From an uncultured Nitrospiraceae bacterium (GTDB taxonomy: Bacteria > Nitrospirota > Thermodesulfovibrionia > Thermodesulfovibrionales > Dissulfurispiraceae), in contig CAVPIW010000005.1 in assembly GCA_963705105.1 (NCBI GenBank), positions 384,001-448,000 of the forward strand: 64,000 nucleotides of DNA. The letters are read 5' to 3'. A program made the position numbers and the translations under genes. Shown piece by piece: positions 1 through 64,000 of the stretch (position 1 is the first letter of the stretch; each line of letters opens with the position of its first letter). The notes below the pieces were generated by a model that was given only the letters and a program-made list of their open reading frames with translations, made no database searches and was not told the DNA's origin.

Positions 1-30
1 GCTTCTCAATTCCCTCCTTTCCCTTTCCCA

Positions 31-342
31 TCACATCTCCGCTATCTTTGCACCCAGCTTCCGTGTGCTGATCTGATACTTTATCTCCGACTCCGCGCAG
101 AGAACTTTCAACACGCCCATAAGCACGCTGAACCGCTCGGACCGTATATACCGCTCCATGGAGTCCTGTGTCGCCCACTCTTCGATCAGGTAAAAGACGC
201 TGGAATCGTTCATATCCTGATAGAGAGAGTATTTCGCCAGGTCTGCTTCTTCCTCGAGATTGTTCTGCATGGACTGCAAGGTCTGGAGAAGCTCTTCACG
301 CTTTCCGGGGCGAACCCGAAGCAAGACGTTGACGGTGCTCAC
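31..342 (-). CDS. Antibiotic biosynthesis monooxygenase (ABM) / putative quinol monooxygenase family protein
   Basis: GTG at 342 after GGAGG; 103 aa with the ABM pattern (VRPGKREEL...YSLYQD...FYLIEEW). The ORF-track start at 480 is probably too long. Confidence 0.75.
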   Translation of the reverse strand: MSTVNVLLRVRPGKREELLQTLQSMQNNLEEEADLAKYSLYQDMNDSSVFYLIEEWATQDSMERYIRSERFSVLMGVLKVLCAESEIKYQISTRKLGAKIAEM

Positions 343-420
343 ATTTCCTCCTTTTGATCCCGATAAGAGAAGATTTAGGCAACCGAAACGTATGCTGCTG
401 AATCGATCAGCGGGAAGTAA

Positions 421-436
421 AGCAAGACACGCACCA
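421..436 (-). promoter_or_regulatory. Putative sigma54 (-24/-12) promoter for the ABM gene
   Basis: Minus strand TGGTGCGTGTCTTGCT = GG-N10-GC; AT-rich tract at 463-492; sigma54 activator encoded nearby. Confidence 0.6.
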
Positions 437-824
437 GGGGGGAGCGCGCGCGGGGATGCGCGTATTAAATTGAAATACAATGATTAATTGAATACGGAGT
501 GAACGGAGGGGGAAAAGGTGCAGGTCTGGCCACGGAATTAAACCCATGGAATACCGTGCATTCCACGGCATGTCGTGGGTTCTGCCGGTACCATAGCAAT
601 GATGCAATGATCCTGCAATTCGAGGATGTGTCCACCGGCAGGCTGTTTCCGCTTCCCTTCCAGACGTTCGAATCCTGAGAGCACCGCATTTCCGCTCTGA
701 TCGGCGCTTTCTGCCGCATCGTGTGCTGAGACCGTGAAGCCCGGCGGGATCATAAAGACCGATGCGAATCCTGAAACTTACATCCTGCATCTCCATAGTG
801 TCATCAATTTGCCTTGACACCGTC

Positions 825-868
825 TTGACATTGCAGTCTTGATGCGTTATCATCAAACATCAGATGTC
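825..868 (+). promoter_or_regulatory. sigma70 promoter and probable antitoxin operator for vapBC
   Basis: TTGACA(825-830)-17 nt-TATCAT(848-853); inverted repeat TTGATG/CATCAA overlapping the -10; ACATC-A-GATGT palindrome at 858-868. Confidence 0.6.
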
Positions 869-932
869 GGGCATGATTCATGGATTCACACGGGCAAGCC
901 CGTGGAACCCTGTTATGGTATCGGAGCGAACG

Positions 933-1160
933 ATGCGCACAACAGTCGATCTTGAAGAAGATGTCCTTCTTGCAGCCAAGGAAATTGCAAAGCAACGAGG
1001 CAGCACTCTTGGCCGGGTATTGTCGGAATTGGCTCGACAAACACTGACCCGACGGCCTTCTGTATCCACGAAGCATGGTCTGCCGCTCTTCCCGGTCCGG
1101 CCCGATGCCGCGGTGGTTACGCTGGAGCTGGTCAACCGCCTTCGGGACGAGACGCCATGA
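933..1160 (+). CDS. vapB: VapB/CopG-type ribbon-helix-helix antitoxin
   Basis: MRTTVDLEEDVLLAAKEIA motif; 75 aa; ATGA overlap with the PIN toxin. Confidence 0.85.
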   Translation: MRTTVDLEEDVLLAAKEIAKQRGSTLGRVLSELARQTLTRRPSVSTKHGLPLFPVRPDAAVVTLELVNRLRDETP

Positions 1161-1588
1161 CAACCTATCTCCTGGATGTCAATCTGCTCCTTGCCTTGAG
1201 TGATCCGATGCATATTCATCATGAATCAGCCCACCGCTGGTTCGCTGAAAAGGGCCGGCGGGCCTGGGCAACCTGTCCTCTCACCGAAAATGGCTTCATC
1301 CGCATTGCCAGCCACCCGAACTACCCCAACCGACCCGGCGATGTGACGGCTGTGCTTTCCATCTTTCGCCGGCTTTGTGAGGCCCCGGGCCATCACTTCT
1401 GGTCCGAGGACATCAGCATCCTTCAAATCCTCCAGCCCGAGGCGATTATCACGCATGTTCAAATCACCGACGTCTACCTCCTGGGACTGGCCGTTCACAA
1501 AAAGGGCAAACTGGCAACCCTTGATCAACGAATCCCGGTTGACGCCGTTCGCGGTGGCCGCAAAGCCCTCGAACTCATCATGCCATAA
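1157..1588 (+). CDS. vapC: VapC PIN-domain ribonuclease toxin
   Basis: YLLDVNLL, TENGFIR, TDVYLL and LATLD acidic PIN motifs. Confidence 0.9.
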   Translation: MTTYLLDVNLLLALSDPMHIHHESAHRWFAEKGRRAWATCPLTENGFIRIASHPNYPNRPGDVTAVLSIFRRLCEAPGHHFWSEDISILQILQPEAIITHVQITDVYLLGLAVHKKGKLATLDQRIPVDAVRGGRKALELIMP

Positions 1589-1664
1589 TCATCGGGGCCC
1601 GGATCGACTGCACGGGCGGTCAAGTAACGTCTTACACGGCAATCCTGGCCATGTGCCTTCCGGA

Positions 1665-3710
1665 TCAGGAAATTTCGGGCCGTACAATGTTGAGTTTCTT
1701 CATGCGGGTCCGAAGGGTGCTGGGCTTCAGGCCGAGCGCCCGGGCGGCCCCGGCCTGACCTTCTATCTTCCACTTCACCGCTTCGAGCGTCTTTTGGATA
1801 TGAGACCGCTCCACGTCCGTCAGGCAGGAGTGTGTTGTGTCGCGAACCTCAGCCGTAGACGGCGAGACGGCGCCGAGCTGCTCCACAAGCTCCAGCACCG
1901 GTCCGCTGCTCATAATGACCGCCCGCTCGATGACGTTTTCCAGCTCGCGCACGTTGCCGGGCCAGACATAGCCCTGCAATGCCCGCATGGCCTCCCGGGG
2001 GACCGTGGAGATGCGCCTTCCCAACTGCTTGTTCAGACGCTCGATGAGCGCATCGACGATCAGCGGGATGTCCTCAGTCCGCTCCCGGAGAGGCGGCACG
2101 GTGATGGGGAAAACGTTCAGCCGGTAGAAGAGGTCTTCGCGGAACCTGCCGTTGCGGATCTCCTCATCGAGGTGCCGGTTCGTCGACGCGATGATCCTGA
2201 CGTCCACCTTGATGGTATGGGGACTTCCGAGCCGTTCGAACTCGCCGCTCTCTATGACCCGGAGCAGCTTAGCCTGAAGCTCGACAGGCAGCTCGGCGAT
2301 CTCATCGAGAAAGATGGTGCCTTTATCGGCAAGCTGGAAACGGCCGATCTGGCTTGCCTGTGCCCCCGTGAAGGCGCCCTTTTCCCTTCCGAACAGCTCA
2401 CTCTCGATCAGGTTCGCCGGGAGCACGGCACAGTTCACATGGATCATCGGCCGGTCCTTGCGCAAGCTCGCCTCGTGCACTGCCCGGGCGACCAGTCCCT
2501 TTCCTGTTCCGGTCTCGCCGACGATCAGCACTGTGCTGTCCAGGGGCGCCACCTGGCGGATGCGGTAGTGAACGTATTTGATCGGATCGCTCAGGCCGAT
2601 GATGGTCTCCGGAGGGCGGCGCGTGCCGATCTCCGTCCTCAGGTAGGTGTTCTCAGCCTCGAGCATGTCCTTCAGCCTGGAGATCTCATCATAGGATTTC
2701 CTGATCTCCTCTTCGGCCTCTTTGCGCCCGGTGATATCGACCGACACACCCATCAGGCGGGCGGCTGATCCGGGCGTTTCTGCATACGGCCGACCCTGGG
2801 AGAGTATCCAGCGAATGCCTCCGTCGGGTCGCATGACACGGTATTCGACATTGTTATCACTTCCCGACTGCATGGTCATTTCCGCAGCTCGGAGAAGATG
2901 CTCGCGGTCTTCGGGGTGGACAATACTGAGGAAGCTCTCAAGGCTTAGATCGCTGTCCGGTGCAAACCCGAAAAACTCCTTGGCCTTTTCCGTCGTCCAG
3001 ATATGACCGGAGCCCACATCCAGGTTCCAAAGCATCGCCCCGGCGGCATCAGCCGTCAGACTCAGCCGTGCTTCCCCCTCCCGCAATGCCCGGTCTGCGT
3101 TTCTGCGCTCCAATGCATTGATAAAGATCTCCCCTAACAGCTGCAACCGCGGAACGTATTCTTCGGGCCACGAGCACTCCTCGCTCATGGCGTTGATTAT
3201 CACGACGATGGACGAGACCTTTTCTTCCATGAAAAGGGGAATGTCCAGGTAGGACCGGATGCCCATGGCAGTGCAAGTCGACCTGTCCTGTCCAGCCTCT
3301 TCCGGCAGTTCTTCCAGCCTTTCAATACAAACCGGTTGTCCCTGCAACACAAGCCTTTCATAGGCCCATGGAAACAGATCGGCGAGCTCAATATCCCCGG
3401 ACACACGCTCGATGCCTTCGGCATAGGCGGCATGGGTGACATGCACCCGTTTCCGGTCAGGGGAAATTCCGAGCAGAACGCAGCGCTCGAACTCGAAAAA
3501 TTCGAGCACCTGTTCCAGCGCGTGCTCAATTTCCCGGTCAACCTGGTCAGGAGCGATATTCACAAACCGGGCCGAGAGGTCCGAAATCAGCCTTTCAAAG
3601 CGCAAATGATCATCACTGTGACTGTCTTCCCGCCGCAGGGACGGCGAGGCGGTCTCAGCATCTCTTTCCCCGCGGTGCGGATCCCCTCTCCTGATCATCT
3701 CTTCATCCAT
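1665..3710 (-). CDS. Sigma54-dependent transcriptional activator with GAF and PAS domains (FhlA-like)
   Basis: GETGTGK, ESELFG, GAFTGA, WPGNVRELEN and a C-terminal HTH. Confidence 0.95.
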   Translation of the reverse strand: MDEEMIRRGDPHRGERDAETASPSLRREDSHSDDHLRFERLISDLSARFVNIAPDQVDREIEHALEQVLEFFEFERCVLLGISPDRKRVHVTHAAYAEGIERVSGDIELADLFPWAYERLVLQGQPVCIERLEELPEEAGQDRSTCTAMGIRSYLDIPLFMEEKVSSIVVIINAMSEECSWPEEYVPRLQLLGEIFINALERRNADRALREGEARLSLTADAAGAMLWNLDVGSGHIWTTEKAKEFFGFAPDSDLSLESFLSIVHPEDREHLLRAAEMTMQSGSDNNVEYRVMRPDGGIRWILSQGRPYAETPGSAARLMGVSVDITGRKEAEEEIRKSYDEISRLKDMLEAENTYLRTEIGTRRPPETIIGLSDPIKYVHYRIRQVAPLDSTVLIVGETGTGKGLVARAVHEASLRKDRPMIHVNCAVLPANLIESELFGREKGAFTGAQASQIGRFQLADKGTIFLDEIAELPVELQAKLLRVIESGEFERLGSPHTIKVDVRIIASTNRHLDEEIRNGRFREDLFYRLNVFPITVPPLRERTEDIPLIVDALIERLNKQLGRRISTVPREAMRALQGYVWPGNVRELENVIERAVIMSSGPVLELVEQLGAVSPSTAEVRDTTHSCLTDVERSHIQKTLEAVKWKIEGQAGAARALGLKPSTLRTRMKKLNIVRPEIS

Positions 3711-3714
3711 TGCT

Positions 3715-4917
3715 TCAGAAAATGACGCCGAGAAATTTCATGATCAGCTCTTCCAGCGGCATCATGGTAAGAGTAAGGGGAAGGACCGGCAGCAGGATGA
3801 TGACGATGAACTGAATGACCGTTTCTTTACTGAAAGGGACAGGCCGGATGCCCCTGATTATTTCGAAACTGTTTCCCAGGTCGGCGAGAGACTGTATGTC
3901 GCCGCTCCCGATGAATTGCTCATCCGCCGGTGCGCCGCCGCGAACCCATTTCTGATCGAACTCTTCGACATACCGGCTCGCCAGCTTTCCGTACTCGCGC
4001 AGGCCGGCCCTCCTGGCACGCATCAAGTGCGGGCTGAAGACAAGGAGTGGTCCGAACACCGCCATCATGACTGCGGCGGTAAGGCCAATCGCCTCGAGCT
4101 TGAAATCAGCCAACTTCGCACCTGCATAAAAGATCCGGTTGGCTATCAGTCCCGACAGCAGCACTCCATGGGCCATGATGAACAACGACTTCGCAAAGAC
4201 GCTGACCGAGAGGAAGCCGAGACCCGCCGCACGGTCGGGGTGGGTGGGCAAAAGGTGCAGGTCAAGCCTTGAGACCTGCCAGAGAAAGCGCGCCCATACG
4301 AAAAGCCGAAAATACCAGCGGATAAGAATGAACTGAAAGAGGGGCCGGCTCACAAAACCATACCAGTATCCTGCCGGTGACAGTCGCACGCCTGCGTCGC
4401 TCTGTGTCGCATACCAGGTTGCGGTCTCATGAACGACCTCCTCCATCCCGCTCATCGCGCTCCAGGTGAAATGACCTCCGACGAAGACGAAAAGGAGAAG
4501 CGCCACCTCAACAGCAATGGAGTTCCTCAATCTCATGGCGGAATCGATGATCGCGCCGAATCGCGGAAGCGACTCCTCAGGAATAATTCCCCTGTCCAGG
4601 AACTGTTGCACGATTGTCCGGATTCGTGTATGAACCATGAGCTCGGCAACGATGAGCAGGGGCAGCGCGAGCAGAAAACGAGACTGCATGTCGATATCAT
4701 AGAGGAACGGTATCCTGACGCCGCCAAGCGCCCTGCCGTCAAGCAGGGAGAGAAGGAAAAGCGGCAGCCACGCAAAGAGGGTGATAACGACAATGCGCTG
4801 CCTGAGGTGCCCGAGGGCCGAATCCTCCAGATGCGCACGAATCAGGAGCTGATACAGCGGCCCCCCGAGTACGAGCGAGAAATCCTGCGTTTTCTTGAAA
4901 TATTCCGATTCGTTCAT
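3715..4917 (-). CDS. Multi-pass membrane protein of unknown function
   Basis: Long ORF with many hydrophobic segments, HPDRAAGLGFL and DIQSLADL motifs; start uncertain (4917 or 4938). Confidence 0.75.
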   Translation of the reverse strand: MNESEYFKKTQDFSLVLGGPLYQLLIRAHLEDSALGHLRQRIVVITLFAWLPLFLLSLLDGRALGGVRIPFLYDIDMQSRFLLALPLLIVAELMVHTRIRTIVQQFLDRGIIPEESLPRFGAIIDSAMRLRNSIAVEVALLLFVFVGGHFTWSAMSGMEEVVHETATWYATQSDAGVRLSPAGYWYGFVSRPLFQFILIRWYFRLFVWARFLWQVSRLDLHLLPTHPDRAAGLGFLSVSVFAKSLFIMAHGVLLSGLIANRIFYAGAKLADFKLEAIGLTAAVMMAVFGPLLVFSPHLMRARRAGLREYGKLASRYVEEFDQKWVRGGAPADEQFIGSGDIQSLADLGNSFEIIRGIRPVPFSKETVIQFIVIILLPVLPLTLTMMPLEELIMKFLGVIF

Positions 4918-5015
4918 ATCACCGTTCGGAGCGCGCAAGGACGTGCATCAAGATCATTTTGTCGTCCTTTCCGGATCAGCTGCCGATGCCTTCTCCTGCA
5001 ACCGGGGGATGTCCG

Positions 5016-5654
5016 TCATATGTCCCGCGACGGACAGAGGTCAAAGAGGACACATTTCCCGTGGTCGGGCTTCTTCGCCTGGCAGACCTTCCTGCCGTGC
5101 AGGATGAAAAGGTGTGTCAGGACTCCCCAATCCTCCCTCGGATACAGGGCCATCAGGTCTTGTTCGATCTTCACGGGGTCATCGCTCTTCGTCAGCCCGA
5201 GTCTCCCGGCGAGCCGCTTCACATGGGTGTCGACGGCGATCCCTTCGCTGATCCCGAAGGCGTTGTACAGCATGATATTCGCCGTCTTCCTCGCGACGCC
5301 AGGCAGCTGCGTCAACTCCTCCATGGTCTTCGGCACTTCTCCTCCGAACTTCTCCATGATCATCTGCGCAGCAGTCCGGATATTTCTTGCCTTCGTCCGG
5401 TAAAAGTTGACCGAGCCCACATCGCGCTGGAGCTCCTCAAGCGACGCTTCCGCAAAATCCCTCACGGACCGGTACTTACGGAAGAGAGGACCCGTCACCT
5501 TGTTGACGAGGGCGTCCGTTGTCTGCGCTGACAGCACCGTCGCGACGAGCAATTCGAAGGGCGTCGAAAAGCTGAGCGCCGTTTTCGGATCGCGGTATTC
5601 TTCTTTCAGCCCTGCGATGATCCGGCTTACCCTCTCAGGCGCCTGCACGCCCAC
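5016..5654 (-). CDS. nth: Endonuclease III
   Basis: LSAQTTD, LPGVARKTA helix-hairpin-helix, VDTHV, C-terminal Cys cluster. Confidence 0.95.
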   Translation of the reverse strand: MGVQAPERVSRIIAGLKEEYRDPKTALSFSTPFELLVATVLSAQTTDALVNKVTGPLFRKYRSVRDFAEASLEELQRDVGSVNFYRTKARNIRTAAQMIMEKFGGEVPKTMEELTQLPGVARKTANIMLYNAFGISEGIAVDTHVKRLAGRLGLTKSDDPVKIEQDLMALYPREDWGVLTHLFILHGRKVCQAKKPDHGKCVLFDLCPSRDI

Positions 5655-6138
5655 CCCTGCCGGGCTGCTCTTTCTTCTTCTTTTTGTAGACGAGCACGGC
5701 CGGACGTTTTCCCCGTACCGTCGATGACGTCAGGAGCTGCTCCCTCAGCTTTGTCACGTTCTTTGTGACCCTGATGAAGCCCTGCTTCTCGAAATACTCG
5801 ACGAGGTCCGTCAGGACATAGATCGCTGTTCCCAGAGTGATTCTCAGCAGATGTTTGATGATGAGGGTGCCGATACCTTCACCCCACAGGTCTTCGAGCA
5901 CGACGACGGAATTGATCGTATGCAGATCGCCGATCTTCTGGAGCCTTCCGAAACCCAGCATCGTCCCGTTTTCCGTCGCCACGACAAAATCGCTGTAGTT
6001 GAGATTTTCGGTATGGAAATGGTATTTCTCCATCCCGCCCTTGATCTTGTCGAGATCGGCCATCGTCGCCCTGCGGATGGTGACCACCTTTCCGACGATG
6101 TTCAACGATCCCGGGGCCTTCTTCGTTTCATCTGCCAT
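5635..6138 (-). CDS. GNAT family N-acetyltransferase
   Basis: V...GEGIG acetyl-CoA motif and YFEKQGF. Confidence 0.75.
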   Translation of the reverse strand: MADETKKAPGSLNIVGKVVTIRRATMADLDKIKGGMEKYHFHTENLNYSDFVVATENGTMLGFGRLQKIGDLHTINSVVVLEDLWGEGIGTLIIKHLLRITLGTAIYVLTDLVEYFEKQGFIRVTKNVTKLREQLLTSSTVRGKRPAVLVYKKKKKEQPGRGGRAGA

Positions 6139-6184
6139 ATCTTCTCCTCCTTGTCTTTTTTCACGATACCGTACCGGTGGCGGT

Positions 6185-7084
6185 CTACAGGGTGAACAGC
6201 CTCGACTTGATGTCGATGGCAGCCACCGCCCCCTCTCCCGCAGCGATCACCACCTGATCATGCCCCGTATTCAGGGGGCCGACAATATAAAGCCCCCCGA
6301 TGGACGATTCATAATTATGGTTCGTCACATACTTGAAGCCCTTGCCGTCCCTCTTCAGGGGAAGCTCGGAGAGAAAGGCGTTGTTGAGCTTGAACCCGAA
6401 ATTGGACATGATCACTTCGCATTCTATGATGCTCCCATCCTGCAGCTCGAGGCCCTCCATCCGTCCCGTCCCGGTGATTCTGCGGGGCCGCCCCTTGACG
6501 AGCCGTATCCCCTGGTCCGCCAGTTCCTCCTTGTAGTCTTCCGGCGGGTTATAGATGCAGAGCAGGAGCGTCACGTCCTTCGTGAACATCTCCTTCATGG
6601 CAAAGGCCAGCCTCACCGTGTAAATGGAGTTGCCGATGACCAGGAGCTTCCTGTCCGTGCAGCGGTAGCCGTCGCAGTCGACGCAGGTGAAGAAACTCGT
6701 GCCGAGATAGGTATGGACGTTTTCGATCTCGGGGAGGTTGTCCATCACCCCCGATGAGACAATGACGAACTGCGCCTTTTCCACGCCCTCTTCCGTGTAG
6801 ACTTCGAAAACATCTTTCGGCTTCAGGATTTTCGTGACGAGCCCCCTTCTGACTTCGACGTTAAAGCTCTTCGCCTGCTCGATGCCGAGCCGGACGATTT
6901 CTCTTCCCGAAATGTCTTTTTGAGTGAGGAAGTTCTCGATATGCTTTGCGTGCCAGGTGCGCCCGCCGCTCCGGTCGATGAGGAGCACCTTCCTGTTGTA
7001 CCTTCCCAGGTAGATCGCGGCCTGAAGACCGCCCGGACCTGCGCCGACGATGAGGCAATCATATATGCGTTCCTGTTGTTCCAT
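6185..7084 (-). CDS. Thioredoxin reductase-like NAD(P)/FAD oxidoreductase
   Basis: GAGPGG, CVDCDG redox motif, AAGEG. Confidence 0.9.
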   Translation of the reverse strand: MEQQERIYDCLIVGAGPGGLQAAIYLGRYNRKVLLIDRSGGRTWHAKHIENFLTQKDISGREIVRLGIEQAKSFNVEVRRGLVTKILKPKDVFEVYTEEGVEKAQFVIVSSGVMDNLPEIENVHTYLGTSFFTCVDCDGYRCTDRKLLVIGNSIYTVRLAFAMKEMFTKDVTLLLCIYNPPEDYKEELADQGIRLVKGRPRRITGTGRMEGLELQDGSIIECEVIMSNFGFKLNNAFLSELPLKRDGKGFKYVTNHNYESSIGGLYIVGPLNTGHDQVVIAAGEGAVAAIDIKSRLFTL

Positions 7085-7107
7085 AGTGACCGATGGACTC
7101 CCTGTGA

Positions 7108-7734
7108 TTATGTCTGTCCGGATGCCGCCAAAGCCGGCAGCATGCCCCCGACGTCCTGCAGGAACTCCTGGACCGTCGTGAAATGAATGACGACCAGGCC
7201 CTGACCTTTCGCCCGCTCCGTGTTTTTCTCGTTGTCGTCGATGAAGAGCACCTCCCCGGACTTACACTGAAGGAGAGCGACGACATCGGCGAACAGCGAG
7301 GGGTCTCTTTTGCTTTTCCCCATCCTGAAGGAGTTCAGGACACAGTGAAACCGATGATAAAAAGGCGTCCTCTTCTCAATCTCCTCAAGCCAGTTCGTCT
7401 GGTCACTGAGGATGCCGACCCTGATGCCGTTGTCTCTCATCCCGTCTACGATTGAAAGCATGGCATCTCTCAGCACGAAGCGCTTCAGGATCTCCTGCCT
7501 CAGGGCCTTATCACTTCCCGTGATTCCCGTTTTCTTCCTGATCGCGTCCCAATAAACGGCCTCTTCGACGCGGCCCGTGACATAGCCGGTCTCGTAGACC
7601 GATTCCTCAGCGATCCGGAAGAACGGCCCGGGATCGAGCCCCCTGCTCTCCGCGATCGCCGTCAGCCCGCCCCTGAAACCCTCTTCGGCGATGACGCCGC
7701 CGAAATCGAAAAGCACTGCGCATATTGAATCCAT
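7108..7734 (-). CDS. HAD family phosphatase
   Basis: FDFGGV, SK.D and FIDD motifs. Confidence 0.9.
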   Translation of the reverse strand: MDSICAVLFDFGGVIAEEGFRGGLTAIAESRGLDPGPFFRIAEESVYETGYVTGRVEEAVYWDAIRKKTGITGSDKALRQEILKRFVLRDAMLSIVDGMRDNGIRVGILSDQTNWLEEIEKRTPFYHRFHCVLNSFRMGKSKRDPSLFADVVALLQCKSGEVLFIDDNEKNTERAKGQGLVVIHFTTVQEFLQDVGGMLPALAASGQT

Positions 7735-7879
7735 GAATGGGTGTTCACCTCGTTCTTACAATACCCTAATTATACCTCAATGTGATGTCTATCGTTACAT
7801 AAGCATATGCCCGCTTTGTGGCTTCGTGTGAGACTGTCTTTTTCAGTCTCTCACACGATTGATGGGATGTCGCTCCTGT

Positions 7880-8192
7880 CCGAAATAGCTTACAGTGAGG
7901 CCTTAAAAACGAGGATAGGGTGTGATTTCTGAAGCAAAATTCACGGTTGCCTTGCACGAAAAGACGGTGCAAAACGCTCTAAAAACAGTGTCAGTGTCAG
8001 TGTGAGTGTCCGTAAAAGGTTAATTTTGTTCGATCGTTGGTCTGCAATGGTCTGTACGGGAAGGCAGAGGTTTCGCAGCACCGATGCTTTTCGGCGCATT
8101 CGCCCCGTCTTTCCTGAGATCTCATTGCGGTGATAAGGGTTTATTATGCGAAGAAATCATGCCCTATCCTCGTGCCACATTATTTTGGACGC
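7880..8192 (+). repeat. Palindromic element family D, interrupted by a hexamer tract (about 7986-8010) and an inverted family-B end (about 8066-8141)
   Basis: TTTCTGAAGCAAAATTCACGG and GCGAAGAAATCAT...TTTTGGAC arms shared with 51897-52131 and 55677-55912. Confidence 0.75.
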
Positions 8193-8235
8193 CGGCGATG
8201 TCATGTATAATTGAGGATGAACAGGCAGGAAATTC

Positions 8236-10137
8236 ATGGAAACGGAGGCCGGCATGAGTGAAGAGCACAGTGCACTGCAATCGCTTCGCGAGCGTCATCC
8301 GGAGAAATTCATCGACAAAGAGCGCATATTCGGCAATATCCGCGGAGGTGACAGGATATTCGTCGGCACGGGATGCGGCGAGCCCGCCCACCTCGTTCAG
8401 GCGCTTGTCGACTATGTACACGCCAATCCCACGGCATTTTTCGACACCGAGGTGCTCCAGGTCTGGTCGCTCGGCGTCGCCCCTTATACGGACGAGAAGT
8501 TCAAGAGCAATTTTCGCCAGAACTCGTTCTTTATCAGTAATGCCAACAGGGATGCGATCAACAGGGGGATCGCCGACTACACCCCCATATTCCTGTTCTC
8601 CGTTCCCGGACTCTTCCGCCGGCGTCTCGTCCCTGTCGACGTCGCCCTGATCCAGACCTCCATGCCCGATGATCACGGCTATGTGAGCCTGGGGATAAGC
8701 GTCGACATTGTGAAAGCGGCTGCCGAGGCGGCTGACCTCGTCATTGCGCAGGTCAATTCACACATGCCCCGCGTCCACGGGGACTCCTTCATTCACGTGC
8801 GTGACATCGATTACATCGTTCACTATGACGAGCCCCTGCTCGAATACGAGACGACCGTGTCTGACAAGACGATGGAGAGGATAGGCGCCTACGTCTCCCG
8901 CATCATCCAGGACGGCGACACCATTCAGGTCGGGTACGGCAGCATGCCCAATTCGATCCTCATGCACCTCAAAGACAAGAAACATCTCGGTGTACACACG
9001 GAACTGCTCAGCGACGGGATCGCCGAGCTGATGAGGTTGGGCGTCATTGACAACTCGAAGAAGGAAGTCGACCGGGGAAAGACGGTCGCTGCTTTCTGTA
9101 TGGGGAAGCGTTCGACCTACGAATTCGTCCGTGACAACCCGGGCGTCGAATTCAGGCCCGTCAGTTACACGAACGACCCTATGGTCATAGCGCGGCATCT
9201 GAACATGGTCGCTATCAACAGCGCCCTTAAAATCGACCTGACCGGCCAGGCAACGGCCGAATCTCTCGGCTCGCTGTTCTACAGCGGTATCGGGGGACAG
9301 GCGGACTTCATGAGGGGCGCCATCCTCTCGCGGGGCGGCAAGACCATTCTCGCGATGGAGTCGACCGCTGAAAATGGCAGCATATCGAGGATCGTCCCCT
9401 CCCTCATCGAAGGTGAAGCGGTATCCCTTATAAGGGGCGACATACATTACGTCGTCACGGAATGCGGCATCGCCTATCTCCACGGCAAGAATATCAGGGA
9501 ACGCGCCATGGCACTGATCGCCATCGCCCACCCGAAGTTCCGCCATGAGCTGCTTGAGGAAGCGAAGAGGCGGGGCCTCGTCTATCAGGACCAGGCATAT
9601 ATACCGGGAGAGAAAGGCGTGTACCCCGAATACCTCGAAACGTACCGCACGACGAAAACGGGCCTGAAGATGCTCCTGAGACCCGTGAGAATCAGCGATG
9701 AGCCTCTCCTGAAGGATTTTTTCTATTCCCTCTCGTCCGATTTCATGTACCGGCGGTTCATGTCCGCCCGAAGGGACATGCCCCACGAGCGGCTCCAGAA
9801 ATTCGTCGTCATCGACTACACGAGAGAAATGACCATCCTGGCGGTCGTTGAGGAGGAGGAGAAGGAGGTCATCGTCGGGATGGGGCAGTACTTCATCGAA
9901 GAGCACTCCCACAGCGCCGAGGTGGCCTTCGTGGTGCGGGACGATTACAAGGGCAGGGGCATTGCGCTGGAGCTGCTGTCCCACATGATCCACCTTGCGC
10001 GGAAGAGCGGCCTGATTTATCTGACGGCGGAGGTGCTGAAGGACAACGAGCCGATGCTGAACCTGTTCAGGAAGATGTTCCCCGCCCTCGAGAGGAGAAT
10101 CGGAGACGAGGTCTACCTGCTGAAAATGACTCTCTAA
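8236..10137 (+). CDS. Acetyl-CoA hydrolase/transferase fused to a C-terminal GNAT domain
   Basis: LGVHTE, SGIGGQADF, YVVTECG, AHPKFR; C-terminal AEVAFVV...GRGIA. Confidence 0.9.
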   Translation: METEAGMSEEHSALQSLRERHPEKFIDKERIFGNIRGGDRIFVGTGCGEPAHLVQALVDYVHANPTAFFDTEVLQVWSLGVAPYTDEKFKSNFRQNSFFISNANRDAINRGIADYTPIFLFSVPGLFRRRLVPVDVALIQTSMPDDHGYVSLGISVDIVKAAAEAADLVIAQVNSHMPRVHGDSFIHVRDIDYIVHYDEPLLEYETTVSDKTMERIGAYVSRIIQDGDTIQVGYGSMPNSILMHLKDKKHLGVHTELLSDGIAELMRLGVIDNSKKEVDRGKTVAAFCMGKRSTYEFVRDNPGVEFRPVSYTNDPMVIARHLNMVAINSALKIDLTGQATAESLGSLFYSGIGGQADFMRGAILSRGGKTILAMESTAENGSISRIVPSLIEGEAVSLIRGDIHYVVTECGIAYLHGKNIRERAMALIAIAHPKFRHELLEEAKRRGLVYQDQAYIPGEKGVYPEYLETYRTTKTGLKMLLRPVRISDEPLLKDFFYSLSSDFMYRRFMSARRDMPHERLQKFVVIDYTREMTILAVVEEEEKEVIVGMGQYFIEEHSHSAEVAFVVRDDYKGRGIALELLSHMIHLARKSGLIYLTAEVLKDNEPMLNLFRKMFPALERRIGDEVYLLKMTL

Positions 10138-10347
10138 ACCTTAACATTGCAATAGGATATCCGGAAAGGCGGGATGTATGCGCCGAAAACCTTGATGCGG
10201 CGACACCTTAACCTTCACTGACGATAATATTTCAAGCCAATGGTCGATCACACAAACAGTGGAATCCTGAAAGACAAACCTGACGAGGCTCATCGTCGCC
10301 TTCAGCAAGGCTTTGAGGCGCTTCGTCCCGCCTTTTTTACAACTGCA
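10138..10347 (+). repeat. Palindromic element family A, copy 1
   Basis: AAAGGCGGG..GCGCCGAAAACCTTGATGCGGCGAC...GTCGCCTTCAGCAAGGCTTTGAGGCGCTTCG.CCCGCCTTT; matches 12644-12850 and 50893-51110. Confidence 0.9.
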
Positions 10348-10403
10348 GGGCAAACCCCGCATGCCGATGACGCTGCGCGCTCTTTTCATGATATAGTTTA
10401 ATT

Positions 10404-11399
10404 ATGCCGGCCAATCTTCCTCCTGAATATCTCGAGGCGGAAAAGCGATACAAGGAGGCCCGTTCGACGGCGGAAAAGGTCGTCGCCCTTGAGGACCTCC
10501 TGTCCAGGCTGCCGAAACACAAGGGTACGGACAAGCTCAGGGCCGATCTCAGGAGCAGGCTGTCGAAGCTCCGCGATGAGGCGCTGAGAAAAAAGAAGTC
10601 GGGAGGAAGGACGGACCTCTACACCGTCGATCGCGAGGGTGCTGCGCAGGTCGTCCTCGTCGGCTTTGCGAATTCGGGCAAGTCATCGCTCCTGAAAAGC
10701 CTCACCAACGCCAATCCCGTTATAGCCGACTATCCCATGTCGACGCTCATGCCCCTGTCCGGCATGATGCCTTTCGAGGACATCCAGTACCAACTCGTTG
10801 ATCTCCCGCCTGTCGGCAACGAGTCAACGGACGGCTGGGTTTCGGGCATCATCCGCAATTCCGACATTCTCCTCCTCGCCATCGACCTGGCCGACGACCC
10901 GGACGTGCAGGCAGAGCTCCTCATGGACCAACTGAAGTCCTGGCGCATATCCCTCCTGAAGGCGGGGTCTTTCATCATGGGACATGATCTGAAGAATCCC
11001 GCATCGCCGAAACGGGTCCTCATAGCGGGAAACAAGGCTGATCATGGGGACGCGGCTGAAGGACTCCGGAGGTTGAAAGATGTGGTGGGGAATGCCTACC
11101 CTGTTATCTCCGTCTCGGCAAAAACCAAGACGGGGCTGGAGGATCTCAAAGTGACGATCTTCGAGGTCTCGAGAATCATACGGGTGTACTCGAAGGAGCC
11201 GGGGAAGGAACCCGACCTCGGGCGTCCCTTCACCTTGCCCGCAGGATCGACCGTTCTCGACCTTGCCGAGCTGATTCACCGGTCATTCGTCCAGACGTTA
11301 CGATATGTCTGCGTCTGGGGATCGACACGCTTTCCCGGACAACGGGTGCAGAGGGACTACATCCTCAAGGACAGGGATATCGTCGAGATCCGTGTATAG
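10404..11399 (+). CDS. DRG/OBG-family GTPase with C-terminal TGS domain
   Basis: PKHKGT, GFANSGKS, NKAD; TGS GSTV.D.A..IH...GQRV. Confidence 0.9.
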   Translation: MPANLPPEYLEAEKRYKEARSTAEKVVALEDLLSRLPKHKGTDKLRADLRSRLSKLRDEALRKKKSGGRTDLYTVDREGAAQVVLVGFANSGKSSLLKSLTNANPVIADYPMSTLMPLSGMMPFEDIQYQLVDLPPVGNESTDGWVSGIIRNSDILLLAIDLADDPDVQAELLMDQLKSWRISLLKAGSFIMGHDLKNPASPKRVLIAGNKADHGDAAEGLRRLKDVVGNAYPVISVSAKTKTGLEDLKVTIFEVSRIIRVYSKEPGKEPDLGRPFTLPAGSTVLDLAELIHRSFVQTLRYVCVWGSTRFPGQRVQRDYILKDRDIVEIRV

Positions 11400-11402
11400 T
11401 CT

Positions 11403-11609
11403 TTAATCGTCGTACCGAAAGTCGCCGTCCACGCCGAGGAATTCGAAATCATCGATATGGACGCGCCTGATCTCCTTGCGGGTGCCGCACTGGTCACAGG
11501 TGACATAATACAACACTGATTCCGGATCGGACAAATCCCTGACGACGTGATCTCCGATCGGCTCACGCTCGATGAGCTCATAGCAGTTGTCGCATTCCAG
11601 GTACATCAT
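11403..11609 (-). CDS. Small putative zinc-ribbon protein
   Basis: 68 aa with CDNC and CDQC; purine-rich SD upstream. Confidence 0.6.
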   Translation of the reverse strand: MMYLECDNCYELIEREPIGDHVVRDLSDPESVLYYVTCDQCGTRKEIRRVHIDDFEFLGVDGDFRYDD

Positions 11610-11783
11610 GGCTGCCCCCTTTTCATCAGGATTGCTCGTATGACAGGGAATAAAGCAACGGCCATGCCTGGATACGAACATTGATACATAAGCCTTTTAA
11701 TCCGGCCGTTCAGAGTGTATGCTTAAAAAGTGTGCACCCCCTGCCTAATAAATGAGCAGATATTCCCCCCTCTTCGCGCGTAT

Positions 11784-11994
11784 AAACCTTATTGCCGGAA
11801 AGCCCCCTGGAAAGGCGGGGCGAAGATGCCGAAAAGCCTTGGTGCTGCGAAACCGTTGCCTTCCCATGAGGATCATTTCAAGCCCCCGATTGATTAGACG
11901 GAGAGTGGTATCCCGTTATCCAATTTCAAATGATCATTCTCGCTATCAGCAAGGCTTTGAGGCACTTTGTCCCGCCTTTCAACGCAACTCCAAA
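11784..11994 (+). repeat. Palindromic element family B, copy 1
   Basis: GGAAAGGCGGGGCGAAGATGCCGAAAAGCCTTGGTGCTGCGAAACC...CGCTATCAGCAAGGCTTTGAGGCACTTTGTCCCGCCTTT; near-identical arms at 55950-56125. Confidence 0.9.
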
Positions 11995-12098
11995 GTGAGG
12001 CTATTTTGGACAGCAGCGAAATCGTGTATACTAAAAATACAGGGAGAAAACGGAGACACATGGACCCCTGAGAGAGCAAAACAAGAGGAGGATCGGAT

Positions 12099-12320
12099 AT
12101 GGTTGACGAGGTGAAGAGGATACTGGGACTCATTCGTCCGCAGCTCCAGGCGGACAGGGGTGATGTTGAGCTGATCGAGGTGACCGATGACGGCGTCGTC
12201 AAGGTAAAACTCCTCGGGGCCTGCGGACACTGCCCCATGTCCACGATGACCCTGAAGAACGGGATAGAGAGGATCCTGAAGCAGAATGTGCCGGGCGTAA
12301 AGGAAGTCGTCTCAGTGTAG
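12099..12320 (+). CDS. NifU-family (Nfu C-terminal domain) Fe-S carrier
   Basis: IRPQLQADRGDVEL...GACGHCPMS; GGAGGA SD. Confidence 0.92.
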   Translation: MVDEVKRILGLIRPQLQADRGDVELIEVTDDGVVKVKLLGACGHCPMSTMTLKNGIERILKQNVPGVKEVVSV

Positions 12321-12351
12321 AGACATCCTGCAATGACAAGGGAGGTTTCCC

Positions 12352-12549
12352 GTGATCAGTGTGAAGACCTTTGGAACGGAGATACGGCCCCTCAAGACGA
12401 TGCGTGAGCTCTCCGGTCTCGACGAGGCGGTCAACGCCTTTATCGCTGAAAGCAATGTAAAAAGGGTCATTTCGGTCTCGGACACGTCAACGACCGACGA
12501 CAAGGGAGAGACGATCGGGCTCATCCGGGTGATCTGTTACGAGACGTAA
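12352..12549 (+). CDS. Small hypothetical protein
   Basis: GTG start with GGAGG SD; 65 aa in host codon style. Confidence 0.7.
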   Translation: MISVKTFGTEIRPLKTMRELSGLDEAVNAFIAESNVKRVISVSDTSTTDDKGETIGLIRVICYET

Positions 12550-12643
12550 TCCGGTCGCCTGTCGTCCGCGCACCTTGAACAACAGGGGGTCAGGGCTGTA
12601 TTGCTCCGGCAATGCAGTTTTAAACGTCTTGTACACCTTTCAG

Positions 12644-12850
12644 CTGCATGAAAAGGCGGGGCGAAGCGCCTCAAAGCCTTGCTGAAGGCGACGATGATCA
12701 TTGTTAGCTTTGCCTTTCAGGATTCAATTCGTCGTGTCATCGACCATTGGCTTAAACCGTTGTCTTCTGTGACGGTTTAGGTGTCGCCGCAGCAAGGTTT
12801 TCGGCGCATACACCCCGCCTTTCCGGATGTCCAATTACAATAATAAAAGG
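12644..12850 (-). repeat. Palindromic element family A, copy 2 (inverted)
   Basis: Reverse complement of the arms at 10138-10347. Confidence 0.9.
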
Positions 12851-12874
12851 CACATTCTGAACGCGAGGCATGAC

Positions 12875-13291
12875 ATGATTTTCATGAAAGACTACTCTGA
12901 AGTGCTTCATGGACTGGGGCGCTCGTACTGCGTGGAGATCCGGTTCATCTCGGGCCTCTGGTCATGGATGGGCAGGCAGGGCATCAGCGGGACCGAACCG
13001 GTCTACCCGATGAAACTCGCTGCCGGAGAGGGAGGCGGCGTGACGATGCAGGTCCAGTCGGAAATCGATGAATCCGGCCTGGACGATCTGATCAATGCCC
13101 TCGGCGTCCGGTGGTCGCTGAAGGAAAACCTGTCCGACCTCTCCAAGAGACTGAACAGCGTCAAGAAACGCATCGCCTTCATCTTCCTGAAAACTTATGC
13201 CCGCAATGTGCCGGATGTAAGCGGCGACGAATGGGAAGAAGACACCTGGGCCGTCGGAGAAATGGAGAGGCTCGGACTGTTCAGGGAGTAG
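12875..13291 (+). CDS. Hypothetical protein
   Basis: ATG at 12875 after GAGG; host-like codon usage; no recognised motif. Confidence 0.6.
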   Translation: MIFMKDYSEVLHGLGRSYCVEIRFISGLWSWMGRQGISGTEPVYPMKLAAGEGGGVTMQVQSEIDESGLDDLINALGVRWSLKENLSDLSKRLNSVKKRIAFIFLKTYARNVPDVSGDEWEEDTWAVGEMERLGLFRE

Positions 13292-13295
13292 GCAG

Positions 13296-14345
13296 CTATA
13301 CACCGAGAAAGATCGCCGCGGCGTAAATGATGTAGAACACCCCTCCGAACAGGACGGCGAAGGGAGAAACCCTGTTCGCGACAAACAGGTTCAGCACGAC
13401 GATGGCTGCGGACAGGAGAGAAAGAATGGCCGACAGCAGGGCGATGCGCGACATCTCCCAGTCCGTGAACAAGAGGCCGACAGCCACAGGAAAGGTCGAC
13501 TGAAACACCATTGCGCCGGTTATGTTCCCCATGGCGAGGGTATCCCTCCCTTTCAGTGTCCACGTCACGCTGTTGAACTTTTCCGGCAACTCCGTCGCCA
13601 CCGGCGCGACGAGCAGGGCGAAGAGCATGGGATTCATACCCCACGCTGCCGAAAGGTGCGCGAGACTCCCGACGAATGTGTGGGCGCCTCCGATCATGAG
13701 CGCCAGGGCTGAGAGAACCTGCACGACAATGAGCGCCAGAGACGCCTCTCCTCCTCCCTGCATAAGGCGCGGGGCGCCTGACGGGCCTTTCAATAAGCCC
13801 GAGGCGGCGAACCAAATGCGCCTGAAATAGAGTTCCTCCGTGTGCAGTATGTCTGCGCTCTCACCCCTGAAAGTCATGAAGGCATAGACGATATACCCGA
13901 CGAAAAGACCGCCGGCTATGAATATATTCATCCCCTTGACGATGAGGGGCAGGAAGATCGCGACGCTGTAAAGGAGGAGGAAGAAGAGGAGGTCCCTCTT
14001 CATGGAATGAACTTCGATGCGGAGTTCGAATTTCCGCTTCTTCCTCAGAAATGTCGCAACGACGGAGATGCCGACGAGGAAGAACGCGAGGGTCGAAAGC
14101 ATGAACGGCGCCCCGAGAATGGCCCCCACGCCGATCTCCTTCGCCGCGTCGCCGCCGTGCATGAGAATCGCCACAAAGGGCAGGATCGTTTCGGGCAGCG
14201 CCGTCCCGACGGCGGCAAGAATGCTGCCCACGACGGCCTGAGAAAGAGAGAGCTTTCTGCCGAGCAGTTCGACGCCGTTGGTGAAGATTTCGGCGCTGAG
14301 CAGGATGAGGAAGAGGCTGATGATGAGAAACAGGACGTCCGTCAT
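13296..14345 (-). CDS. Sodium:calcium antiporter family (CaCA) protein
   Basis: Alpha repeats GTALPE and ATELPE; GNITGA. Confidence 0.9.
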   Translation of the reverse strand: MTDVLFLIISLFLILLSAEIFTNGVELLGRKLSLSQAVVGSILAAVGTALPETILPFVAILMHGGDAAKEIGVGAILGAPFMLSTLAFFLVGISVVATFLRKKRKFELRIEVHSMKRDLLFFLLLYSVAIFLPLIVKGMNIFIAGGLFVGYIVYAFMTFRGESADILHTEELYFRRIWFAASGLLKGPSGAPRLMQGGGEASLALIVVQVLSALALMIGGAHTFVGSLAHLSAAWGMNPMLFALLVAPVATELPEKFNSVTWTLKGRDTLAMGNITGAMVFQSTFPVAVGLLFTDWEMSRIALLSAILSLLSAAIVVLNLFVANRVSPFAVLFGGVFYIIYAAAIFLGV

Positions 14346-14348
14346 GAC

Positions 14349-15239
14349 TCAGCGAACGATGACGACCGGGCAGGGAGATGACTTCAGGACGGCCTCGGAA
14401 ACGCTCCCGAGCAGAATGCCTCCTATATACGAGAGTCCCCGCGCTCCCATGACGATCAGGTCGGCATCCCTTTCCCCGCAAAGCTCACCGATCACCTTAT
14501 GGGCGACACCCGACCTGACGATGCCCTCGGCAAAGGGGCATCCCTTCAGGAGATCCGCCACCTGCCCTTCCGCTTCCCGGACCAGATCCTTTCCGTAATG
14601 CGTCCTGCGGTCATCGCCGGCGTCCTTCCAGCCCCTGAGGCTGCTTTCGATCTCCCGTGTCCCGACGACGTGCAGGACTGTCAGTTCCCGGGGAGCTGCA
14701 GGGTCGGCATTCTCATCACATCGGATGAGCGACTTGGCGAACTCCAACGCCCTCAGGGCATTTTCCGAGAAGTCGATTGCGCAGATGACCCTCCGGGGAC
14801 TGACCTCCCCCACACGGGCGGATTCGGCTTTTTCACCGCGAACGACGAACAGAGGGACGGTCAGGCTTTTTATGAGACGCTCCGAGCTGCTCGGCCTCAC
14901 CATGTGAGACCTGAATCCGGTGACGAGGATGTCGCTCCCCAGATCCCTGACAGCCGTCGTGAACGATTCGGTGAGATGCCCCACTGCTATGGTGTGACCT
15001 GACGGGACCCCATGCCTGCCGATCATCTCGGACAAACCGGCCAGCTCCGCCTCGTCCCTTTCCTTCTCCTGCTGGATATAGGGGATGACGTAAGCCGGCG
15101 GAGTCGCCGAATACTCGATCACGTGGAGCAGGTGGATGCTCGCCGGCGTGAAATGCCGGGCAAGCCAGACCGAGTACGCGAGAATTTTTTCCGTATCGCC
15201 GCCGAGATCTACGGCTGCAAGGATTTTCTTGATTTCCAC
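14349..15239 (-). CDS. Tandem-domain universal stress protein
   Basis: KKILAAVD; DLIVMGARG...LLGSVS...PCPVVIV. Confidence 0.92.
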   Translation of the reverse strand: MEIKKILAAVDLGGDTEKILAYSVWLARHFTPASIHLLHVIEYSATPPAYVIPYIQQEKERDEAELAGLSEMIGRHGVPSGHTIAVGHLTESFTTAVRDLGSDILVTGFRSHMVRPSSSERLIKSLTVPLFVVRGEKAESARVGEVSPRRVICAIDFSENALRALEFAKSLIRCDENADPAAPRELTVLHVVGTREIESSLRGWKDAGDDRRTHYGKDLVREAEGQVADLLKGCPFAEGIVRSGVAHKVIGELCGERDADLIVMGARGLSYIGGILLGSVSEAVLKSSPCPVVIVR

Positions 15240-15263
15240 GATGCTATTCCGGCGCCTGCCGCG

Positions 15264-15569
15264 TCATTTGTTCAGGCTGACGCCCAGTCTCCTTTCCACG
15301 GAGAGCACTTTCTCCTCGATCCTGTTCTTCCTGCCCTTCCGGTCGTCGATCGTCACGGAGATGAGAACTCGCTCCTCCGTCTTCATGATCTCGTCATGAC
15401 AACTCCTGATGAGCTCCATGATCTCGTCCCAATCCCCCTCGACGACGGTCCCCATAGGATTGACCTTGTAAGGCATTCCGCTCCTTGCGACCATGTCGAG
15501 CACCGCGGCGACCTTGTCCCCCAGGCTGCTGCCGGAGCCGATGGGAACGATGCTGAACTGAGCGAGCAT
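15264..15569 (-). CDS. MTH1187/YkoF family thiamine-binding protein
   Basis: FSIVPIG, PMGTVVEG, IDDR; GAGGAG SD. Confidence 0.9.
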   Translation of the reverse strand: MLAQFSIVPIGSGSSLGDKVAAVLDMVARSGMPYKVNPMGTVVEGDWDEIMELIRSCHDEIMKTEERVLISVTIDDRKGRKNRIEEKVLSVERRLGVSLNK

Positions 15570-15671
15570 ACAGTCCTCCTCACCCCTCGTCACTGCAAGA
15601 AAATTGGTCATTAAGTCATTGAGTCAAAAAGACGATATCTGTCTTCCCGGCGAGGCGGCATACAAAAACCG

Positions 15672-15701
15672 AAAAAAAGAGGTGGCCGCTTTAGCCACCT
15701 C
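15672..15701 (-). terminator. Intrinsic terminator of the HU gene
   Basis: Minus strand GAGGTGGC-loop-GCCACCTC followed by T7. Confidence 0.85.
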
Positions 15702-15728
15702 ATAGCAGGAATTAAATAAATAAATGCT

Positions 15729-16001
15729 CTATTTTACCGCATCCTTCAACGTTTTGCCTGCCGTGAACTTCGGGACCTTCGTCGCAGGAATCTTGATCTC
15801 GTCCCCCGTTCTCGGATTGCGTCCCTTTCTCGCCTTTCTTTTGGTCACCGCGAAGGTGCCAAAGCCGACGAGCGTCACTTTTTGCCCTTTCTTCAGCGAA
15901 AACTTGACCGCGTCGATTGTTGCATCGAGGGCCTTGCCGGCATCCGCCTTCGTGAACCCCGTCATTGATGCAATTTTATCAATGAGCTCTGCCTTTGTCA
16001 T
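15729..16001 (-). CDS. hup: HU family DNA-binding protein
   Basis: MTKAELI...GFGTF...GRNPRTG...PKFTAGK; 90 aa. Confidence 0.97.
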
Positions 16002-16141
16002 CGATTCTTCCCCCCTTTCTCCTCGTAAATTATTAATTACCAACGGTTTGACTATAACAATACCAAGAAGAATGCCGTTTGTCAAGAAAAAAATGACGGG
16101 TTTACCCCGTAAATCCCCGCTCCTGCACGGAGTCGGGAAGG

Positions 16142-18253
16142 TCACCTGTTCACGGAGAGGACGCCGTCGAGCTGGGAGATCTTGTTGACGATGGTGTTGA
16201 GCTGCTGCCTGCTCCTTATCTCGAGGATAAGCTCCATCAGAGACCGTTTGTCATGGGTCGGGCTGACCTTGAGTGAAGATATATTAACGTTCACAGCCGA
16301 GATGAGGGCGCTCATGTTCGCAAGCATGCCGGGCCTGTCCACACACTCGACGAAGAGCTTCGCCGATGTGGTGATATCCTCCTGCTGACTCCATTCGACG
16401 CCGATCAGCCTCTCCGTGTCGACGGCCGTCCTTTCGAGATTGGAACACTCGGTCCGATGGATCGTCACCCCCTTGCCCTTGGTGATAAAGCCTACGATCT
16501 TGTCACCCGGCACGGGATAACAGCAACGCCCCACGTGATAGAGCACATTGTCGATGCCCTTGATGCTGATGACGCTCTTCCCCTCCCGGGGCGGCTTGAC
16601 GACCTTGGTGATCAGCGTTTCTTCGTGCTTTTCGTCGGTGAGCCTGTTGACGAGCTGGTGGACCGAGAGCTTGCCGTACCCGATGGCAAGCAGCACATCT
16701 TCGACGTTCTGGTAACTGAGGGCCTTCAGGATCTCCTGCATCTTTTCCGTCTTCAGGACCGCCATCGTCATCCCGTTGCGCCGCAACTCCTCCTCGATCA
16801 GCTTCGTTCCGAGCTCGACGCCCTGGTTCCGCTCTTCGACCCTGATCCATTGTTTGATCCTGCTCCTCGCCCTCGGCGTGACGACGAATTTGAGCCAGTC
16901 CTTGCTCGGGCTATGGGAGGGGGCGGTGATGATCTCGACGGCGTCACCGCTGACAAGCTTATACCTGAGAGGGACGATCCTGCCGCTGATCTTCGCGCCG
17001 ACGCAGCGGTGACCGACTTCGGAGTGGATGCTGTAGGCGAAATCGACAGGCGTGGACCCGACGGGGAGCTCCTTGATGTCTCCCTTCGGCGTGAAGACAT
17101 ACACCGTCTCGGGCACGATGTCACCCTTGACGGCCTCAAGAAACTCCTTGGCGTCTGAGACATCCTTGACCAGCTCCCTGAGCCAGGCGATGTAGCGGGC
17201 GTTCTTTTTGTCGATGCCGTCCCTTTCCTTGTAACGCCAATGAGCGGCGATGCCCTCCTCGGCGATCTCGTTCATGTCGCCCGTCCTGATCTGAAACTCG
17301 ATACGGTCCCCTCCCGGGCCGACGACGGTCGTATGGAGGGACTGATAGAGGTTGGACTTGGGCAGGCTGATGAAGTCCTTGAAACGGCCGGGCACGAGAG
17401 GCCACAGGGAATGTATGACACCGAGTATGTCATAACAGTGGGTGACGGTATCCGTTATGACCCTGATGCCGAACACGTCGTGGACCTGCTCGAAGGGGAT
17501 CTTCTGTGTCACCATCTTCTGGTAGATGCCGTAGTAGTGTTTCACCCTGCTCTTTATCTTGGCGATGACACCCACCTCCTGGAGTCTCTCCGAGATGAGG
17601 TGGACGACTTCGTCGATGTATTGCTTCTGCTCCTCCTTCCGCTTCGCCACCTTTGATTCGAGGTCGTGGTAGAGATCGGGCATGATGTGCTGAAAGCAGA
17701 GATCCTCGAATTCCGTCCTGAGCCATCCGATACCGAGCCTGTTCGCCAGGGGGGCGAATATCTCGAGTGTCTCCGTCGCGATCCTCCTCCGTTTGTCTTC
17801 GGGAAGGAACTCAAGGGTCTTCATATTGTGAAGGCGGTCGGCAAACTTGATGAGAATGACCCTGACGTCCTTTGACATGGCGAGGAGCATCTTGCGGAAA
17901 TTTTCTGCCTGTGCGTCCTCCTTGGTCTGGAATTCGACCTTGCTCAATTTCGTGACGGCGTCGACGAGGAAGGCGATCTCGTTGCCGAACATGTCCCTGA
18001 TATCATCTGTGGACATGCCCGTGTCTTCGACCGTATCGTGGAGCAGGCCCGACGCGATCGTGGCCGTGTCGAGCTTCATATCTGCAAGGATATCAGCCAC
18101 TGCCAGAGGATGACGGATGTACGGCGATCCCTCGACCCTCTTCTGGGCGCAGTGGGCCTCCCTGGAGAAAATATACGCCTTTTTCAGGAGCTCGACATTG
18201 GCCTTGGGATTGTAAGACACGACCTTTCTGATGAGTGATTCCACGTCCGGCAT
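16142..18253 (-). CDS. rel: Bifunctional (p)ppGpp synthetase/hydrolase
   Basis: HDTVED hydrolase, YQSLHTT, EFQIRT, AAHWRYK, TGS, CCYP zinc finger and ACT domain. Confidence 0.97.
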
Positions 18254-18333
18254 TCTTCATTATACCTTTTTTAAAATGTGGTAAGATAGAGTGACTTATA
18301 TCGTTTATCACCGGCGGGAGAGGACGGAAAGAC

Positions 18334-19593
18334 ATGGAAAAACTGATCATACAGGGCCGAAGGCCCCTGAAAGGGACGGTCGAGATCAGCGGCTCGAAAA
18401 ATGCAGCCCTCCCTATTTTGACGGCCTCCGTCCTCGCCTCGGGGACGAGCACAATCAAGAGGGTCCCGCGCCTGAGGGACGTCCTGACCCTGGGGAAATT
18501 ACTCTCTCACATGGGGACCAGGTTCGAATACGACGGGGCGTCGGCAGTGGTCGACACCTCCGGCATTCAGACCTTCGAGGCCCCCTATGATCTCGTGAAG
18601 ACAATGCGCGCCTCCGTGCTCGTCCTTGGCCCTCTCGTCGCACGGTTCGGCAAAGCCAGGGTCTCTCTTCCGGGCGGATGCGCCATAGGAGCGCGGCCGA
18701 TCAATCTTCACCTTGCAGCATTGCAGAAGATGGGGGTGCGCATATCGCTCGAGGCGGGGTATGTGGTCGCGCGGGCCGCCCGTCTCAGGGGCGCCTCCAT
18801 ATATTTCGATACGTCCACGGTAACGGGCACGGAAAATATCATGATGGCCGCGACGCTTGCCAAAGGCATCACGATCCTCGAGAACGCCGCCCGGGAGCCG
18901 GAGGTCATCGACCTCGCCAACTGCCTGATCTCCATGGGCGCCAAGATCAAGGGGGCCGGTGAAAGCGTTGTTGTCGTTCAGGGTGTCGATGAGCTGAAAC
19001 CGATAGGCAATTACGAGGTCGTTCCGGACAGGATTGAGGCCGGTACCTTCATGTCCATAGCAGGGGCCTGCAGCGGTGATTTGACGCTCAAGGGATGCAG
19101 GCCGGAGCATCTCGACGCAGTCGTCATGAAGCTGAAAGACACGGGGCTCGTCTTTGAGGAGACGCAGGGCGGTCTCAGGGTAAGGGGTCCGCACCGTCCT
19201 GATGCGCAGGACGTCAAGACACTCCCCTATCCCGGTTTTCCGACGGACATGCAGGCCCAGTTCATGGCGCTCATGGCGAGGGCGGAGGGGACGAGCGTCA
19301 TCAAGGAGACGGTCTTCGAGAACAGGTTCATGCATGTGGCCGAGCTGCGGCGGATGGGGGCCGACATTTCCATAGAAGGGGGCGTCGCAACGGTGCGTGG
19401 CGTTGACAGACTGAAGGGTGCGCCGGTGATGGCGACGGACCTCAGGGCTTCAGCCTCGCTCGTGGTCGCAGCGCTCTGCGCGAAGGGAGAAAGCTCAATC
19501 CACCGGATCTACCACCTCGACAGGGGATATGAGAAGATGGACGAGAAACTGCGTCGCCTCGGAGCCGACATCACGCGTGTTCCGGACCGTTAA
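18334..19593 (+). CDS. murA: UDP-N-acetylglucosamine 1-carboxyvinyltransferase
   Basis: [34 protein letters not shown]. Confidence 0.98.
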
Positions 19594-19807
19594 CCGTTTC
19601 CTCCTCCCCGTTCTTCACAAAGAGGTGTCTCAGGCCGCTCCGCAAGGCCCTTTCACTCTTCAGCCATTTTTTCGATCCCGGACCGCACTTCCCGTGCCTC
19701 CACCTGCCCTGGCCGATGTACACACCCTGCCCCCTGTCAACAGGCCGCCCGCAGACGAAACAGAAGGTTTCCTGAAAAAGGGGGATCTGCCGCATCGTTT
19801 CACTCAT
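19571..19807 (-). CDS. Small hypothetical protein, possibly Zn-binding
   Basis: CFVC...HGKC; convergent overlap with murA; start uncertain. Confidence 0.5.
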   Translation of the reverse strand: MSETMRQIPLFQETFCFVCGRPVDRGQGVYIGQGRWRHGKCGPGSKKWLKSERALRSGLRHLFVKNGEEETVNGPEHA

Positions 19808-19859
19808 GGACCTGCACCATTGTACCCCATCCGGAAGTCTTCGCGCCAAGCGACAAGGT

Positions 19860-20170
19860 TTACCAATCGTTGCATATGCCCCCATCGGAAAGGCGGGGTG
19901 AAGACCACCTCAAAAGTCATTAAGTCATTAAGTCATTGAGTCACTAAGTCATTGAACGACAGTCGACAATGGGAACAAAACCACGTACGTCACGACGGGA
20001 AGGCTGATGTGGTGAAAAGCCTTTCCTCTAAGATCCCTTGTGTATCTCCAGACCACCCTTTGCCGTGTCTATTGATGCCGAAAGCCCGTCAGGCAGCAGG
20101 CACTGAACACCTTGAGATGCCTCATCATCGCATTGGAAAGGCTTTGAATCATATCTGCCTTCCCGTCGGC
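19860..20170 (+). repeat. Palindromic element family C, copy 1, with octamer tract
   Basis: CGGGAAGGCTGATGTGGTGAAAAGCCTTTCC...GGAAAGGCTTTGAA.CA.AT.TGCCTTCCCG core shared with about 25074-25241 and 58313-58484. Confidence 0.9.
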
Positions 20171-20187
20171 AGCGACAGTGATACCGA

Positions 20188-20559
20188 CACTGACACGGTC
20201 GCTCACACTATCACTGCCTTGCTGAAGTCTCTGTATCATCCGTTCACTGACACGGTCGCTCACACTATCACTGCCTTGCTGAAGTCTCTGTATCATCCGT
20301 TCACTGACACTGTCACTCACACTGACACTGCCTTGCTGAAGTCTCTGTATCATCCGTTCACTGACACTGTCACTCACACTGACACTGCCTTGCTGAAGTC
20401 TCTGTATCATCCGTTCACTGACACTGTCACTCACACTGACACTGCCTTGCTGAAGTCTCTGTATCATCCGTTCACTGACACTGTCACTCACACTGACACT
20501 ACCTTGCTGAAGTCTCTGTATCATCCGTTCACTGACACTGTCACTCACACTGACACTGC
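20188..20559. repeat. 57-bp tandem repeat, about 6.5 copies
   Basis: Units start at 20188, 20245, 20302, 20359, 20416, 20473 and 20530; no unique spacers. Confidence 0.97.
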
Positions 20560-20612
20560 TTTATGAAGGTTTACTTTTTCCTGGATTGTCATGTATCTTT
20601 AAAATCTGTATC

Positions 20613-21269
20613 ATGATCGACCTGCACACACACAGCATATTCAGCGATGGTGAACTGATTCCCGCCGAGCTCATCCGCAGGGCCTCTGCGATGGGATACC
20701 GGGCCATCGCCATCACGGACCACATGGACCACTCCAACATCGACCTCATCATCCCGAGGATCGTCAAGGCCGTCCGGGCGCTCAGGGATTATGTGCCGAT
20801 CGAGGTCCTTGCCGGCGCCGAACTCACCCATGTGCCTCCCCCGCTCATCGCGGATCTCGTCCGGGAAGCCCGGAAACTGGGCGCCCAAATCGTCGTTATC
20901 CACGGTGAAACGCTCGTGGAACCCGTTATTGAGGGAACGAACAGGGCCGCCCTTGAGTCGGGGGCGGACATCCTCGCCCACCCCGGGCTCATGACGGAGG
21001 ACGAATTTCTCCTTGCCAGGGACAGGGGCATGACACTGGAGATCACCGCCCGCAAAGGTCACAGTCTCTCCAATGGGCATGTGGCGAGGTGGGCGATCCG
21101 GCACGGGGTAAACCTCACGCTGAACTCCGACGCCCACGCTCCTTCGGACCTCATAACAGCCGGCTTCGGCCGGAAAGTGCTCGCCGCCGCGGGAATCGAC
21201 GAGCCGCAGGTGAATCACATTTTTCAACACGCAGAGTCCCTCGTCGAGAGGGCTATCAGGAGGGAATAA
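20613..21269 (+). CDS. PHP-domain (histidinol phosphatase-like) protein
   Basis: DLHTHS..SDG, ITDH, AHPG, SDAH. Confidence 0.9.
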   Translation: MIDLHTHSIFSDGELIPAELIRRASAMGYRAIAITDHMDHSNIDLIIPRIVKAVRALRDYVPIEVLAGAELTHVPPPLIADLVREARKLGAQIVVIHGETLVEPVIEGTNRAALESGADILAHPGLMTEDEFLLARDRGMTLEITARKGHSLSNGHVARWAIRHGVNLTLNSDAHAPSDLITAGFGRKVLAAAGIDEPQVNHIFQHAESLVERAIRRE

Positions 21270-21949
21270 TGCCGAAAATAATAAAGCGGATCAGCAAAGA
21301 AGAAGAGGGCGAAGAGACAATTCAGGAAACCGTTGACGACCTGCGGAAACGGCTGAAGGATAAACAGAAGACGCTCATTATCGGTCTTGTCGTCTTCCTC
21401 GCGGTCATTACAGTCATCGGCGGCTATTCCCTTTACAACAAGACGACGAACAGCGCGGCCCATGAGCTCGAAACCGAGGCGTACAAGGCTTATTACGGAG
21501 ATTTTCAGAGCCAGCCCGCACCTGCGCCGGACCGCTACCGGAAGGCCCTCGATCTTTTCCAGAAATCATATGAGAAGAGGAGCAGGCCCCATATTCTCCT
21601 GCACATCGCCAACTGCCACTACGAGCTGGGGAACTATGACGAAGCCGTAAAGGTTCTGAAGGATCTCACGGGCAAGTATGCCGACGCGCCCATCCTTCCC
21701 CTCTCCTATTACAAGCTTGCCATGACATACCTGAAGAAGGGCGATACAGAGAACGCCCTCGCAACCCTCGGCAATCTGTCGGCCATCAAGGACAGCGGCC
21801 TCCAGGACCTTGCCCTTCTTGAAAGCGGGAAGATCCTTGACGGGATGGGGAAAAAGGACGAGGCAAAGATCAAGTACAAGGAACTCGTCGACAGGTTCCC
21901 GAAATCGGCACTCGTCACGGAGGCGAAATCGAGACTCGGGGGAAGTTAG
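21269..21949 (+). CDS. Membrane-anchored tetratricopeptide repeat protein (YfgM-like)
   Basis: ATG overlaps the PHP stop; single TM helix followed by TPR helices. Confidence 0.85.
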   Translation: MPKIIKRISKEEEGEETIQETVDDLRKRLKDKQKTLIIGLVVFLAVITVIGGYSLYNKTTNSAAHELETEAYKAYYGDFQSQPAPAPDRYRKALDLFQKSYEKRSRPHILLHIANCHYELGNYDEAVKVLKDLTGKYADAPILPLSYYKLAMTYLKKGDTENALATLGNLSAIKDSGLQDLALLESGKILDGMGKKDEAKIKYKELVDRFPKSALVTEAKSRLGGS

Positions 21950-22042
21950 AAAAAAATGTCAGTGTGGGTATGAGCATTTCGGGCCGTTCGGGGAACGGCC
22001 CCTACAATGAGACGGACTGCCGGCTGAGAACTGCGGACTGCC

Positions 22043-23578
22043 TTACACCCTCTTGGTTTTGACGCGGCCTTTCGACTTGGATTTGACGACGGCCTTCTGG
22101 GTATCCTTCTTCGATTTCTTTCCCGGTCCCGAAAACGCGACGGTCTTCTTTTTCCCCTGAGAAGAGACGGAACAGGAGATCTGGTCATGCTTGTCCGTGG
22201 CGAACTTTTCCCTCGGCGGAATGAAGAGCACATCGCCCGCCTTCACCCGTTCGATGCCGCCCATGTTGTTAAGTGCGAGAATGGCTGAGACGGGAATGCT
22301 CTCCTTCTGAGACACCTTCTTGATGGTGTCCCCCTTCTTCACTTTGTATGTCTCGATGCTGAAATGGTCCTTCCTGGGGATCTCGCTGAGATTCTCCGAA
22401 AAGTCCTCCCCGCTGCCCTTGGGAACACGGACCGTGTAGGATGAAACATTCGGAGGCGTGCTCCATCTCCTGAGCTCGGGATTGAGGTCACGGATCTCCT
22501 TCACCGACGTATTCGCGCACCGGGCGATGATCTCAAGATCGAGGGGCTGATAGACCGTTACTTCATCATACTCCATGGGCTCCTGGTACGCGAGGCCGGT
22601 GAAACCGAAGTCCTCCGGCGTCTGGGCTATCATTGAAGCGGCGATGTAATGGGAGACGTAGGATTTCGTCTCGTCCCGTATCTGCTTGGTGTCGAGGAGT
22701 GCCCAGTAGTCCGTGGAGCCCGAATTCTTCAGCGCCCTCATGATCCTGCCTTCTCCGGCGTTATAGGCCGCAAGGGCGAGGTTCCAGGCCCCGAACATCC
22801 GGTAGAGGTCTTTCAGGTAGCTGGCTGCGGCCTCCGTGGATTTCACGGGATCTTTCCGTTCGTCCCTCCACCAGTCGACGATAAGCCCATATCGCTTAGC
22901 CGTCGCCTCGATGAACTGCCAGGGGCCGGCGGCCCGCGCCGGCGAATAGGCATGGGGATTGAATCCGCTTTCGACAATAGGGAGAAAGACGAGGTCTTCC
23001 GGCATGTCCTTTTCCCGGAGGACTTCCTTCATCACATCCATATACCGGGCGGACCGCTCAAGCCAGAGATGAAACCGCTCCTTCAGCCTGTCACTGAAGA
23101 GGAACAGGCTTCGCTCTATGGCCCGCTCGGCCCTTTGATTGGAATCAAAGGAGATCCCGAGGGGGGGCTCGAAGCTCCCGTCACCTTCATTCATCGCACG
23201 CAGGGTGGATATGACCGGCCGTTTATAGTCCCCGCTCACTGTCAGAAGTTCATTATTCTGCGATGCACTATCATTTCCCCCCTCCTGCGCAAGCGGGCTC
23301 CAGAGACGGACAAAAAGGCCGGAAGAAATCCCGGAATAACCGGGCAGGCCGGGGACAGCCGCCTCTTTCGGACATACCTGCTCCCTGGTCAGTGTGGGTA
23401 TGCTCCTCTGCTCGGACGGGACAGGGGTGAACAGGGTCGTCCCGTCGTGTATGAAGAGGGATTTCTTTTCCATGATATCTTTTGCCGGGGGAGGAGTTTC
23501 GATTTCCGCAAAGACTGAGGGCGCGAAGGACAGAAGGACAAACATCAGAAGGGCCAGCAACTTCCACGTCATCTCCAT
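22043..23578 (-). CDS. mltD: Lytic murein transglycosylase with LysM domain
   Basis: VESGF, AAGPWQF, LAAYNAG, ET..YV; LysM YKVKKGDT; signal peptide. Confidence 0.92.
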   Translation of the reverse strand: MEMTWKLLALLMFVLLSFAPSVFAEIETPPPAKDIMEKKSLFIHDGTTLFTPVPSEQRSIPTLTREQVCPKEAAVPGLPGYSGISSGLFVRLWSPLAQEGGNDSASQNNELLTVSGDYKRPVISTLRAMNEGDGSFEPPLGISFDSNQRAERAIERSLFLFSDRLKERFHLWLERSARYMDVMKEVLREKDMPEDLVFLPIVESGFNPHAYSPARAAGPWQFIEATAKRYGLIVDWWRDERKDPVKSTEAAASYLKDLYRMFGAWNLALAAYNAGEGRIMRALKNSGSTDYWALLDTKQIRDETKSYVSHYIAASMIAQTPEDFGFTGLAYQEPMEYDEVTVYQPLDLEIIARCANTSVKEIRDLNPELRRWSTPPNVSSYTVRVPKGSGEDFSENLSEIPRKDHFSIETYKVKKGDTIKKVSQKESIPVSAILALNNMGGIERVKAGDVLFIPPREKFATDKHDQISCSVSSQGKKKTVAFSGPGKKSKKDTQKAVVKSKSKGRVKTKRV

Positions 23579-23671
23579 ACCGCTCCTTTCCTCAATCCCC
23601 GGATCAGCAGTTCCGCAGGATCGATCACAGGCGTACGGGAGCTGCGTAGGGGCCGCTCCCGGTATGTGGCG

Positions 23672-24841
23672 CTATGCCGCCTTTTCCGCTGCTTTCTGTT
23701 TCTTTGCCGCCGCGGCCGCTAAAACCTCGGCGGTGTTGAAAGTACCCTCAATCGCCTGGACAGGGCACTTAGCCGTGCAGATGCCGCAACCGATGCACCT
23801 GCTCTGGTCGATGACATGCCTCTTTTTCGGTTCCCCGCTTGCCGCATCGACAGGACAGACTTTACGGCATGACTGGCATCCGATGCACCTTTCCGTGATG
23901 ACGGCCTTTGGCCGCTGGGGAATGTAATCAAAGATTGCGCTCGTCGGACACTTGGGGACACAGAGACCGCAGATCCTGCATTTCGTGATGTCGATCTTCG
24001 AGAGATTTCCCTCCACTTTCGGGGCATCGAAGGGGCAGACCTTGACGCACATGCCGCAGGCGATGCAACCGACCTGGCACTGCTTCCTCGTGACGACACC
24101 CTTTTCCTTCGAATGGCAGGCAACGAGGACCTGTTTCGATGCGGGAAGCACCTCGATGACCCTCTTGGGGCAGGCGGCCTCGCACTTCCTGCAGCCCGTG
24201 CACTTTGCGATATCGATGATCGGCAGGTGGTCCGCACCCATGGCAATGGCGCCGAAGGGGCAGACGTTGGCACAAGTGCCGTAGCCGAGACAACCGTACA
24301 GGCAGGATTTGTCTCCCCCGCCTGCAAGGACTGCGGCCCTGCAGTCCCGGACACCTTCGTACCGGAAGCGTTTCACCGATTTGTCCCAGTTCCCCTGGCA
24401 CATGACCCGGGCGAAGATGGGCTCCCTGATATCGGCCTTCTTGCCCGTGATCAGGGCGACCGCCTCGAAGCACCTCTTTCCGCCGGGCGTACAGAGGCTC
24501 GGCGACACGTTGGGGTCCTTCACCACCGCCTCGGCATACTGCTCGCACCCCGCATATCCGCAGGCGCCGCAATGGGCATGTGCAAGCACGTCCTTCACCT
24601 GCTCGACCCTCGGGTCGATCTGGACAGCGAACCTCTTGGCTGCAAAAGCGAGTCCCACGCCGAATATGGCGCCCAAACCCGCCAGAAAGACGACGCTGAA
24701 TCTCAGCAGCGACGGCAGGTCGACGGATTCCTTCGCCTCGACCCCTCCGCCGACACCGGCCTGCGGGATGAGGAAACTCGCGCTATCGATCAACCGGAGC
24801 AGCCCCTCGATGACCGCTCCAATGTCATGCACGTCTAACAT
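23672..24841 (-). CDS. rnfB: Rnf complex subunit B (polyferredoxin-extended)
   Basis: CGACGYAGC and multiple CxxCxxCxxxCP motifs; follows rnfA. Confidence 0.93.
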   Translation of the reverse strand: MLDVHDIGAVIEGLLRLIDSASFLIPQAGVGGGVEAKESVDLPSLLRFSVVFLAGLGAIFGVGLAFAAKRFAVQIDPRVEQVKDVLAHAHCGACGYAGCEQYAEAVVKDPNVSPSLCTPGGKRCFEAVALITGKKADIREPIFARVMCQGNWDKSVKRFRYEGVRDCRAAVLAGGGDKSCLYGCLGYGTCANVCPFGAIAMGADHLPIIDIAKCTGCRKCEAACPKRVIEVLPASKQVLVACHSKEKGVVTRKQCQVGCIACGMCVKVCPFDAPKVEGNLSKIDITKCRICGLCVPKCPTSAIFDYIPQRPKAVITERCIGCQSCRKVCPVDAASGEPKKRHVIDQSRCIGCGICTAKCPVQAIEGTFNTAEVLAAAAAKKQKAAEKAA

Positions 24842-24950
24842 CTCTTTTCACCTCTTTTTGTGATCATAAACGGCCCTGCGGGATTCCTTGATTCATCCCT
24901 CAGAGGCCACAGCTTATATTGTACCACCGGGCCTTTCCTCCCGGCAAATT

Positions 24951-25305
24951 AACCTTATCGTTGCAATAGGCCCCCGGAAAGGCGGGGCGAAGATGCCACC
25001 GAAAATAAGTCATTAAGTCACTAAGTCATTAGTCAGCAGTCGAAAGTCGGGACCACGCTGCGACTGCCAAAACGGGAAGGCTGATGTGGTGAAAAGCCTT
25101 TCCGCGAAGATACCCTGTTCATCCCCGGACCACCCTTTGCCGTGTCGATCGATACCAGAAGCCCGACAGGCAACAGGCGCTGAATACCCTGAAATGTCTC
25201 ATCATCGCATTGGAAAGGCTTTGAACCACATTTGCCTTCCCGGCGACCGTGTCGTTATCAGCAAGGCTTTTAGGCACTTTGTCCCGCCTTTTCATGCAAC
25301 TGCAA
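24951..25305 (+). repeat. Composite element (family-B arms enclosing an octamer tract and a family-C core) between rnfA and rnfB
   Basis: B-left GGAAAGGCGGGGCGAAGATGCC, C core, B-right TATCAGCAAGGCTTTTAGGCACTTTGTCCCGCCTTTT. Confidence 0.9.
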
Positions 25306-25306
25306 A

Positions 25307-25894
25307 TTAAATGGTTATGAGCCCTGAAAAACCCGTAAATGCGAGGGCGATCAGCCCCGTAATGACGAAGGCCATCGGCAGCCCCCTGAAGGGCGCCGGC
25401 ACATCGGCCAGTTCGAGCTTCTCGCGGATGCTCGCCATGATGATGAGGGCCAGGGCGAAACCGATGCCCGAGCCGAGACCGAAGGAGATACTCTCGATGA
25501 AATTGTAGTGCTCCCCGGCATTGACGAGGGGAACTGCGAGAATGATGCAGTTCGTCGAGATGAGGGCGAGATAGATGCCCAGTTTGTAGTAGAGCCCCGG
25601 GGCCACCTTCCTCATGACGGTGTCGGAAGCCTGCACGAGACCCGCCACGATGCCGATGAAGACGATGATCTTCAGGAAGGTGATCTCCAGAGGGACCATG
25701 ATGAAGGTGAAAACGACCCAGCTCAGCGCCGCGCTGACCATCATGACCGCCGTAAAGGTGATGCTCATGCCGACGGCGGTCTCCATCTTCTTTGACACGC
25801 CGAAGAAGATGCAAAGCCCGAGAAACCGCGTAAAGACGAAGTTGTTGATCAGCGACGCCGATACGATGAGTTCAAAGATTCTCGTGAAATCCAT
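25307..25894 (-). CDS. rnfA: Rnf complex subunit A
   Basis: NNFVFTRFLGLC, LISTNCIIL. Confidence 0.95.
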   Translation of the reverse strand: MDFTRIFELIVSASLINNFVFTRFLGLCIFFGVSKKMETAVGMSITFTAVMMVSAALSWVVFTFIMVPLEITFLKIIVFIGIVAGLVQASDTVMRKVAPGLYYKLGIYLALISTNCIILAVPLVNAGEHYNFIESISFGLGSGIGFALALIIMASIREKLELADVPAPFRGLPMAFVITGLIALAFTGFSGLITI

Positions 25895-25914
25895 CGTCTA
25901 TCCCTCCTCCCGCA

Positions 25915-26541
25915 TCAGTGGGCGCCCGTCGCGCTTTTCTTGAAGAACCGGATGTCGATCCAGTTAAAAAAGGCCATCAGGATACCGACGGCGAAAAACC
26001 CGCCGGCAGGAAGAATCATTATGAGCAGAGGTTTTGCATTGATGAGAGCGATCCCCCAAAGGGCGCCCTTCCCGAGAAGCTCCCTGAAGAAGCTGATAAC
26101 AACCAGGGCGAAGAGGAATCCCAGCCCCATCCCGATACCGTCAAACATGGACGGGGTGATCGTATTCTTGCTCGCGAACATCTCCGCCCGCGCGAGGATC
26201 GAGGCGAAAGCGACGATGAGCTGTATGTACAGTCCCATTTGTTTATAAGCGTCCGGCGCAAAGGCGGCCATGGACATGTCCGTGACCGTCACCCATCCCG
26301 AGATGACAAGCATGAAGATAGGCAACCGTATCCTCGGGTGAATAAACTTTCGTATGAGAGAGATGGTGATGTTGACCATCACCTGCACGAAAAGCACCGC
26401 CACACCCATGAGGAAGCCGTTTCTCAGGCTCCCCGTGACTGCGATGGAGGGGCAGAGGCTCAGGGCGAGCTTGAAGATCGTGTTCTCTGCGATGATGCCG
26501 TTCTTTATGAGTTCCCAGTTACTTGGTGGTGCCAGCGCCAT
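25915..26541 (-). CDS. rnfE: Rnf complex subunit E
   Basis: EN...LSLCPSIAVT, RELLG, LPAGGF. Confidence 0.93.
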   Translation of the reverse strand: MALAPPSNWELIKNGIIAENTIFKLALSLCPSIAVTGSLRNGFLMGVAVLFVQVMVNITISLIRKFIHPRIRLPIFMLVISGWVTVTDMSMAAFAPDAYKQMGLYIQLIVAFASILARAEMFASKNTITPSMFDGIGMGLGFLFALVVISFFRELLGKGALWGIALINAKPLLIMILPAGGFFAVGILMAFFNWIDIRFFKKSATGAH

Positions 26542-27106
26542 TGCCTTTCCCTCCCTTCACTGTCTTGACGAGAAAACCGAGTCCGTTCTTCACGGCGTCT
26601 TCGGTCACCGCCCTGCTCGATATGGTGACTCCCGTGATTGCCTGGATATACTCATTCGTCTCCGCCTTGACGAGCTTCACGTGATCGAGGTCCTTGCCGG
26701 CGAACTGACCCTTGAATGAGTCCGTCTCGATCTCATCCCCCAGGCCGGGCGTTTCCGCATGGCTGAGTATATCCACTTTCTGTATCTTGAGGTCCCTGTC
26801 GACGGCGATCAGGACATTGATGTAGCTCGAGTATCCCTTGCCGAAAGATTGGACCACATACCCGACTATTTCGTCGCCTTTCTTCGCAGCGTAATACTCG
26901 GCCTTCTTGTCGTGAATCGTCCAGTCGCCTTTCTTTTCGAATGTCGCACCTGTGATGAGCTTCTGGAGGGCCTCCTGTTTGGCCTTCTCGTTGTTGACGA
27001 ATATGATCGGCGAGGTTCTGGCATACACGACAGCGAGGATGATGCCTCCGATGACATAGATGATGACGAGATTGACGGTGATCTTTAAAATGTCCTTGCC
27101 TGTCAC
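26519..27106 (-). CDS. rnfG: Rnf complex subunit G
   Basis: ETPGLG; ITGVTISS FMN attachment site. Confidence 0.95.
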   Translation of the reverse strand: MTGKDILKITVNLVIIYVIGGIILAVVYARTSPIIFVNNEKAKQEALQKLITGATFEKKGDWTIHDKKAEYYAAKKGDEIVGYVVQSFGKGYSSYINVLIAVDRDLKIQKVDILSHAETPGLGDEIETDSFKGQFAGKDLDHVKLVKAETNEYIQAITGVTISSRAVTEDAVKNGLGFLVKTVKGGKGNGAGTTK

Positions 27107-28125
27107 TTCTTCGCCTCCTTCACCGCTTTTCTCGCACCGAACACGTGGCTCCTGAAAGCCCTGTCGATGAGGGGGGCAAAGCAGTTCATGATGAGGATGG
27201 CGAACATGACGCCTTCGGGGTAGCCTCCCTTGAGCCTGATGATCATCGTGAGAAAACCGCAGCCGACACCGTAGACGATCTGTCCCTTCTTGACGGAGGG
27301 GCTCGTGACGTAGTCCGTCGCCATATAGAGGGAGCCGAGGATCATGCCTCCGCTCAGCAGGTGGATGATCGGGTCACCGGCGAAAAAGGCCCCCTTGGCG
27401 CCGAAAATCCATGCGATGACCGCCGCTGTCCCGAGGAAGGACACCGGGGTGTGCCAGGTGATGTAGCCTCTGTAAAACAGGAAGAGGGCGCCGATGATGA
27501 GCGCCAGTCCCGAGGTCTCACCGATCGACCCCGCCCTGTGTCCCATCAGGAGTTGGGTATACAGGTTCAGCTTGTCGCCGAAAATCTCCATGAGTTTTAC
27601 CAGCCCTTCTTCCTTCAGGATGCCGAGCGGTGTCGCCGTCGTCTTGGCGTCAAAAAGAAGAAATCCCGCTGTCGGCTCCTTGAAAATGGTCATGAGCTTC
27701 GGGAAGGAGATGAGGAGAAAGGCCCGTCCGATCAGTGCCGGGTTGAAGACATTGAAGCCGAGCCCACCGAAGAGCTGTTTCGTGATGATGACGGCAACGA
27801 AAGACCCAATGGCCGGGATGTAAAAGGGGACGGAGGGGGGCAGGTTCAGTCCGAGGAGCAGCCCCGTGAGAAAGGCGCTCCCGTCGGTGATGGAGATCTT
27901 CCTCTTGGTACCCCTCTGGAAGAGATACTCCGAAAGGACGGCGGTGACGATGGCGATCAGCACCGTGATGACGGCCCGGGGACCGAAGAAATATGCCCCC
28001 ATGACTGTTGCGGGCAGGAGCGCACCGTTGACGCTCCACATGATCCTCTCCGTCGTCTCTTCGCTCTTGACGTGAGGACTGACGGAAACGATTAAGGGGT
28101 ATTCCTCTTTTTTCAATACGGCCAT
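27103..28125 (-). CDS. rnfD: Rnf complex subunit D
   Basis: SPH, KQLFGGLG.N.FNPA, TTATPL, MATDYVTSP. Confidence 0.96.
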   Translation of the reverse strand: MAVLKKEEYPLIVSVSPHVKSEETTERIMWSVNGALLPATVMGAYFFGPRAVITVLIAIVTAVLSEYLFQRGTKRKISITDGSAFLTGLLLGLNLPPSVPFYIPAIGSFVAVIITKQLFGGLGFNVFNPALIGRAFLLISFPKLMTIFKEPTAGFLLFDAKTTATPLGILKEEGLVKLMEIFGDKLNLYTQLLMGHRAGSIGETSGLALIIGALFLFYRGYITWHTPVSFLGTAAVIAWIFGAKGAFFAGDPIIHLLSGGMILGSLYMATDYVTSPSVKKGQIVYGVGCGFLTMIIRLKGGYPEGVMFAILIMNCFAPLIDRAFRSHVFGARKAVKEAKK

Positions 28126-28204
28126 ACTCGCTCCCCCGGCCGGGAATCGGCAAAGGCTTGTCCCCCGGCCCGATCATTCAGATATGGTATGCCCCGGCGC
28201 GCGA

Positions 28205-29512
28205 TCATGGCTTGACCAGCGATTTCGAGAGCCTGACCAGCTGGACGATCGGCCTTTTCGAAGGGCAGACATAGGTACAGGAACCGCATTCGAAGCAGTC
28301 GAAGAGATTGTATTCCTTCGCCTCTTCATGGAATCCCTTTTCCGAATAGACGCTCAGCATCGACGGCATGAGCCCCATCGGGCAGATGTCGATGCACCGG
28401 CCGCACCGGATGCAGGGTCCGAAGTCCTCGGCGTGCAGGATCCCCTCTTCCGGCAGAACGAGGATGCCCGATGTGCCCTTCGTGACGGCCACATCGAGTG
28501 CGGAGAGGGCAAACCCCATCATGGGTCCTCCCGACACCACCTTCGCGATCTCCGAGGAAAACCCGCCGCACTCCTCGATGAGGTCCGACACGAGGGTGCC
28601 GATCTTGACGAGGAGGTTGCCCGGCTCCTTGATCCCCTCACCGGTCACGGTGACGACCCTCTCGATGAGGGGCTTTCCGTACCGCGCCGCTTCGAAGGTC
28701 GCGATCGCCGTCCCCACATTCTGGACGACGACGCCCACATCCATGGGAAGCCCCCTGGCCGGGACTTCACGGTCGATCAGGGACTTGATCAGCATTTTTT
28801 CGGCGCCCTGCGGATACTTCACCTCCACGCCGCAAACTTCGATGGAGGGCTCGCCCGATCCCGCCTGTTTCAGCGCCGCCACGGCGTCGGGCTTGTTGTT
28901 CTCGATGCCGATGTAGCCCTTCGCGACGCCGAGGATTTTCATGAGTATCTTCAATCCCTCGATGACCTCTCCCGGCCTCTCGACCATCATCCTGTGGTCG
29001 GCGGTCAGATAAGGCTCACACTCCGCGCCGTTGATGATAACGACATCGATGGGCTTTTCCTTGGGGGGGGAGAGCTTGACATGAGTGGGGAAAGCGGCGC
29101 CTCCCATGCCGACGATGCCGGCATTCTTCACCTTTTCCCTCAGCTCCTCAGGCGTCAGCTTCGCGTAGTCCGGGTTGTCCTTCAGCGAGGTCCACTCCTC
29201 ATTGCCGTCGTTTTCGATGACAATCGACGTCACGAGCCTTCCCGTTGCGAGGGGGAAATCGCCGATCGCAATGACCTTGCCCGAGACGGATGAATGGACG
29301 GGCGCCGACACAAAACCCTCGGGAGTCCCGATCATTTCCCCCTTTTTCACTTCCTGCCCTATGGCAACAGCGGCCTTGCAGGGGGCTCCTATATGCTGGA
29401 CGAGGGGTATGACGACGCGCTTCGGCGGCTTCGTCGGCGTGATGGGCCTGTCTTTGGAAAGTTCCTTTTTATCCGGAGGGTGAATCCCTCCTTTGAATGT
29501 ACCAAGGGCCAT
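28205..29512 (-). CDS. rnfC: Rnf complex subunit C
   Basis: GGIHP, GMGGAAFPTHVK, ECEPYLTAD and two 4Fe-4S motifs. Confidence 0.97.
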   Translation of the reverse strand: MALGTFKGGIHPPDKKELSKDRPITPTKPPKRVVIPLVQHIGAPCKAAVAIGQEVKKGEMIGTPEGFVSAPVHSSVSGKVIAIGDFPLATGRLVTSIVIENDGNEEWTSLKDNPDYAKLTPEELREKVKNAGIVGMGGAAFPTHVKLSPPKEKPIDVVIINGAECEPYLTADHRMMVERPGEVIEGLKILMKILGVAKGYIGIENNKPDAVAALKQAGSGEPSIEVCGVEVKYPQGAEKMLIKSLIDREVPARGLPMDVGVVVQNVGTAIATFEAARYGKPLIERVVTVTGEGIKEPGNLLVKIGTLVSDLIEECGGFSSEIAKVVSGGPMMGFALSALDVAVTKGTSGILVLPEEGILHAEDFGPCIRCGRCIDICPMGLMPSMLSVYSEKGFHEEAKEYNLFDCFECGSCTYVCPSKRPIVQLVRLSKSLVKP

Positions 29513-29681
29513 TGATTCGTCCTCCCGAAATTTCGGAAAAAGCATTTATAAATACCATTATCAAGTGCGGAAAGTCAAACAAGACAGGAGGCGGGACGGG
29601 GTCTGCCGGGTCCCGGGAAAAGGCGGTCTTCGTTGACAGGACGGCCGCTCATCCGATAGAGTACAACTCAGAGTGCCTCCC

Positions 29682-30779
29682 ATGCCTACACTATACGAAC
29701 TGCTGAAACTCATGATCGACCGGGGCGCGTCGGACCTGCACCTCACCACCGGCAGTCCGCCGAGGCTGAGAGTGACAGGCAAACTCGTCTCCCTTGAGAA
29801 CTTCCCGTCCCTGAGCCCCGACGACACGAGGGAACTCTGTATGAGTGTGCTGACGGAAGCGCAGAAGGCGGCTTTCGAGCAGCATAACGAACTCGACTTC
29901 TCCTTCGGCATCATGGGTTTGAGCAGATTCAGGGCGAACATCTTCATACAGAGGGGCACCGTCGCAGGCGCCTTCAGGTCGATCCCCTTCAAGATCAAAA
30001 CGTTCAAAGACCTTGGGCTCCCGAAAATCGTCGAGGACCTGATCCGGAAACCCCACGGTCTCATCCTCGTCACGGGACCGACAGGCAGCGGCAAGTCGAC
30101 GACGCTCGCATCGCTCATCGACAGGATCAACACGGAGCGCGAGGCGCACATCCTGACCATAGAGGATCCCATCGAGTTCCTTCACAGTCATAAGAAGTGC
30201 ATCATCAACCAGCGGGAGATAAACTCCGACACCTTCTCCTTTCAGAACGCCCTGCAGTATATACTGCGGCAGGACCCGGACGTCGTCATGATCGGCGAGA
30301 TGCAGGAGCTCAGGACGATCGAGGCCGCCATAACGGTGTCCGAGACGAGACACCTGACCCTCGGCACACTCCATACGAATACGGCCCTCCAGACGATCGT
30401 CCGGATCATCGACGCCTTCCCCGTCCATCATCAGGAACAGGCCCGCATCCAGCTCTCGGCGGTCATCGAGGGCATCCTGTCACAGCAGCTCATCCCGAGA
30501 CAGGATGGAGAAGGCAGGGTGCTGGCGCTCGAGATCCTCATCCCCACTCCTGCCATCCGGAACCTCATCAGGGAAGACAAGCTCTCGCAGATCTATTCGA
30601 TCATGCAGGCCGGCCACGGGAGGTCGGGCATGAAAACGATGAACCAGTCCCTCCACGAGCTCCACAGCCAGGGCCTCATCTCCTATGACGAAGCCATCAC
30701 CCACTCCCCGGCGCCGGAGGAGATGGCCCAGATCCTTACCCGCGGCACGACACAGAGCGCCCTCCGTTTTCCGCGATAG
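29682..30779 (+). CDS. pilT: PilT-family pilus retraction ATPase (atypical motifs)
   Basis: ASDLHL, GPTGSGKST, TIEDPIE, AIRNLIRE. Confidence 0.9.
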   Translation: MPTLYELLKLMIDRGASDLHLTTGSPPRLRVTGKLVSLENFPSLSPDDTRELCMSVLTEAQKAAFEQHNELDFSFGIMGLSRFRANIFIQRGTVAGAFRSIPFKIKTFKDLGLPKIVEDLIRKPHGLILVTGPTGSGKSTTLASLIDRINTEREAHILTIEDPIEFLHSHKKCIINQREINSDTFSFQNALQYILRQDPDVVMIGEMQELRTIEAAITVSETRHLTLGTLHTNTALQTIVRIIDAFPVHHQEQARIQLSAVIEGILSQQLIPRQDGEGRVLALEILIPTPAIRNLIREDKLSQIYSIMQAGHGRSGMKTMNQSLHELHSQGLISYDEAITHSPAPEEMAQILTRGTTQSALRFPR

Positions 30780-30838
30780 AAGCGGAAAGGGGGATGGCGC
30801 CCCCCGGACTCGTACTACCCCCGTTCCAACCTGTCCCC

Positions 30839-30878
30839 ATTTCTTGAAGTACTCCGGGGTGCCCCTCGCCGTCATCTT
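30839..30878. repeat. Left copy of a 40-bp imperfect direct repeat (att-like)
   Basis: ATTTCTTGAAGTACTCCGGGGTGCCCCTCGCCGTCATCTT; 35/40 identical to 40605-40644. Confidence 0.85.
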
Positions 30879-31155
30879 CAACTCAACACTTTTCCATGAC
30901 GAAACGGGCAAACGGCGCACCTGCAATAAACAAGACCTGCCCCCGTTTTAGCTGCGCGGAATAACTCAGTTCAGCGTGAGTGCTCTCACGAGACGGACTC
31001 TCTTGTAACGCATTGAATTAACGACATAATACCAGGCTCACCATCACATCCCGGGATTTCCGTGTATGTCTGACGATACAAACATCTTTACAGGGGCCGG
31101 CGAAAGAAGGAGAATACTGATTAAATATCAGATAGATGGCGAATCCTTGGTAATA

Positions 31156-31170
31156 TGGTATCGTTCTTGC
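31156..31170 (+). promoter_or_regulatory. Putative sigma54 promoter upstream of the two-component system
   Basis: TGGTATCGTTCTTGC = GG-N10-GC. Confidence 0.55.
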
Positions 31171-31408
31171 GTTTAAATTGGCTCGCAAAGTGCGTCGTTA
31201 GCAACCGCCGAGGGATCCGCAATTCATGTGTGCTGCAGGAGGAGGTGACGGGGGTCAGGTCGGTGGGACCTGGAGCGGAGGCAGGTTGAAGGTCTCACAG
31301 ACCTCTTGGGAGATCTGACGGGTTCCCGAGCGTCCTTGATGCCGTTTTCTTCGAAAGGAGGTGGGTGCGTCCGGATCGGTACCGCCTCCAAAAAAAAGGG
31401 GAATAGAT

Positions 31409-32083
31409 ATGCGAATCCTGATTGTAGAAGACGATAAGATGATCGCCTCCTTTATTGCACACGGTTTTCGGCAAGCGGCTTTTGCCGTGGATGTTGCGAC
31501 CGACGGTGAGGAGGGCCTGTTATGGGCCGTCAGAGGGCACTACGACGCGGCAGTCATCGATATCATGCTGCCCAAACTGGACGGTCTCGGTCTTATCGAA
31601 GAACTCCGGCGGCAAAAGGTTACGACACCCGTGATCATCGTGAGCGGCAAGCATTCAGTAGACGACAGGGTGAGGGGCCTTCAAACCGGGGGTGACGACT
31701 ACCTGACGAAACCATTCGCCTTTTCTGAACTTCTGGCGCGGGTGCATGCGCTTATCCGCAGGGCCGCCGGCAATGTTGATGCCGCTGCTGTGACAGCGGG
31801 GGACATCTCCCTGAACCTTTTCACGCGGGAGGTTATCCGGGCAGGAAGGAAGATCGAGATGCAGCATCGGGAGTTGACCCTGCTCGAATACCTGATGCGC
31901 AATGCCGGAAGGGTCGTATCCAAGACCATGATCCTGGACCAGGTGTGGGGCTATAACTTCGACCCGCAGACTAATGTCGTTGATGTATTGGTCTGCAGAT
32001 TGCGAAACAAGATTGACAAGGACTTTGAGAAAAAGGTGATTCAGACTATCCGAGGATTCGGTTATGTTCTCAGGGTCAATTAA
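31409..32083 (+). CDS. OmpR-family response regulator (CusR/CzcR-like)
   Basis: MRILIVEDD, DIMLP, DDYLTKPF, TNVVDV, TIRGFGY. Confidence 0.95.
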   Translation: MRILIVEDDKMIASFIAHGFRQAAFAVDVATDGEEGLLWAVRGHYDAAVIDIMLPKLDGLGLIEELRRQKVTTPVIIVSGKHSVDDRVRGLQTGGDDYLTKPFAFSELLARVHALIRRAAGNVDAAAVTAGDISLNLFTREVIRAGRKIEMQHRELTLLEYLMRNAGRVVSKTMILDQVWGYNFDPQTNVVDVLVCRLRNKIDKDFEKKVIQTIRGFGYVLRVN

Positions 32084-33461
32084 TCGTATACGGAAAACCG
32101 TCAGTTTTCGGCTGGCGCTTACATACTCTGCAATCTTCGTCCTCAGTTCCGTGATTCTCTTCCTCGTGACATATTGGTTTCTCTTCCTTTCTATTCGGGA
32201 TAAAGACAGAGAGAGTATTCATTTGGAATTCCATGAGTGTGCGATCCAGTATCAGAAAGGCGGGATTGCAGCGCTGTCGGCAGAAGTGGAGTTTGAGAAG
32301 CATGTCAGCGGAAAGAATCCCTTTCTTGTTTGGCTCGTGGGGCCCCAAAACAACACTCTTTTCTTAAATATGCCGGATCAGTTCGGGCACGCCGACTTCC
32401 AGGAGCTCGAAGAGAGAGGTGTCGATAGCAAGGACCAATGGTCATACTTCACGGTAAAGGGAAATAAGGATACTCTGGAAATTACATCTGAGCCTTTACC
32501 GGATGGTTCTCGCCTGCTGATCGGCAAAAGCATTGTCACTCGCACAGAACTCCTGGAGCGCTTTCGCACAATATCTGTAGCCATCATATTTCCGGTACTT
32601 CTTTTCGGCCTCGCGGGAGGGGCGCTCCTTGCCCGCCAGGCGCTTCGACCGATTCGTCACCTCACTGAGACCGTCAGATCGATAACAACGACCGGAGAGC
32701 TGGGTGCACGCGTACAGATGGGGCAGCGTGATGACGAACTGGCTGAGCTGGGCACACTGCTCAACGCAATGTTGGAAAGAATCGAGACCCTGATAGAGAA
32801 GCTGAAAGGCGAATTGGATGACGTTGCTCACGACTTGCGCACGCCGATAATGAGGATGCGCGGCATGGCCGAAATGGCATTACAGTCGGACGATGAGATT
32901 GAGAGCCTCAGGTGTGCCGTGGGTACGTGCATAGAAGAATCCGAGCGACTTCTCACCATGGCAACCACCCTCATGGACATTTCCGTGGCGGAAGCGGGGA
33001 TGATGGACCTTCATCTGCAGGCAGTGAATATTTCGAATCTGATTGAAGATGTGGGCTCTCTTTATGCATATGTTGCCGAAGAGAAGAGTATTTCCATTCA
33101 CACCAGTTACCCAAGGGAACTCTACGTGTCCGTCGACCGCAAAAGACTGCAACAGGCCGTGGCAAATCTGCTGGACAATGCCATCAAGTACACGCCAAGC
33201 GGTGGAAAGGTCGATATACGGGCTTCCAAAGAACAGCATGTGATCGTCGTCACCGTAAGGGATACGGGGATCGGCATTCCCCCAGATGAGATCCGGAAGA
33301 TCTGGGATCGTCTGTATCGCGGCGATCGAAGCCGCTCTCAGGAAGGATTCGGCCTTGGCCTGAGCCTGGTGCGGGCGATTGTCCAGGCACACGGCGGCCG
33401 TGTCGAAGTCTTCAGCGAACCCGGCGCCGGCAGTCTTTTCGTCCTCACCCTGCCCGAATAA
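32064..33461 (+). CDS. Membrane sensor histidine kinase with HAMP domain
   Basis: Two TM segments; AHDLRTP, NLLDNAIKY, DTGIGI, GLGL. Confidence 0.95.
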   Translation: MFSGSINRIRKTVSFRLALTYSAIFVLSSVILFLVTYWFLFLSIRDKDRESIHLEFHECAIQYQKGGIAALSAEVEFEKHVSGKNPFLVWLVGPQNNTLFLNMPDQFGHADFQELEERGVDSKDQWSYFTVKGNKDTLEITSEPLPDGSRLLIGKSIVTRTELLERFRTISVAIIFPVLLFGLAGGALLARQALRPIRHLTETVRSITTTGELGARVQMGQRDDELAELGTLLNAMLERIETLIEKLKGELDDVAHDLRTPIMRMRGMAEMALQSDDEIESLRCAVGTCIEESERLLTMATTLMDISVAEAGMMDLHLQAVNISNLIEDVGSLYAYVAEEKSISIHTSYPRELYVSVDRKRLQQAVANLLDNAIKYTPSGGKVDIRASKEQHVIVVTVRDTGIGIPPDEIRKIWDRLYRGDRSRSQEGFGLGLSLVRAIVQAHGGRVEVFSEPGAGSLFVLTLPE

Positions 33462-33508
33462 GAGTACCACCTCTCAAAATCCCGTCTCTCTTCATGAGCG
33501 GTTCTCTT

Positions 33509-33607
33509 TGTCATTCCCGCGCAGGCGGGAATCCAGGTTTTTTGAGACCTTTCTTGATGCCCGCTCCCCGCCTACCGCCTGCGGGGACAAGTTCCGCGGG
33601 CATGACG
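33509..33607. repeat. REP-like palindromic element (GTCATTCCCGCGCAGGCGGGAATC type)
   Basis: GTCATTCCCGC...GCGGGCATGAC ends with an internal ATTCCC-N8-GGGAAT hairpin; related to 60648-60731. Confidence 0.7.
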
Positions 33608-33913
33608 GCTTTCACGAGGGGAAGCCGATTCCGAGGTTGTAGTCATTACTCCGGCCCGTTCTCTCACCCGCTTTTGTAACCTTTCACATTTGTAATGCTA
33701 AAGAAAGGGTGCCGCAATCTTCGTCAGCGATAATTATGACATCAAAGAAGTCTGAAGGCGACGCGTCAGGTATTGTCATCAACGGGCCTTGGCGTGCAGC
33801 GGCTTTGAAGGAGGAGAATGCGTGCGACTGCGAGGCCGCTCGCATTCCAGCCTGGGCAGGGCGTTGGGCTGCGAGTGCCCGGCAGGCCTGCTGCCTCGCC
33901 GGGAAGAGGAAGG

Positions 33914-34102
33914 ATGAGCGGGGGCATGAAGCTATTGAGCAAAAAGGAGAGCAAGAGAAGGTTCAGGAAGAAGAGCCCATCTCAGATGAAGAAGCTCCTT
34001 CAGCTAATCCAGAAAGTAAAAGTTCAGCTTGTACGGACAATCGTGGGGGCAGTCAACATATTTGTCATGGCGAAACTCTTTGGTGAACGTTGGACTCTGT
34101 AA
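33914..34102 (+). CDS. Possible small Lys/Arg-rich protein
   Basis: ATG after GAGGAAGG; 62 aa; no recognisable family. Confidence 0.3.
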   Translation: MSGGMKLLSKKESKRRFRKKSPSQMKKLLQLIQKVKVQLVRTIVGAVNIFVMAKLFGERWTL

Positions 34103-34360
34103 GCCCTTTATCAGAGATTTCGGTCTTGGATTGCCGGACGTCAGAATACCATCTTTAGCCGCAGCGTACTGCGGTTTTCGAAACAAAGATTTTCGCCAGC
34201 GCCTTCCGCATTTGCGTCGGAGATAACACACTCGCTGAATGCCATTACATGCACTTTTCTGCTCTGCATTGCAGTGGATTCAAGGCGGTGTTTCTTCGAA
34301 GCATAGCCAGTTTGGACTCTTGTGTTGTCTGTTCAAAGACTTCGCTGTTGTTGAAATCGG

Positions 34361-34377
34361 CAGGCATCGTGTTTGCA
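34361..34377 (+). promoter_or_regulatory. Putative sigma54 promoter of the hydrogenase operon
   Basis: CAGGCATCGTGTTTGCA = GG-N10-GC, about 50 nt upstream of the riboswitch. Confidence 0.65.
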
Positions 34378-34423
34378 AATGAGAGACATGAAACGGTCTC
34401 ACAGACACTGAGGCCTTCGATTG

Positions 34424-34512
34424 CTCTTTGATAAAAGCAAACTATCCGTAAGGGTAGGACGCAAAGCCATGGGTCCTTGCAATGAGTTAAGGATCGCCAG
34501 GTTGCCGGAGAC
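34424..34512 (+). ncRNA. GEMM-I (c-di-GMP-I class) riboswitch, A20 variant predicted to prefer cyclic AMP-GMP
   Basis: A-GCAAA-CUAUCC-GUAA-GGGUAG-GACGCAAAGCC...GGUCCU...AGGAUCGCCAGGUUGCCG matches the GEMM-I architecture with a GNRA loop. Confidence 0.88.
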
Positions 34513-34620
34513 GACACTTTGTAGTTCCGTATCTTCAGCCGCATTTCCCAGCGCTTATTCTCCTCACGCGAACAGGCTTTTTTCGCTCGCATCGAGGCTC
34601 CTTAAGGGACGGCCTTTGCC

Positions 34621-34685
34621 AGACTGGTCCTGACAAAAGCAAACGACCCGTCAGGGTCAGTGATCGCCAGGTTGCCCGACGGTCT
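34621..34685 (+). ncRNA. Second, internally deleted GEMM-I aptamer
   Basis: AAAAGCAAA-CGACCC-GUCA-GGGUC then directly GAUCGCCAGGUUGCC; lacks GACGCAAAGCC and the 5' strand of P3. Confidence 0.7.
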
Positions 34686-34977
34686 CACTCTCACTACTAC
34701 GTCGTCTTTCTCTCACTCTTTCTTAATCTCAAATCGCACAACAGCACTATTTTGTCGAAAGCGCAGCATGAGGGGTTTCTCCTCCGGCACTCCCTTGCCC
34801 GATGAAACCGGTCGGGCAAGAGAAAAGAGATGAGACACAAAGAGGCGGCGATTGCGGCATTCTGCTGTGCCCCCGCAGAGTTCTAAACCGACAAATAATG
34901 ACTAAGGGAGGGATGCGAAGGCGAAAGGTGAACTCAGGAACTGTGTAGAACTATCCGACTATTTTAGGGAGGTTTTT

Positions 34978-35874
34978 ATGAGTATCTCTCGACGTGATTT
35001 TTTGAGATTCTGCGGTCTGTCCGCAGCGGCTGTGGGCTTGTCCGCAACCGATCTAATCCGCTTGGAAGAGGCCCTGGCCAGTCCGACCGCGCCTTCAATC
35101 ATCTGGCTGCAGGGCAGCGGTTGTACCGGGTGTTCCGAATCCTTTCTCAATCTGATATCCGCTTCCGGCCCGCAGACGGCTGCCGACGTATTGATCAATT
35201 CCGTCAATCTGGTTTATCACCCGACCCTCATGGCCCTGGCGGGGCAGGATGCGGTCGCCCAGGCCGTGGCGGCCTACGAAAAGGGCGGGTATCTTCTGGT
35301 TGTGGAAGGCGGCGTTCCGACCGCCTTCGGCGGTAGGGCCTGCTATGCCTGGACGTATAATGAACAGGAGTTCACCTTTGAAGAAACCGTCCTCGGCTTG
35401 GCTGCCAAGGCCGCCGGAATACTGTGCATAGGAACCTGCGCCGCTTGGGGAGGCATCCCTGCGGCTCCGCCCAACCCCGCCGGTGTCGTCGGAGTCAAGG
35501 CATTGACCGGCAGGGACACCATCAACATTCCGGGGTGCCCCACCCATCCCGACTGGATCGCCTGGACCGTGGTGCAACTGTTAACGAATACCCCTATCTC
35601 GGTTGACGGTGACGGACGGCCCACCCAGTTCTTCAGCGCCACCGTCCATGAACTGTGTCCCCGCCGCGGAGGAACGATAGCAACCGACACCATCGGTGTG
35701 GACGGCGCCTGCCTGATGGCTTTGGGCTGCCGTGGTCCGTTTACCATGTCCAATTGTCCCCAACAGAAATGGAATAACCAGGCCAACTGGTGTATCGATG
35801 CGAACGCACCCTGCATCGGATGCACCGAGCCCGGATTTCCGGGGACGGATCCCTTTTATTCCCCCGGTATTTAA
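34978..35874 (+). CDS. Periplasmic [NiFe] hydrogenase small subunit
   Basis: Tat signal SRRDFL; GCTGC, GTC, PGCP, HxxC, LGCRGP, NWC...CIGC; no C-terminal TM anchor. Confidence 0.96.
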   Translation: MSISRRDFLRFCGLSAAAVGLSATDLIRLEEALASPTAPSIIWLQGSGCTGCSESFLNLISASGPQTAADVLINSVNLVYHPTLMALAGQDAVAQAVAAYEKGGYLLVVEGGVPTAFGGRACYAWTYNEQEFTFEETVLGLAAKAAGILCIGTCAAWGGIPAAPPNPAGVVGVKALTGRDTINIPGCPTHPDWIAWTVVQLLTNTPISVDGDGRPTQFFSATVHELCPRRGGTIATDTIGVDGACLMALGCRGPFTMSNCPQQKWNNQANWCIDANAPCIGCTEPGFPGTDPFYSPGI

Positions 35875-35895
35875 ATCGTTTAAGGAGGCACATCT

Positions 35896-37329
35896 ATGTC
35901 AACCAAAATATTCATAGATCCCGTAACACGCCTGGAAGGACATCTCAAGATAGCGGTTACGGTCAATGAAGTGCAGGGGCAGCAACAAGTCATCAATGCC
36001 CGGGCGACCGGGACCCTGTTCCGCGGGTTTGAGGAATTGCTGGTCGGCCGTGACCCCGGAGATGCCCAGCATCTGACCCAGCGGATTTGCGGCGTTTGTC
36101 CGGTGCCCCATGGGATGGCCTCGGTCATGGCCCAGGACGCGGCCTACGGGGTGCGCGTGCCCTCGAATGCCCGCATCATGCGCAACCTGGTCATCGGCGC
36201 CAATTTCATCCAGTCCCATATCCTTCATTTTTACCATCTGACCGCCCTGGATTACGTGGAAGGACCGAACATGCCGCCCTGGCAGCCCTCCTGGAAAACA
36301 GACAAGCGCATCTCCGGAGCGGCGGCCACCAGCTTGATAGACCATTATGTGACAGCCATCGACATGACCCGCAAGGCCCATGAGATGGGCGCCCTTTTCG
36401 GGGGGCGCATGCCACACCCGCCCACCTACGTCGCCGGAGGTTTTACGGCCACGCCCCGGGCCGACCGAATCGCCAACTTCACCTCCTACCTCAACGAGTT
36501 GATCCCCTTTATCCAGAACGTCTATCTGCCCGATGTGGCCGCCCTGAGAGCGGCCTACCCGGATTATGACGCCATCGGCAGGGGCTACGGCAACCTGCTT
36601 TCCTTTGGGGTCTTCAATCAGGATTCTACGGGAAACAGGCTCTTGAGGCGGGGCCGATCGGAGAACGGCGCCACTTCCGTGCTGTCGGTCGACACGAATC
36701 AGATCAGGGAGTCGGTGCGCTATTCCTGGTATGAAGATTCCACAACCAATCTGAATCCCGCTTCGGGGCAGACACTGCCGCAAAACCCCAAAGCCAAGGC
36801 CTATTCCTGGCTCAAGGCCCCCCGCTATGGCGGTGCGCCTTATGAAGTAGGCCCACTGGCCCGGATGTGGGTCAACGGAGACTATCGACGGGGGATTTCC
36901 GTCATGGACCGACACCAGGCCCGGGCCCAGGAAACGCTGAAGATAGCGCAGGCCATGCGGTCCTGGGTGTCTCAGCTTCGGCCGGATGGAGCGGTGTACA
37001 CCAAACCGACGATTCCACCCTCTGCGTCCGGCGTGGGTCTCACCGAGGCGCCCCGAGGCGCCCTGGGGCATTGGTTCCGAATGGATGCGGGCAAGATTTC
37101 GAGCTATCAGGTCATTACCCCGACCTGCTGGAACGCCTCTCCCGAGGACGACGCCAGTCAGATGGGTCCCGTCGAAAACGCCCTGATCGGCACGCCGGTC
37201 AAGAACTTAGCGGAACCCATCGAGGTCCTGCGGGTCATTCATTCCTTCGACCCCTGCCTCGCATGCGCCGTCCATGTTTCCCGGCCCAAAGAACAGGCCC
37301 AAATCCGGATCGTTGCCGGTTATCGGTAA
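35896..37329 (+). CDS. [NiFe] hydrogenase large subunit (group 1a-like)
   Basis: DPVTRLEGH; L1 QRICGVCPVPH; EAPRG; L2 SFDPCLACAVH followed by a cleavable tail. Confidence 0.97.
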   Translation: MSTKIFIDPVTRLEGHLKIAVTVNEVQGQQQVINARATGTLFRGFEELLVGRDPGDAQHLTQRICGVCPVPHGMASVMAQDAAYGVRVPSNARIMRNLVIGANFIQSHILHFYHLTALDYVEGPNMPPWQPSWKTDKRISGAAATSLIDHYVTAIDMTRKAHEMGALFGGRMPHPPTYVAGGFTATPRADRIANFTSYLNELIPFIQNVYLPDVAALRAAYPDYDAIGRGYGNLLSFGVFNQDSTGNRLLRRGRSENGATSVLSVDTNQIRESVRYSWYEDSTTNLNPASGQTLPQNPKAKAYSWLKAPRYGGAPYEVGPLARMWVNGDYRRGISVMDRHQARAQETLKIAQAMRSWVSQLRPDGAVYTKPTIPPSASGVGLTEAPRGALGHWFRMDAGKISSYQVITPTCWNASPEDDASQMGPVENALIGTPVKNLAEPIEVLRVIHSFDPCLACAVHVSRPKEQAQIRIVAGYR

Positions 37330-37362
37330 ACCTGGAAGAAGGTTGTTCTACGGAAAATCAAA

Positions 37363-37956
37363 GTGAAGAAACAATCAAACAGAGCCGGGAGGATTGTTGA
37401 GCCAAGGCCGAGGATCCTTATCGCCGGGATGGGAAATATCCTGCTCCGGGACGACGGCGTCGGCGTTCATGCCGTACAGGGTTTTCCCCCGGCCGAGAAT
37501 CAGGAATACCGGGTTGTCGAGGTCGGCTGTGCGGTGTTTGACACTCTGGACCATTTTGACTGGGCGGAAAGGATCCTGCTCATCGATGCCATGCAGGCCG
37601 GGAGGGCGCCCGGGACCGTTTATCGTGTCGACAGTTTAACGGATATGGATGCTGGAACCATGGCAGCCTCTCTCCATGAGTTTTCGGTGATCCAGGCCCT
37701 CGGAATGATTCAAAAAGATCCCATGCCGGCCGTTACGATCATCGGCGTCGAACCGGAGGTCATCGACTATGGTCTGGAGCTTTCCGGTACAGTGGCCGCT
37801 TCCCTCCCCCTGGTCTGGGAAACCGGCCGCCAAATTATCGAGGACTGGATCAGGAACTGTCACGTCCAGGACCCGATGCCATTCCAGGAGAACGTCAACT
37901 GCCCGTGTCGGATATCAGCGAAAGTTGACTCTCCCATCCACCTGGAACAACTATGA
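37363..37956 (+). CDS. Hydrogenase maturation protease
   Basis: GMGNILLRDDGVGV, IDA, SLH, GVEP. Confidence 0.93.
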   Translation: MKKQSNRAGRIVEPRPRILIAGMGNILLRDDGVGVHAVQGFPPAENQEYRVVEVGCAVFDTLDHFDWAERILLIDAMQAGRAPGTVYRVDSLTDMDAGTMAASLHEFSVIQALGMIQKDPMPAVTIIGVEPEVIDYGLELSGTVAASLPLVWETGRQIIEDWIRNCHVQDPMPFQENVNCPCRISAKVDSPIHLEQL

Positions 37957-37979
37957 ATACCAGCTTAAGGAGAACCAAT

Positions 37980-40349
37980 ATGAGAATTTCCAAAATAACC
38001 ATCCCCTTGATTAGTCTGGCGGCCGTGCTGCTGATCTCCAGCCACGTATTCGGAGTCAGTTCCTATACCACCTCGTTTAACGCCCGGTATGGGACGGCCG
38101 CCGGCACGGCTCTGGGTGCCAATAGTAGCGCTCGCTGCATCCTTTGCCATCCCGGTGGGAATACCAGCCAGTACACTTCCTATGCCAACGATTTCAGGAA
38201 CAACAATCACAATTATGCGACCATCGAACCGTTGGATTCGGACGGAGACGGCTTTTCCAATTTAGCCGAGATCACCGCTCTGACCCTCCCCTATGACGCC
38301 AACAGCCGTCCAACGACCAGTGCTGACACCACCCTGCCGGTGGTCTCGACCTTTACCGTCCCGGCCACGGCCACAACCCTGACCGTACCGATCTCCGCCC
38401 TGACCGCTACCGACAACGTGGGCGTGACCGGCTACCTGGTCAACGAAAGCGCCACCAAGCCTGCGGCCGGCAACTGGCCCGCTGCGGCCCCCACCAGCTA
38501 TACCTTTACCACCGCCGGGGCCAAAACCCTCTACGCCTGGGCAAGGGATGCCGCCGGCAACGTCTCCAACAGCCTGAGCCGGCCCGTGACCGTCACCCTG
38601 CCTCCGACGGCTGACACCACCCTGCCGGTGGTCTCGACCTTTACCGTCCCTACCACGGCCACAACCCTGACCGTACCGATCTCCGCCCTGACCGCTACCG
38701 ACAACGTGGGCGTGACCGGCTACCTGGTCAACGAAAGCGCCACCAAGCCTGCGGCCGGCAACTGGCCCGCTGCGGCCCCCACCAGCTATACCTTTACCAC
38801 CGCCGGGACCAAAACCCTCTACGCCTGGGCAAGGGATGCCGCCGGCAATGTCTCCAACGCCCTGAGCCGGCCCGTGACCGTCACCCTGCCTCCGACGGCT
38901 GACACCACCCTGCCGGTGGTCTCGACCTTTACCGTCCCTACCACGGCCACAACCCTGACCGTACCGATCTCCGCCCTGACCGCTACCGACAACGTGGGCG
39001 TGACCGGCTACCTGGTCAACGAAAGCGCCACCAAGCCTGCGGCCGGTAACTGGCCCGCTGCGGCCCCCACCAGCTATACCTTTACCACCGCCGGGACCAA
39101 AACCCTCTACGCCTGGGCAAGGGATGCCGCCGGCAATGTCTCCAACAGCCTGAGCCGGCCCGTGACCGTCACCCTGCCTCCGACGGCTGATACCACCCTG
39201 CCGGTGGTCTCGACCTTTACCATCCCGGCCACGGCCACTACCCTGACCGTACCGATCTCCGCCCTGACCGCTACCGACAACGTGGGCGTGACCGGCTACC
39301 TGGTCAACGAAAGCGCCACCAAGCCTGCGGCCGGCAACTGGCCCGCTGCGGCCCCCACCAGCTATACCTTTACCACCGCCGGGGCCAAAACCCTCTACGC
39401 TGGCAGGGATGCCGCCGGCAATGTCTCCAACGCCCTGAGCCGGTCCGTGACCGTTACTTCCGGCGACAGCGGCGGGGTCGATGTGGAATCTCCCGAGGTC
39501 ATGGAATTTACCTTGCCCCTGACCGGCACTTCTCTCACCGTGCCGATCATGGCCTTCCGGGCCATTGATAACATCAGCCCGACCGCTTATCTGATCACTA
39601 CCACCCCGACAGCGCCGTCGGCAAGCGATCCAGGCTGGAGAGCCACCCCGCCGACCAGCTACACCTTTACCTCCGCGGGCGCCAAAACACTGTACGGGTG
39701 GGCTAAGGATGCCGCCGGCAACGTCTCGGAAAGTGTTTGGGACAACGTGGGCATCACCGCACCGCCCCAGACAACTTCGTACACGCTGAGCGTGTCCAGA
39801 GCGGGAACAGGCTCTGGCACCGTGACGAGCGCCCCAGCCGGCGTGAGCTGTGGCACTGACTGCTCCCAGACCTATGCAGCAGGGACCCAAGTGAGCCTCA
39901 CCGCTGCGGCGTCGCCCGGTTCTGTTTTCTCCGGCTGGTCCGGGGCTTGCACAGGACCAGGGACCTGCACGGTGACGTTGAGCGCCGCCCGCTCGGTGAC
40001 GGCGACCTTCAACACCGCGCCGGCGGGATCGGCGCCTAACATTTCCGCTCCGTCCTCCTACAGCTTTGGGGAGACGCATTTGGACTCCACAAGCAGTCGC
40101 ACCATTGTGGTCAGCAACACCGGCTCGACCACGCTCCGGGTGACGGGTATTACGAAGAGCGGTACCGACGCCGGGATGTTCACAGTAGGGGTCAGCTCCT
40201 TCACTGTTGCGCCTGGAGGGACCTACAACCTCCCGGTAACCTTTAGACCAACCTCCGAAGGCACGAAGAACGCGACCCTGAGGCTCTCCACGAACGATCC
40301 TGACACAGCGGTCTGGCAGATCAGTCTGTCCGGCAGGGGAGAGGATTAG
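37980..40349 (+). CDS. Secreted putative monoheme c-type protein with tandem Ig-like repeats
   Basis: AAGGAG SD; signal peptide; CILCH (38136-38150); DSDGDGFSN; five beta-rich repeats; InlB-B-like and ASH/choice-of-anchor-D-like C-terminal domains; alternative start at 37953. Confidence 0.85.
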   Translation: MRISKITIPLISLAAVLLISSHVFGVSSYTTSFNARYGTAAGTALGANSSARCILCHPGGNTSQYTSYANDFRNNNHNYATIEPLDSDGDGFSNLAEITALTLPYDANSRPTTSADTTLPVVSTFTVPATATTLTVPISALTATDNVGVTGYLVNESATKPAAGNWPAAAPTSYTFTTAGAKTLYAWARDAAGNVSNSLSRPVTVTLPPTADTTLPVVSTFTVPTTATTLTVPISALTATDNVGVTGYLVNESATKPAAGNWPAAAPTSYTFTTAGTKTLYAWARDAAGNVSNALSRPVTVTLPPTADTTLPVVSTFTVPTTATTLTVPISALTATDNVGVTGYLVNESATKPAAGNWPAAAPTSYTFTTAGTKTLYAWARDAAGNVSNSLSRPVTVTLPPTADTTLPVVSTFTIPATATTLTVPISALTATDNVGVTGYLVNESATKPAAGNWPAAAPTSYTFTTAGAKTLYAGRDAAGNVSNALSRSVTVTSGDSGGVDVESPEVMEFTLPLTGTSLTVPIMAFRAIDNISPTAYLITTTPTAPSASDPGWRATPPTSYTFTSAGAKTLYGWAKDAAGNVSESVWDNVGITAPPQTTSYTLSVSRAGTGSGTVTSAPAGVSCGTDCSQTYAAGTQVSLTAAASPGSVFSGWSGACTGPGTCTVTLSAARSVTATFNTAPAGSAPNISAPSSYSFGETHLDSTSSRTIVVSNTGSTTLRVTGITKSGTDAGMFTVGVSSFTVAPGGTYNLPVTFRPTSEGTKNATLRLSTNDPDTAVWQISLSGRGED
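38322..39456 (+). repeat. Intragenic 288-bp (96 aa) tandem repeat x4, near identical
   Basis: Units start at 38322, 38610, 38898 and 39186; a fifth diverged unit follows. Confidence 0.97.
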
Positions 40350-40406
40350 TTCAGTCAAACCGCGTTTTTTCTGCGGGGCGGCCGTCTGATCCTTATGCCG
40401 GCTCAC

Positions 40407-40449
40407 AGGCGGGCGGAGAGAGACACCCTCTCTCCACCCGCCTCTTTTT
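40407..40449 (+). terminator. Intrinsic terminator of the hydrogenase operon
   Basis: AGGCGGGCGGAGAGAG-loop-CTCTCTCCACCCGCCT followed by CTTTTT. Confidence 0.8.
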
Positions 40450-40602
40450 CGTGCGCCGAAGCTCCCTCCCGGGGGATCACTCCCTGTAAATAAAGGGTAA
40501 ATAAAGGGGACAGCGATCGGGCGCAGTTGCAATTGCTCGTGTCGGTGGAGCGGTTTTTCAGGCAAGCGGCATCCGGGCCAACCGCCCCGTCCATTCTAAC
40601 AC

Positions 40603-41425
40603 CTATTTCTTAAAGTACTCCGGGGTGCCGGTGGCCGTCATTTTTGAAGGCCTGTTTGCTCACTTTTAAACGGTGGACCCGGACTCCAGGTCTTTCGCCG
40701 TTCAGCCCGTGCCTGGCATGACCTTGCTGTAATCATACTGGTCGCCGTGGCAGGATGCGCAGGTGTCCTTCGCAACGACGGTTTTGATCTTCTTGCCCTT
40801 GTGAGGCATACTGCAATCATACAACACGGACCTCATTGTTGAAATTTGCTTCACTGGATGTACTCCTGGTATTGCTGGTGGTGTTTGCCTGAGTCGTAGT
40901 AGCCCGTCTTCTTTGCCAAGTCATCGAGGATGAAGATGCACTACAGGTCACCCGTGTATTCCTTTCGAAAGGGTAATCCCGTACGCCGGTGGCATGCCAT
41001 CTTCGGGTAGCAGGTCCCGTCATCCCAGGCTTGAAATCCCGATTCTGGTGCGCGGGAAAGTACGAGCCGCTGCCCTCGCAGGCCACTGTTAGTGTTGTCG
41101 ACATGGGAAGGCCGCAGGGGTCGCTGGACGAGCCAGCAGACCGTGCCTGGGCTGACGACCTCGGCTCCGGGTCCGTGGCAGGCCTCGCAGCCCGTGTTCT
41201 CTTCGATCCACGTTGCCTTCTGTACTTTCATCGCGGCGTCATCTCCATAAGACGCTATCCCGGGCGTGAGGTGAGGCACATGAAGTCCCAGTCGTTCTTC
41301 AGGGAGTTTTCCCATTTGCCCGACACCCGGTTGAACTGCTTGTCCATGAACTGGTGATTTCCCGTCTCGTCGTTCTTCACAAGATAACGCTGCTTCCAGA
41401 ATGAGCCGACGACATAGACGATGGG
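40603..41425 (-). pseudogene. Fragmented multiheme cytochrome c gene
   Basis: Collinear fragments in shifting frames: YVVGSFWKQRY, DWDFMCLT, GCEACHGPG, KHHQQYQEY, broken CxxCH-MPH, CASCHG, MPGTG*, GTPEYFKK*. Confidence 0.8.
40605..40644. repeat. Right copy of the 40-bp imperfect direct repeat
   Basis: ATTTCTTAAAGTACTCCGGGGTGCCGGTGGCCGTCATTTT. Confidence 0.85.
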
Positions 41426-41497
41426 GATTTTTCTTTTTCAGGACATGGCGGCAGACAAACCTTATCATTGCAATAGGACATCCGAAAAGGCAAAGGC

Positions 41498-42022
41498 ATG
41501 ATCATCCTCGTCATCGGCGGCGCCAAGAGCGGCAAGAGCGCCTTTGCCCTCAGACGGGCCGAATCGTTTGAAGGGCGGAAGGCCTACGTCGCCACTGCCG
41601 AACCCCTCGACGACGAGATGAGACTGAGGATCGACAGCCACAGGCTTCAGCGGGGGCCGGACTGGGACACGATCGAGGTGCCGCTGAAGGTAGCCGAGGT
41701 GCTCGACGGGGCTGACGGCAGCCACGGGGCGCTCCTCATCGACTGCCTGACCCTCTGGGTCTCGAATCTCCTCATGAGGGAACAGGACAACGTCGATCCC
41801 GAGTGCGAAATGGAGCGTTTTCTTGAATCGCTCGTCGCCGTCCGCGACAGGGTCGCCACGGCGGTCCTGATTGTGACGAACGAGGTCGGCATGGGCATCG
41901 TCCCCGACAACCCCCTGTCGCGCAGGTTCAGGGATCTTGCGGGACGGCTCAACCAGGCCGTTGCCGAAGTGGCCGACGAAGTCTACTGCGTGATGGCGGG
42001 CATACCGCTGCGGATTAAGTAA
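41498..42022 (+). CDS. cobU: Adenosylcobinamide kinase / cobinamide-phosphate guanylyltransferase
   Basis: GGAKSGKS, EM..RI..H, DCLTLW, NEVGMGIVP. Confidence 0.96.
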   Translation: MIILVIGGAKSGKSAFALRRAESFEGRKAYVATAEPLDDEMRLRIDSHRLQRGPDWDTIEVPLKVAEVLDGADGSHGALLIDCLTLWVSNLLMREQDNVDPECEMERFLESLVAVRDRVATAVLIVTNEVGMGIVPDNPLSRRFRDLAGRLNQAVAEVADEVYCVMAGIPLRIK

Positions 42023-42052
42023 CCGGCATGTTGCACCGGCATGTTGCACCGG

Positions 42053-42250
42053 CTCATTATTGTGAATCCCTTGAAAAAGGCAGGGCCTGCGGTTAGCGGC
42101 GCTGTCTCCGGGAAGGCAGATATGGTTCCGCGTGAAAAGGCGGGGCGCCCCGCCTTCCCGGAGGGCCCTGTCGCAACAATAAGGCAGGCGACTTAATTAC
42201 TGAATTACTTAGTTACTCAATGACTTAGTTACTCAATGACTTAATTACTA
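42053..42250. repeat. Shortened palindromic element plus inverted octamer tract
   Basis: AAAGGCGGGGCGCCCCGCCTT and the inverted family terminus ...CAACAATAAGG; TTAGTTACTCAATGAC repeats. Confidence 0.75.
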
Positions 42251-42270
42251 ATTTTTTTAGGGGAGCGGAC

Positions 42271-43332
42271 ATGGACAGCATCACGCGCACGATAGGTAAT
42301 ATCAGGGGGACGAACGAGGAGTTTTCCGAGATCGCCCAGCGGCACCTCGACAATCTCACCAAACCTCGGGGAAGCCTGGGAAGGCTCGAAGAATTTGCCC
42401 GCCGTCTCGTCACGATCACCGAGAACCGCAGCCCCGTCCTGGACAGGAAGGTCATTTTCACCTTTGCCGGAGACCACGGAGTCACCGACGAGGGCGTCTC
42501 CGCCTATCCCCGCGAGGTGACACGGCAGATGGTCCTCAACTTCCTCCGCGGCGGCGCCGGCATCAATGTCCTTGCCCGTCACGCCGGTGCCGAGGTCGTT
42601 GTCATCGACATCGGTGTCGATTGTGACTTCGGAGATATCGGCGGCCTCATGAAGATGAAGGTCCTGAGGGGGACGGCGAACATGGCCAAGATACCGGCGA
42701 TGACAAGGGATGAGGCCGTCCGGACCGTCGAGATCGGGATCGAGCTCGCCCAGGGGTATGCGAAAAGGGGCTACAAGATCTTCGGCACCGGTGAAATGGG
42801 GATCGGCAACACGACGCCGTCGAGCGCCATAGCGGCCGTGCTGACGGGCAGGCCCGTCTCTGATGTTACCGGGAAGGGCACGGGTATCACCGATGAGGCC
42901 CTGCAGCACAAGGTACGTGTCATCGAGAAGGCCATCGCCGTGAACAGGCCGGACCCGAAAGACCCCATCGATGTGCTCGCGAAGGTGGGCGGCGCCGAGA
43001 TCGGCGGCATTGCGGGGCTCATCCTCGGCGCGGCGGAGCAGAGGATCCCCGTTGTGATCGACGGATTCATCTCCACGGCAGGGGCCCTCATCGCCTTTGC
43101 ACTGGAGCCGAAGACGAAGGAATACATGTTCGCAGCCCATAATTCCGTGGAAATAGGACACCGGATCATGCTCGACGCAATGGCCCTCAGGCCGATCCTC
43201 GACCTCGACATGAGGCTCGGCGAGGGGACCGGCGCAGCCATCGCCATGGCTTTGATCGAGGCAGGCCTGAAGATCTACAAGGAGATGGCGACCTTCGGGG
43301 AGGCCGGAGTTTCAGGGGAGACGAAGAGCTGA
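42271..43332 (+). CDS. cobT: Nicotinate-nucleotide--dimethylbenzimidazole phosphoribosyltransferase
   Basis: [32 protein letters not shown]. Confidence 0.97.
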
Positions 43333-43335
43333 GAG

Positions 43336-44148
43336 ATGAGGAGCCTGCTTCTGGCATTCCAGTTCCTGACGATCGTGCCGATCCGCATCAGCGGTGACCT
43401 CACCGAGGGGGACATGGCCAGATCCGCCACGTTCTTCCCGCTCGTCGGCGTCGCCCAGGGGTGCGCTGCCGCCCTTGCCGGCGCCGCTGCCCTGCATGTC
43501 TTTTCCCCCGGGATCGCCGGCGCCTGCGTCATCATCGTCCTCACCCTCAGCAACGGGGGGTTCCACCTCGACGGCATCGCCGACACCTTTGACGCATTAG
43601 CGGTGAAGTCCTCGGGAGATACGGAGAGGGACAGGGCGAGGAGACTGGATGTCATGAAGGACAGCTCGACGGGGGCCATCGGCGTCGTCGCCGTCGTGCT
43701 CACTGTCCTGACGAAATTCCTCTTCCTCCAGGGCCTCTTCACAGAACAGCCCGTTGCCGTGAGCGGCGCTATCGTCGTCCTCATGGCGGCCCTCTCAAAA
43801 TGGTCGATGATCCCCGCCATGTATCACGGCGTGCCGGCGCGGCCCGACGGTCTCGGGCGCATCTTCATCGGTCATGTCTCATTCCCGTCGCTCCTGGCCG
43901 CCTCTTTTATCGTTCTCCTCCTCTTTGCCGCCTCCCGGGGCCTTATTCCGGGCGAACGGTACGGCATGGGAACGGTCATGGCATTCCCTCTCATGGCAGG
44001 GATACTTTACGGATTCAGCTATCTCTGGGTCCGCTTCTGCGAGCGCAGGTTCGGCGGGCTCACGGGCGACACCTTCGGCGCCATGGGGGAGCTTTCGGAA
44101 ATCCTTTTCCTCGCGGTGGCATCGGCATGGTTACGACACTCTTTCTGA
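43336..44148 (+). CDS. cobS: Adenosylcobinamide-GDP ribazoletransferase
   Basis: HLDGIADTFD, MKDS..G, GGLTGD..GA. Confidence 0.95.
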   Translation: MRSLLLAFQFLTIVPIRISGDLTEGDMARSATFFPLVGVAQGCAAALAGAAALHVFSPGIAGACVIIVLTLSNGGFHLDGIADTFDALAVKSSGDTERDRARRLDVMKDSSTGAIGVVAVVLTVLTKFLFLQGLFTEQPVAVSGAIVVLMAALSKWSMIPAMYHGVPARPDGLGRIFIGHVSFPSLLAASFIVLLLFAASRGLIPGERYGMGTVMAFPLMAGILYGFSYLWVRFCERRFGGLTGDTFGAMGELSEILFLAVASAWLRHSF

Positions 44149-44852
44149 TCAGGCACGGCGCAACGGCGGGCGGCAGGAAGAACGCCTATAAGGGGAGCAT
44201 CGACGTGCCTCTCTCCGAAGAGGGAGAGGTCCAGATGACAAGGGCTGCCGCCTTTCTGTCCGGGACGATGAAGACCCTTGCGCGGGAGCGTATGACGAGT
44301 TACCTGAAGGATGTCAACTCCGGGAAAAATGAAGAACAGGGTCTCCGGGATGAACAGGCCGGTGCGTTGTCCGCCGTCTACTGCTCGGACCTCTCGCGGG
44401 CGCGGAAAAGCGCCGGCTATATCGCAGGGCCGTACGGCCTCGATCCCGTTGCTGTGCCGGACCTGAGGGAACGTCACTTCGGCGTCTGGGAGGGCATGAC
44501 CTTCCTCGAGATCCGTGATCTTTATCCCGCTGAATTCGAGGCGTGGGCGAAGGACCCGGTCCGCCACAGCCCGCCGGGAGGCGAGAGCACCCTCGACGTG
44601 AGGGACAGGGTGATAAAGGCCCTCGATGAGATCATGGACCGCCATTGCGGAGCGGGCGGCGCTTCTTCGACGGCCACCAACATCGCCGTCGTCGCCCACG
44701 GAGGCGTCAACAGGATCATCCTCTGCCACATCCTCGGCATTCCGCTGGAGAATGTCTTCAGGATCGAACAGGACCATGCCGCCGTGAACATCATCGAGTT
44801 CTGGGAGAGGTATCCGGTGGTGAAGCTGATAAACGGAGGAGACCGTGGCTAA
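44127..44852 (+). CDS. cobC: Alpha-ribazole phosphatase (histidine phosphatase)
   Basis: IRHG, SDLSRA, LRERHFGVWEG, VAHGG; operon context. Confidence 0.88.
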   Translation: MVTTLFLIRHGATAGGRKNAYKGSIDVPLSEEGEVQMTRAAAFLSGTMKTLARERMTSYLKDVNSGKNEEQGLRDEQAGALSAVYCSDLSRARKSAGYIAGPYGLDPVAVPDLRERHFGVWEGMTFLEIRDLYPAEFEAWAKDPVRHSPPGGESTLDVRDRVIKALDEIMDRHCGAGGASSTATNIAVVAHGGVNRIILCHILGIPLENVFRIEQDHAAVNIIEFWERYPVVKLINGGDRG

Positions 44853-46353
44853 GGCCGTGATGGTGCAGGGGACAGGATCAGGGGCGGGCAAGAGCCTCAT
44901 TGCCGCGGCCCTGTGCCGGGTCTTCAGCGACAGGGGACTCTCCGTCGCTCCTTTCAAATCGCAGAACATGGCCCTCAATTCCTTCATCACCTGCGAAGGC
45001 GGCGAGATCGGCAGGGCCCAGGCCCTTCAGGCAGAGGCGGCACGGCTCGAACCGTCCGTCCATATGAACCCGATCCTCCTGAAGGCCTCCGGCGATATGG
45101 GCTCCCAGGTGATCATCCAGGGCAAGGCCCTGCGCCACATGAAGGCGCAGGAGTATTACGCATACCGAAAGACGGCATGGGAGGCGGTCAGGGATTCCTA
45201 TGAACGGCTGTCCCGCCGGCACGACATCATCGTCATCGAGGGCGCCGGCAGCCCCGCCGAGATCAACCTCATGGACGTGGACATCGTCAATATGGCCGTG
45301 GCGAAGCACGCGAAAGCGCCGGTGCTCCTCGTGGGGGACATCGACAAGGGCGGCGTCTTCGCCTCGCTCTACGGCACGGTGAAACTCCTCGGCAGGGACG
45401 GCAGGTTTGTCCGGGCCTTCATCATCAACAAATTCCGCGGTGATATGGAGATCCTGCGACCGGGCCTCGAGATGATCCGGCAGCGGACGGGCAAGCCTGT
45501 GATCGGCGTTTTGCCCTACATCACGGATATCGGGCTGCCCGAGGAGGACGGCCTCGCCCTGGGCCAGCGGACGGGGATCACACGGCCGTCGCCGGACAGG
45601 CACCCCGTGAAGGTCGCCGTCGTCAGGCTCCGGTACATCTCTAATTTCACCGACTTCGATCCCCTCTTCCACGAAGAGGACGTCGAAATCTCCTACACCC
45701 AGAGCCCGATGGAGATCGAGCACGCCGACTGGGTCATTGTGCCCGGTACGAAAAATACGGTGAAGGACCTGGCCTTTCTCCGCGAAAGGGGTCTCGACGG
45801 GAGCCTCCGGAGGGCCTTTGAAAGGGGTGTGCAGATCACGGGGATATGCGGCGGCTACCAGATGCTGGGCCGGACGATCCTCGATCCCCATTGCGTCGAG
45901 AGCCCCTGCAGGGAGGTCGGGGGACTGGGGCTGCTCAATATCGTGACGACCTTCGAGGCCAGGAAGGTCACTTGCCAGGACACGGCGGTAGCGCTCGGCC
46001 CCGTCGGCGGTCACGAAACAAGGGATGGCGACGGTCTGAAGGGTTATGAGATCCACATGGGAGTGAGCGACGGGGAGATCGGGCTCTTCCGTCTCCACAG
46101 AAAGCCCGGCGAGGCAGAAGTGCCCGACGGTTCGCAGAACAGGAACTGCTGGGGGACCTACCTCCACGGGATCTTCGACAACGACTCCTTCCGGAGGGGA
46201 CTGATCAATGCCCTGAGGGAGAAAAAAGGGACAGCTCCACTGCCGGTCACCGTGAGATACGGCACATTGAAAGAGAAAGCGATCGACAACCTCGCAGGCA
46301 TCGTGCGGGAGCATCTCGACATGGCCTTTATCACGAAAGAGATGGGGTTATGA
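44845..46353 (+). CDS. cbiP: Cobyric acid synthase
   Basis: PFKSQNMALN, EGAGSPAE, ISNFTD, GICGGYQMLG, GTYLHG. Confidence 0.97.
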   Translation: MAKAVMVQGTGSGAGKSLIAAALCRVFSDRGLSVAPFKSQNMALNSFITCEGGEIGRAQALQAEAARLEPSVHMNPILLKASGDMGSQVIIQGKALRHMKAQEYYAYRKTAWEAVRDSYERLSRRHDIIVIEGAGSPAEINLMDVDIVNMAVAKHAKAPVLLVGDIDKGGVFASLYGTVKLLGRDGRFVRAFIINKFRGDMEILRPGLEMIRQRTGKPVIGVLPYITDIGLPEEDGLALGQRTGITRPSPDRHPVKVAVVRLRYISNFTDFDPLFHEEDVEISYTQSPMEIEHADWVIVPGTKNTVKDLAFLRERGLDGSLRRAFERGVQITGICGGYQMLGRTILDPHCVESPCREVGGLGLLNIVTTFEARKVTCQDTAVALGPVGGHETRDGDGLKGYEIHMGVSDGEIGLFRLHRKPGEAEVPDGSQNRNCWGTYLHGIFDNDSFRRGLINALREKKGTAPLPVTVRYGTLKEKAIDNLAGIVREHLDMAFITKEMGL

Positions 46354-47375
46354 CAGAGGCGATCATGAAATCCCTGGAAATCGCCCCGGTGATCCTGATC
46401 CTGGCATTTCTCCTTGACCTCGCCATCGGCGATCCCCGGTGGCTTCCCCACCCCGTGCGGTTCATAGGCGCGGCGATCGCGGGTCTGGAGGTGGTTCTCC
46501 GGAAGGTGTTCCGGAGGCCGGCAGGCGAGCGGGCCGCCGGCGTGCTGCTCGTTCTGCTGATCATTATCCCGGCCTTCGCCGTCACGGCTGCCATTGTGCT
46601 GGCCGCCACTCTCCACCGGTCCGATCCGGCCGCACTTGCCGGATCGGCGGTCCTCGTCTACCTGACGTCGACGACGATCGCAACGCGGGACCTCGTCGAT
46701 TCGGCCCGGCTGGTCATCGACGCCGTCCTGAACAGGGACATCGTCAGCGCCAGGCAGAGACTGTCCATGATCGTCGGGAGGGACACGCAGCACCTCTCCG
46801 AGGAGGCGGTCCTGAGGGCGACCGTCGAGACCGTGGCGGAGAATATCTCCGACGGCGTCATTGCACCCCTCTTTTATCTTGCCGTCGGCGGGCTCCCTCT
46901 CGCCATGACCTACAAGGCCGTGAACACCCTCGACTCGATGGTGGGGTACAAGAACGATCGCTACCTTCACATCGGCCGGGCCTCGGCCCGCCTGGACGAT
47001 GTCGCCAATTTCATCCCTGCACGGATCACGGGGCTCCTCGTCGTCTTTGCCGTATTTCTCCTCACCCTCGCCGGGAAGGCGAAACGTCCGCTGATGGACG
47101 CCCGCCGCGCCCTGACAGTGATGCTCAGGGACGGCAGGAAACACTCCAGTCCGAACAGCGGCATCCCTGAGGCGGCCGTCGCCGGAGGTCTCGGCGTCGT
47201 CCTTGGCGGACCATCCACGTACGGCGGAATCATCGTGGAGAAGCCCTATATCGGCGAAGGCCTGGGCAGGGAATATCTCCCCGCATCCCTGGAGGCGCTC
47301 AGCATCGCCAGGATGACGGCCCTGATCGGCGCCGGCCTCGCTGCCTGTGTCCTGCAGGTGAGGACGATCCTGTGA
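46350..47375 (+). CDS. cbiB: Adenosylcobinamide-phosphate synthase
   Basis: GDP...HPV, IVGRDT, AEN.SD, NTLDSMVGY, SPNSG. Confidence 0.96.
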   Translation: MTEAIMKSLEIAPVILILAFLLDLAIGDPRWLPHPVRFIGAAIAGLEVVLRKVFRRPAGERAAGVLLVLLIIIPAFAVTAAIVLAATLHRSDPAALAGSAVLVYLTSTTIATRDLVDSARLVIDAVLNRDIVSARQRLSMIVGRDTQHLSEEAVLRATVETVAENISDGVIAPLFYLAVGGLPLAMTYKAVNTLDSMVGYKNDRYLHIGRASARLDDVANFIPARITGLLVVFAVFLLTLAGKAKRPLMDARRALTVMLRDGRKHSSPNSGIPEAAVAGGLGVVLGGPSTYGGIIVEKPYIGEGLGREYLPASLEALSIARMTALIGAGLAACVLQVRTIL

Positions 47376-48430
47376 AGGGGCACGGGGGCAACATCTACAG
47401 CGTCGCCCACGAGCTCGGCGTCCCGTCGTCGGAAGTCCTCGACCTGAGCGCATCCATCAATCCCCTCGGCGTGCCCCGGTCTGTGAAAAAGGCGATCATG
47501 CAAGGCATCGCATCGCTCCGCCATTATCCGGACACCGATGTGAAGGCACTGACGTCGCGCATCGCCGGCACCATCGGCGTCGATGCGGCATCGGTCCTCT
47601 GCGGCAACGGGAGCACCGAACTCATCTACGCGGTCGTGAAGGCCCTGCGTCCCCGGCGGGTGCTTATTCCGGCGCCGGCCTTCTCGGAATACGAGCGCGC
47701 CTGCACCGTGAACAGCGACGCCGTCGTGACTCACCTCCCGCTCACGCGGGACGTCGATTTCGATATCGGCGCCGATGAATTCGTCAGGGCCATGGAGGGC
47801 TGCGACATCGCCTTCCTCTGCAATCCCAACAACCCCACGGGGCGGCTCGTGGCGGAAAGAGACCTGATGAGGATCGCCGCAGCCGCCCGGGACATGCGCT
47901 GTTACTTCGTACTCGACGAGGCGTTCATCGACTTCATGCCCGGAGAATCCCTCGTGCGGGAGGTGGCGCAGAATCCGCGGCTCATCGTGCTGAGATCGAT
48001 GACGAAGTTCTACGCCCTGGCGGGGCTGCGGCTCGGATACGGCGTCTTCCCGGAGGAAGCAGCCGGCAGGCTGCTCACGGTGAAGGAGCCCTGGACTGTG
48101 AACACCCTCGCCCAGCTCGCGGGCCTTGCGGCGCTCGACGACGACGCCTATGCGGAAGAAACGCTCCTCGTCATGAAGGAGGCGAAACGCTATGTGGAGA
48201 AGGAACTGACCAGGCTCGGCATCGCGTTCATCCCGTCACCGGCCAACTTCTACCTCCTCAGGATGGACGACGCCCCGGCCGTTATCGCTTCCCTCAGGAG
48301 GGCGGGCATTATGGTGAGGGACTGTTCCAACTTCACCGGCCTCGATCACCGGTACATCAGGATCGCCGTCAAGTCCCGGCGGGACATGCGGCGCTTCTTC
48401 AGGGAGGTCGAACGATGCCGGGGTTTGTGA
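47372..48430 (+). CDS. cobD: Threonine-phosphate decarboxylase
   Basis: HGG, SASINP, CNPNNPTG, DEAF, SMTKFY..AGLRLG. Confidence 0.93.
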   Translation: MKGHGGNIYSVAHELGVPSSEVLDLSASINPLGVPRSVKKAIMQGIASLRHYPDTDVKALTSRIAGTIGVDAASVLCGNGSTELIYAVVKALRPRRVLIPAPAFSEYERACTVNSDAVVTHLPLTRDVDFDIGADEFVRAMEGCDIAFLCNPNNPTGRLVAERDLMRIAAAARDMRCYFVLDEAFIDFMPGESLVREVAQNPRLIVLRSMTKFYALAGLRLGYGVFPEEAAGRLLTVKEPWTVNTLAQLAGLAALDDDAYAEETLLVMKEAKRYVEKELTRLGIAFIPSPANFYLLRMDDAPAVIASLRRAGIMVRDCSNFTGLDHRYIRIAVKSRRDMRRFFREVERCRGL

Positions 48431-49818
48431 TTGCCGGCACGCACAGCGGCTGCGGCAAGACGACGGTGACCCTCGGTCTCCTCGCTGCACTGGTGAAGAG
48501 GGGGCTGTCCGTCCAGCCTTTCAAGGCCGGTCCCGATTTCATCGACCCGGGCCTCCACCGGCTCGTGACGGGAAGGCCGTCGCGTAATCTTGACGTATGG
48601 ATGTGCGGGGAGGATTATGTGCAGGCGTGCTACGGTGAGTATTCCCGACAGGCCGACATATCCGTTGTTGAAGGGGTGATGGGCCTCTACGACGGCGATC
48701 ACGGAACGGCCCGTCTCGCCCGGCTGCTCGAACTTCCCGTCGTCCTTGTCGTCGATGCATACGGGATGGCAGAGAGCGCCGGCGCCGTCGTGAAGGGATT
48801 CACGGAATACGGTGGCAGACCTTCATTCCTGGGGGTGCTTTTCAACCGCGTCGCCTCGGAAAGCCATTTCAGGAGGCTCAAAGACAGCATCGCCGCCGTC
48901 CCGGTGCTCGGATATCTGCCCCGCGACCTCGGTTTCGAAATCCCCCACCGCCATCTCGGGCTCATCGTGGCGGAGGAAAACCCCGTCACGAAGGAACAGA
49001 TCGACAGGCTTGCGGAGACGGTGTTGAGGCACGTCGATGTCGAGAAGATTATACGGGACAGCCGGCAGGCGGCAGCGGACAGGGGAGATGAAACGTTCAC
49101 CATTCAACGTTCACAATTCAACACATCCCCCCCTGCATTGTCCAGTGATGGAAAAGTGACGATCGCCGTCGCCTATGACAGGGCCTTCTGCTTCTATTAC
49201 GAGGACAACCTCGACATGCTGAGAGACGAAGGGGCGGAGATCGCGCTCTTCAGCCCCCTCTCAGACGGCGCCCTCCCTGCCGGGGCGGACGCCCTTTACC
49301 TCGGCGGAGGATACCCGGAGCTCTATGCCGGGGAACTCTCACAAAATGCATCCCTGTTACAGGCAATCCGTGACTGGGCGAAGGCGGACAGGCCCGTCTA
49401 TGCCGAATGCGGCGGGCTCATGTACCTGTCCCGGGGCATACACGATTTCGAGGGGCGTTTTTTCCCCCTGTGCGGTGTCCTGCCCTTTGAGACGGAGATG
49501 AAAACCGGCAGGTCACGACTGGGGTATCGCGCCGTCGAGTTCCGGGAAGACTGTCTGCTGGGACGCAGGGGGGACAGGGCCAGGGGGCACGAGTTCCATT
49601 ACTCCCTGATCAGGCAGGACCGGGATAGACAGAGTGAAGGGGACGATCCGGACATGATTTACAGGGTCAGCGGCGGCAGGGGTGAGGACCGGGATGGCGA
49701 AGGCTACCGGCTCGGCAACACCCTTGCAAGCTACATCCATCTCCATTTCGGGAGCAACGGCGGCATCGCGGCTGCCATGATACGGGCAATCAAGGAGGCG
49801 AGGCACCATGGACAATAA
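48415..49818 (+). CDS. cbiA: Cobyrinate a,c-diamide synthase
   Basis: SGCGKTT, GPDFIDP, EGVMGLYDG, AECGG, HEFHY. Confidence 0.96.
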   Translation: MPGFVIAGTHSGCGKTTVTLGLLAALVKRGLSVQPFKAGPDFIDPGLHRLVTGRPSRNLDVWMCGEDYVQACYGEYSRQADISVVEGVMGLYDGDHGTARLARLLELPVVLVVDAYGMAESAGAVVKGFTEYGGRPSFLGVLFNRVASESHFRRLKDSIAAVPVLGYLPRDLGFEIPHRHLGLIVAEENPVTKEQIDRLAETVLRHVDVEKIIRDSRQAAADRGDETFTIQRSQFNTSPPALSSDGKVTIAVAYDRAFCFYYEDNLDMLRDEGAEIALFSPLSDGALPAGADALYLGGGYPELYAGELSQNASLLQAIRDWAKADRPVYAECGGLMYLSRGIHDFEGRFFPLCGVLPFETEMKTGRSRLGYRAVEFREDCLLGRRGDRARGHEFHYSLIRQDRDRQSEGDDPDMIYRVSGGRGEDRDGEGYRLGNTLASYIHLHFGSNGGIAAAMIRAIKEARHHGQ

Positions 49819-50857
49819 AAGAGAGAGCATCATCCTCATCGGGCACGGCAGTCCGCGGCGGGAGGCGAACAATATCGATCTCATGGCGGGGCTCCTCCAC
49901 AGTTACATCCATCCGGGATGCGGAGACGGATGCGTCAGCGTCGCCTACCTCCAGTTCACGGAGCCGGAAATCATGGATGCCATCGGCAATGCCGTCGGCA
50001 GGGGAGCGGAGCGGGTGATCCTCCATCCCTTCTTCCTGAGCTCGGGCATGCACGTGACGAAGGACATTCCCGAAATGATCGAAGAGGCGAAGACGCGTTA
50101 TCCCGGAGTGCAGTTCCTCTACACGGAACCCCTGGGCCTCCATGAGCGGATGGCGCCGATCATCATGGAACGGATCAATGCGGCGAGGAACCCTGACCCG
50201 TCCGAAATCGAGCGCCGGAGCTTCGAGATGATCGGCGAAGAGATGGACCTGAGCGGCATCCCTGCTGCGCAGAGGCCCGTGGTTCAGCGCGTCATTCATG
50301 CGACGGCCGATTTCGAGTTCGCCGGGACCCTCGTCTTTCACCGCCGCGCCATCGAGGCGGGTGTCGCCGCGATACGCGCAGGAAAAGATATTCTCACAGA
50401 CATCGAGATGGTCCGGACGGGCATCAACAAGGGGCTGCTCGGCCGATGGGGAGGCAAGGTCATCTGCGCGCTGCACGATATTGAGCCGGCCGGAGAAAGC
50501 CATGCGGACACAACGTCGGAAGGAGGCGTCTGCGGCAGGACCCGGGCGGAGCGGGGGATAGAGAAGGGTCTGAGGGAGCATCCCGGCGTCGGCATCATCG
50601 TCATCGGCAACGCGCCGACGGCCCTCCTGAGGACGATCGATATCCTCACCTCGAAAGAGAGCCCCGTCGACCCGTCGAATGTCCTCGTCGTCGGTGTTCC
50701 CGTGGGGTTCGTCAAGGCCCTCGAATCGAAGACGCTCCTGTCACAGCAGGATGTCCCCCACATCACCAACCTGAGCAGGAAAGGCGGCACACCCGTCGCC
50801 GTCGCCGTCGTCAACGCGCTCCTGCGCATCGCGAACGATGAAGGAGCGGGAAAATGA
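49808..50857 (+). CDS. cbiC: CbiX-type cobaltochelatase fused to precorrin-8X methylmutase
   Basis: N-terminal GHGS...PFFL..G.H...DIP; C-terminal IE..SF, RVIHATAD, GNAPTAL, PVGFV. Confidence 0.93.
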   Translation: MDNKRESIILIGHGSPRREANNIDLMAGLLHSYIHPGCGDGCVSVAYLQFTEPEIMDAIGNAVGRGAERVILHPFFLSSGMHVTKDIPEMIEEAKTRYPGVQFLYTEPLGLHERMAPIIMERINAARNPDPSEIERRSFEMIGEEMDLSGIPAAQRPVVQRVIHATADFEFAGTLVFHRRAIEAGVAAIRAGKDILTDIEMVRTGINKGLLGRWGGKVICALHDIEPAGESHADTTSEGGVCGRTRAERGIEKGLREHPGVGIIVIGNAPTALLRTIDILTSKESPVDPSNVLVVGVPVGFVKALESKTLLSQQDVPHITNLSRKGGTPVAVAVVNALLRIANDEGAGK

Positions 50858-51894
50858 ACAGGAGAGCCTCTCAGGCTGCAGGCGCCGAACACGTTAATCG
50901 TGTCGATGCACATGACCGGCCGAAAGGCGGGGTGTATGCGCCGAAAACCTTGATGCGGCGACACCTTAACCGTCACACAAGACGACGGCTCGATCTGACG
51001 GTTGATGATACAAACAACAGAATCCTGAAACACGAAGCTGACGATGCTCATCGTCGCCTTCATCAAGGCTTTGAGGCGCTTCGCCCCGCCTTTTCAGGCA
51101 ACTGCAACGTTAAAATGTCTCATCATATCTGCCTTTCCGGAGAAAGAGTCGGACCCTGGGGGCTATTTATCTGCGCCCTCTTGTCGATCCTCCTCGTCAG
51201 CGACGATTCATACGCCATGCACATATCGGAGGGCCTCCTCCCCTTTTCATGGGCTATCCTGTGGTATGCCGCGGCAATCCCCTTTCTCGCCTGGGGTCTC
51301 TGGCGGCTGAAACAACTCGCCCAAAAGGACCTGTCAAGCAAGCCCCTCGTCGGGCTCATGGCCGCCGTGGTCTTCATCATCTCCTGCATGCCCGTCCCCG
51401 TGCCAACGGCCGGCACCTGTTCACACCCCTGCGGAACGGGGATGTCGGGGATCCTCCTCGGCCCCGCCGTGAGCGTCGTCGTCGCCGCTGCAGCCCTCCT
51501 CATCCAGGCCCTCTTCCTCGCCCATGGCGGCCTGAGCACCCTCGGTGCGAATGTCATCTCCATGGGCGTTGTCGGATCGGCGGCCGGGTATGCCGTGTTC
51601 CGCCTCATGAGGTTCATGAACATCCGGCTTTCCGTGGCCGCCTTTTCAGCAGGTCTCTTTGCCGACTGGGCGACGTACGTGATGACGGCATTGGAACTCA
51701 CCCTTGGGATCAGGGGTGACACGCCGCTCATCTCCCTCTTTACGAAAATCGTCATCGCCTTCGTCCCGACGCAGCTCCCCCTCGGCATCCTCGAGGGCTT
51801 CATGACGGCGGGCATGGTGGTGCTCCTGTCGAAGAAACGGCCCGACCTGCTCATCAGGACCGGGGTGTTGAAAAACGGGGAGGCTGTGGCATGA
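50854..51894 (+). CDS. cbiM: Cobalt ECF transporter S component with a repeat-derived N-terminal extension
   Basis: Mature MHISEG at 51217 after a signal peptide; SHP.G, AHGG; ATG at 50854 overlaps the cbiC stop; true start uncertain. Confidence 0.92.
   Translation: MNRRASQAAGAEHVNRVDAHDRPKGGVYAPKTLMRRHLNRHTRRRLDLTVDDTNNRILKHEADDAHRRLHQGFEALRPAFSGNCNVKMSHHICLSGERVGPWGLFICALLSILLVSDDSYAMHISEGLLPFSWAILWYAAAIPFLAWGLWRLKQLAQKDLSSKPLVGLMAAVVFIISCMPVPVPTAGTCSHPCGTGMSGILLGPAVSVVVAAAALLIQALFLAHGGLSTLGANVISMGVVGSAAGYAVFRLMRFMNIRLSVAAFSAGLFADWATYVMTALELTLGIRGDTPLISLFTKIVIAFVPTQLPLGILEGFMTAGMVVLLSKKRPDLLIRTGVLKNGEAVA
50871..51140 (+). repeat. Family A copy 3 nested in a family-C remnant, inside the cbiM reading frame
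   Basis: C piece CAGGCTGCAGGCGCCGAACAC, full A arms at about 50923-51094, C piece AAATGTCTCATCATATCTGCCTT. Confidence 0.88.
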
Positions 51895-52448
51895 GCGCCA
51901 AAATCGCTGCAATGAGACCGTCCAAACGGGGAGAGGGTTTGGTTTCTGAAGCAAAATTCACGGGTAATGTGAACGGCGGCGGGAGTCGAAGGCGGAAGCC
52001 GAAGCGGGAGCCGCACAGGTGGACGTGTGAGAACGATCTCTTCAATCACAGGACATGTACACGGGGAAAGGTAGTTTATTTTGCGAAGAAATCATACCCT
52101 CTTCCCGTGTCGGATTGTTTTGGACACTATTGCATGAGCAGGGAAAAAACAGCCGCTGTCGTGCTATGCTTATTTTTCTTCCTTTGCCTGTCCTCGCTCG
52201 TTGCCGCCGCGGAGAAGTGGCAGGGCGTCGACGAGGCCGTCGTCGAGAAGGTCGCGAAGGAGCACGGCCGGGAGGCCCGTGAACCCCTCATCAATACCGA
52301 CCAGGGCGACCTCCTGCTCTTCGCCTTTCTCCTGGCCGGCGCCGGCGGCGGTTTCGCCGCGGGATACTACTGGCGCAAGCTGGTCGAACAGAGGCCGGCG
52401 ACGGGAAAGGACGGAGAAGCGAAACTCAGGGCGAAAACGGGGACATAG
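51891..52448 (+). CDS. Small cobalt transporter subunit (CbiN-like) with an in-frame element at its N-terminus
   Basis: KWQGVDE..VEK, DQGDLLLF.F...GY; lies between cbiM and cbiQ; second ATG at 52134. Confidence 0.8.
   Translation: MSAKIAAMRPSKRGEGLVSEAKFTGNVNGGGSRRRKPKREPHRWTCENDLFNHRTCTRGKVVYFAKKSYPLPVSDCFGHYCMSREKTAAVVLCLFFFLCLSSLVAAAEKWQGVDEAVVEKVAKEHGREAREPLINTDQGDLLLFAFLLAGAGGGFAAGYYWRKLVEQRPATGKDGEAKLRAKTGT
51897..52131 (+). mobile_element. Family D palindromic miniature element with 8-bp target-site duplication
   Basis: GCATGAGC at 51889-51896 and 52132-52139; inverted arms ACGGGGAGAGGGT..GTTTCT..GCAAAAT / ATTTTGC..AGAAATCATACCCTCTTCCCGT. Confidence 0.8.
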
Positions 52449-52450
52449 CG

Positions 52451-53203
52451 ATGGAACATCTCTCCTTCTGCATCACGAGGAACCACCTCCTGTCCAGGGT
52501 CGACGGCCGTGTCAAGATCGTCGTTTCCCTCACCCTGCTCGCCATGGTCCTGAGCTACAGGGGCTTTCTCTTTCCCCTCGTCGTGACGGTCCTTGCCGTG
52601 GCCCTCTGCGCCGGAATGCGGGTACCCATCCGTACTTTCGCCCTCCGCTTCGCCGAACCCGTCTTCATCGCCCTCGTCATCCTTGTCCTGAAGCTCTTCT
52701 TTTCCGGCGCCGATCCCCTTTTCAACATAGACATTTCCGGCGTCTCTCTCACCGGATACCGGGACGGTCTCATGGAAGGCCTCCTCATCGTGTCGAGGAT
52801 TATCGCCGCCGTGGCCCTCATCGCCGTGCTGGGGTTCTCCACATCCTTCACCGAGTTCATGGCCGGCCTGTCATGGCTGAAGGTCCCGCAGGTATTCATC
52901 GAGGTCCTCATGTTCGCCTATCGCTACATTTTTCTGTTCATCGAAGAGGCCTCCGTCATCTATAACGCCCAGAAAAACCGGCTCGGCTACTCGTCGGTCA
53001 GGCGGGGTCTCACGTCCTTCGGCATTCTCGCGGGGTCCCTCACCCTCCGCGCCTTCGAGCACAGCCAGAACACGACGATCGCCATGGTCCAGCGCGGGTA
53101 CGACGGCAACATCCCGATCATGAAGCACAGGCCTTTCAGGGCCGCCGAGGTGCTCCTCTCCCTCGTCCTCGTCGTCACCATGGGTGTCGTATGGAAGATC
53201 TGA
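52451..53203 (+). CDS. cbiQ: Cobalt ECF transporter T component
   Basis: D.RVK, YRYIF, AQKNRLG, AMVQRGY. Confidence 0.93.
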   Translation: MEHLSFCITRNHLLSRVDGRVKIVVSLTLLAMVLSYRGFLFPLVVTVLAVALCAGMRVPIRTFALRFAEPVFIALVILVLKLFFSGADPLFNIDISGVSLTGYRDGLMEGLLIVSRIIAAVALIAVLGFSTSFTEFMAGLSWLKVPQVFIEVLMFAYRYIFLFIEEASVIYNAQKNRLGYSSVRRGLTSFGILAGSLTLRAFEHSQNTTIAMVQRGYDGNIPIMKHRPFRAAEVLLSLVLVVTMGVVWKI

Positions 53204-54033
53204 TCAGGCTGTCCGTCCATGTGGGGTCCTTCTCCTATCCTGACGGGACAAAGGTGCTCAGCGGGATCGACCTCGACGTCAGAAAGGGTGAATTCGTCGG
53301 GATTCTCGGGTCCAACGGTTCGGGCAAGACATCGCTCCTGAAGGTCATGGACGGGCTTTTCAAGGATTTCTCCGGCATGGTCCTGCTCGACGGCGCGGAC
53401 ATCAGGAAGCTCTCCCCCAAGGACATCTACCGCAAGATGGGGCTCATTTTCCAGAACCCCGATGATCAGCTCTTCGCCTCGTCGGTCTCCGAGGACGTCT
53501 CTTTCGGTCCCCTGAACATGGGATATCCGGAGAGCGAAGTCTGCCGGAGGGTGGAAGAAGCCCTTCGGGACGTGGAAATGGAGGGGTTTGCGTTGAAGTC
53601 GATCCACAGTCTCAGCTTCGGCCAGAAAAAACGGGTCTGCATCGCCGGGCTCCTCGCCATGGGCCATGAGATCCTGCTCCTGGACGAGCCGACGGCAGGC
53701 CTTGATCCCATGGGCGAATACAAGATGATGAATCTCCTCATGAAACTGAACAGGGAACGGGCTGTGACGATCGTGATGGCGACGCACAGCGTCGACCTCG
53801 TGCCCCTCTTCCTCAGCAGACTCTATATCCTCAGCAAGGGAAGGATCGTCCGGGGCGGTACCCCCGAGGAGGTCTTTACGGCGCCCGAGGAGATGTCCCG
53901 GGTGAAGCTCCGCCTGCCCCAGATCGCCGAACTGATCTACCGGCTCAAACACGAGGACGGCATCTCCTTTAGACGGATACCGCTGACGATCGGCGAGGCA
54001 CGGCGGGAGATCGCGCGGATGATAAAGACGTGA
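53191..54033 (+). CDS. cbiO: Cobalt ECF transporter ATPase
   Basis: GSNGSGKT, FQNPDDQLF, LSFGQKK, DEPTAGLD. Confidence 0.94.
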   Translation: MEDLIRLSVHVGSFSYPDGTKVLSGIDLDVRKGEFVGILGSNGSGKTSLLKVMDGLFKDFSGMVLLDGADIRKLSPKDIYRKMGLIFQNPDDQLFASSVSEDVSFGPLNMGYPESEVCRRVEEALRDVEMEGFALKSIHSLSFGQKKRVCIAGLLAMGHEILLLDEPTAGLDPMGEYKMMNLLMKLNRERAVTIVMATHSVDLVPLFLSRLYILSKGRIVRGGTPEEVFTAPEEMSRVKLRLPQIAELIYRLKHEDGISFRRIPLTIGEARREIARMIKT

Positions 54034-54560
54034 CGCCCATGAAGCGGAAGGGATACATCCAGGTCTACACGGGGACGGGAAAGGGCAAGACGACGGCCGC
54101 TCTCGGCCTGGCCCTGCGGGCTGCCGGCGCAGGTCACCGGGTCTTTATCGCCCACTTCGTCAAGAAGATGCAGACGAGCGAGCACAAAGCCCTCGGCCGG
54201 TTTTCCGATCTCGTCACCTTCCGGCAATACGGCACGGGATTCCTCAGGGGAAAGGGAAAGACGGACAAGGCGGCGGAAGCGGCGCAGCAGGGGTTCGGAG
54301 AGGCAAGGGACATCATTGCATCGGGAACATATGACGTCGTCATTCTCGACGAGATAAATGTCGCCGTCCACTACGGACTCATACGCGCCGAAGACGTGCT
54401 CGAAGTCCTCGATGCGAAGCCGCCCGGCGTCGAGGTCATCCTGACGGGCAGAAACGCCGAGGAACGGATCATCGCAAGGGCAGACCTCGTGACGGAAATG
54501 AGAGAGATCAAGCACTATTATCACGAGGGAGTGAAGGCGCGACGAGGTATCGAGCACTGA
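54030..54560 (+). CDS. btuR: Cob(I)yrinic acid a,c-diamide adenosyltransferase
   Basis: YTG.GKGKTTAALG, ILDE, LTGR, KH...G...RGIE. Confidence 0.95.
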   Translation: MTPMKRKGYIQVYTGTGKGKTTAALGLALRAAGAGHRVFIAHFVKKMQTSEHKALGRFSDLVTFRQYGTGFLRGKGKTDKAAEAAQQGFGEARDIIASGTYDVVILDEINVAVHYGLIRAEDVLEVLDAKPPGVEVILTGRNAEERIIARADLVTEMREIKHYYHEGVKARRGIEH

Positions 54561-54561
54561 G

Positions 54562-55692
54562 ATGAGGAAGCGCCTCCGATCGGGATACACGACGGGCGCC
54601 TGTGCCGCAGCAGCGGCAAAAGCCGCCGCCGAGCTGCTGACAGGGAGCTTTGAGCACCCGGGCTCCGTCGAGATCCCCTTTCCCGACGGGAGCAGGGTCA
54701 GATTCAGGGCCCGCCAGTGCGATATAACCCGTGACGGGAATGCCGCCTGGGCGGTCATCGTCAAGGATGCCGGCGACGACCCCGATGTGACGAACGGCGC
54801 CCGGATCAGGGCCGACGTCAGGTTCCTGGAGAACAGGGAGGATGACAAGGGTGAAATGATCATCATCAGGGGCGGCGCCGGTGTCGGAACGGTCACCAAG
54901 CCGGGACTCACCGTGCCCGTCGGCGGACCTGCCATCAACCCCGTTCCACGGTTGATGATCCGCGAAGCCGTTCATGAAGCGCTGGGCCGGGACGCTTCGC
55001 CGGAGACGCGCCGGGTGGTGGAGGTAGTTATTTCCGTGGCAGACGGCGAGGAGTTGGCCCGGAAGACCCTCAACGCCCGCCTCGGCATCGTCGGTGGCAT
55101 TTCGATCCTCGGCACGACGGGCATCGTGAAGCCCCTCTCGGCAGAGGCCTGGACGGCGACCGTCATTTCGTCGATGGATGTGGCCAAGGCGACGGGAAGC
55201 AGGGAGATCGTCCTTTCGGCGGGACGGGCCTCCGAGAGGGCACACATGGAGACGTTCCACCTGCCCGTGGAGGCCTACGTGATGATGGGCGATTACCTCG
55301 AGTTCTCCCTTGTCGAAGCGAAGTACCACCGCTTCGAACAGGTCCACCTCTGCGCCCAGTGGGCGAAGATGCTCAAGATTGCCATGGCGACGCCGCAGAC
55401 ACATGTACGGCACGGCGCTCTCGACACGGACAGGGCCGTCGCCTTTTTGAATGAACAGGGGATCGACACATCGGCGGGAAAACCGTTCAACACGGCACGT
55501 GAGATCTTCGAATACCTCGGGCGGACGGGTACGGACCAGCGGCTGGCCTGGCTGAAGATCTGCTCTGCCGCGCGGAAGTACGCGCAGGGACTGACGGGCG
55601 GCATTCCCGTCCCGACACACCTGGTCTCGTACGACGGTAAGATTCTGTTGACGGTTAACGACAATGACAGGACCGAGTCCAAAATAATCTGA
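54562..55692 (+). CDS. cbiD: Cobalt-precorrin-5B C1-methyltransferase
   Basis: GYTTGACA, KDAGDDPDVT, GGISILGTTG; stop codon lies within a family D element. Confidence 0.96.
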   Translation: MRKRLRSGYTTGACAAAAAKAAAELLTGSFEHPGSVEIPFPDGSRVRFRARQCDITRDGNAAWAVIVKDAGDDPDVTNGARIRADVRFLENREDDKGEMIIIRGGAGVGTVTKPGLTVPVGGPAINPVPRLMIREAVHEALGRDASPETRRVVEVVISVADGEELARKTLNARLGIVGGISILGTTGIVKPLSAEAWTATVISSMDVAKATGSREIVLSAGRASERAHMETFHLPVEAYVMMGDYLEFSLVEAKYHRFEQVHLCAQWAKMLKIAMATPQTHVRHGALDTDRAVAFLNEQGIDTSAGKPFNTAREIFEYLGRTGTDQRLAWLKICSAARKYAQGLTGGIPVPTHLVSYDGKILLTVNDNDRTESKII

Positions 55693-55912
55693 CACGAGGA
55701 TAAGGCATGATTTCTTCGCAAAATAAACTACCTCATATCTTGTGCGAGACTTGTTACGAAGATACACGTTCTCGCAAATACACTGTGCGGCTCCCGCTTC
55801 GGCGTACGCCTTCGACTCCCGCCGCCGTTCACGCTACCCGTGAATTTTACATCAGAAACCAAACCTTATCCTCGTTTTCAAGGTCTCGCTGCAGGCATCG
55901 TACGGGAAATGC
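55677..55912 (-). repeat. Palindromic element family D (inverted)
   Basis: Reverse complement of 51897-52131, including GCGGCGGGAGTCGAAGGCG. Confidence 0.88.
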
Positions 55913-55924
55913 TCCTTTCACTGA

Positions 55925-56136
55925 CACGTCATCCCTGCAACGGGATATCCGGAAAGGCGGGGCGAAGATGCCGAAAAGCCTTGGTGCTGCGAAACCTATG
56001 CCTTCCCATACGGATCATTTCAGGCTGATGGGTAATCGCACAGAGGGTGGAATCCCCAATGTCCAATTTCAAATGATCATGCTCGCTATCAGCAAGGCTT
56101 TGAGGCACTTTGTCCCGCCTTTTCACACATCTGCAT
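55925..56136 (+). repeat. Palindromic element family B, copy 2
   Basis: Arms and much of the interior match 11784-11994. Confidence 0.9.
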
Positions 56137-56174
56137 GGGATGACCTCACACTGTCACTGACTTTCTTTTGTAAC

Positions 56175-57479
56175 ATGAAAAAGGTCTACGTCATCGGCAT
56201 CGGCTACAAGCCCCTGGACAGGCTGGCGAGGAATATCATCGCCGCCTCGGACATTATCCTCGCATCGAGAAGACTCCACGAAGTCTTCATGCGGTACACG
56301 GAGCACGATCATGTGCGGGAGAGGGTCGTCGTCATCAACAACGTCGACGAAACGATCAACCGCATCCGGGAAATCCTCGAGCAGCCGCATGGAGATCAGC
56401 GGCCTGTAACACTCCTCGCCTCGGGCGACCCCCTCTTCCACGGCATCGGGCGGAGGGCCCTCAGGGAGTTCGGCAGGGAGGCCGTCGAGATCGTCCCGGA
56501 ACTTTCAAGTATCCAGGTCGCCTTCGCGAGGATCAAGCTGTCCTGGGACGATGCCTTCTTTGTCAGCCTCCACGGCGGTCCCGATCCGGAAAAGAGGCGC
56601 CACCTCCCCTATGTCATCACCGACATCCCATCACTCATAGGCATGCACCGGACAATCGCCGTACTGACAGACCGGGAGAACAACCCCGCCCGCATCGCCG
56701 GCGTCATCGCCTCATCGCCCGGGACGACCCACGCCGCAGTCCGGCTCCATGTCTGCGAGAAACTGGGCTATAACGACGAGAGAATCGTCACAGGAAGGCC
56801 GGAGGAGATAGCGGCGGGAGAGTACGCTGACCCCAACGTCGTCATCATCGAACGCGAGGGGGAGCAGACTCCGGTCGTAAGAGAACCCCTTGATGCCAGT
56901 TCGGCCGGCGGGGAGACCAGGTTCGGCCTCAGGGAGGAGGAGATAGCCCATGCACGGGGACTGATCACCAAGGATGAAGTCAGGGCCGTCGCTATCCATG
57001 CCCTTCGGCTGCCTGAACAGGGCGTGCTCTGGGACATCGGCGCCGGATCGGGGTCCCTCTCCGTCGAAGCGGCCCGGCTCAGCCCGGGGCTCTCCGTCCT
57101 CAGCGTCGAGCGGTCCGACGAACAGCTCAGACATATCGGGGAGAACAGGGAGAAATTCGCCTGCCGGAATATAGAAATCAGGGCCGGAGAGGCGCCGGGT
57201 GCCCTCGATGGTCTGCCGCGGCCGGACAGGGTGTTCATCGGGGGCAGCGGCGGCAAGTTAGGTGAGATCATAGAATCCGTTTCAGCCGTAATGCTGTCCG
57301 GTATCGTCGTGATCAACGCGTCGACGATCGAGACATTCTCGGCAGCCGTGGAAGCACTGAGGGCACACCGTTTTGACGTCGGGGCCGTCCAGGTCTCCCT
57401 GGCAAGGATGAAGCCTCTCGGGAGCGGTCACTTTCTTTCGGCCCTCAATCCGGTTTTCGTGATCAGGGGGGAGCGATGA
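56175..57479 (+). CDS. cbiET: Bifunctional precorrin-6Y C5,15-methyltransferase (CbiE-CbiT)
   Basis: VIGIG, ASGDP..HG, TK.EVR, WDIGAGSG, FIGGS; frame open upstream to 55707. Confidence 0.93.
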   Translation: MKKVYVIGIGYKPLDRLARNIIAASDIILASRRLHEVFMRYTEHDHVRERVVVINNVDETINRIREILEQPHGDQRPVTLLASGDPLFHGIGRRALREFGREAVEIVPELSSIQVAFARIKLSWDDAFFVSLHGGPDPEKRRHLPYVITDIPSLIGMHRTIAVLTDRENNPARIAGVIASSPGTTHAAVRLHVCEKLGYNDERIVTGRPEEIAAGEYADPNVVIIEREGEQTPVVREPLDASSAGGETRFGLREEEIAHARGLITKDEVRAVAIHALRLPEQGVLWDIGAGSGSLSVEAARLSPGLSVLSVERSDEQLRHIGENREKFACRNIEIRAGEAPGALDGLPRPDRVFIGGSGGKLGEIIESVSAVMLSGIVVINASTIETFSAAVEALRAHRFDVGAVQVSLARMKPLGSGHFLSALNPVFVIRGER

Positions 57480-58195
57480 AACAGGGGAAACTTTTTGTTG
57501 TCGGCGTTGGTCCCGGAGACCCGGAACTGATCACGCTCAAAGCGGTCCGGATCCTGAGGGATGTGCCTGCCCTCTGCGTCCCCAAGGGGAAGGAGGAAGG
57601 GACGAGCCTCGCCCTCTCGATCCTGAGACCTGTCGTCTCCCTCGAGGGAAAGGACGTCTTCGAGGCGCACTTTCCCATGAGAAAGACGAAGGACCCTGAC
57701 CATGAATCCGAGCTGGGCAGGAAATGGGATGCCATAACCGGTGCCGTCATGGCCCGCCTGAATGCGGGGACCGATGTGGCCTTCATCACCCTCGGTGACC
57801 CGTCCGTCTACAGCACCTTCTTCTATCTCTACGACCGGCTGCTGACGGCTGACCCGCCGCCGTCCGTCGAGATCATCCCGGGCGTCTCATCCGTGAACGC
57901 CGCAGCCTGCCGTCTGGGCCTGTCCCTGGGACTGGCAGACGAGAAGATCGCCGTCATCCCCGCGACGTACGCGAAGGACCTCAGTGCAATCCTCGGCCTC
58001 TTCGACACCGTCGTTCTCATGAAGGTCCACCGGGTCTTCGGAACGATCCTGAAGACCCTCGAAGGCCTGAACCTTGCGGGAAACGCTCACTACATCGCCA
58101 GGGTCGGCATGGACGACGAGATCGTACACCACGACGTCAGGAACATACCGGAAGAGCACCTGAACTACTTCTCGGTCCTCATTGTCCGGAAATGA
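57476..58195 (+). CDS. cbiL: Cobalt-precorrin-2 C20-methyltransferase
   Basis: GVGPGDPELITLKA, LGDP..YSTF, VLMK, YFS. Confidence 0.94.
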   Translation: MKQGKLFVVGVGPGDPELITLKAVRILRDVPALCVPKGKEEGTSLALSILRPVVSLEGKDVFEAHFPMRKTKDPDHESELGRKWDAITGAVMARLNAGTDVAFITLGDPSVYSTFFYLYDRLLTADPPPSVEIIPGVSSVNAAACRLGLSLGLADEKIAVIPATYAKDLSAILGLFDTVVLMKVHRVFGTILKTLEGLNLAGNAHYIARVGMDDEIVHHDVRNIPEEHLNYFSVLIVRK

Positions 58196-58203
58196 GCGGC
58201 ATG

Positions 58204-58557
58204 CCCTTATCGTCACATGCGTCTTCCGGAAAGGAAGGGCGGAGATGCCACCATCATGGTCATCACTTCCTGGTCGAGGGTCGACAGTCGGAACAAGGCC
58301 GGGAACGCCGGGACGGGAAGGCTGATGTGGTGAAAAGCCTTTCCGCTAAGATACCTTATTCGTCACCAGACCACACTTTTCCGTGTCGATTGACATCAAG
58401 TGCCCGTCAGGCAGCAGGCGCTGAACACCCGAGCGATGTCTCATCATCGCATTGGATAGGCTTTGAACCACATCTGCCTTCCCGGCATCAGCGTCGATAT
58501 CCGCGAAACCTTCAGATGCTTTCCGCCGTTTTTCCGGGGCTTGTTACGATGATAAGG
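58204..58557 (+). repeat. Family C element with both termini, read through as a 122-codon ORF (58192-58560)
   Basis: CCTTATCGTC...CCGGAAA left end and TTTCCGG...GATGATAAGG right end around the C core. Confidence 0.88.
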
Positions 58558-58567
58558 TGAGCATATC

Positions 58568-59350
58568 GTGAAGCAGACTGAACTGGACAGGCTGAAGGCG
58601 TGGTTCGCCCGGTACTGCGGGAGGTTTCACACACCCCGCCGGGAAGACCAGTTGAACTACACGCTGAAAGAGGTGCACACCCGCAATGTCTGCAGGGACA
58701 TCGCCCTTATCGCCGGGGAGAGCGGGCTGTCTGAGGACCTCGTCGCCCTCGCCGAGGCGATCGGCCTGTTCCATGACGTCGGCAGGTTCCCCCAGTATGA
58801 GCAGTACGGGACCTTCAGGGACGCCGTGTCGGTCAACCACGGACTCCTCGGTTCCAAGGTGATCATTCAGGAAGGGGTTCTTGACGGGCTTCCCGAGCGG
58901 GAGCGTCGGATCATCATCACCGCCGTGAAATACCACAACTCCTTCAGCATCCCGGACCTCGGCGACAACGAGACGGTCCTCTTCCTGAGGCTGATCCGCG
59001 ATGCCGACAAACTCGACATCTGGCGGGTCTTCTGCGAGTATTTCGAAGGCAACGAGGAAGACAGGGCCTCTGCAGCGTGCCTCGGATTCCCCGATGTCCC
59101 CGGGTATGACGGGGAGGTCATCTCATGCCTGCGCGAGGGACGTGTCGCCTCCCTGGCCCATGTCCGGACCCTCACCGACTACAAGCTCATGCAGCTGTCC
59201 TGGATGTTCGACATCCAATTCGGGACGTCCTACCGCCTCCTTAACGAGAGAAACTATATCGGCCGTTACGCCGCCGTCCTCCCGACTGACGGGGAGATCG
59301 TGACTGCCGTAGGAAAGGTGAAAGAGTATGTCCAGAAGCGAGCGGGCTAA
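58568..59350 (+). CDS. HD-domain phosphohydrolase
   Basis: K..HT, FHDVGRF, NHG, YHN, RDADKLD. Confidence 0.9.
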   Translation: MKQTELDRLKAWFARYCGRFHTPRREDQLNYTLKEVHTRNVCRDIALIAGESGLSEDLVALAEAIGLFHDVGRFPQYEQYGTFRDAVSVNHGLLGSKVIIQEGVLDGLPERERRIIITAVKYHNSFSIPDLGDNETVLFLRLIRDADKLDIWRVFCEYFEGNEEDRASAACLGFPDVPGYDGEVISCLREGRVASLAHVRTLTDYKLMQLSWMFDIQFGTSYRLLNERNYIGRYAAVLPTDGEIVTAVGKVKEYVQKRAG

Positions 59351-60131
59351 ACCGCAGAAGACAGCACGTGCAAGGCAGGGAAAGGTCTTTTTCATCAGCG
59401 CAGGGCCCGGTGACCCCGATCTCATCACCGTCAGGGGGCGGAAACTCCTCGACGCAGCGGACCTGATCATCTATGCCGGGAGCCTCGTCAACCCCGCGCT
59501 CTTCGAGGGGTTGTCCGCAGAGGTCGTCGATTCGGCAAAGCTGCACCTCGACGAAATTGTGGCCCTCATGCAAAAGGCCGTTGAAGGCGGCGGGACCGTC
59601 GTCCGTCTCCACACCGGCGACACCTCTTTTTACAGCGCCATCTCCGAACAGATCGAAAAACTCAGGGAAAAGGAGATAGGGTTTGAGGTAATACCGGGCG
59701 TCTCATCGGCGATGGCGGGCGCGGCAATCCTCGGCCAGGAACTGACGATACCCGAGGTGAGCCAGACCGTGATCTTCACCCGCATCGAGGGCAGAACGCC
59801 TGTCCCCGTCACGGAGCGACTGAGCGGGCTCGCGAAGCACCGGGCGACGATGGTGATCTTCCTGAGCGTCGGCATGATCGAAAAAGTGCAGGAGGAACTC
59901 CTGACCGGGTATCCCGAAGATACACCCGTCGTCATCATCGAAAAAGCGACATGGCCGCAGCAGCGCCTTGTGCGGGGCCGCCTCCGGGACCTCGTCTCCC
60001 TCGTGAAGGACGCAGGCATCCGGAAAACGGCGCTCATCTATGTCGGCGAATCACTCAGGGCGTCGGAAGAACCCACGGGCAGGGAGTCACGGCTCTATCA
60101 CAAAGATTTCAAACACGGGTATCGTCGATAA
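59328..60131 (+). CDS. cbiF: Cobalt-precorrin-4 C11-methyltransferase
   Basis: GPGDPDLITVRG, YAGSLV, RLHTGD, EQ, SQTVI, S.LY. Confidence 0.95.
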   Translation: MSRSERAKPQKTARARQGKVFFISAGPGDPDLITVRGRKLLDAADLIIYAGSLVNPALFEGLSAEVVDSAKLHLDEIVALMQKAVEGGGTVVRLHTGDTSFYSAISEQIEKLREKEIGFEVIPGVSSAMAGAAILGQELTIPEVSQTVIFTRIEGRTPVPVTERLSGLAKHRATMVIFLSVGMIEKVQEELLTGYPEDTPVVIIEKATWPQQRLVRGRLRDLVSLVKDAGIRKTALIYVGESLRASEEPTGRESRLYHKDFKHGYRR

Positions 60132-60606
60132 CATTGCCGTAAGCGCGGCAGAGTGATTCGAGAAGGGACTGGAGTTCACCGGGATCGGGCAGTCTGACCG
60201 GAAGCCCTGCATCCTGAATCCGGCAGGCGTCGAGGATTTTCCTGACCAATGCGAGAACGCAGAGGTTCATGATCTCCTCGGACAGGAACTCCGTGGCGTT
60301 TTCGATCAGCAACTGCTCCGTGTACCAGCCCCCGGTCGCAGGCGTCATGCCCTCGCAGAGCTTTCCCCGGGCGGTCTTCGGCGTCGCTCCCCTGGAGAGA
60401 ATGAGCGCCCGGACGTCGAGATTCGTAAGCTGAAGGCCCCGCAGGGCCGGGTTCGATCCCAGGCCGTGCCTGCCCCTCGTCATCGGCAGAAAAGCCTCAA
60501 GGTTGACGCCGGAGCAATAGAGGAACGTTTCTCTCCCACTTCCCTGGTCTGGTTTGATGACAAAATACAGGAAATCGTTCCTATATGTCATACCGTTCAC
60601 TGACAT
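60109..60606 (-). CDS. Hypothetical protein
   Basis: 165-aa ORF with host codon usage; start could be 60591. Confidence 0.6.
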   Translation of the reverse strand: MSVNGMTYRNDFLYFVIKPDQGSGRETFLYCSGVNLEAFLPMTRGRHGLGSNPALRGLQLTNLDVRALILSRGATPKTARGKLCEGMTPATGGWYTEQLLIENATEFLSEEIMNLCVLALVRKILDACRIQDAGLPVRLPDPGELQSLLESLCRAYGNVIDDTRV

Positions 60607-60647
60607 ACCTACGATATTTACCTCGGCAATCGAATACCTGTACCACT

Positions 60648-60731
60648 GTCATTGCCGCAACCCCGCACTTGATGCGGGGGCGTCGGCAATCCTTCTGAAA
60701 ATGAGAAGGATTCCGGACAAGCCGGAATGAC
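60648..60731. repeat. REP-like palindromic element
   Basis: GTCATTGCCG...CGGCAATCC and GGATTCCGG..CCGGAATGAC; related to 33509-33607. Confidence 0.65.
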
Positions 60732-60835
60732 GATACTGTGAGGAGTTCGTCCGTTAAATTGCCGGATTAATAACGGACAATTCTTTGCGCTCTTTGCGGC
60801 TTTGCGTGAGACATGGTTTCTTCTATGGCCCATGT

Positions 60836-62410
60836 TTAAGGCTCCTGCATCCCGACGGGCAGGTGAAGGATGAACCAGAACCGCGACCCCTTTCCCGGCT
60901 CGCTCTCGACGCCCATTTCCCCTCCCATTAGCTCCACGATCCTTTTCGAAATACTGAGGCCGATGCCCGTCCCGCTGTGCCGTCTCGTCAGAGAACCGTC
61001 CGCCTGCTCGAAAGGCTCAAAGATCTTCTCCTTCATCTCAGCGGGGATACCGATTCCGGTGTCAGACACGTCAAAGCGCACAACCGTTGTTTCCCCGGCC
61101 TGATCCAGCACGGAGATTTCGACCGATACGTTCCCTTCATCGGTGAATTTAATGGCGTTCCCCACGAGATACGTCAGTACCTGGTGCAATCTCGCCATGT
61201 CGCAATGAACGTATGCGTCCTCCCCGGATCTCATACGGGTTTTCAGCACCAGACCCTTGGCCTCAGCCTGTGGCCGGAGGGCCTTCATCAACTCCTCGAG
61301 GAGACCCCGCAACGGGAACGTGACGGGATTGAACTCGATCTTTCCCGTCTCGACCCGCGCAAGGTCGAGGATGTCGTTGATGAGCGACAGCAGGTTTTTT
61401 CCCGATGTCTCGATGATCTCGATAAAACGGGCCTGCGTCTCGCTCAGGGGAGTCGCCCGAAGCATTTCAGCCATCCCCAGCACACCCGTCAGAGGGGTGC
61501 GGATCTCGTGGCTCATGTTTGTGAGAAAAGCCGTTTTCGCCCTGTTTGCCGCCTCGGCGGCATCCTTCGCCGTCCTGAGTTCCGCCGTCCTTTCTTCCAC
61601 CAGGTCCTGCAGATGGTCCCTGTGACGGCGCAACTCATCTCTCGTGCGCTTCTGCTCCGTAATGTCCCGGAACACCAGGACAGCGCCGAGGCTCCTTCCC
61701 CGCTCATCCTTAATGGGAGCGGCACAGTCATCAATCGGCCTGCCCGTGCCGTCTCTGGCAATGAGGAGGGTATGGTCGGCCAGACCGACGACAGCCCCCT
61801 TCCGGAGGCACCTGACAACGGGATTTTCCGCCGGGCCTCCTGTTTCCTCATTCACAATGGTGAAAACGTTTTCTACGGGACTGGACAGTGCCTCCTTCTC
61901 TCTCCATCCCGTGAGGTCCTCGGCCACAGGGTTTATGAGCCTTACACGGGTCTCCTCATCCGTCGCGATGACGGCGTCACCGATGCTCCTCAGGGTTGTC
62001 GCCAGCCACTCCTCTCTCTCCCTCAGACTCTTTTCCGCCCTGTGCTTGTAAAGCGCCATCTCGATGGTCGTGCGCAATTCCCTTTCCTCGAAGGGCTTGA
62101 CAAGATAACCGAAGGGCCCCGTCTCCCTTGCCCGTTCTATGGTCGCCTCATCGGAGTAAGCTGTCAGGTATACGATAGGAACGTCGATCCTTTCCCTGAT
62201 GAGAGTCGCCGCGTCGATGCCGTCCATGTCGCCTGCAAGCATGATGTCCATGAGGATAAGGTCGGGACGGATGTCCGTCGCCTGCCTGACCGCCTCTTCT
62301 CCGGAACCTGCGACAGAAGGGACCAGATAGCCCAGGTTCTCCAGCTTCTTCTGCAGCGAGAGAGCGACGAGCCCCTCGTCTTCCACGACCAACACCTGTG
62401 CTTTATCCAT
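60836..62410 (-). CDS. Hybrid sensor kinase (REC-PAS-HisKA-HATPase)
   Basis: VVEDE, MDIML, KPF; PAS; MSHEIRTP; GTGIGL; ATG at 62410 after GGAGGAG. Confidence 0.93.
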   Translation of the reverse strand: MDKAQVLVVEDEGLVALSLQKKLENLGYLVPSVAGSGEEAVRQATDIRPDLILMDIMLAGDMDGIDAATLIRERIDVPIVYLTAYSDEATIERARETGPFGYLVKPFEERELRTTIEMALYKHRAEKSLREREEWLATTLRSIGDAVIATDEETRVRLINPVAEDLTGWREKEALSSPVENVFTIVNEETGGPAENPVVRCLRKGAVVGLADHTLLIARDGTGRPIDDCAAPIKDERGRSLGAVLVFRDITEQKRTRDELRRHRDHLQDLVEERTAELRTAKDAAEAANRAKTAFLTNMSHEIRTPLTGVLGMAEMLRATPLSETQARFIEIIETSGKNLLSLINDILDLARVETGKIEFNPVTFPLRGLLEELMKALRPQAEAKGLVLKTRMRSGEDAYVHCDMARLHQVLTYLVGNAIKFTDEGNVSVEISVLDQAGETTVVRFDVSDTGIGIPAEMKEKIFEPFEQADGSLTRRHSGTGIGLSISKRIVELMGGEMGVESEPGKGSRFWFILHLPVGMQEP

Positions 62411-62490
62411 ATCAGTGTTCTCCTCCGGCTTATTCCCCTTTCCCATATAATACCAAACGAGTTCGGCCTCGCGCGATGCCGGCCGGGCAG

Positions 62491-63999
62491 TCATCCGCCT
62501 TCCCCCCCCGATTCCCGAAAGGTAATTGTTATTTCAGCGAGCCCTGCATGACGGATATCCATGGCGCCCCTGAGCTGCCTGACCAGCGTCCGGACTATCG
62601 TCAGACCAAGGGAATCAGTCTGCCCCGGATCGAAGCCAGGCGGGAAGCCGACGCCATCGTCCGCCACATAAAGGGTCAGCTTACCATCCTCATCGGCGTC
62701 TATTCGTACCTTCACGTGACCCGGCCTACCTTCCGGAAAGGCATGCTTCAGGCAGTTCATCACCAGCTCATTGATGATCAGACCGCATGGTACGGCGGTG
62801 TCCAGGCTCAGGAAAAGCTCCGGGATGTCGACGGACCAGGCGACCGAGCGCGCCTCCGCCGAGAAGGACTGGAAAAGGTACGTCATGAGGCTCTCCACAT
62901 ACTGTGCGAAGTCGATCCGCTCCGTGTCCCGTATGCTGTATAACTGGTCGTGGATCAGCGCCATCGAACGGACCCTGCGCTCGCTTTCCCTGAACGCATC
63001 GAAGGCCTGCCGGTCTTCGATGTACCGCGCCTGCAAGTCCAGGAGACTCGAAATGACCTGGAGATTGTTCTTCACCCTGTGATGGATCTCTTTGAGCAGG
63101 GTCTCCTTTTCCCGCAGGGACTCACGGAGGTCCCGTTCCATGCGCCGGCGCTCGCTGATGTCGAGGATGAAGGCTGCAATGACCCGGCGCGACTCGTACA
63201 CGCCCGGCTGCAGATGGACTTCGACGGGATAGACCGAACCCTCCTTTCGCTGATGCACCGTTGTGAACTCGGTCTTCGCCTTTGCCCCGGATATGAGGGG
63301 TTGCAGCAGGGAGACGAAGGATTCATTATCATATTCAGGTTTAATGTCCACAGGTGTGAGACGCTGAAGCTCTTCGAGGGAATAACCGAGGTTTTCACGG
63401 GCGGAACGGTTCACAAAGAGAAATCTCAATGTGTCGGCGTCGAACAGATAGATTTCGTTGAGGGAGTTCTCCAGGATCCCCGCCAGACCCGCCTGCTTCA
63501 ACTCGGCATGTTTTCGCTCCGTGATGTCGATCTGAATCCCGTACATGCCGGCCGGATCGCCCGTTTCATCGAACATCATGCTGCCGATGTCATTAAGCCA
63601 GTGGATGGTTCCGTCGGGCCAGACGACCCGGAAGGTGATGTCGAGATCCTTTCTCTGTTCCACCGCTTCCCTGACGCGCCTTTCGGCCTCGTCACGGTCA
63701 TCGGGATGGACGCACCGGAGCCATGTTTCATAACAGGACGGGGCGCTTCCCGGGACGAGTCCAAGGATCCGGTAATTCCCCTCTGACCATATGGCGCAGT
63801 TCGTTCTCATGTCCCACTCCCATGCTCCCGCATTGGCCGCCCGCAAGGCATAGGCCAGCCTCTGCTCGTTCCTCACAAGGGATTCCTCAGCCCTTTTTCG
63901 CTGGACGATCTTCCAGACATCGTTCGCCAGGAGCTGCAGTTGGAGGACGTCGGAGTCTTCATAATCGTGCTCCTTGTTGCCGACGCCTGTGATGACCCG
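62491..63999 (-). CDS. GAF/PAS sensor histidine kinase (HisKA_2 type), 5'-truncated by the window edge
   Basis: EIHHRVKNNLQ, KHAF, DDGVG; frame stays open beyond 63876 to the edge (GVGNKEHDY..DVLQLQLL, a GAF end). Confidence 0.92.
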   Translation of the reverse strand, partial: RVITGVGNKEHDYEDSDVLQLQLLANDVWKIVQRKRAEESLVRNEQRLAYALRAANAGAWEWDMRTNCAIWSEGNYRILGLVPGSAPSCYETWLRCVHPDDRDEAERRVREAVEQRKDLDITFRVVWPDGTIHWLNDIGSMMFDETGDPAGMYGIQIDITERKHAELKQAGLAGILENSLNEIYLFDADTLRFLFVNRSARENLGYSLEELQRLTPVDIKPEYDNESFVSLLQPLISGAKAKTEFTTVHQRKEGSVYPVEVHLQPGVYESRRVIAAFILDISERRRMERDLRESLREKETLLKEIHHRVKNNLQVISSLLDLQARYIEDRQAFDAFRESERRVRSMALIHDQLYSIRDTERIDFAQYVESLMTYLFQSFSAEARSVAWSVDIPELFLSLDTAVPCGLIINELVMNCLKHAFPEGRPGHVKVRIDADEDGKLTLYVADDGVGFPPGFDPGQTDSLGLTIVRTLVRQLRGAMDIRHAGLAEITITFRESGGEGG

Positions 64000-64000
64000 G

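Follow-up and report, generated by a model that had tools for sequence, protein, structure and literature searches.

We found a four-gene hydrogenase operon in the genome of a sulfate-reducing member of the Nitrospirota, within a window of 64,000 nucleotides (the whole stretch of DNA analysed), encoding a small subunit, a large subunit, a maturation protease and a 789-aa secreted haem-motif protein. On our best reading this is a mobile H2/haem module, likely surface-displayed, which in this genome is placed under cyclic-dinucleotide control.

Gene content and boundaries of the operon

The gene content described in the first-pass annotation was found in full, including the Tat-exported small subunit, the large subunit, the protease and a secreted gene combining a CxxCH motif with Ig repeats (Table 1). 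The leader of about 590 nt described there ends at the ATG at 34978, and the GG-N10-GC promoter is present at 34362-34377. Taken alone this promoter is weak, with 3 mismatches to what we take to be the sigma54 consensus and 1,194 equally good sites in the genome. It is backed by an excess of sigma54-like sites on the sense strand upstream of related loci (25 of 71, compared with 2 of 71 on the antisense strand, scored with ad hoc weights) and by the presence in the genome of RpoN and of 21 enhancer-binding-protein motifs. The loci with sense-strand sites include four of the five with identical gene order. Sigma54-type sites directly upstream of GEMM-I are common in any case, observed at 10 of 23 loci with a pattern-found aptamer (30 examined). 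The terminator closing the operon, overlooked by a consensus scan, was identified by its hairpin energy and U5 tract, in agreement with the earlier claim. The last gene was said to overlap the protease gene, which holds only from its first in-frame ATG at 37953; we favour the start at 37980, 23 nt beyond the protease stop, because a ribosome-binding site supports it.

Table 1. Features of the hydrogenase operon and its leader, in window positions
Feature	Position	Strand	Evidence
Sigma54-type -24/-12 promoter, AGGCAT-N5-TTGCA	34362..34377	+	sequence; similar sites upstream of related loci
Intact GEMM-I (c-di-GMP-I family) aptamer 1; A20 (34436), G21-C46, A47 (34463)	34427..34510	+	RF01051 68.8 bits; RF03167 63.5 bits; alignment with the genome's other GEMMs
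Predicted alternative helix competing with the 3' strand of aptamer 1	34500..34540	+	folding
Decayed duplicate of aptamer 1, predicted non-binding	34629..34679	+	pairwise alignment; repeats D7/D13; no Rfam match; 18.8 bits
Long leader hairpin, C/U-rich 5' arm	34700..34850	+	-54.2 kcal/mol, z -3.1
[NiFe] hydrogenase small subunit, 298 aa, with SRRDFL as twin-arginine signal and with FeS ligands; C-terminal anchor absent	34978..35874	+	TIGR00391, TIGR01409, PF14720
Large subunit, group 1a-type, 477 aa, Cys version of [NiFeSe] family (QRICGVCPVPH ... DPCLAC)	35896..37329	+	PDB matches; NF033181
Hydrogenase maturation protease	37363..37956	+	PF01750, TIGR00072
Sec-type signal peptide of accessory protein; in-frame ATG also at 37953	37980..38054	+	sequence, hydropathy
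Small helical head domain resembling Temptin_C, predicted to be a monohaem c domain; CILCH at 38136-38150 and a calcium loop of DSDGDG type at 38235	38055..38318	+	746 relatives; pLDDT 87.8 model
Predicted stalk of five Ig/FN3-like repeats, each ~96 aa; four are nearly identical copies of 288 nt, followed by a fifth	38325..39760	+	repeats; fold comparison
Divergent InlB B-repeat domain	39777..40020	+	PF18998
C-terminal ASH / choice-of-anchor D domain	40032..40349	+	PF15780, NF012200; tail shared with P0268
Intrinsic terminator	40407..40449	+	hairpin -30.9 kcal/mol and U5

A separate short-read run, possibly from the source sample itself, matched 33900-34620 with zero differences, and one contig spans 36605-38330. 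Positions 34640-34787, which take in most of the decayed aptamer, had no coverage in this run, and its repeat contig was collapsed (depth 22.4 compared with about 7), so that the fourth Ig repeat is not resolvable from it.

The best PDB matches of the large subunit were Desulfovibrio-type [NiFeSe] large subunits (E 8e-131), with the first [NiFe] match at 3.5e-97 and a score of 598.8 to NF033181 (cut-off 600). Its L1 and L2 nickel motifs are present and its nearest sequences belong to the [NiFeSe] family, while L2 contains a Cys codon and no selenocysteine. Our assignment to group 1a rests on the nearest structures and on motifs that we take to be those of the group; the Tat signal, FeS ligands and missing membrane anchor of the small subunit agree with it. 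The earlier statement that no cytochrome b subunit or transmembrane anchor is encoded was confirmed, with no cytochrome b gene in the operon and no transmembrane helix at the C-terminus of the small subunit or in the mature accessory protein. Across 81 related loci none of the small subunits had a C-terminal transmembrane segment, and HybA and HybB queries returned no HybB and one HybA-like match. The absence of cytochrome b is ordinary for group 1a enzymes.

The accessory protein contains one CxxCH, five Ig repeats, and InlB-B and ASH domains. The CxxCH was kept in 148 of the best 150 of 746 relatives of the head domain, found with a query that itself contained CxxCH and so favoured motif-bearing matches. 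This conserved motif, the Sec signal and the maturation genes of the host fit a c-type cytochrome, and the head is predicted from its sequence to bind haem c. No conserved distal His or Met, as a sixth axial ligand, was observed among the relatives. Temptin_C (PF24784) was matched in 47 of 85 aligned relatives and not in the accessory protein's own head, which has Temptin_C-like atlas neighbours at 0.90-0.91; bacterial relatives of the head among Temptin_C domains carry CxxCH, and we found no description of their function. The head model gave 0 Foldseek matches and a best VIA Z of 2.6, which is not proof of a new fold, while the repeat fold matched FN3/PKD modules (Z 8.9, rmsd 3.0, 88 aligned). 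The host also encodes two GspD secretins, two CcsA-motif proteins and 30 multihaem ORFs.

Leader RNA and cyclic-dinucleotide signalling

Two GEMM-I aptamers had been claimed for the leader, of which only the first is intact, scoring well above the RF01051 gathering threshold (35) with P1-P3 and the conserved contacts present. The second retains its 5' strand, P2 and 3' end, and a deletion of about 32 nt has removed its A47 contact along with the 5' strand of P3. It had no Rfam match up to E=5 and scored 18.8 bits in our own model, compared with 79.3 for the intact aptamer. We predict that this second copy is unable to bind, and the claim of two aptamers was rejected. Folding found no strong intrinsic terminator after aptamer 1 or the alternative helix, and no clear expression platform was found in the leader. 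Given the decay of the second aptamer and the lack of a strong terminator behind the first, the switch may be dying. The leader hairpin had no further copies within the genome.

The best Rfam label for aptamer 1, the c-di-GMP-I-GGC variant (RF03167), was rejected. We take this name to denote G at position 47, and since A is observed there, aptamer 1 is of the A20/A47/C92 GEMM-I type, in what we take to be the position numbering of the family. It is the sole A20 among the six GEMM-I matches of the genome, A at position 20 being the mark of the cGAMP-binding GEMM-Ib type, and is predicted to be cGAMP-preferring or mixed under the A/G rule at this position, as given in PMC9481103. The same paper describes a comparable case in Desulfobacca acetoxidans, whose cluster-3 aptamer differs by one G-to-A change in a genome where the other aptamers are of the c-di-GMP type; improved cGAMP binding and only slightly weaker c-di-GMP binding were measured for it.

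A search for GacA-type Hypr GGDEF enzymes, proposed in the first-pass annotation, recovered one Hypr-like candidate among the 11 GGDEF proteins of the genome, so the absence of any such enzyme was dropped as a reading. This TM-HAMP-GGDDF protein (contig C8, 45792-47183) aligns NDRYGYARGS to the canonical GHAAGD, with Ser in place of the canonical Asp, and its Geobacter homologue also has Ser. It has the architecture of GSU1937, which makes cGAMP according to PMC8835794 (section 2.3). A CD-NTase source of cGAMP was rejected because the genome, which is 99% complete, gave no match to SMODS. The Geobacter GEMM-Ib cGAMP regulon, as outlined in PMC6456294 and PMC8835794, includes pgcA, omcAHG and pilMNOP, with GacA and GSU1937. 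It shares with the present system an A20 aptamer ahead of a secreted haem protein and a Ser-type cyclase of GSU1937 architecture, whereas here the host belongs to the Nitrospirota, the aptamer is of the G21-C46 type and there is one A20 copy. The word 'hydrogenase' is absent from the main texts of both papers.

Recurrence of the hydrogenase and haem genes

The synteny proposed earlier recurs in its hydrogenase and haem/Ig parts, with the haem/Ig gene directly 3' of the operon at 5 of 80 genome loci and at 5 of 78 metagenome loci (49 of the 78 have 1 kb downstream), and upstream at one more. GEMM-I as a third element was less consistent. None of the five closest genome loci, which have identical gene order, carries it, and we read the riboswitch as a lineage-specific addition outside the conserved core. 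It was observed at one of the 78 metagenome loci (44 have enough upstream DNA), L194, and in a second module of the Nitrospirota genome studied here. L194 lies on a separate tree branch, where a G20 GEMM-I and a terminator accompany the two subunit genes. An overlapping gene there encodes the head with a single repeat and a further eight CxxCH, making it a nine-haem version. The second module (contig C16) contains TGGCAC-N5-TTGTA, a G20 GEMM-I, group 1b subunits and a haem/InlB/ASH gene, while a third, membrane-type Hyb operon (contig C10) has neither GEMM-I nor the haem/InlB/ASH gene. GEMM-I was also observed upstream of the same enzyme type at five Desulfuromonadia loci, the four complete ones being A20. 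In Geobacter hydrogenophilus DSM 13691 (L057) an A20 aptamer lies ahead of a small subunit with fused CxxCH. Trees were built by FastTree, with L038 left out because it is split. The conserved loci form one related clade and so represent few independent events.

Fusions to the small subunit were also observed. A C-terminal CxxCH was fused in 17 of 81, Big_6 was fused in L048 and P0270-P0273, and P0268 carries the repeat (57% identical) and ASH tail known from the accessory protein. At 19 of 80 loci the operon is followed by a gene for a large protein with a signal peptide and with Ig, BACON, LVIVD, CARDB or LamG domains or ten haems. Of these neighbours 10 have no CxxCH and two (at L071 and L080) are decahaem; the other 61 loci have no large secreted neighbour. 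Genes for tat adjoin L048, L055 and L084. The head domain was found beside a hydrogenase at none of 20 matches in other Nitrospirota genomes and 1 of 30 in Desulfobacterota. Away from hydrogenases no GEMM-I was found beside head-domain genes, whether at the 21 loci from Nitrospirota samples or at the 22 from Desulfobacterota, and GEMM-I in these phyla preceded secreted InlB-repeat genes at 6 of 30 loci and a hydrogenase at none of 30.

Possible roles of the module

The explanation we favour, though tentatively, is that the Tat-exported, anchor-free group 1a enzyme and the secreted, Ig-stalked haem protein form a unit for H2 and electron exchange that sits on the cell surface or beyond it and is likely switched on through sigma54 and one aptamer. 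In its favour are the recurrence of the hydrogenase and haem gene pair, the second module of this genome, the haems, repeats and ASH tail fused to related small subunits, the GEMM-I leaders of the Desulfuromonadia loci, and the secretins, multihaem proteins and Ser-type cyclase candidate of the host. A single transcript would run from about 34388 to 40449, with cGAMP (from the Ser-type cyclase) or c-di-GMP increasing leader read-through in attached growth. The matured dimer would be exported by Tat and the accessory protein by Sec, followed by haem c attachment, and both may cross the outer membrane via type II secretion. The haem head could stand in for cytochrome c3 at the distal FeS cluster, held in the envelope or matrix by a repeat/InlB/ASH tail of perhaps 25-30 nm. 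Net flow would most likely be H2 oxidation, with electrons passed to cytochromes at the surface or to an acceptor that is either a solid or another cell, and the reverse, H2 from a reduced surface, may be possible. Several observations weigh against this explanation: a protein that only carries electrons would not usually lack a conserved sixth ligand, a single haem cannot carry current over a stalk of 25 nm, the head usually lies away from hydrogenases, the five closest loci lack the riboswitch, about half of the secreted neighbours (10 of 19) have no CxxCH, this operon's own small subunit carries no surface tail, and Table 1 of PMC5037454 classes group 1a as periplasmic.

That classification agrees with a rather unlikely but still appreciable alternative, in which an ordinary periplasmic uptake hydrogenase uses soluble multihaem cytochromes and the last gene encodes a surface protein that is regulated together with it through a common sigma54/GEMM 'attachment' leader but carries no electrons. 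Such an enzyme needs no cytochrome b, and the mostly unlinked head, the GEMM-I preference for InlB-repeat genes and the 61 loci without a large secreted neighbour are in keeping with it. It does not readily explain why the link is seen for hydrogenases of two groups within this genome and again on the separate branch of L194, nor the haems fused to 17 small subunits and the shared tail of P0268. We consider it improbable that the enzyme is periplasmic and the accessory protein a tethered shuttle whose stalk swings haem from the hydrogenase to cytochromes of the inner or outer membrane and back. The estimated stalk length may be close to the periplasm width, the host has many periplasmic multihaem proteins, and the small subunit has no tail, whereas Ig/InlB/ASH, BACON, LVIVD, CARDB and TSP3 domains typically occur in proteins that face outwards and sorting-signal-like C-terminal tails matched by pattern in 14 of 146 head-family members. 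Slightly less probable still would be a scaffold or adhesin fixing a secreted hydrogenase to the surface, its five-coordinate haem binding gas or guarding against O2/NO. The lack of a conserved sixth ligand, the Temptin_C/calcium-loop family of the head, the 10 secreted neighbours without haem and the anchoring proposed for methanogen FohAB (PMC11452385) fit this role, while the nine CxxCH of L194 and the decahaem neighbours at L071 and L080 point to redox wiring.

The closest solved structures are those of the Desulfovibrio HysAB-type group 1a [NiFeSe]/[NiFe] enzymes (PDB 5jsu, 1cc1), which share the Tat small subunit, the protease gene and the lack of a membrane anchor and cytochrome b. The present system differs in its Cys for Sec, its adjacent stalked haem protein and its GEMM-I leader, and in some of its relatives the small subunit is fused to haems or to Ig domains. 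As described in PMC7848899 and PMC11452385, the MIC-island extracellular hydrogenase MicH/FohAB of corrosive Methanococcus maripaludis is also a Tat-exported, unanchored dimer on a mobile cassette, with adjacent tat genes as in some relatives of our operon. It differs in being archaeal, with no outer membrane, no haem partner and a proposed glycan anchoring (PMC11452385).

A broader form of the surface explanation, possible though held with less confidence, is that a widespread, horizontally moving group 1a clade works extracellularly, its fused or adjacent haems or Ig stalks forming a surface H2-to-haem relay to minerals, metal or partner cells, with several lineages independently under cGAMP or c-di-GMP riboswitches. 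The family defined by the head comprises 746 clusters of secreted domains with CxxCH, in which we found no characterised member. The cultured carrier G. hydrogenophilus DSM 13691 makes the idea testable. If such a clade exists, bacteria would have their own equivalent of the corrosion hydrogenase of methanogens, and cGAMP signalling would be found to reach the Nitrospirota as well as H2 metabolism. The uptake hydrogenases that bacteria export are generally placed in the periplasm. A haem-wired surface form, if it does occur in the sulfate reducers of sediments and in Geobacteraceae, planctomycetes and acidobacteria, would alter what genomes are taken to say about the use of H2 at interfaces with minerals, metal and cells, with a bearing on syntrophy and corrosion.

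Hydrogenase operon and host genome

The gene order, Tat signal, sigma54-type site, leader of about 590 nt and terminator described in the first-pass annotation were all borne out by our sequence analysis. The large subunit was closest to the [NiFeSe] family but carries Cys, and by its sequence the enzyme is classed in group 1a. Group 1a hydrogenases do not require cytochrome b. The reported lack of a cytochrome b or transmembrane anchor was correct and yet not a noteworthy trait for such an enzyme; none of the 81 small subunits in our compared set had a C-terminal transmembrane helix. Acidic C-termini (D/E at two of the last three residues), a possible export or surface-binding signal, were observed in 27 of these 81 small subunits (loci L007-L086), in 1 of 81 large subunits, 1 of 67 proteases and 35 of 120 repeat-family proteins.

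The host genome (4.2 Mb, 99% complete) carries the window on contig C5. Its RpoB was 77-78% identical to those of two Nitrospirota genomes versus 58-59% for a Geobacter and a Syntrophorhabdaceae genome, placing the host in the Nitrospirota; a fifth comparison returned no match. It encodes dsrA, an acetyl-CoA synthase motif, two CcsA-motif proteins, two GspD secretins above cut-off, 30 ORFs with at least three CxxCH, RpoN and 21 enhancer-binding-protein motifs. Lateral acquisition of the hydrogenase cassette is likely: only one of 60 relatives of the host had a full-length match above 50% identity, and the closest sequences (79-84%) came from deltaproteobacteria.

Location of features in the window and elsewhere in the host genome
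Feature	Location	Remark
Palindromic intergenic repeat	window 33509-33612	~105 nt; about 20 diverged copies across genome
First GEMM-I aptamer	window 34427-34510	intact; A at position 20
Second aptamer	window 34629-34679	copy of first, about 32 nt missing
Bases missing in fourth Ig repeat	window 39397-39405	three, each from a short homopolymer; reading frame regained
Cytochrome c554-like gene remnant	window 40620-41468, minus strand	fragmented; convergent on operon's terminator
33-nt repeat	window near 41458-41491	about 40 copies
Group 1b operon (L133)	C16:7824-12128
TM-HAMP-GGDDF protein (L134)	C8:45792-47183
G20 GEMM-I leaders	C6:895006; C9:210804	near-identical; before similar ~260-aa secreted proteins

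Accessory protein and its recurrence with hydrogenases

The accessory protein begins with a signal peptide and a helical head of 88 aa. Five repeats resembling FN3/PKD modules follow (Z 8.9, rmsd 3.0, 88 aligned), and the C-terminal part contains an InlB B-repeat and then an ASH/choice-of-anchor D domain. Among the best 150 of 746 head relatives, CxxCH was kept in 148 and a DSDGDG loop was near-invariant, with no conserved distal His or Met. The head is Temptin_C-like (47 of 85 members match) and would bind haem, while the stalk would span 25-30 nm at typical FN3 size. The three bases missing from the fourth repeat are likely a long-read error. Three proteins (P0121-P0123) are built from four to seven tandem copies of the CxxCH/DSDGDG head and are candidates for an unrecognised type of multihaem chain.

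The pairing recurs elsewhere. Immediately behind the operon, a gene with the same head and repeat was present at 5 of 80 genome loci. Among 78 metagenome loci, 49 of them with 1 kb of downstream DNA, it took that position at 5 and stood upstream at one more. Most loci with the paired gene cluster with the window's enzyme in one clade in our trees. Metagenome locus L194, which sits on another branch, combines riboswitch, hydrogenase and head-type gene. Its GEMM-I is of the G20 type, a terminator and genes for both subunits are present, and the accessory gene, which overlaps, encodes the same head along with one repeat and eight further CxxCH. The host's group 1b operon on C16 has a sigma54-like TGGCAC-N5-TTGTA, a G20 GEMM-I (78% like the window's) with a plausible terminator, and a head/InlB/ASH gene directly after the large subunit; the host's membrane-type operon on C10 had no promoter match, GEMM-I or head/InlB/ASH gene. 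The related small subunit P0268 (51% identical) bears, as a fusion, the accessory protein's repeat (57%) plus an ASH domain. These three cases support a module beyond shared descent. Beside the C16 module lies another gene with this head, convergent and apparently frameshifted, which also has CHRD-like repeats.

Fusions were observed as well. C-terminal CxxCH motifs, numbering one, two or four, are present on 17 of 81 small subunits, window included in the set (L016, L018, L019, L022, L023, L034, L050, L051, L053, L055, L057-L059, L065, L073, L075, L079), and Big_6 domains on others. By manual reading, in 19 of the 80 loci of this hydrogenase set the gene after the operon encodes a large protein that has a signal peptide and either domains of outside-facing type or ten haems (28 neighbours scanned against Pfam). 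Behind planctomycete and verrucomicrobial/lentisphaeran operons (L029, L042-L044, L054, L061, L067, L070, L074, L082) come genes, often overlapping them, for large secreted DUF2271/LVIVD/LamG/CARDB proteins that have no haem motif.

Promoter, riboswitch and ligand source

The window's sigma54-type site is weak by itself (1,194 genome sites match equally or better); the call is strengthened by relatives, where, scored with ad hoc weights, such sites lay upstream on the sense strand in 25 of 71 loci and on the antisense strand in 2 of 71. Window and four of the five same-order genome loci share them. Of the two aptamers annotated, only the first is intact. It alone among six GEMM-I matches in the host genome has A at what we take to be position 20. 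An alternative helix is predicted and no strong terminator was found after the aptamer, so the switch may act by another route or be decaying. Mixed cGAMP/c-di-GMP specificity is plausible by analogy, because an A20 aptamer among G20 siblings in Desulfobacca is described as having gained cGAMP binding and retained most c-di-GMP binding (PMC9481103).

GEMM-I was found in none of the five same-order genome loci. It precedes the same enzyme type in L194 and in five Desulfuromonadia loci, of which the four that are complete have A20; among the 30 Desulfobacterota GEMM loci with the highest scores, none had a hydrogenase within 1.5 kb. By this scatter, there have been several gains or losses of cyclic-dinucleotide control, which is not part of the module's core. 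The search for a Hypr GGDEF enzyme returned one candidate, the C8 protein, which has Ser in place of the Asp found at the Hypr position in the host's ten other GGDEF proteins. Its Geobacter homologue (37%) likewise has Ser; the Ser rule itself is given in PMC6456294. In G. sulfurreducens, GSU1937, which has the C8 protein's architecture, contributes to cGAMP (PMC8835794, section 2.3). The C8 protein is a candidate cGAMP synthase in Nitrospirota, a ligand source on paper.

A possible surface relay

Enzyme and stalked haem protein may work together as an H2/electron relay on the cell surface or outside it, a reading we favour tentatively, at somewhat under even confidence. The two would be co-transcribed, the head would stand in for cytochrome c3 and the tail would serve for display; passage across the outer membrane, binding, electron direction and the partner are likewise presumed. 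In function, the nearest parallel is the Tat-exported Methanococcus MIC-island hydrogenase described in PMC7848899 and PMC11452385.

A periplasmic enzyme with the accessory protein as a co-regulated bystander is unlikely, if still to be reckoned with. Table 1 of PMC5037454 (HydDB) places group 1a in the periplasm, and the head mostly occurs away from hydrogenases: near one in none of 20 matches in other Nitrospirota and 1 of 30 in Desulfobacterota. Further against a module, 10 of the 19 secreted neighbours have no CxxCH and most loci lack any large secreted neighbour; on the other side stand L194, the C16 operon and the P0268 fusion. That the accessory protein is a tethered shuttle within the periplasm seems improbable, and that it is a scaffold with non-conducting haem is the least probable reading.

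In the literature covered, mainly non-subscription, we found no description of haem- or Ig-fused small subunits or of a GEMM-I-controlled hydrogenase, and the 2015 PNAS cGAMP papers may list the Geobacter hydrogenase as a riboswitch target. The first-pass observation was confirmed in part and its interpretation supported in part: judged by sequence comparison, the link of group 1a operons to secreted haem and Ig modules appears broader than proposed, and the riboswitch layer narrower. The window operon is a variation on group 1a hydrogenase operons, tied to secreted haem/Ig modules by comparative evidence.
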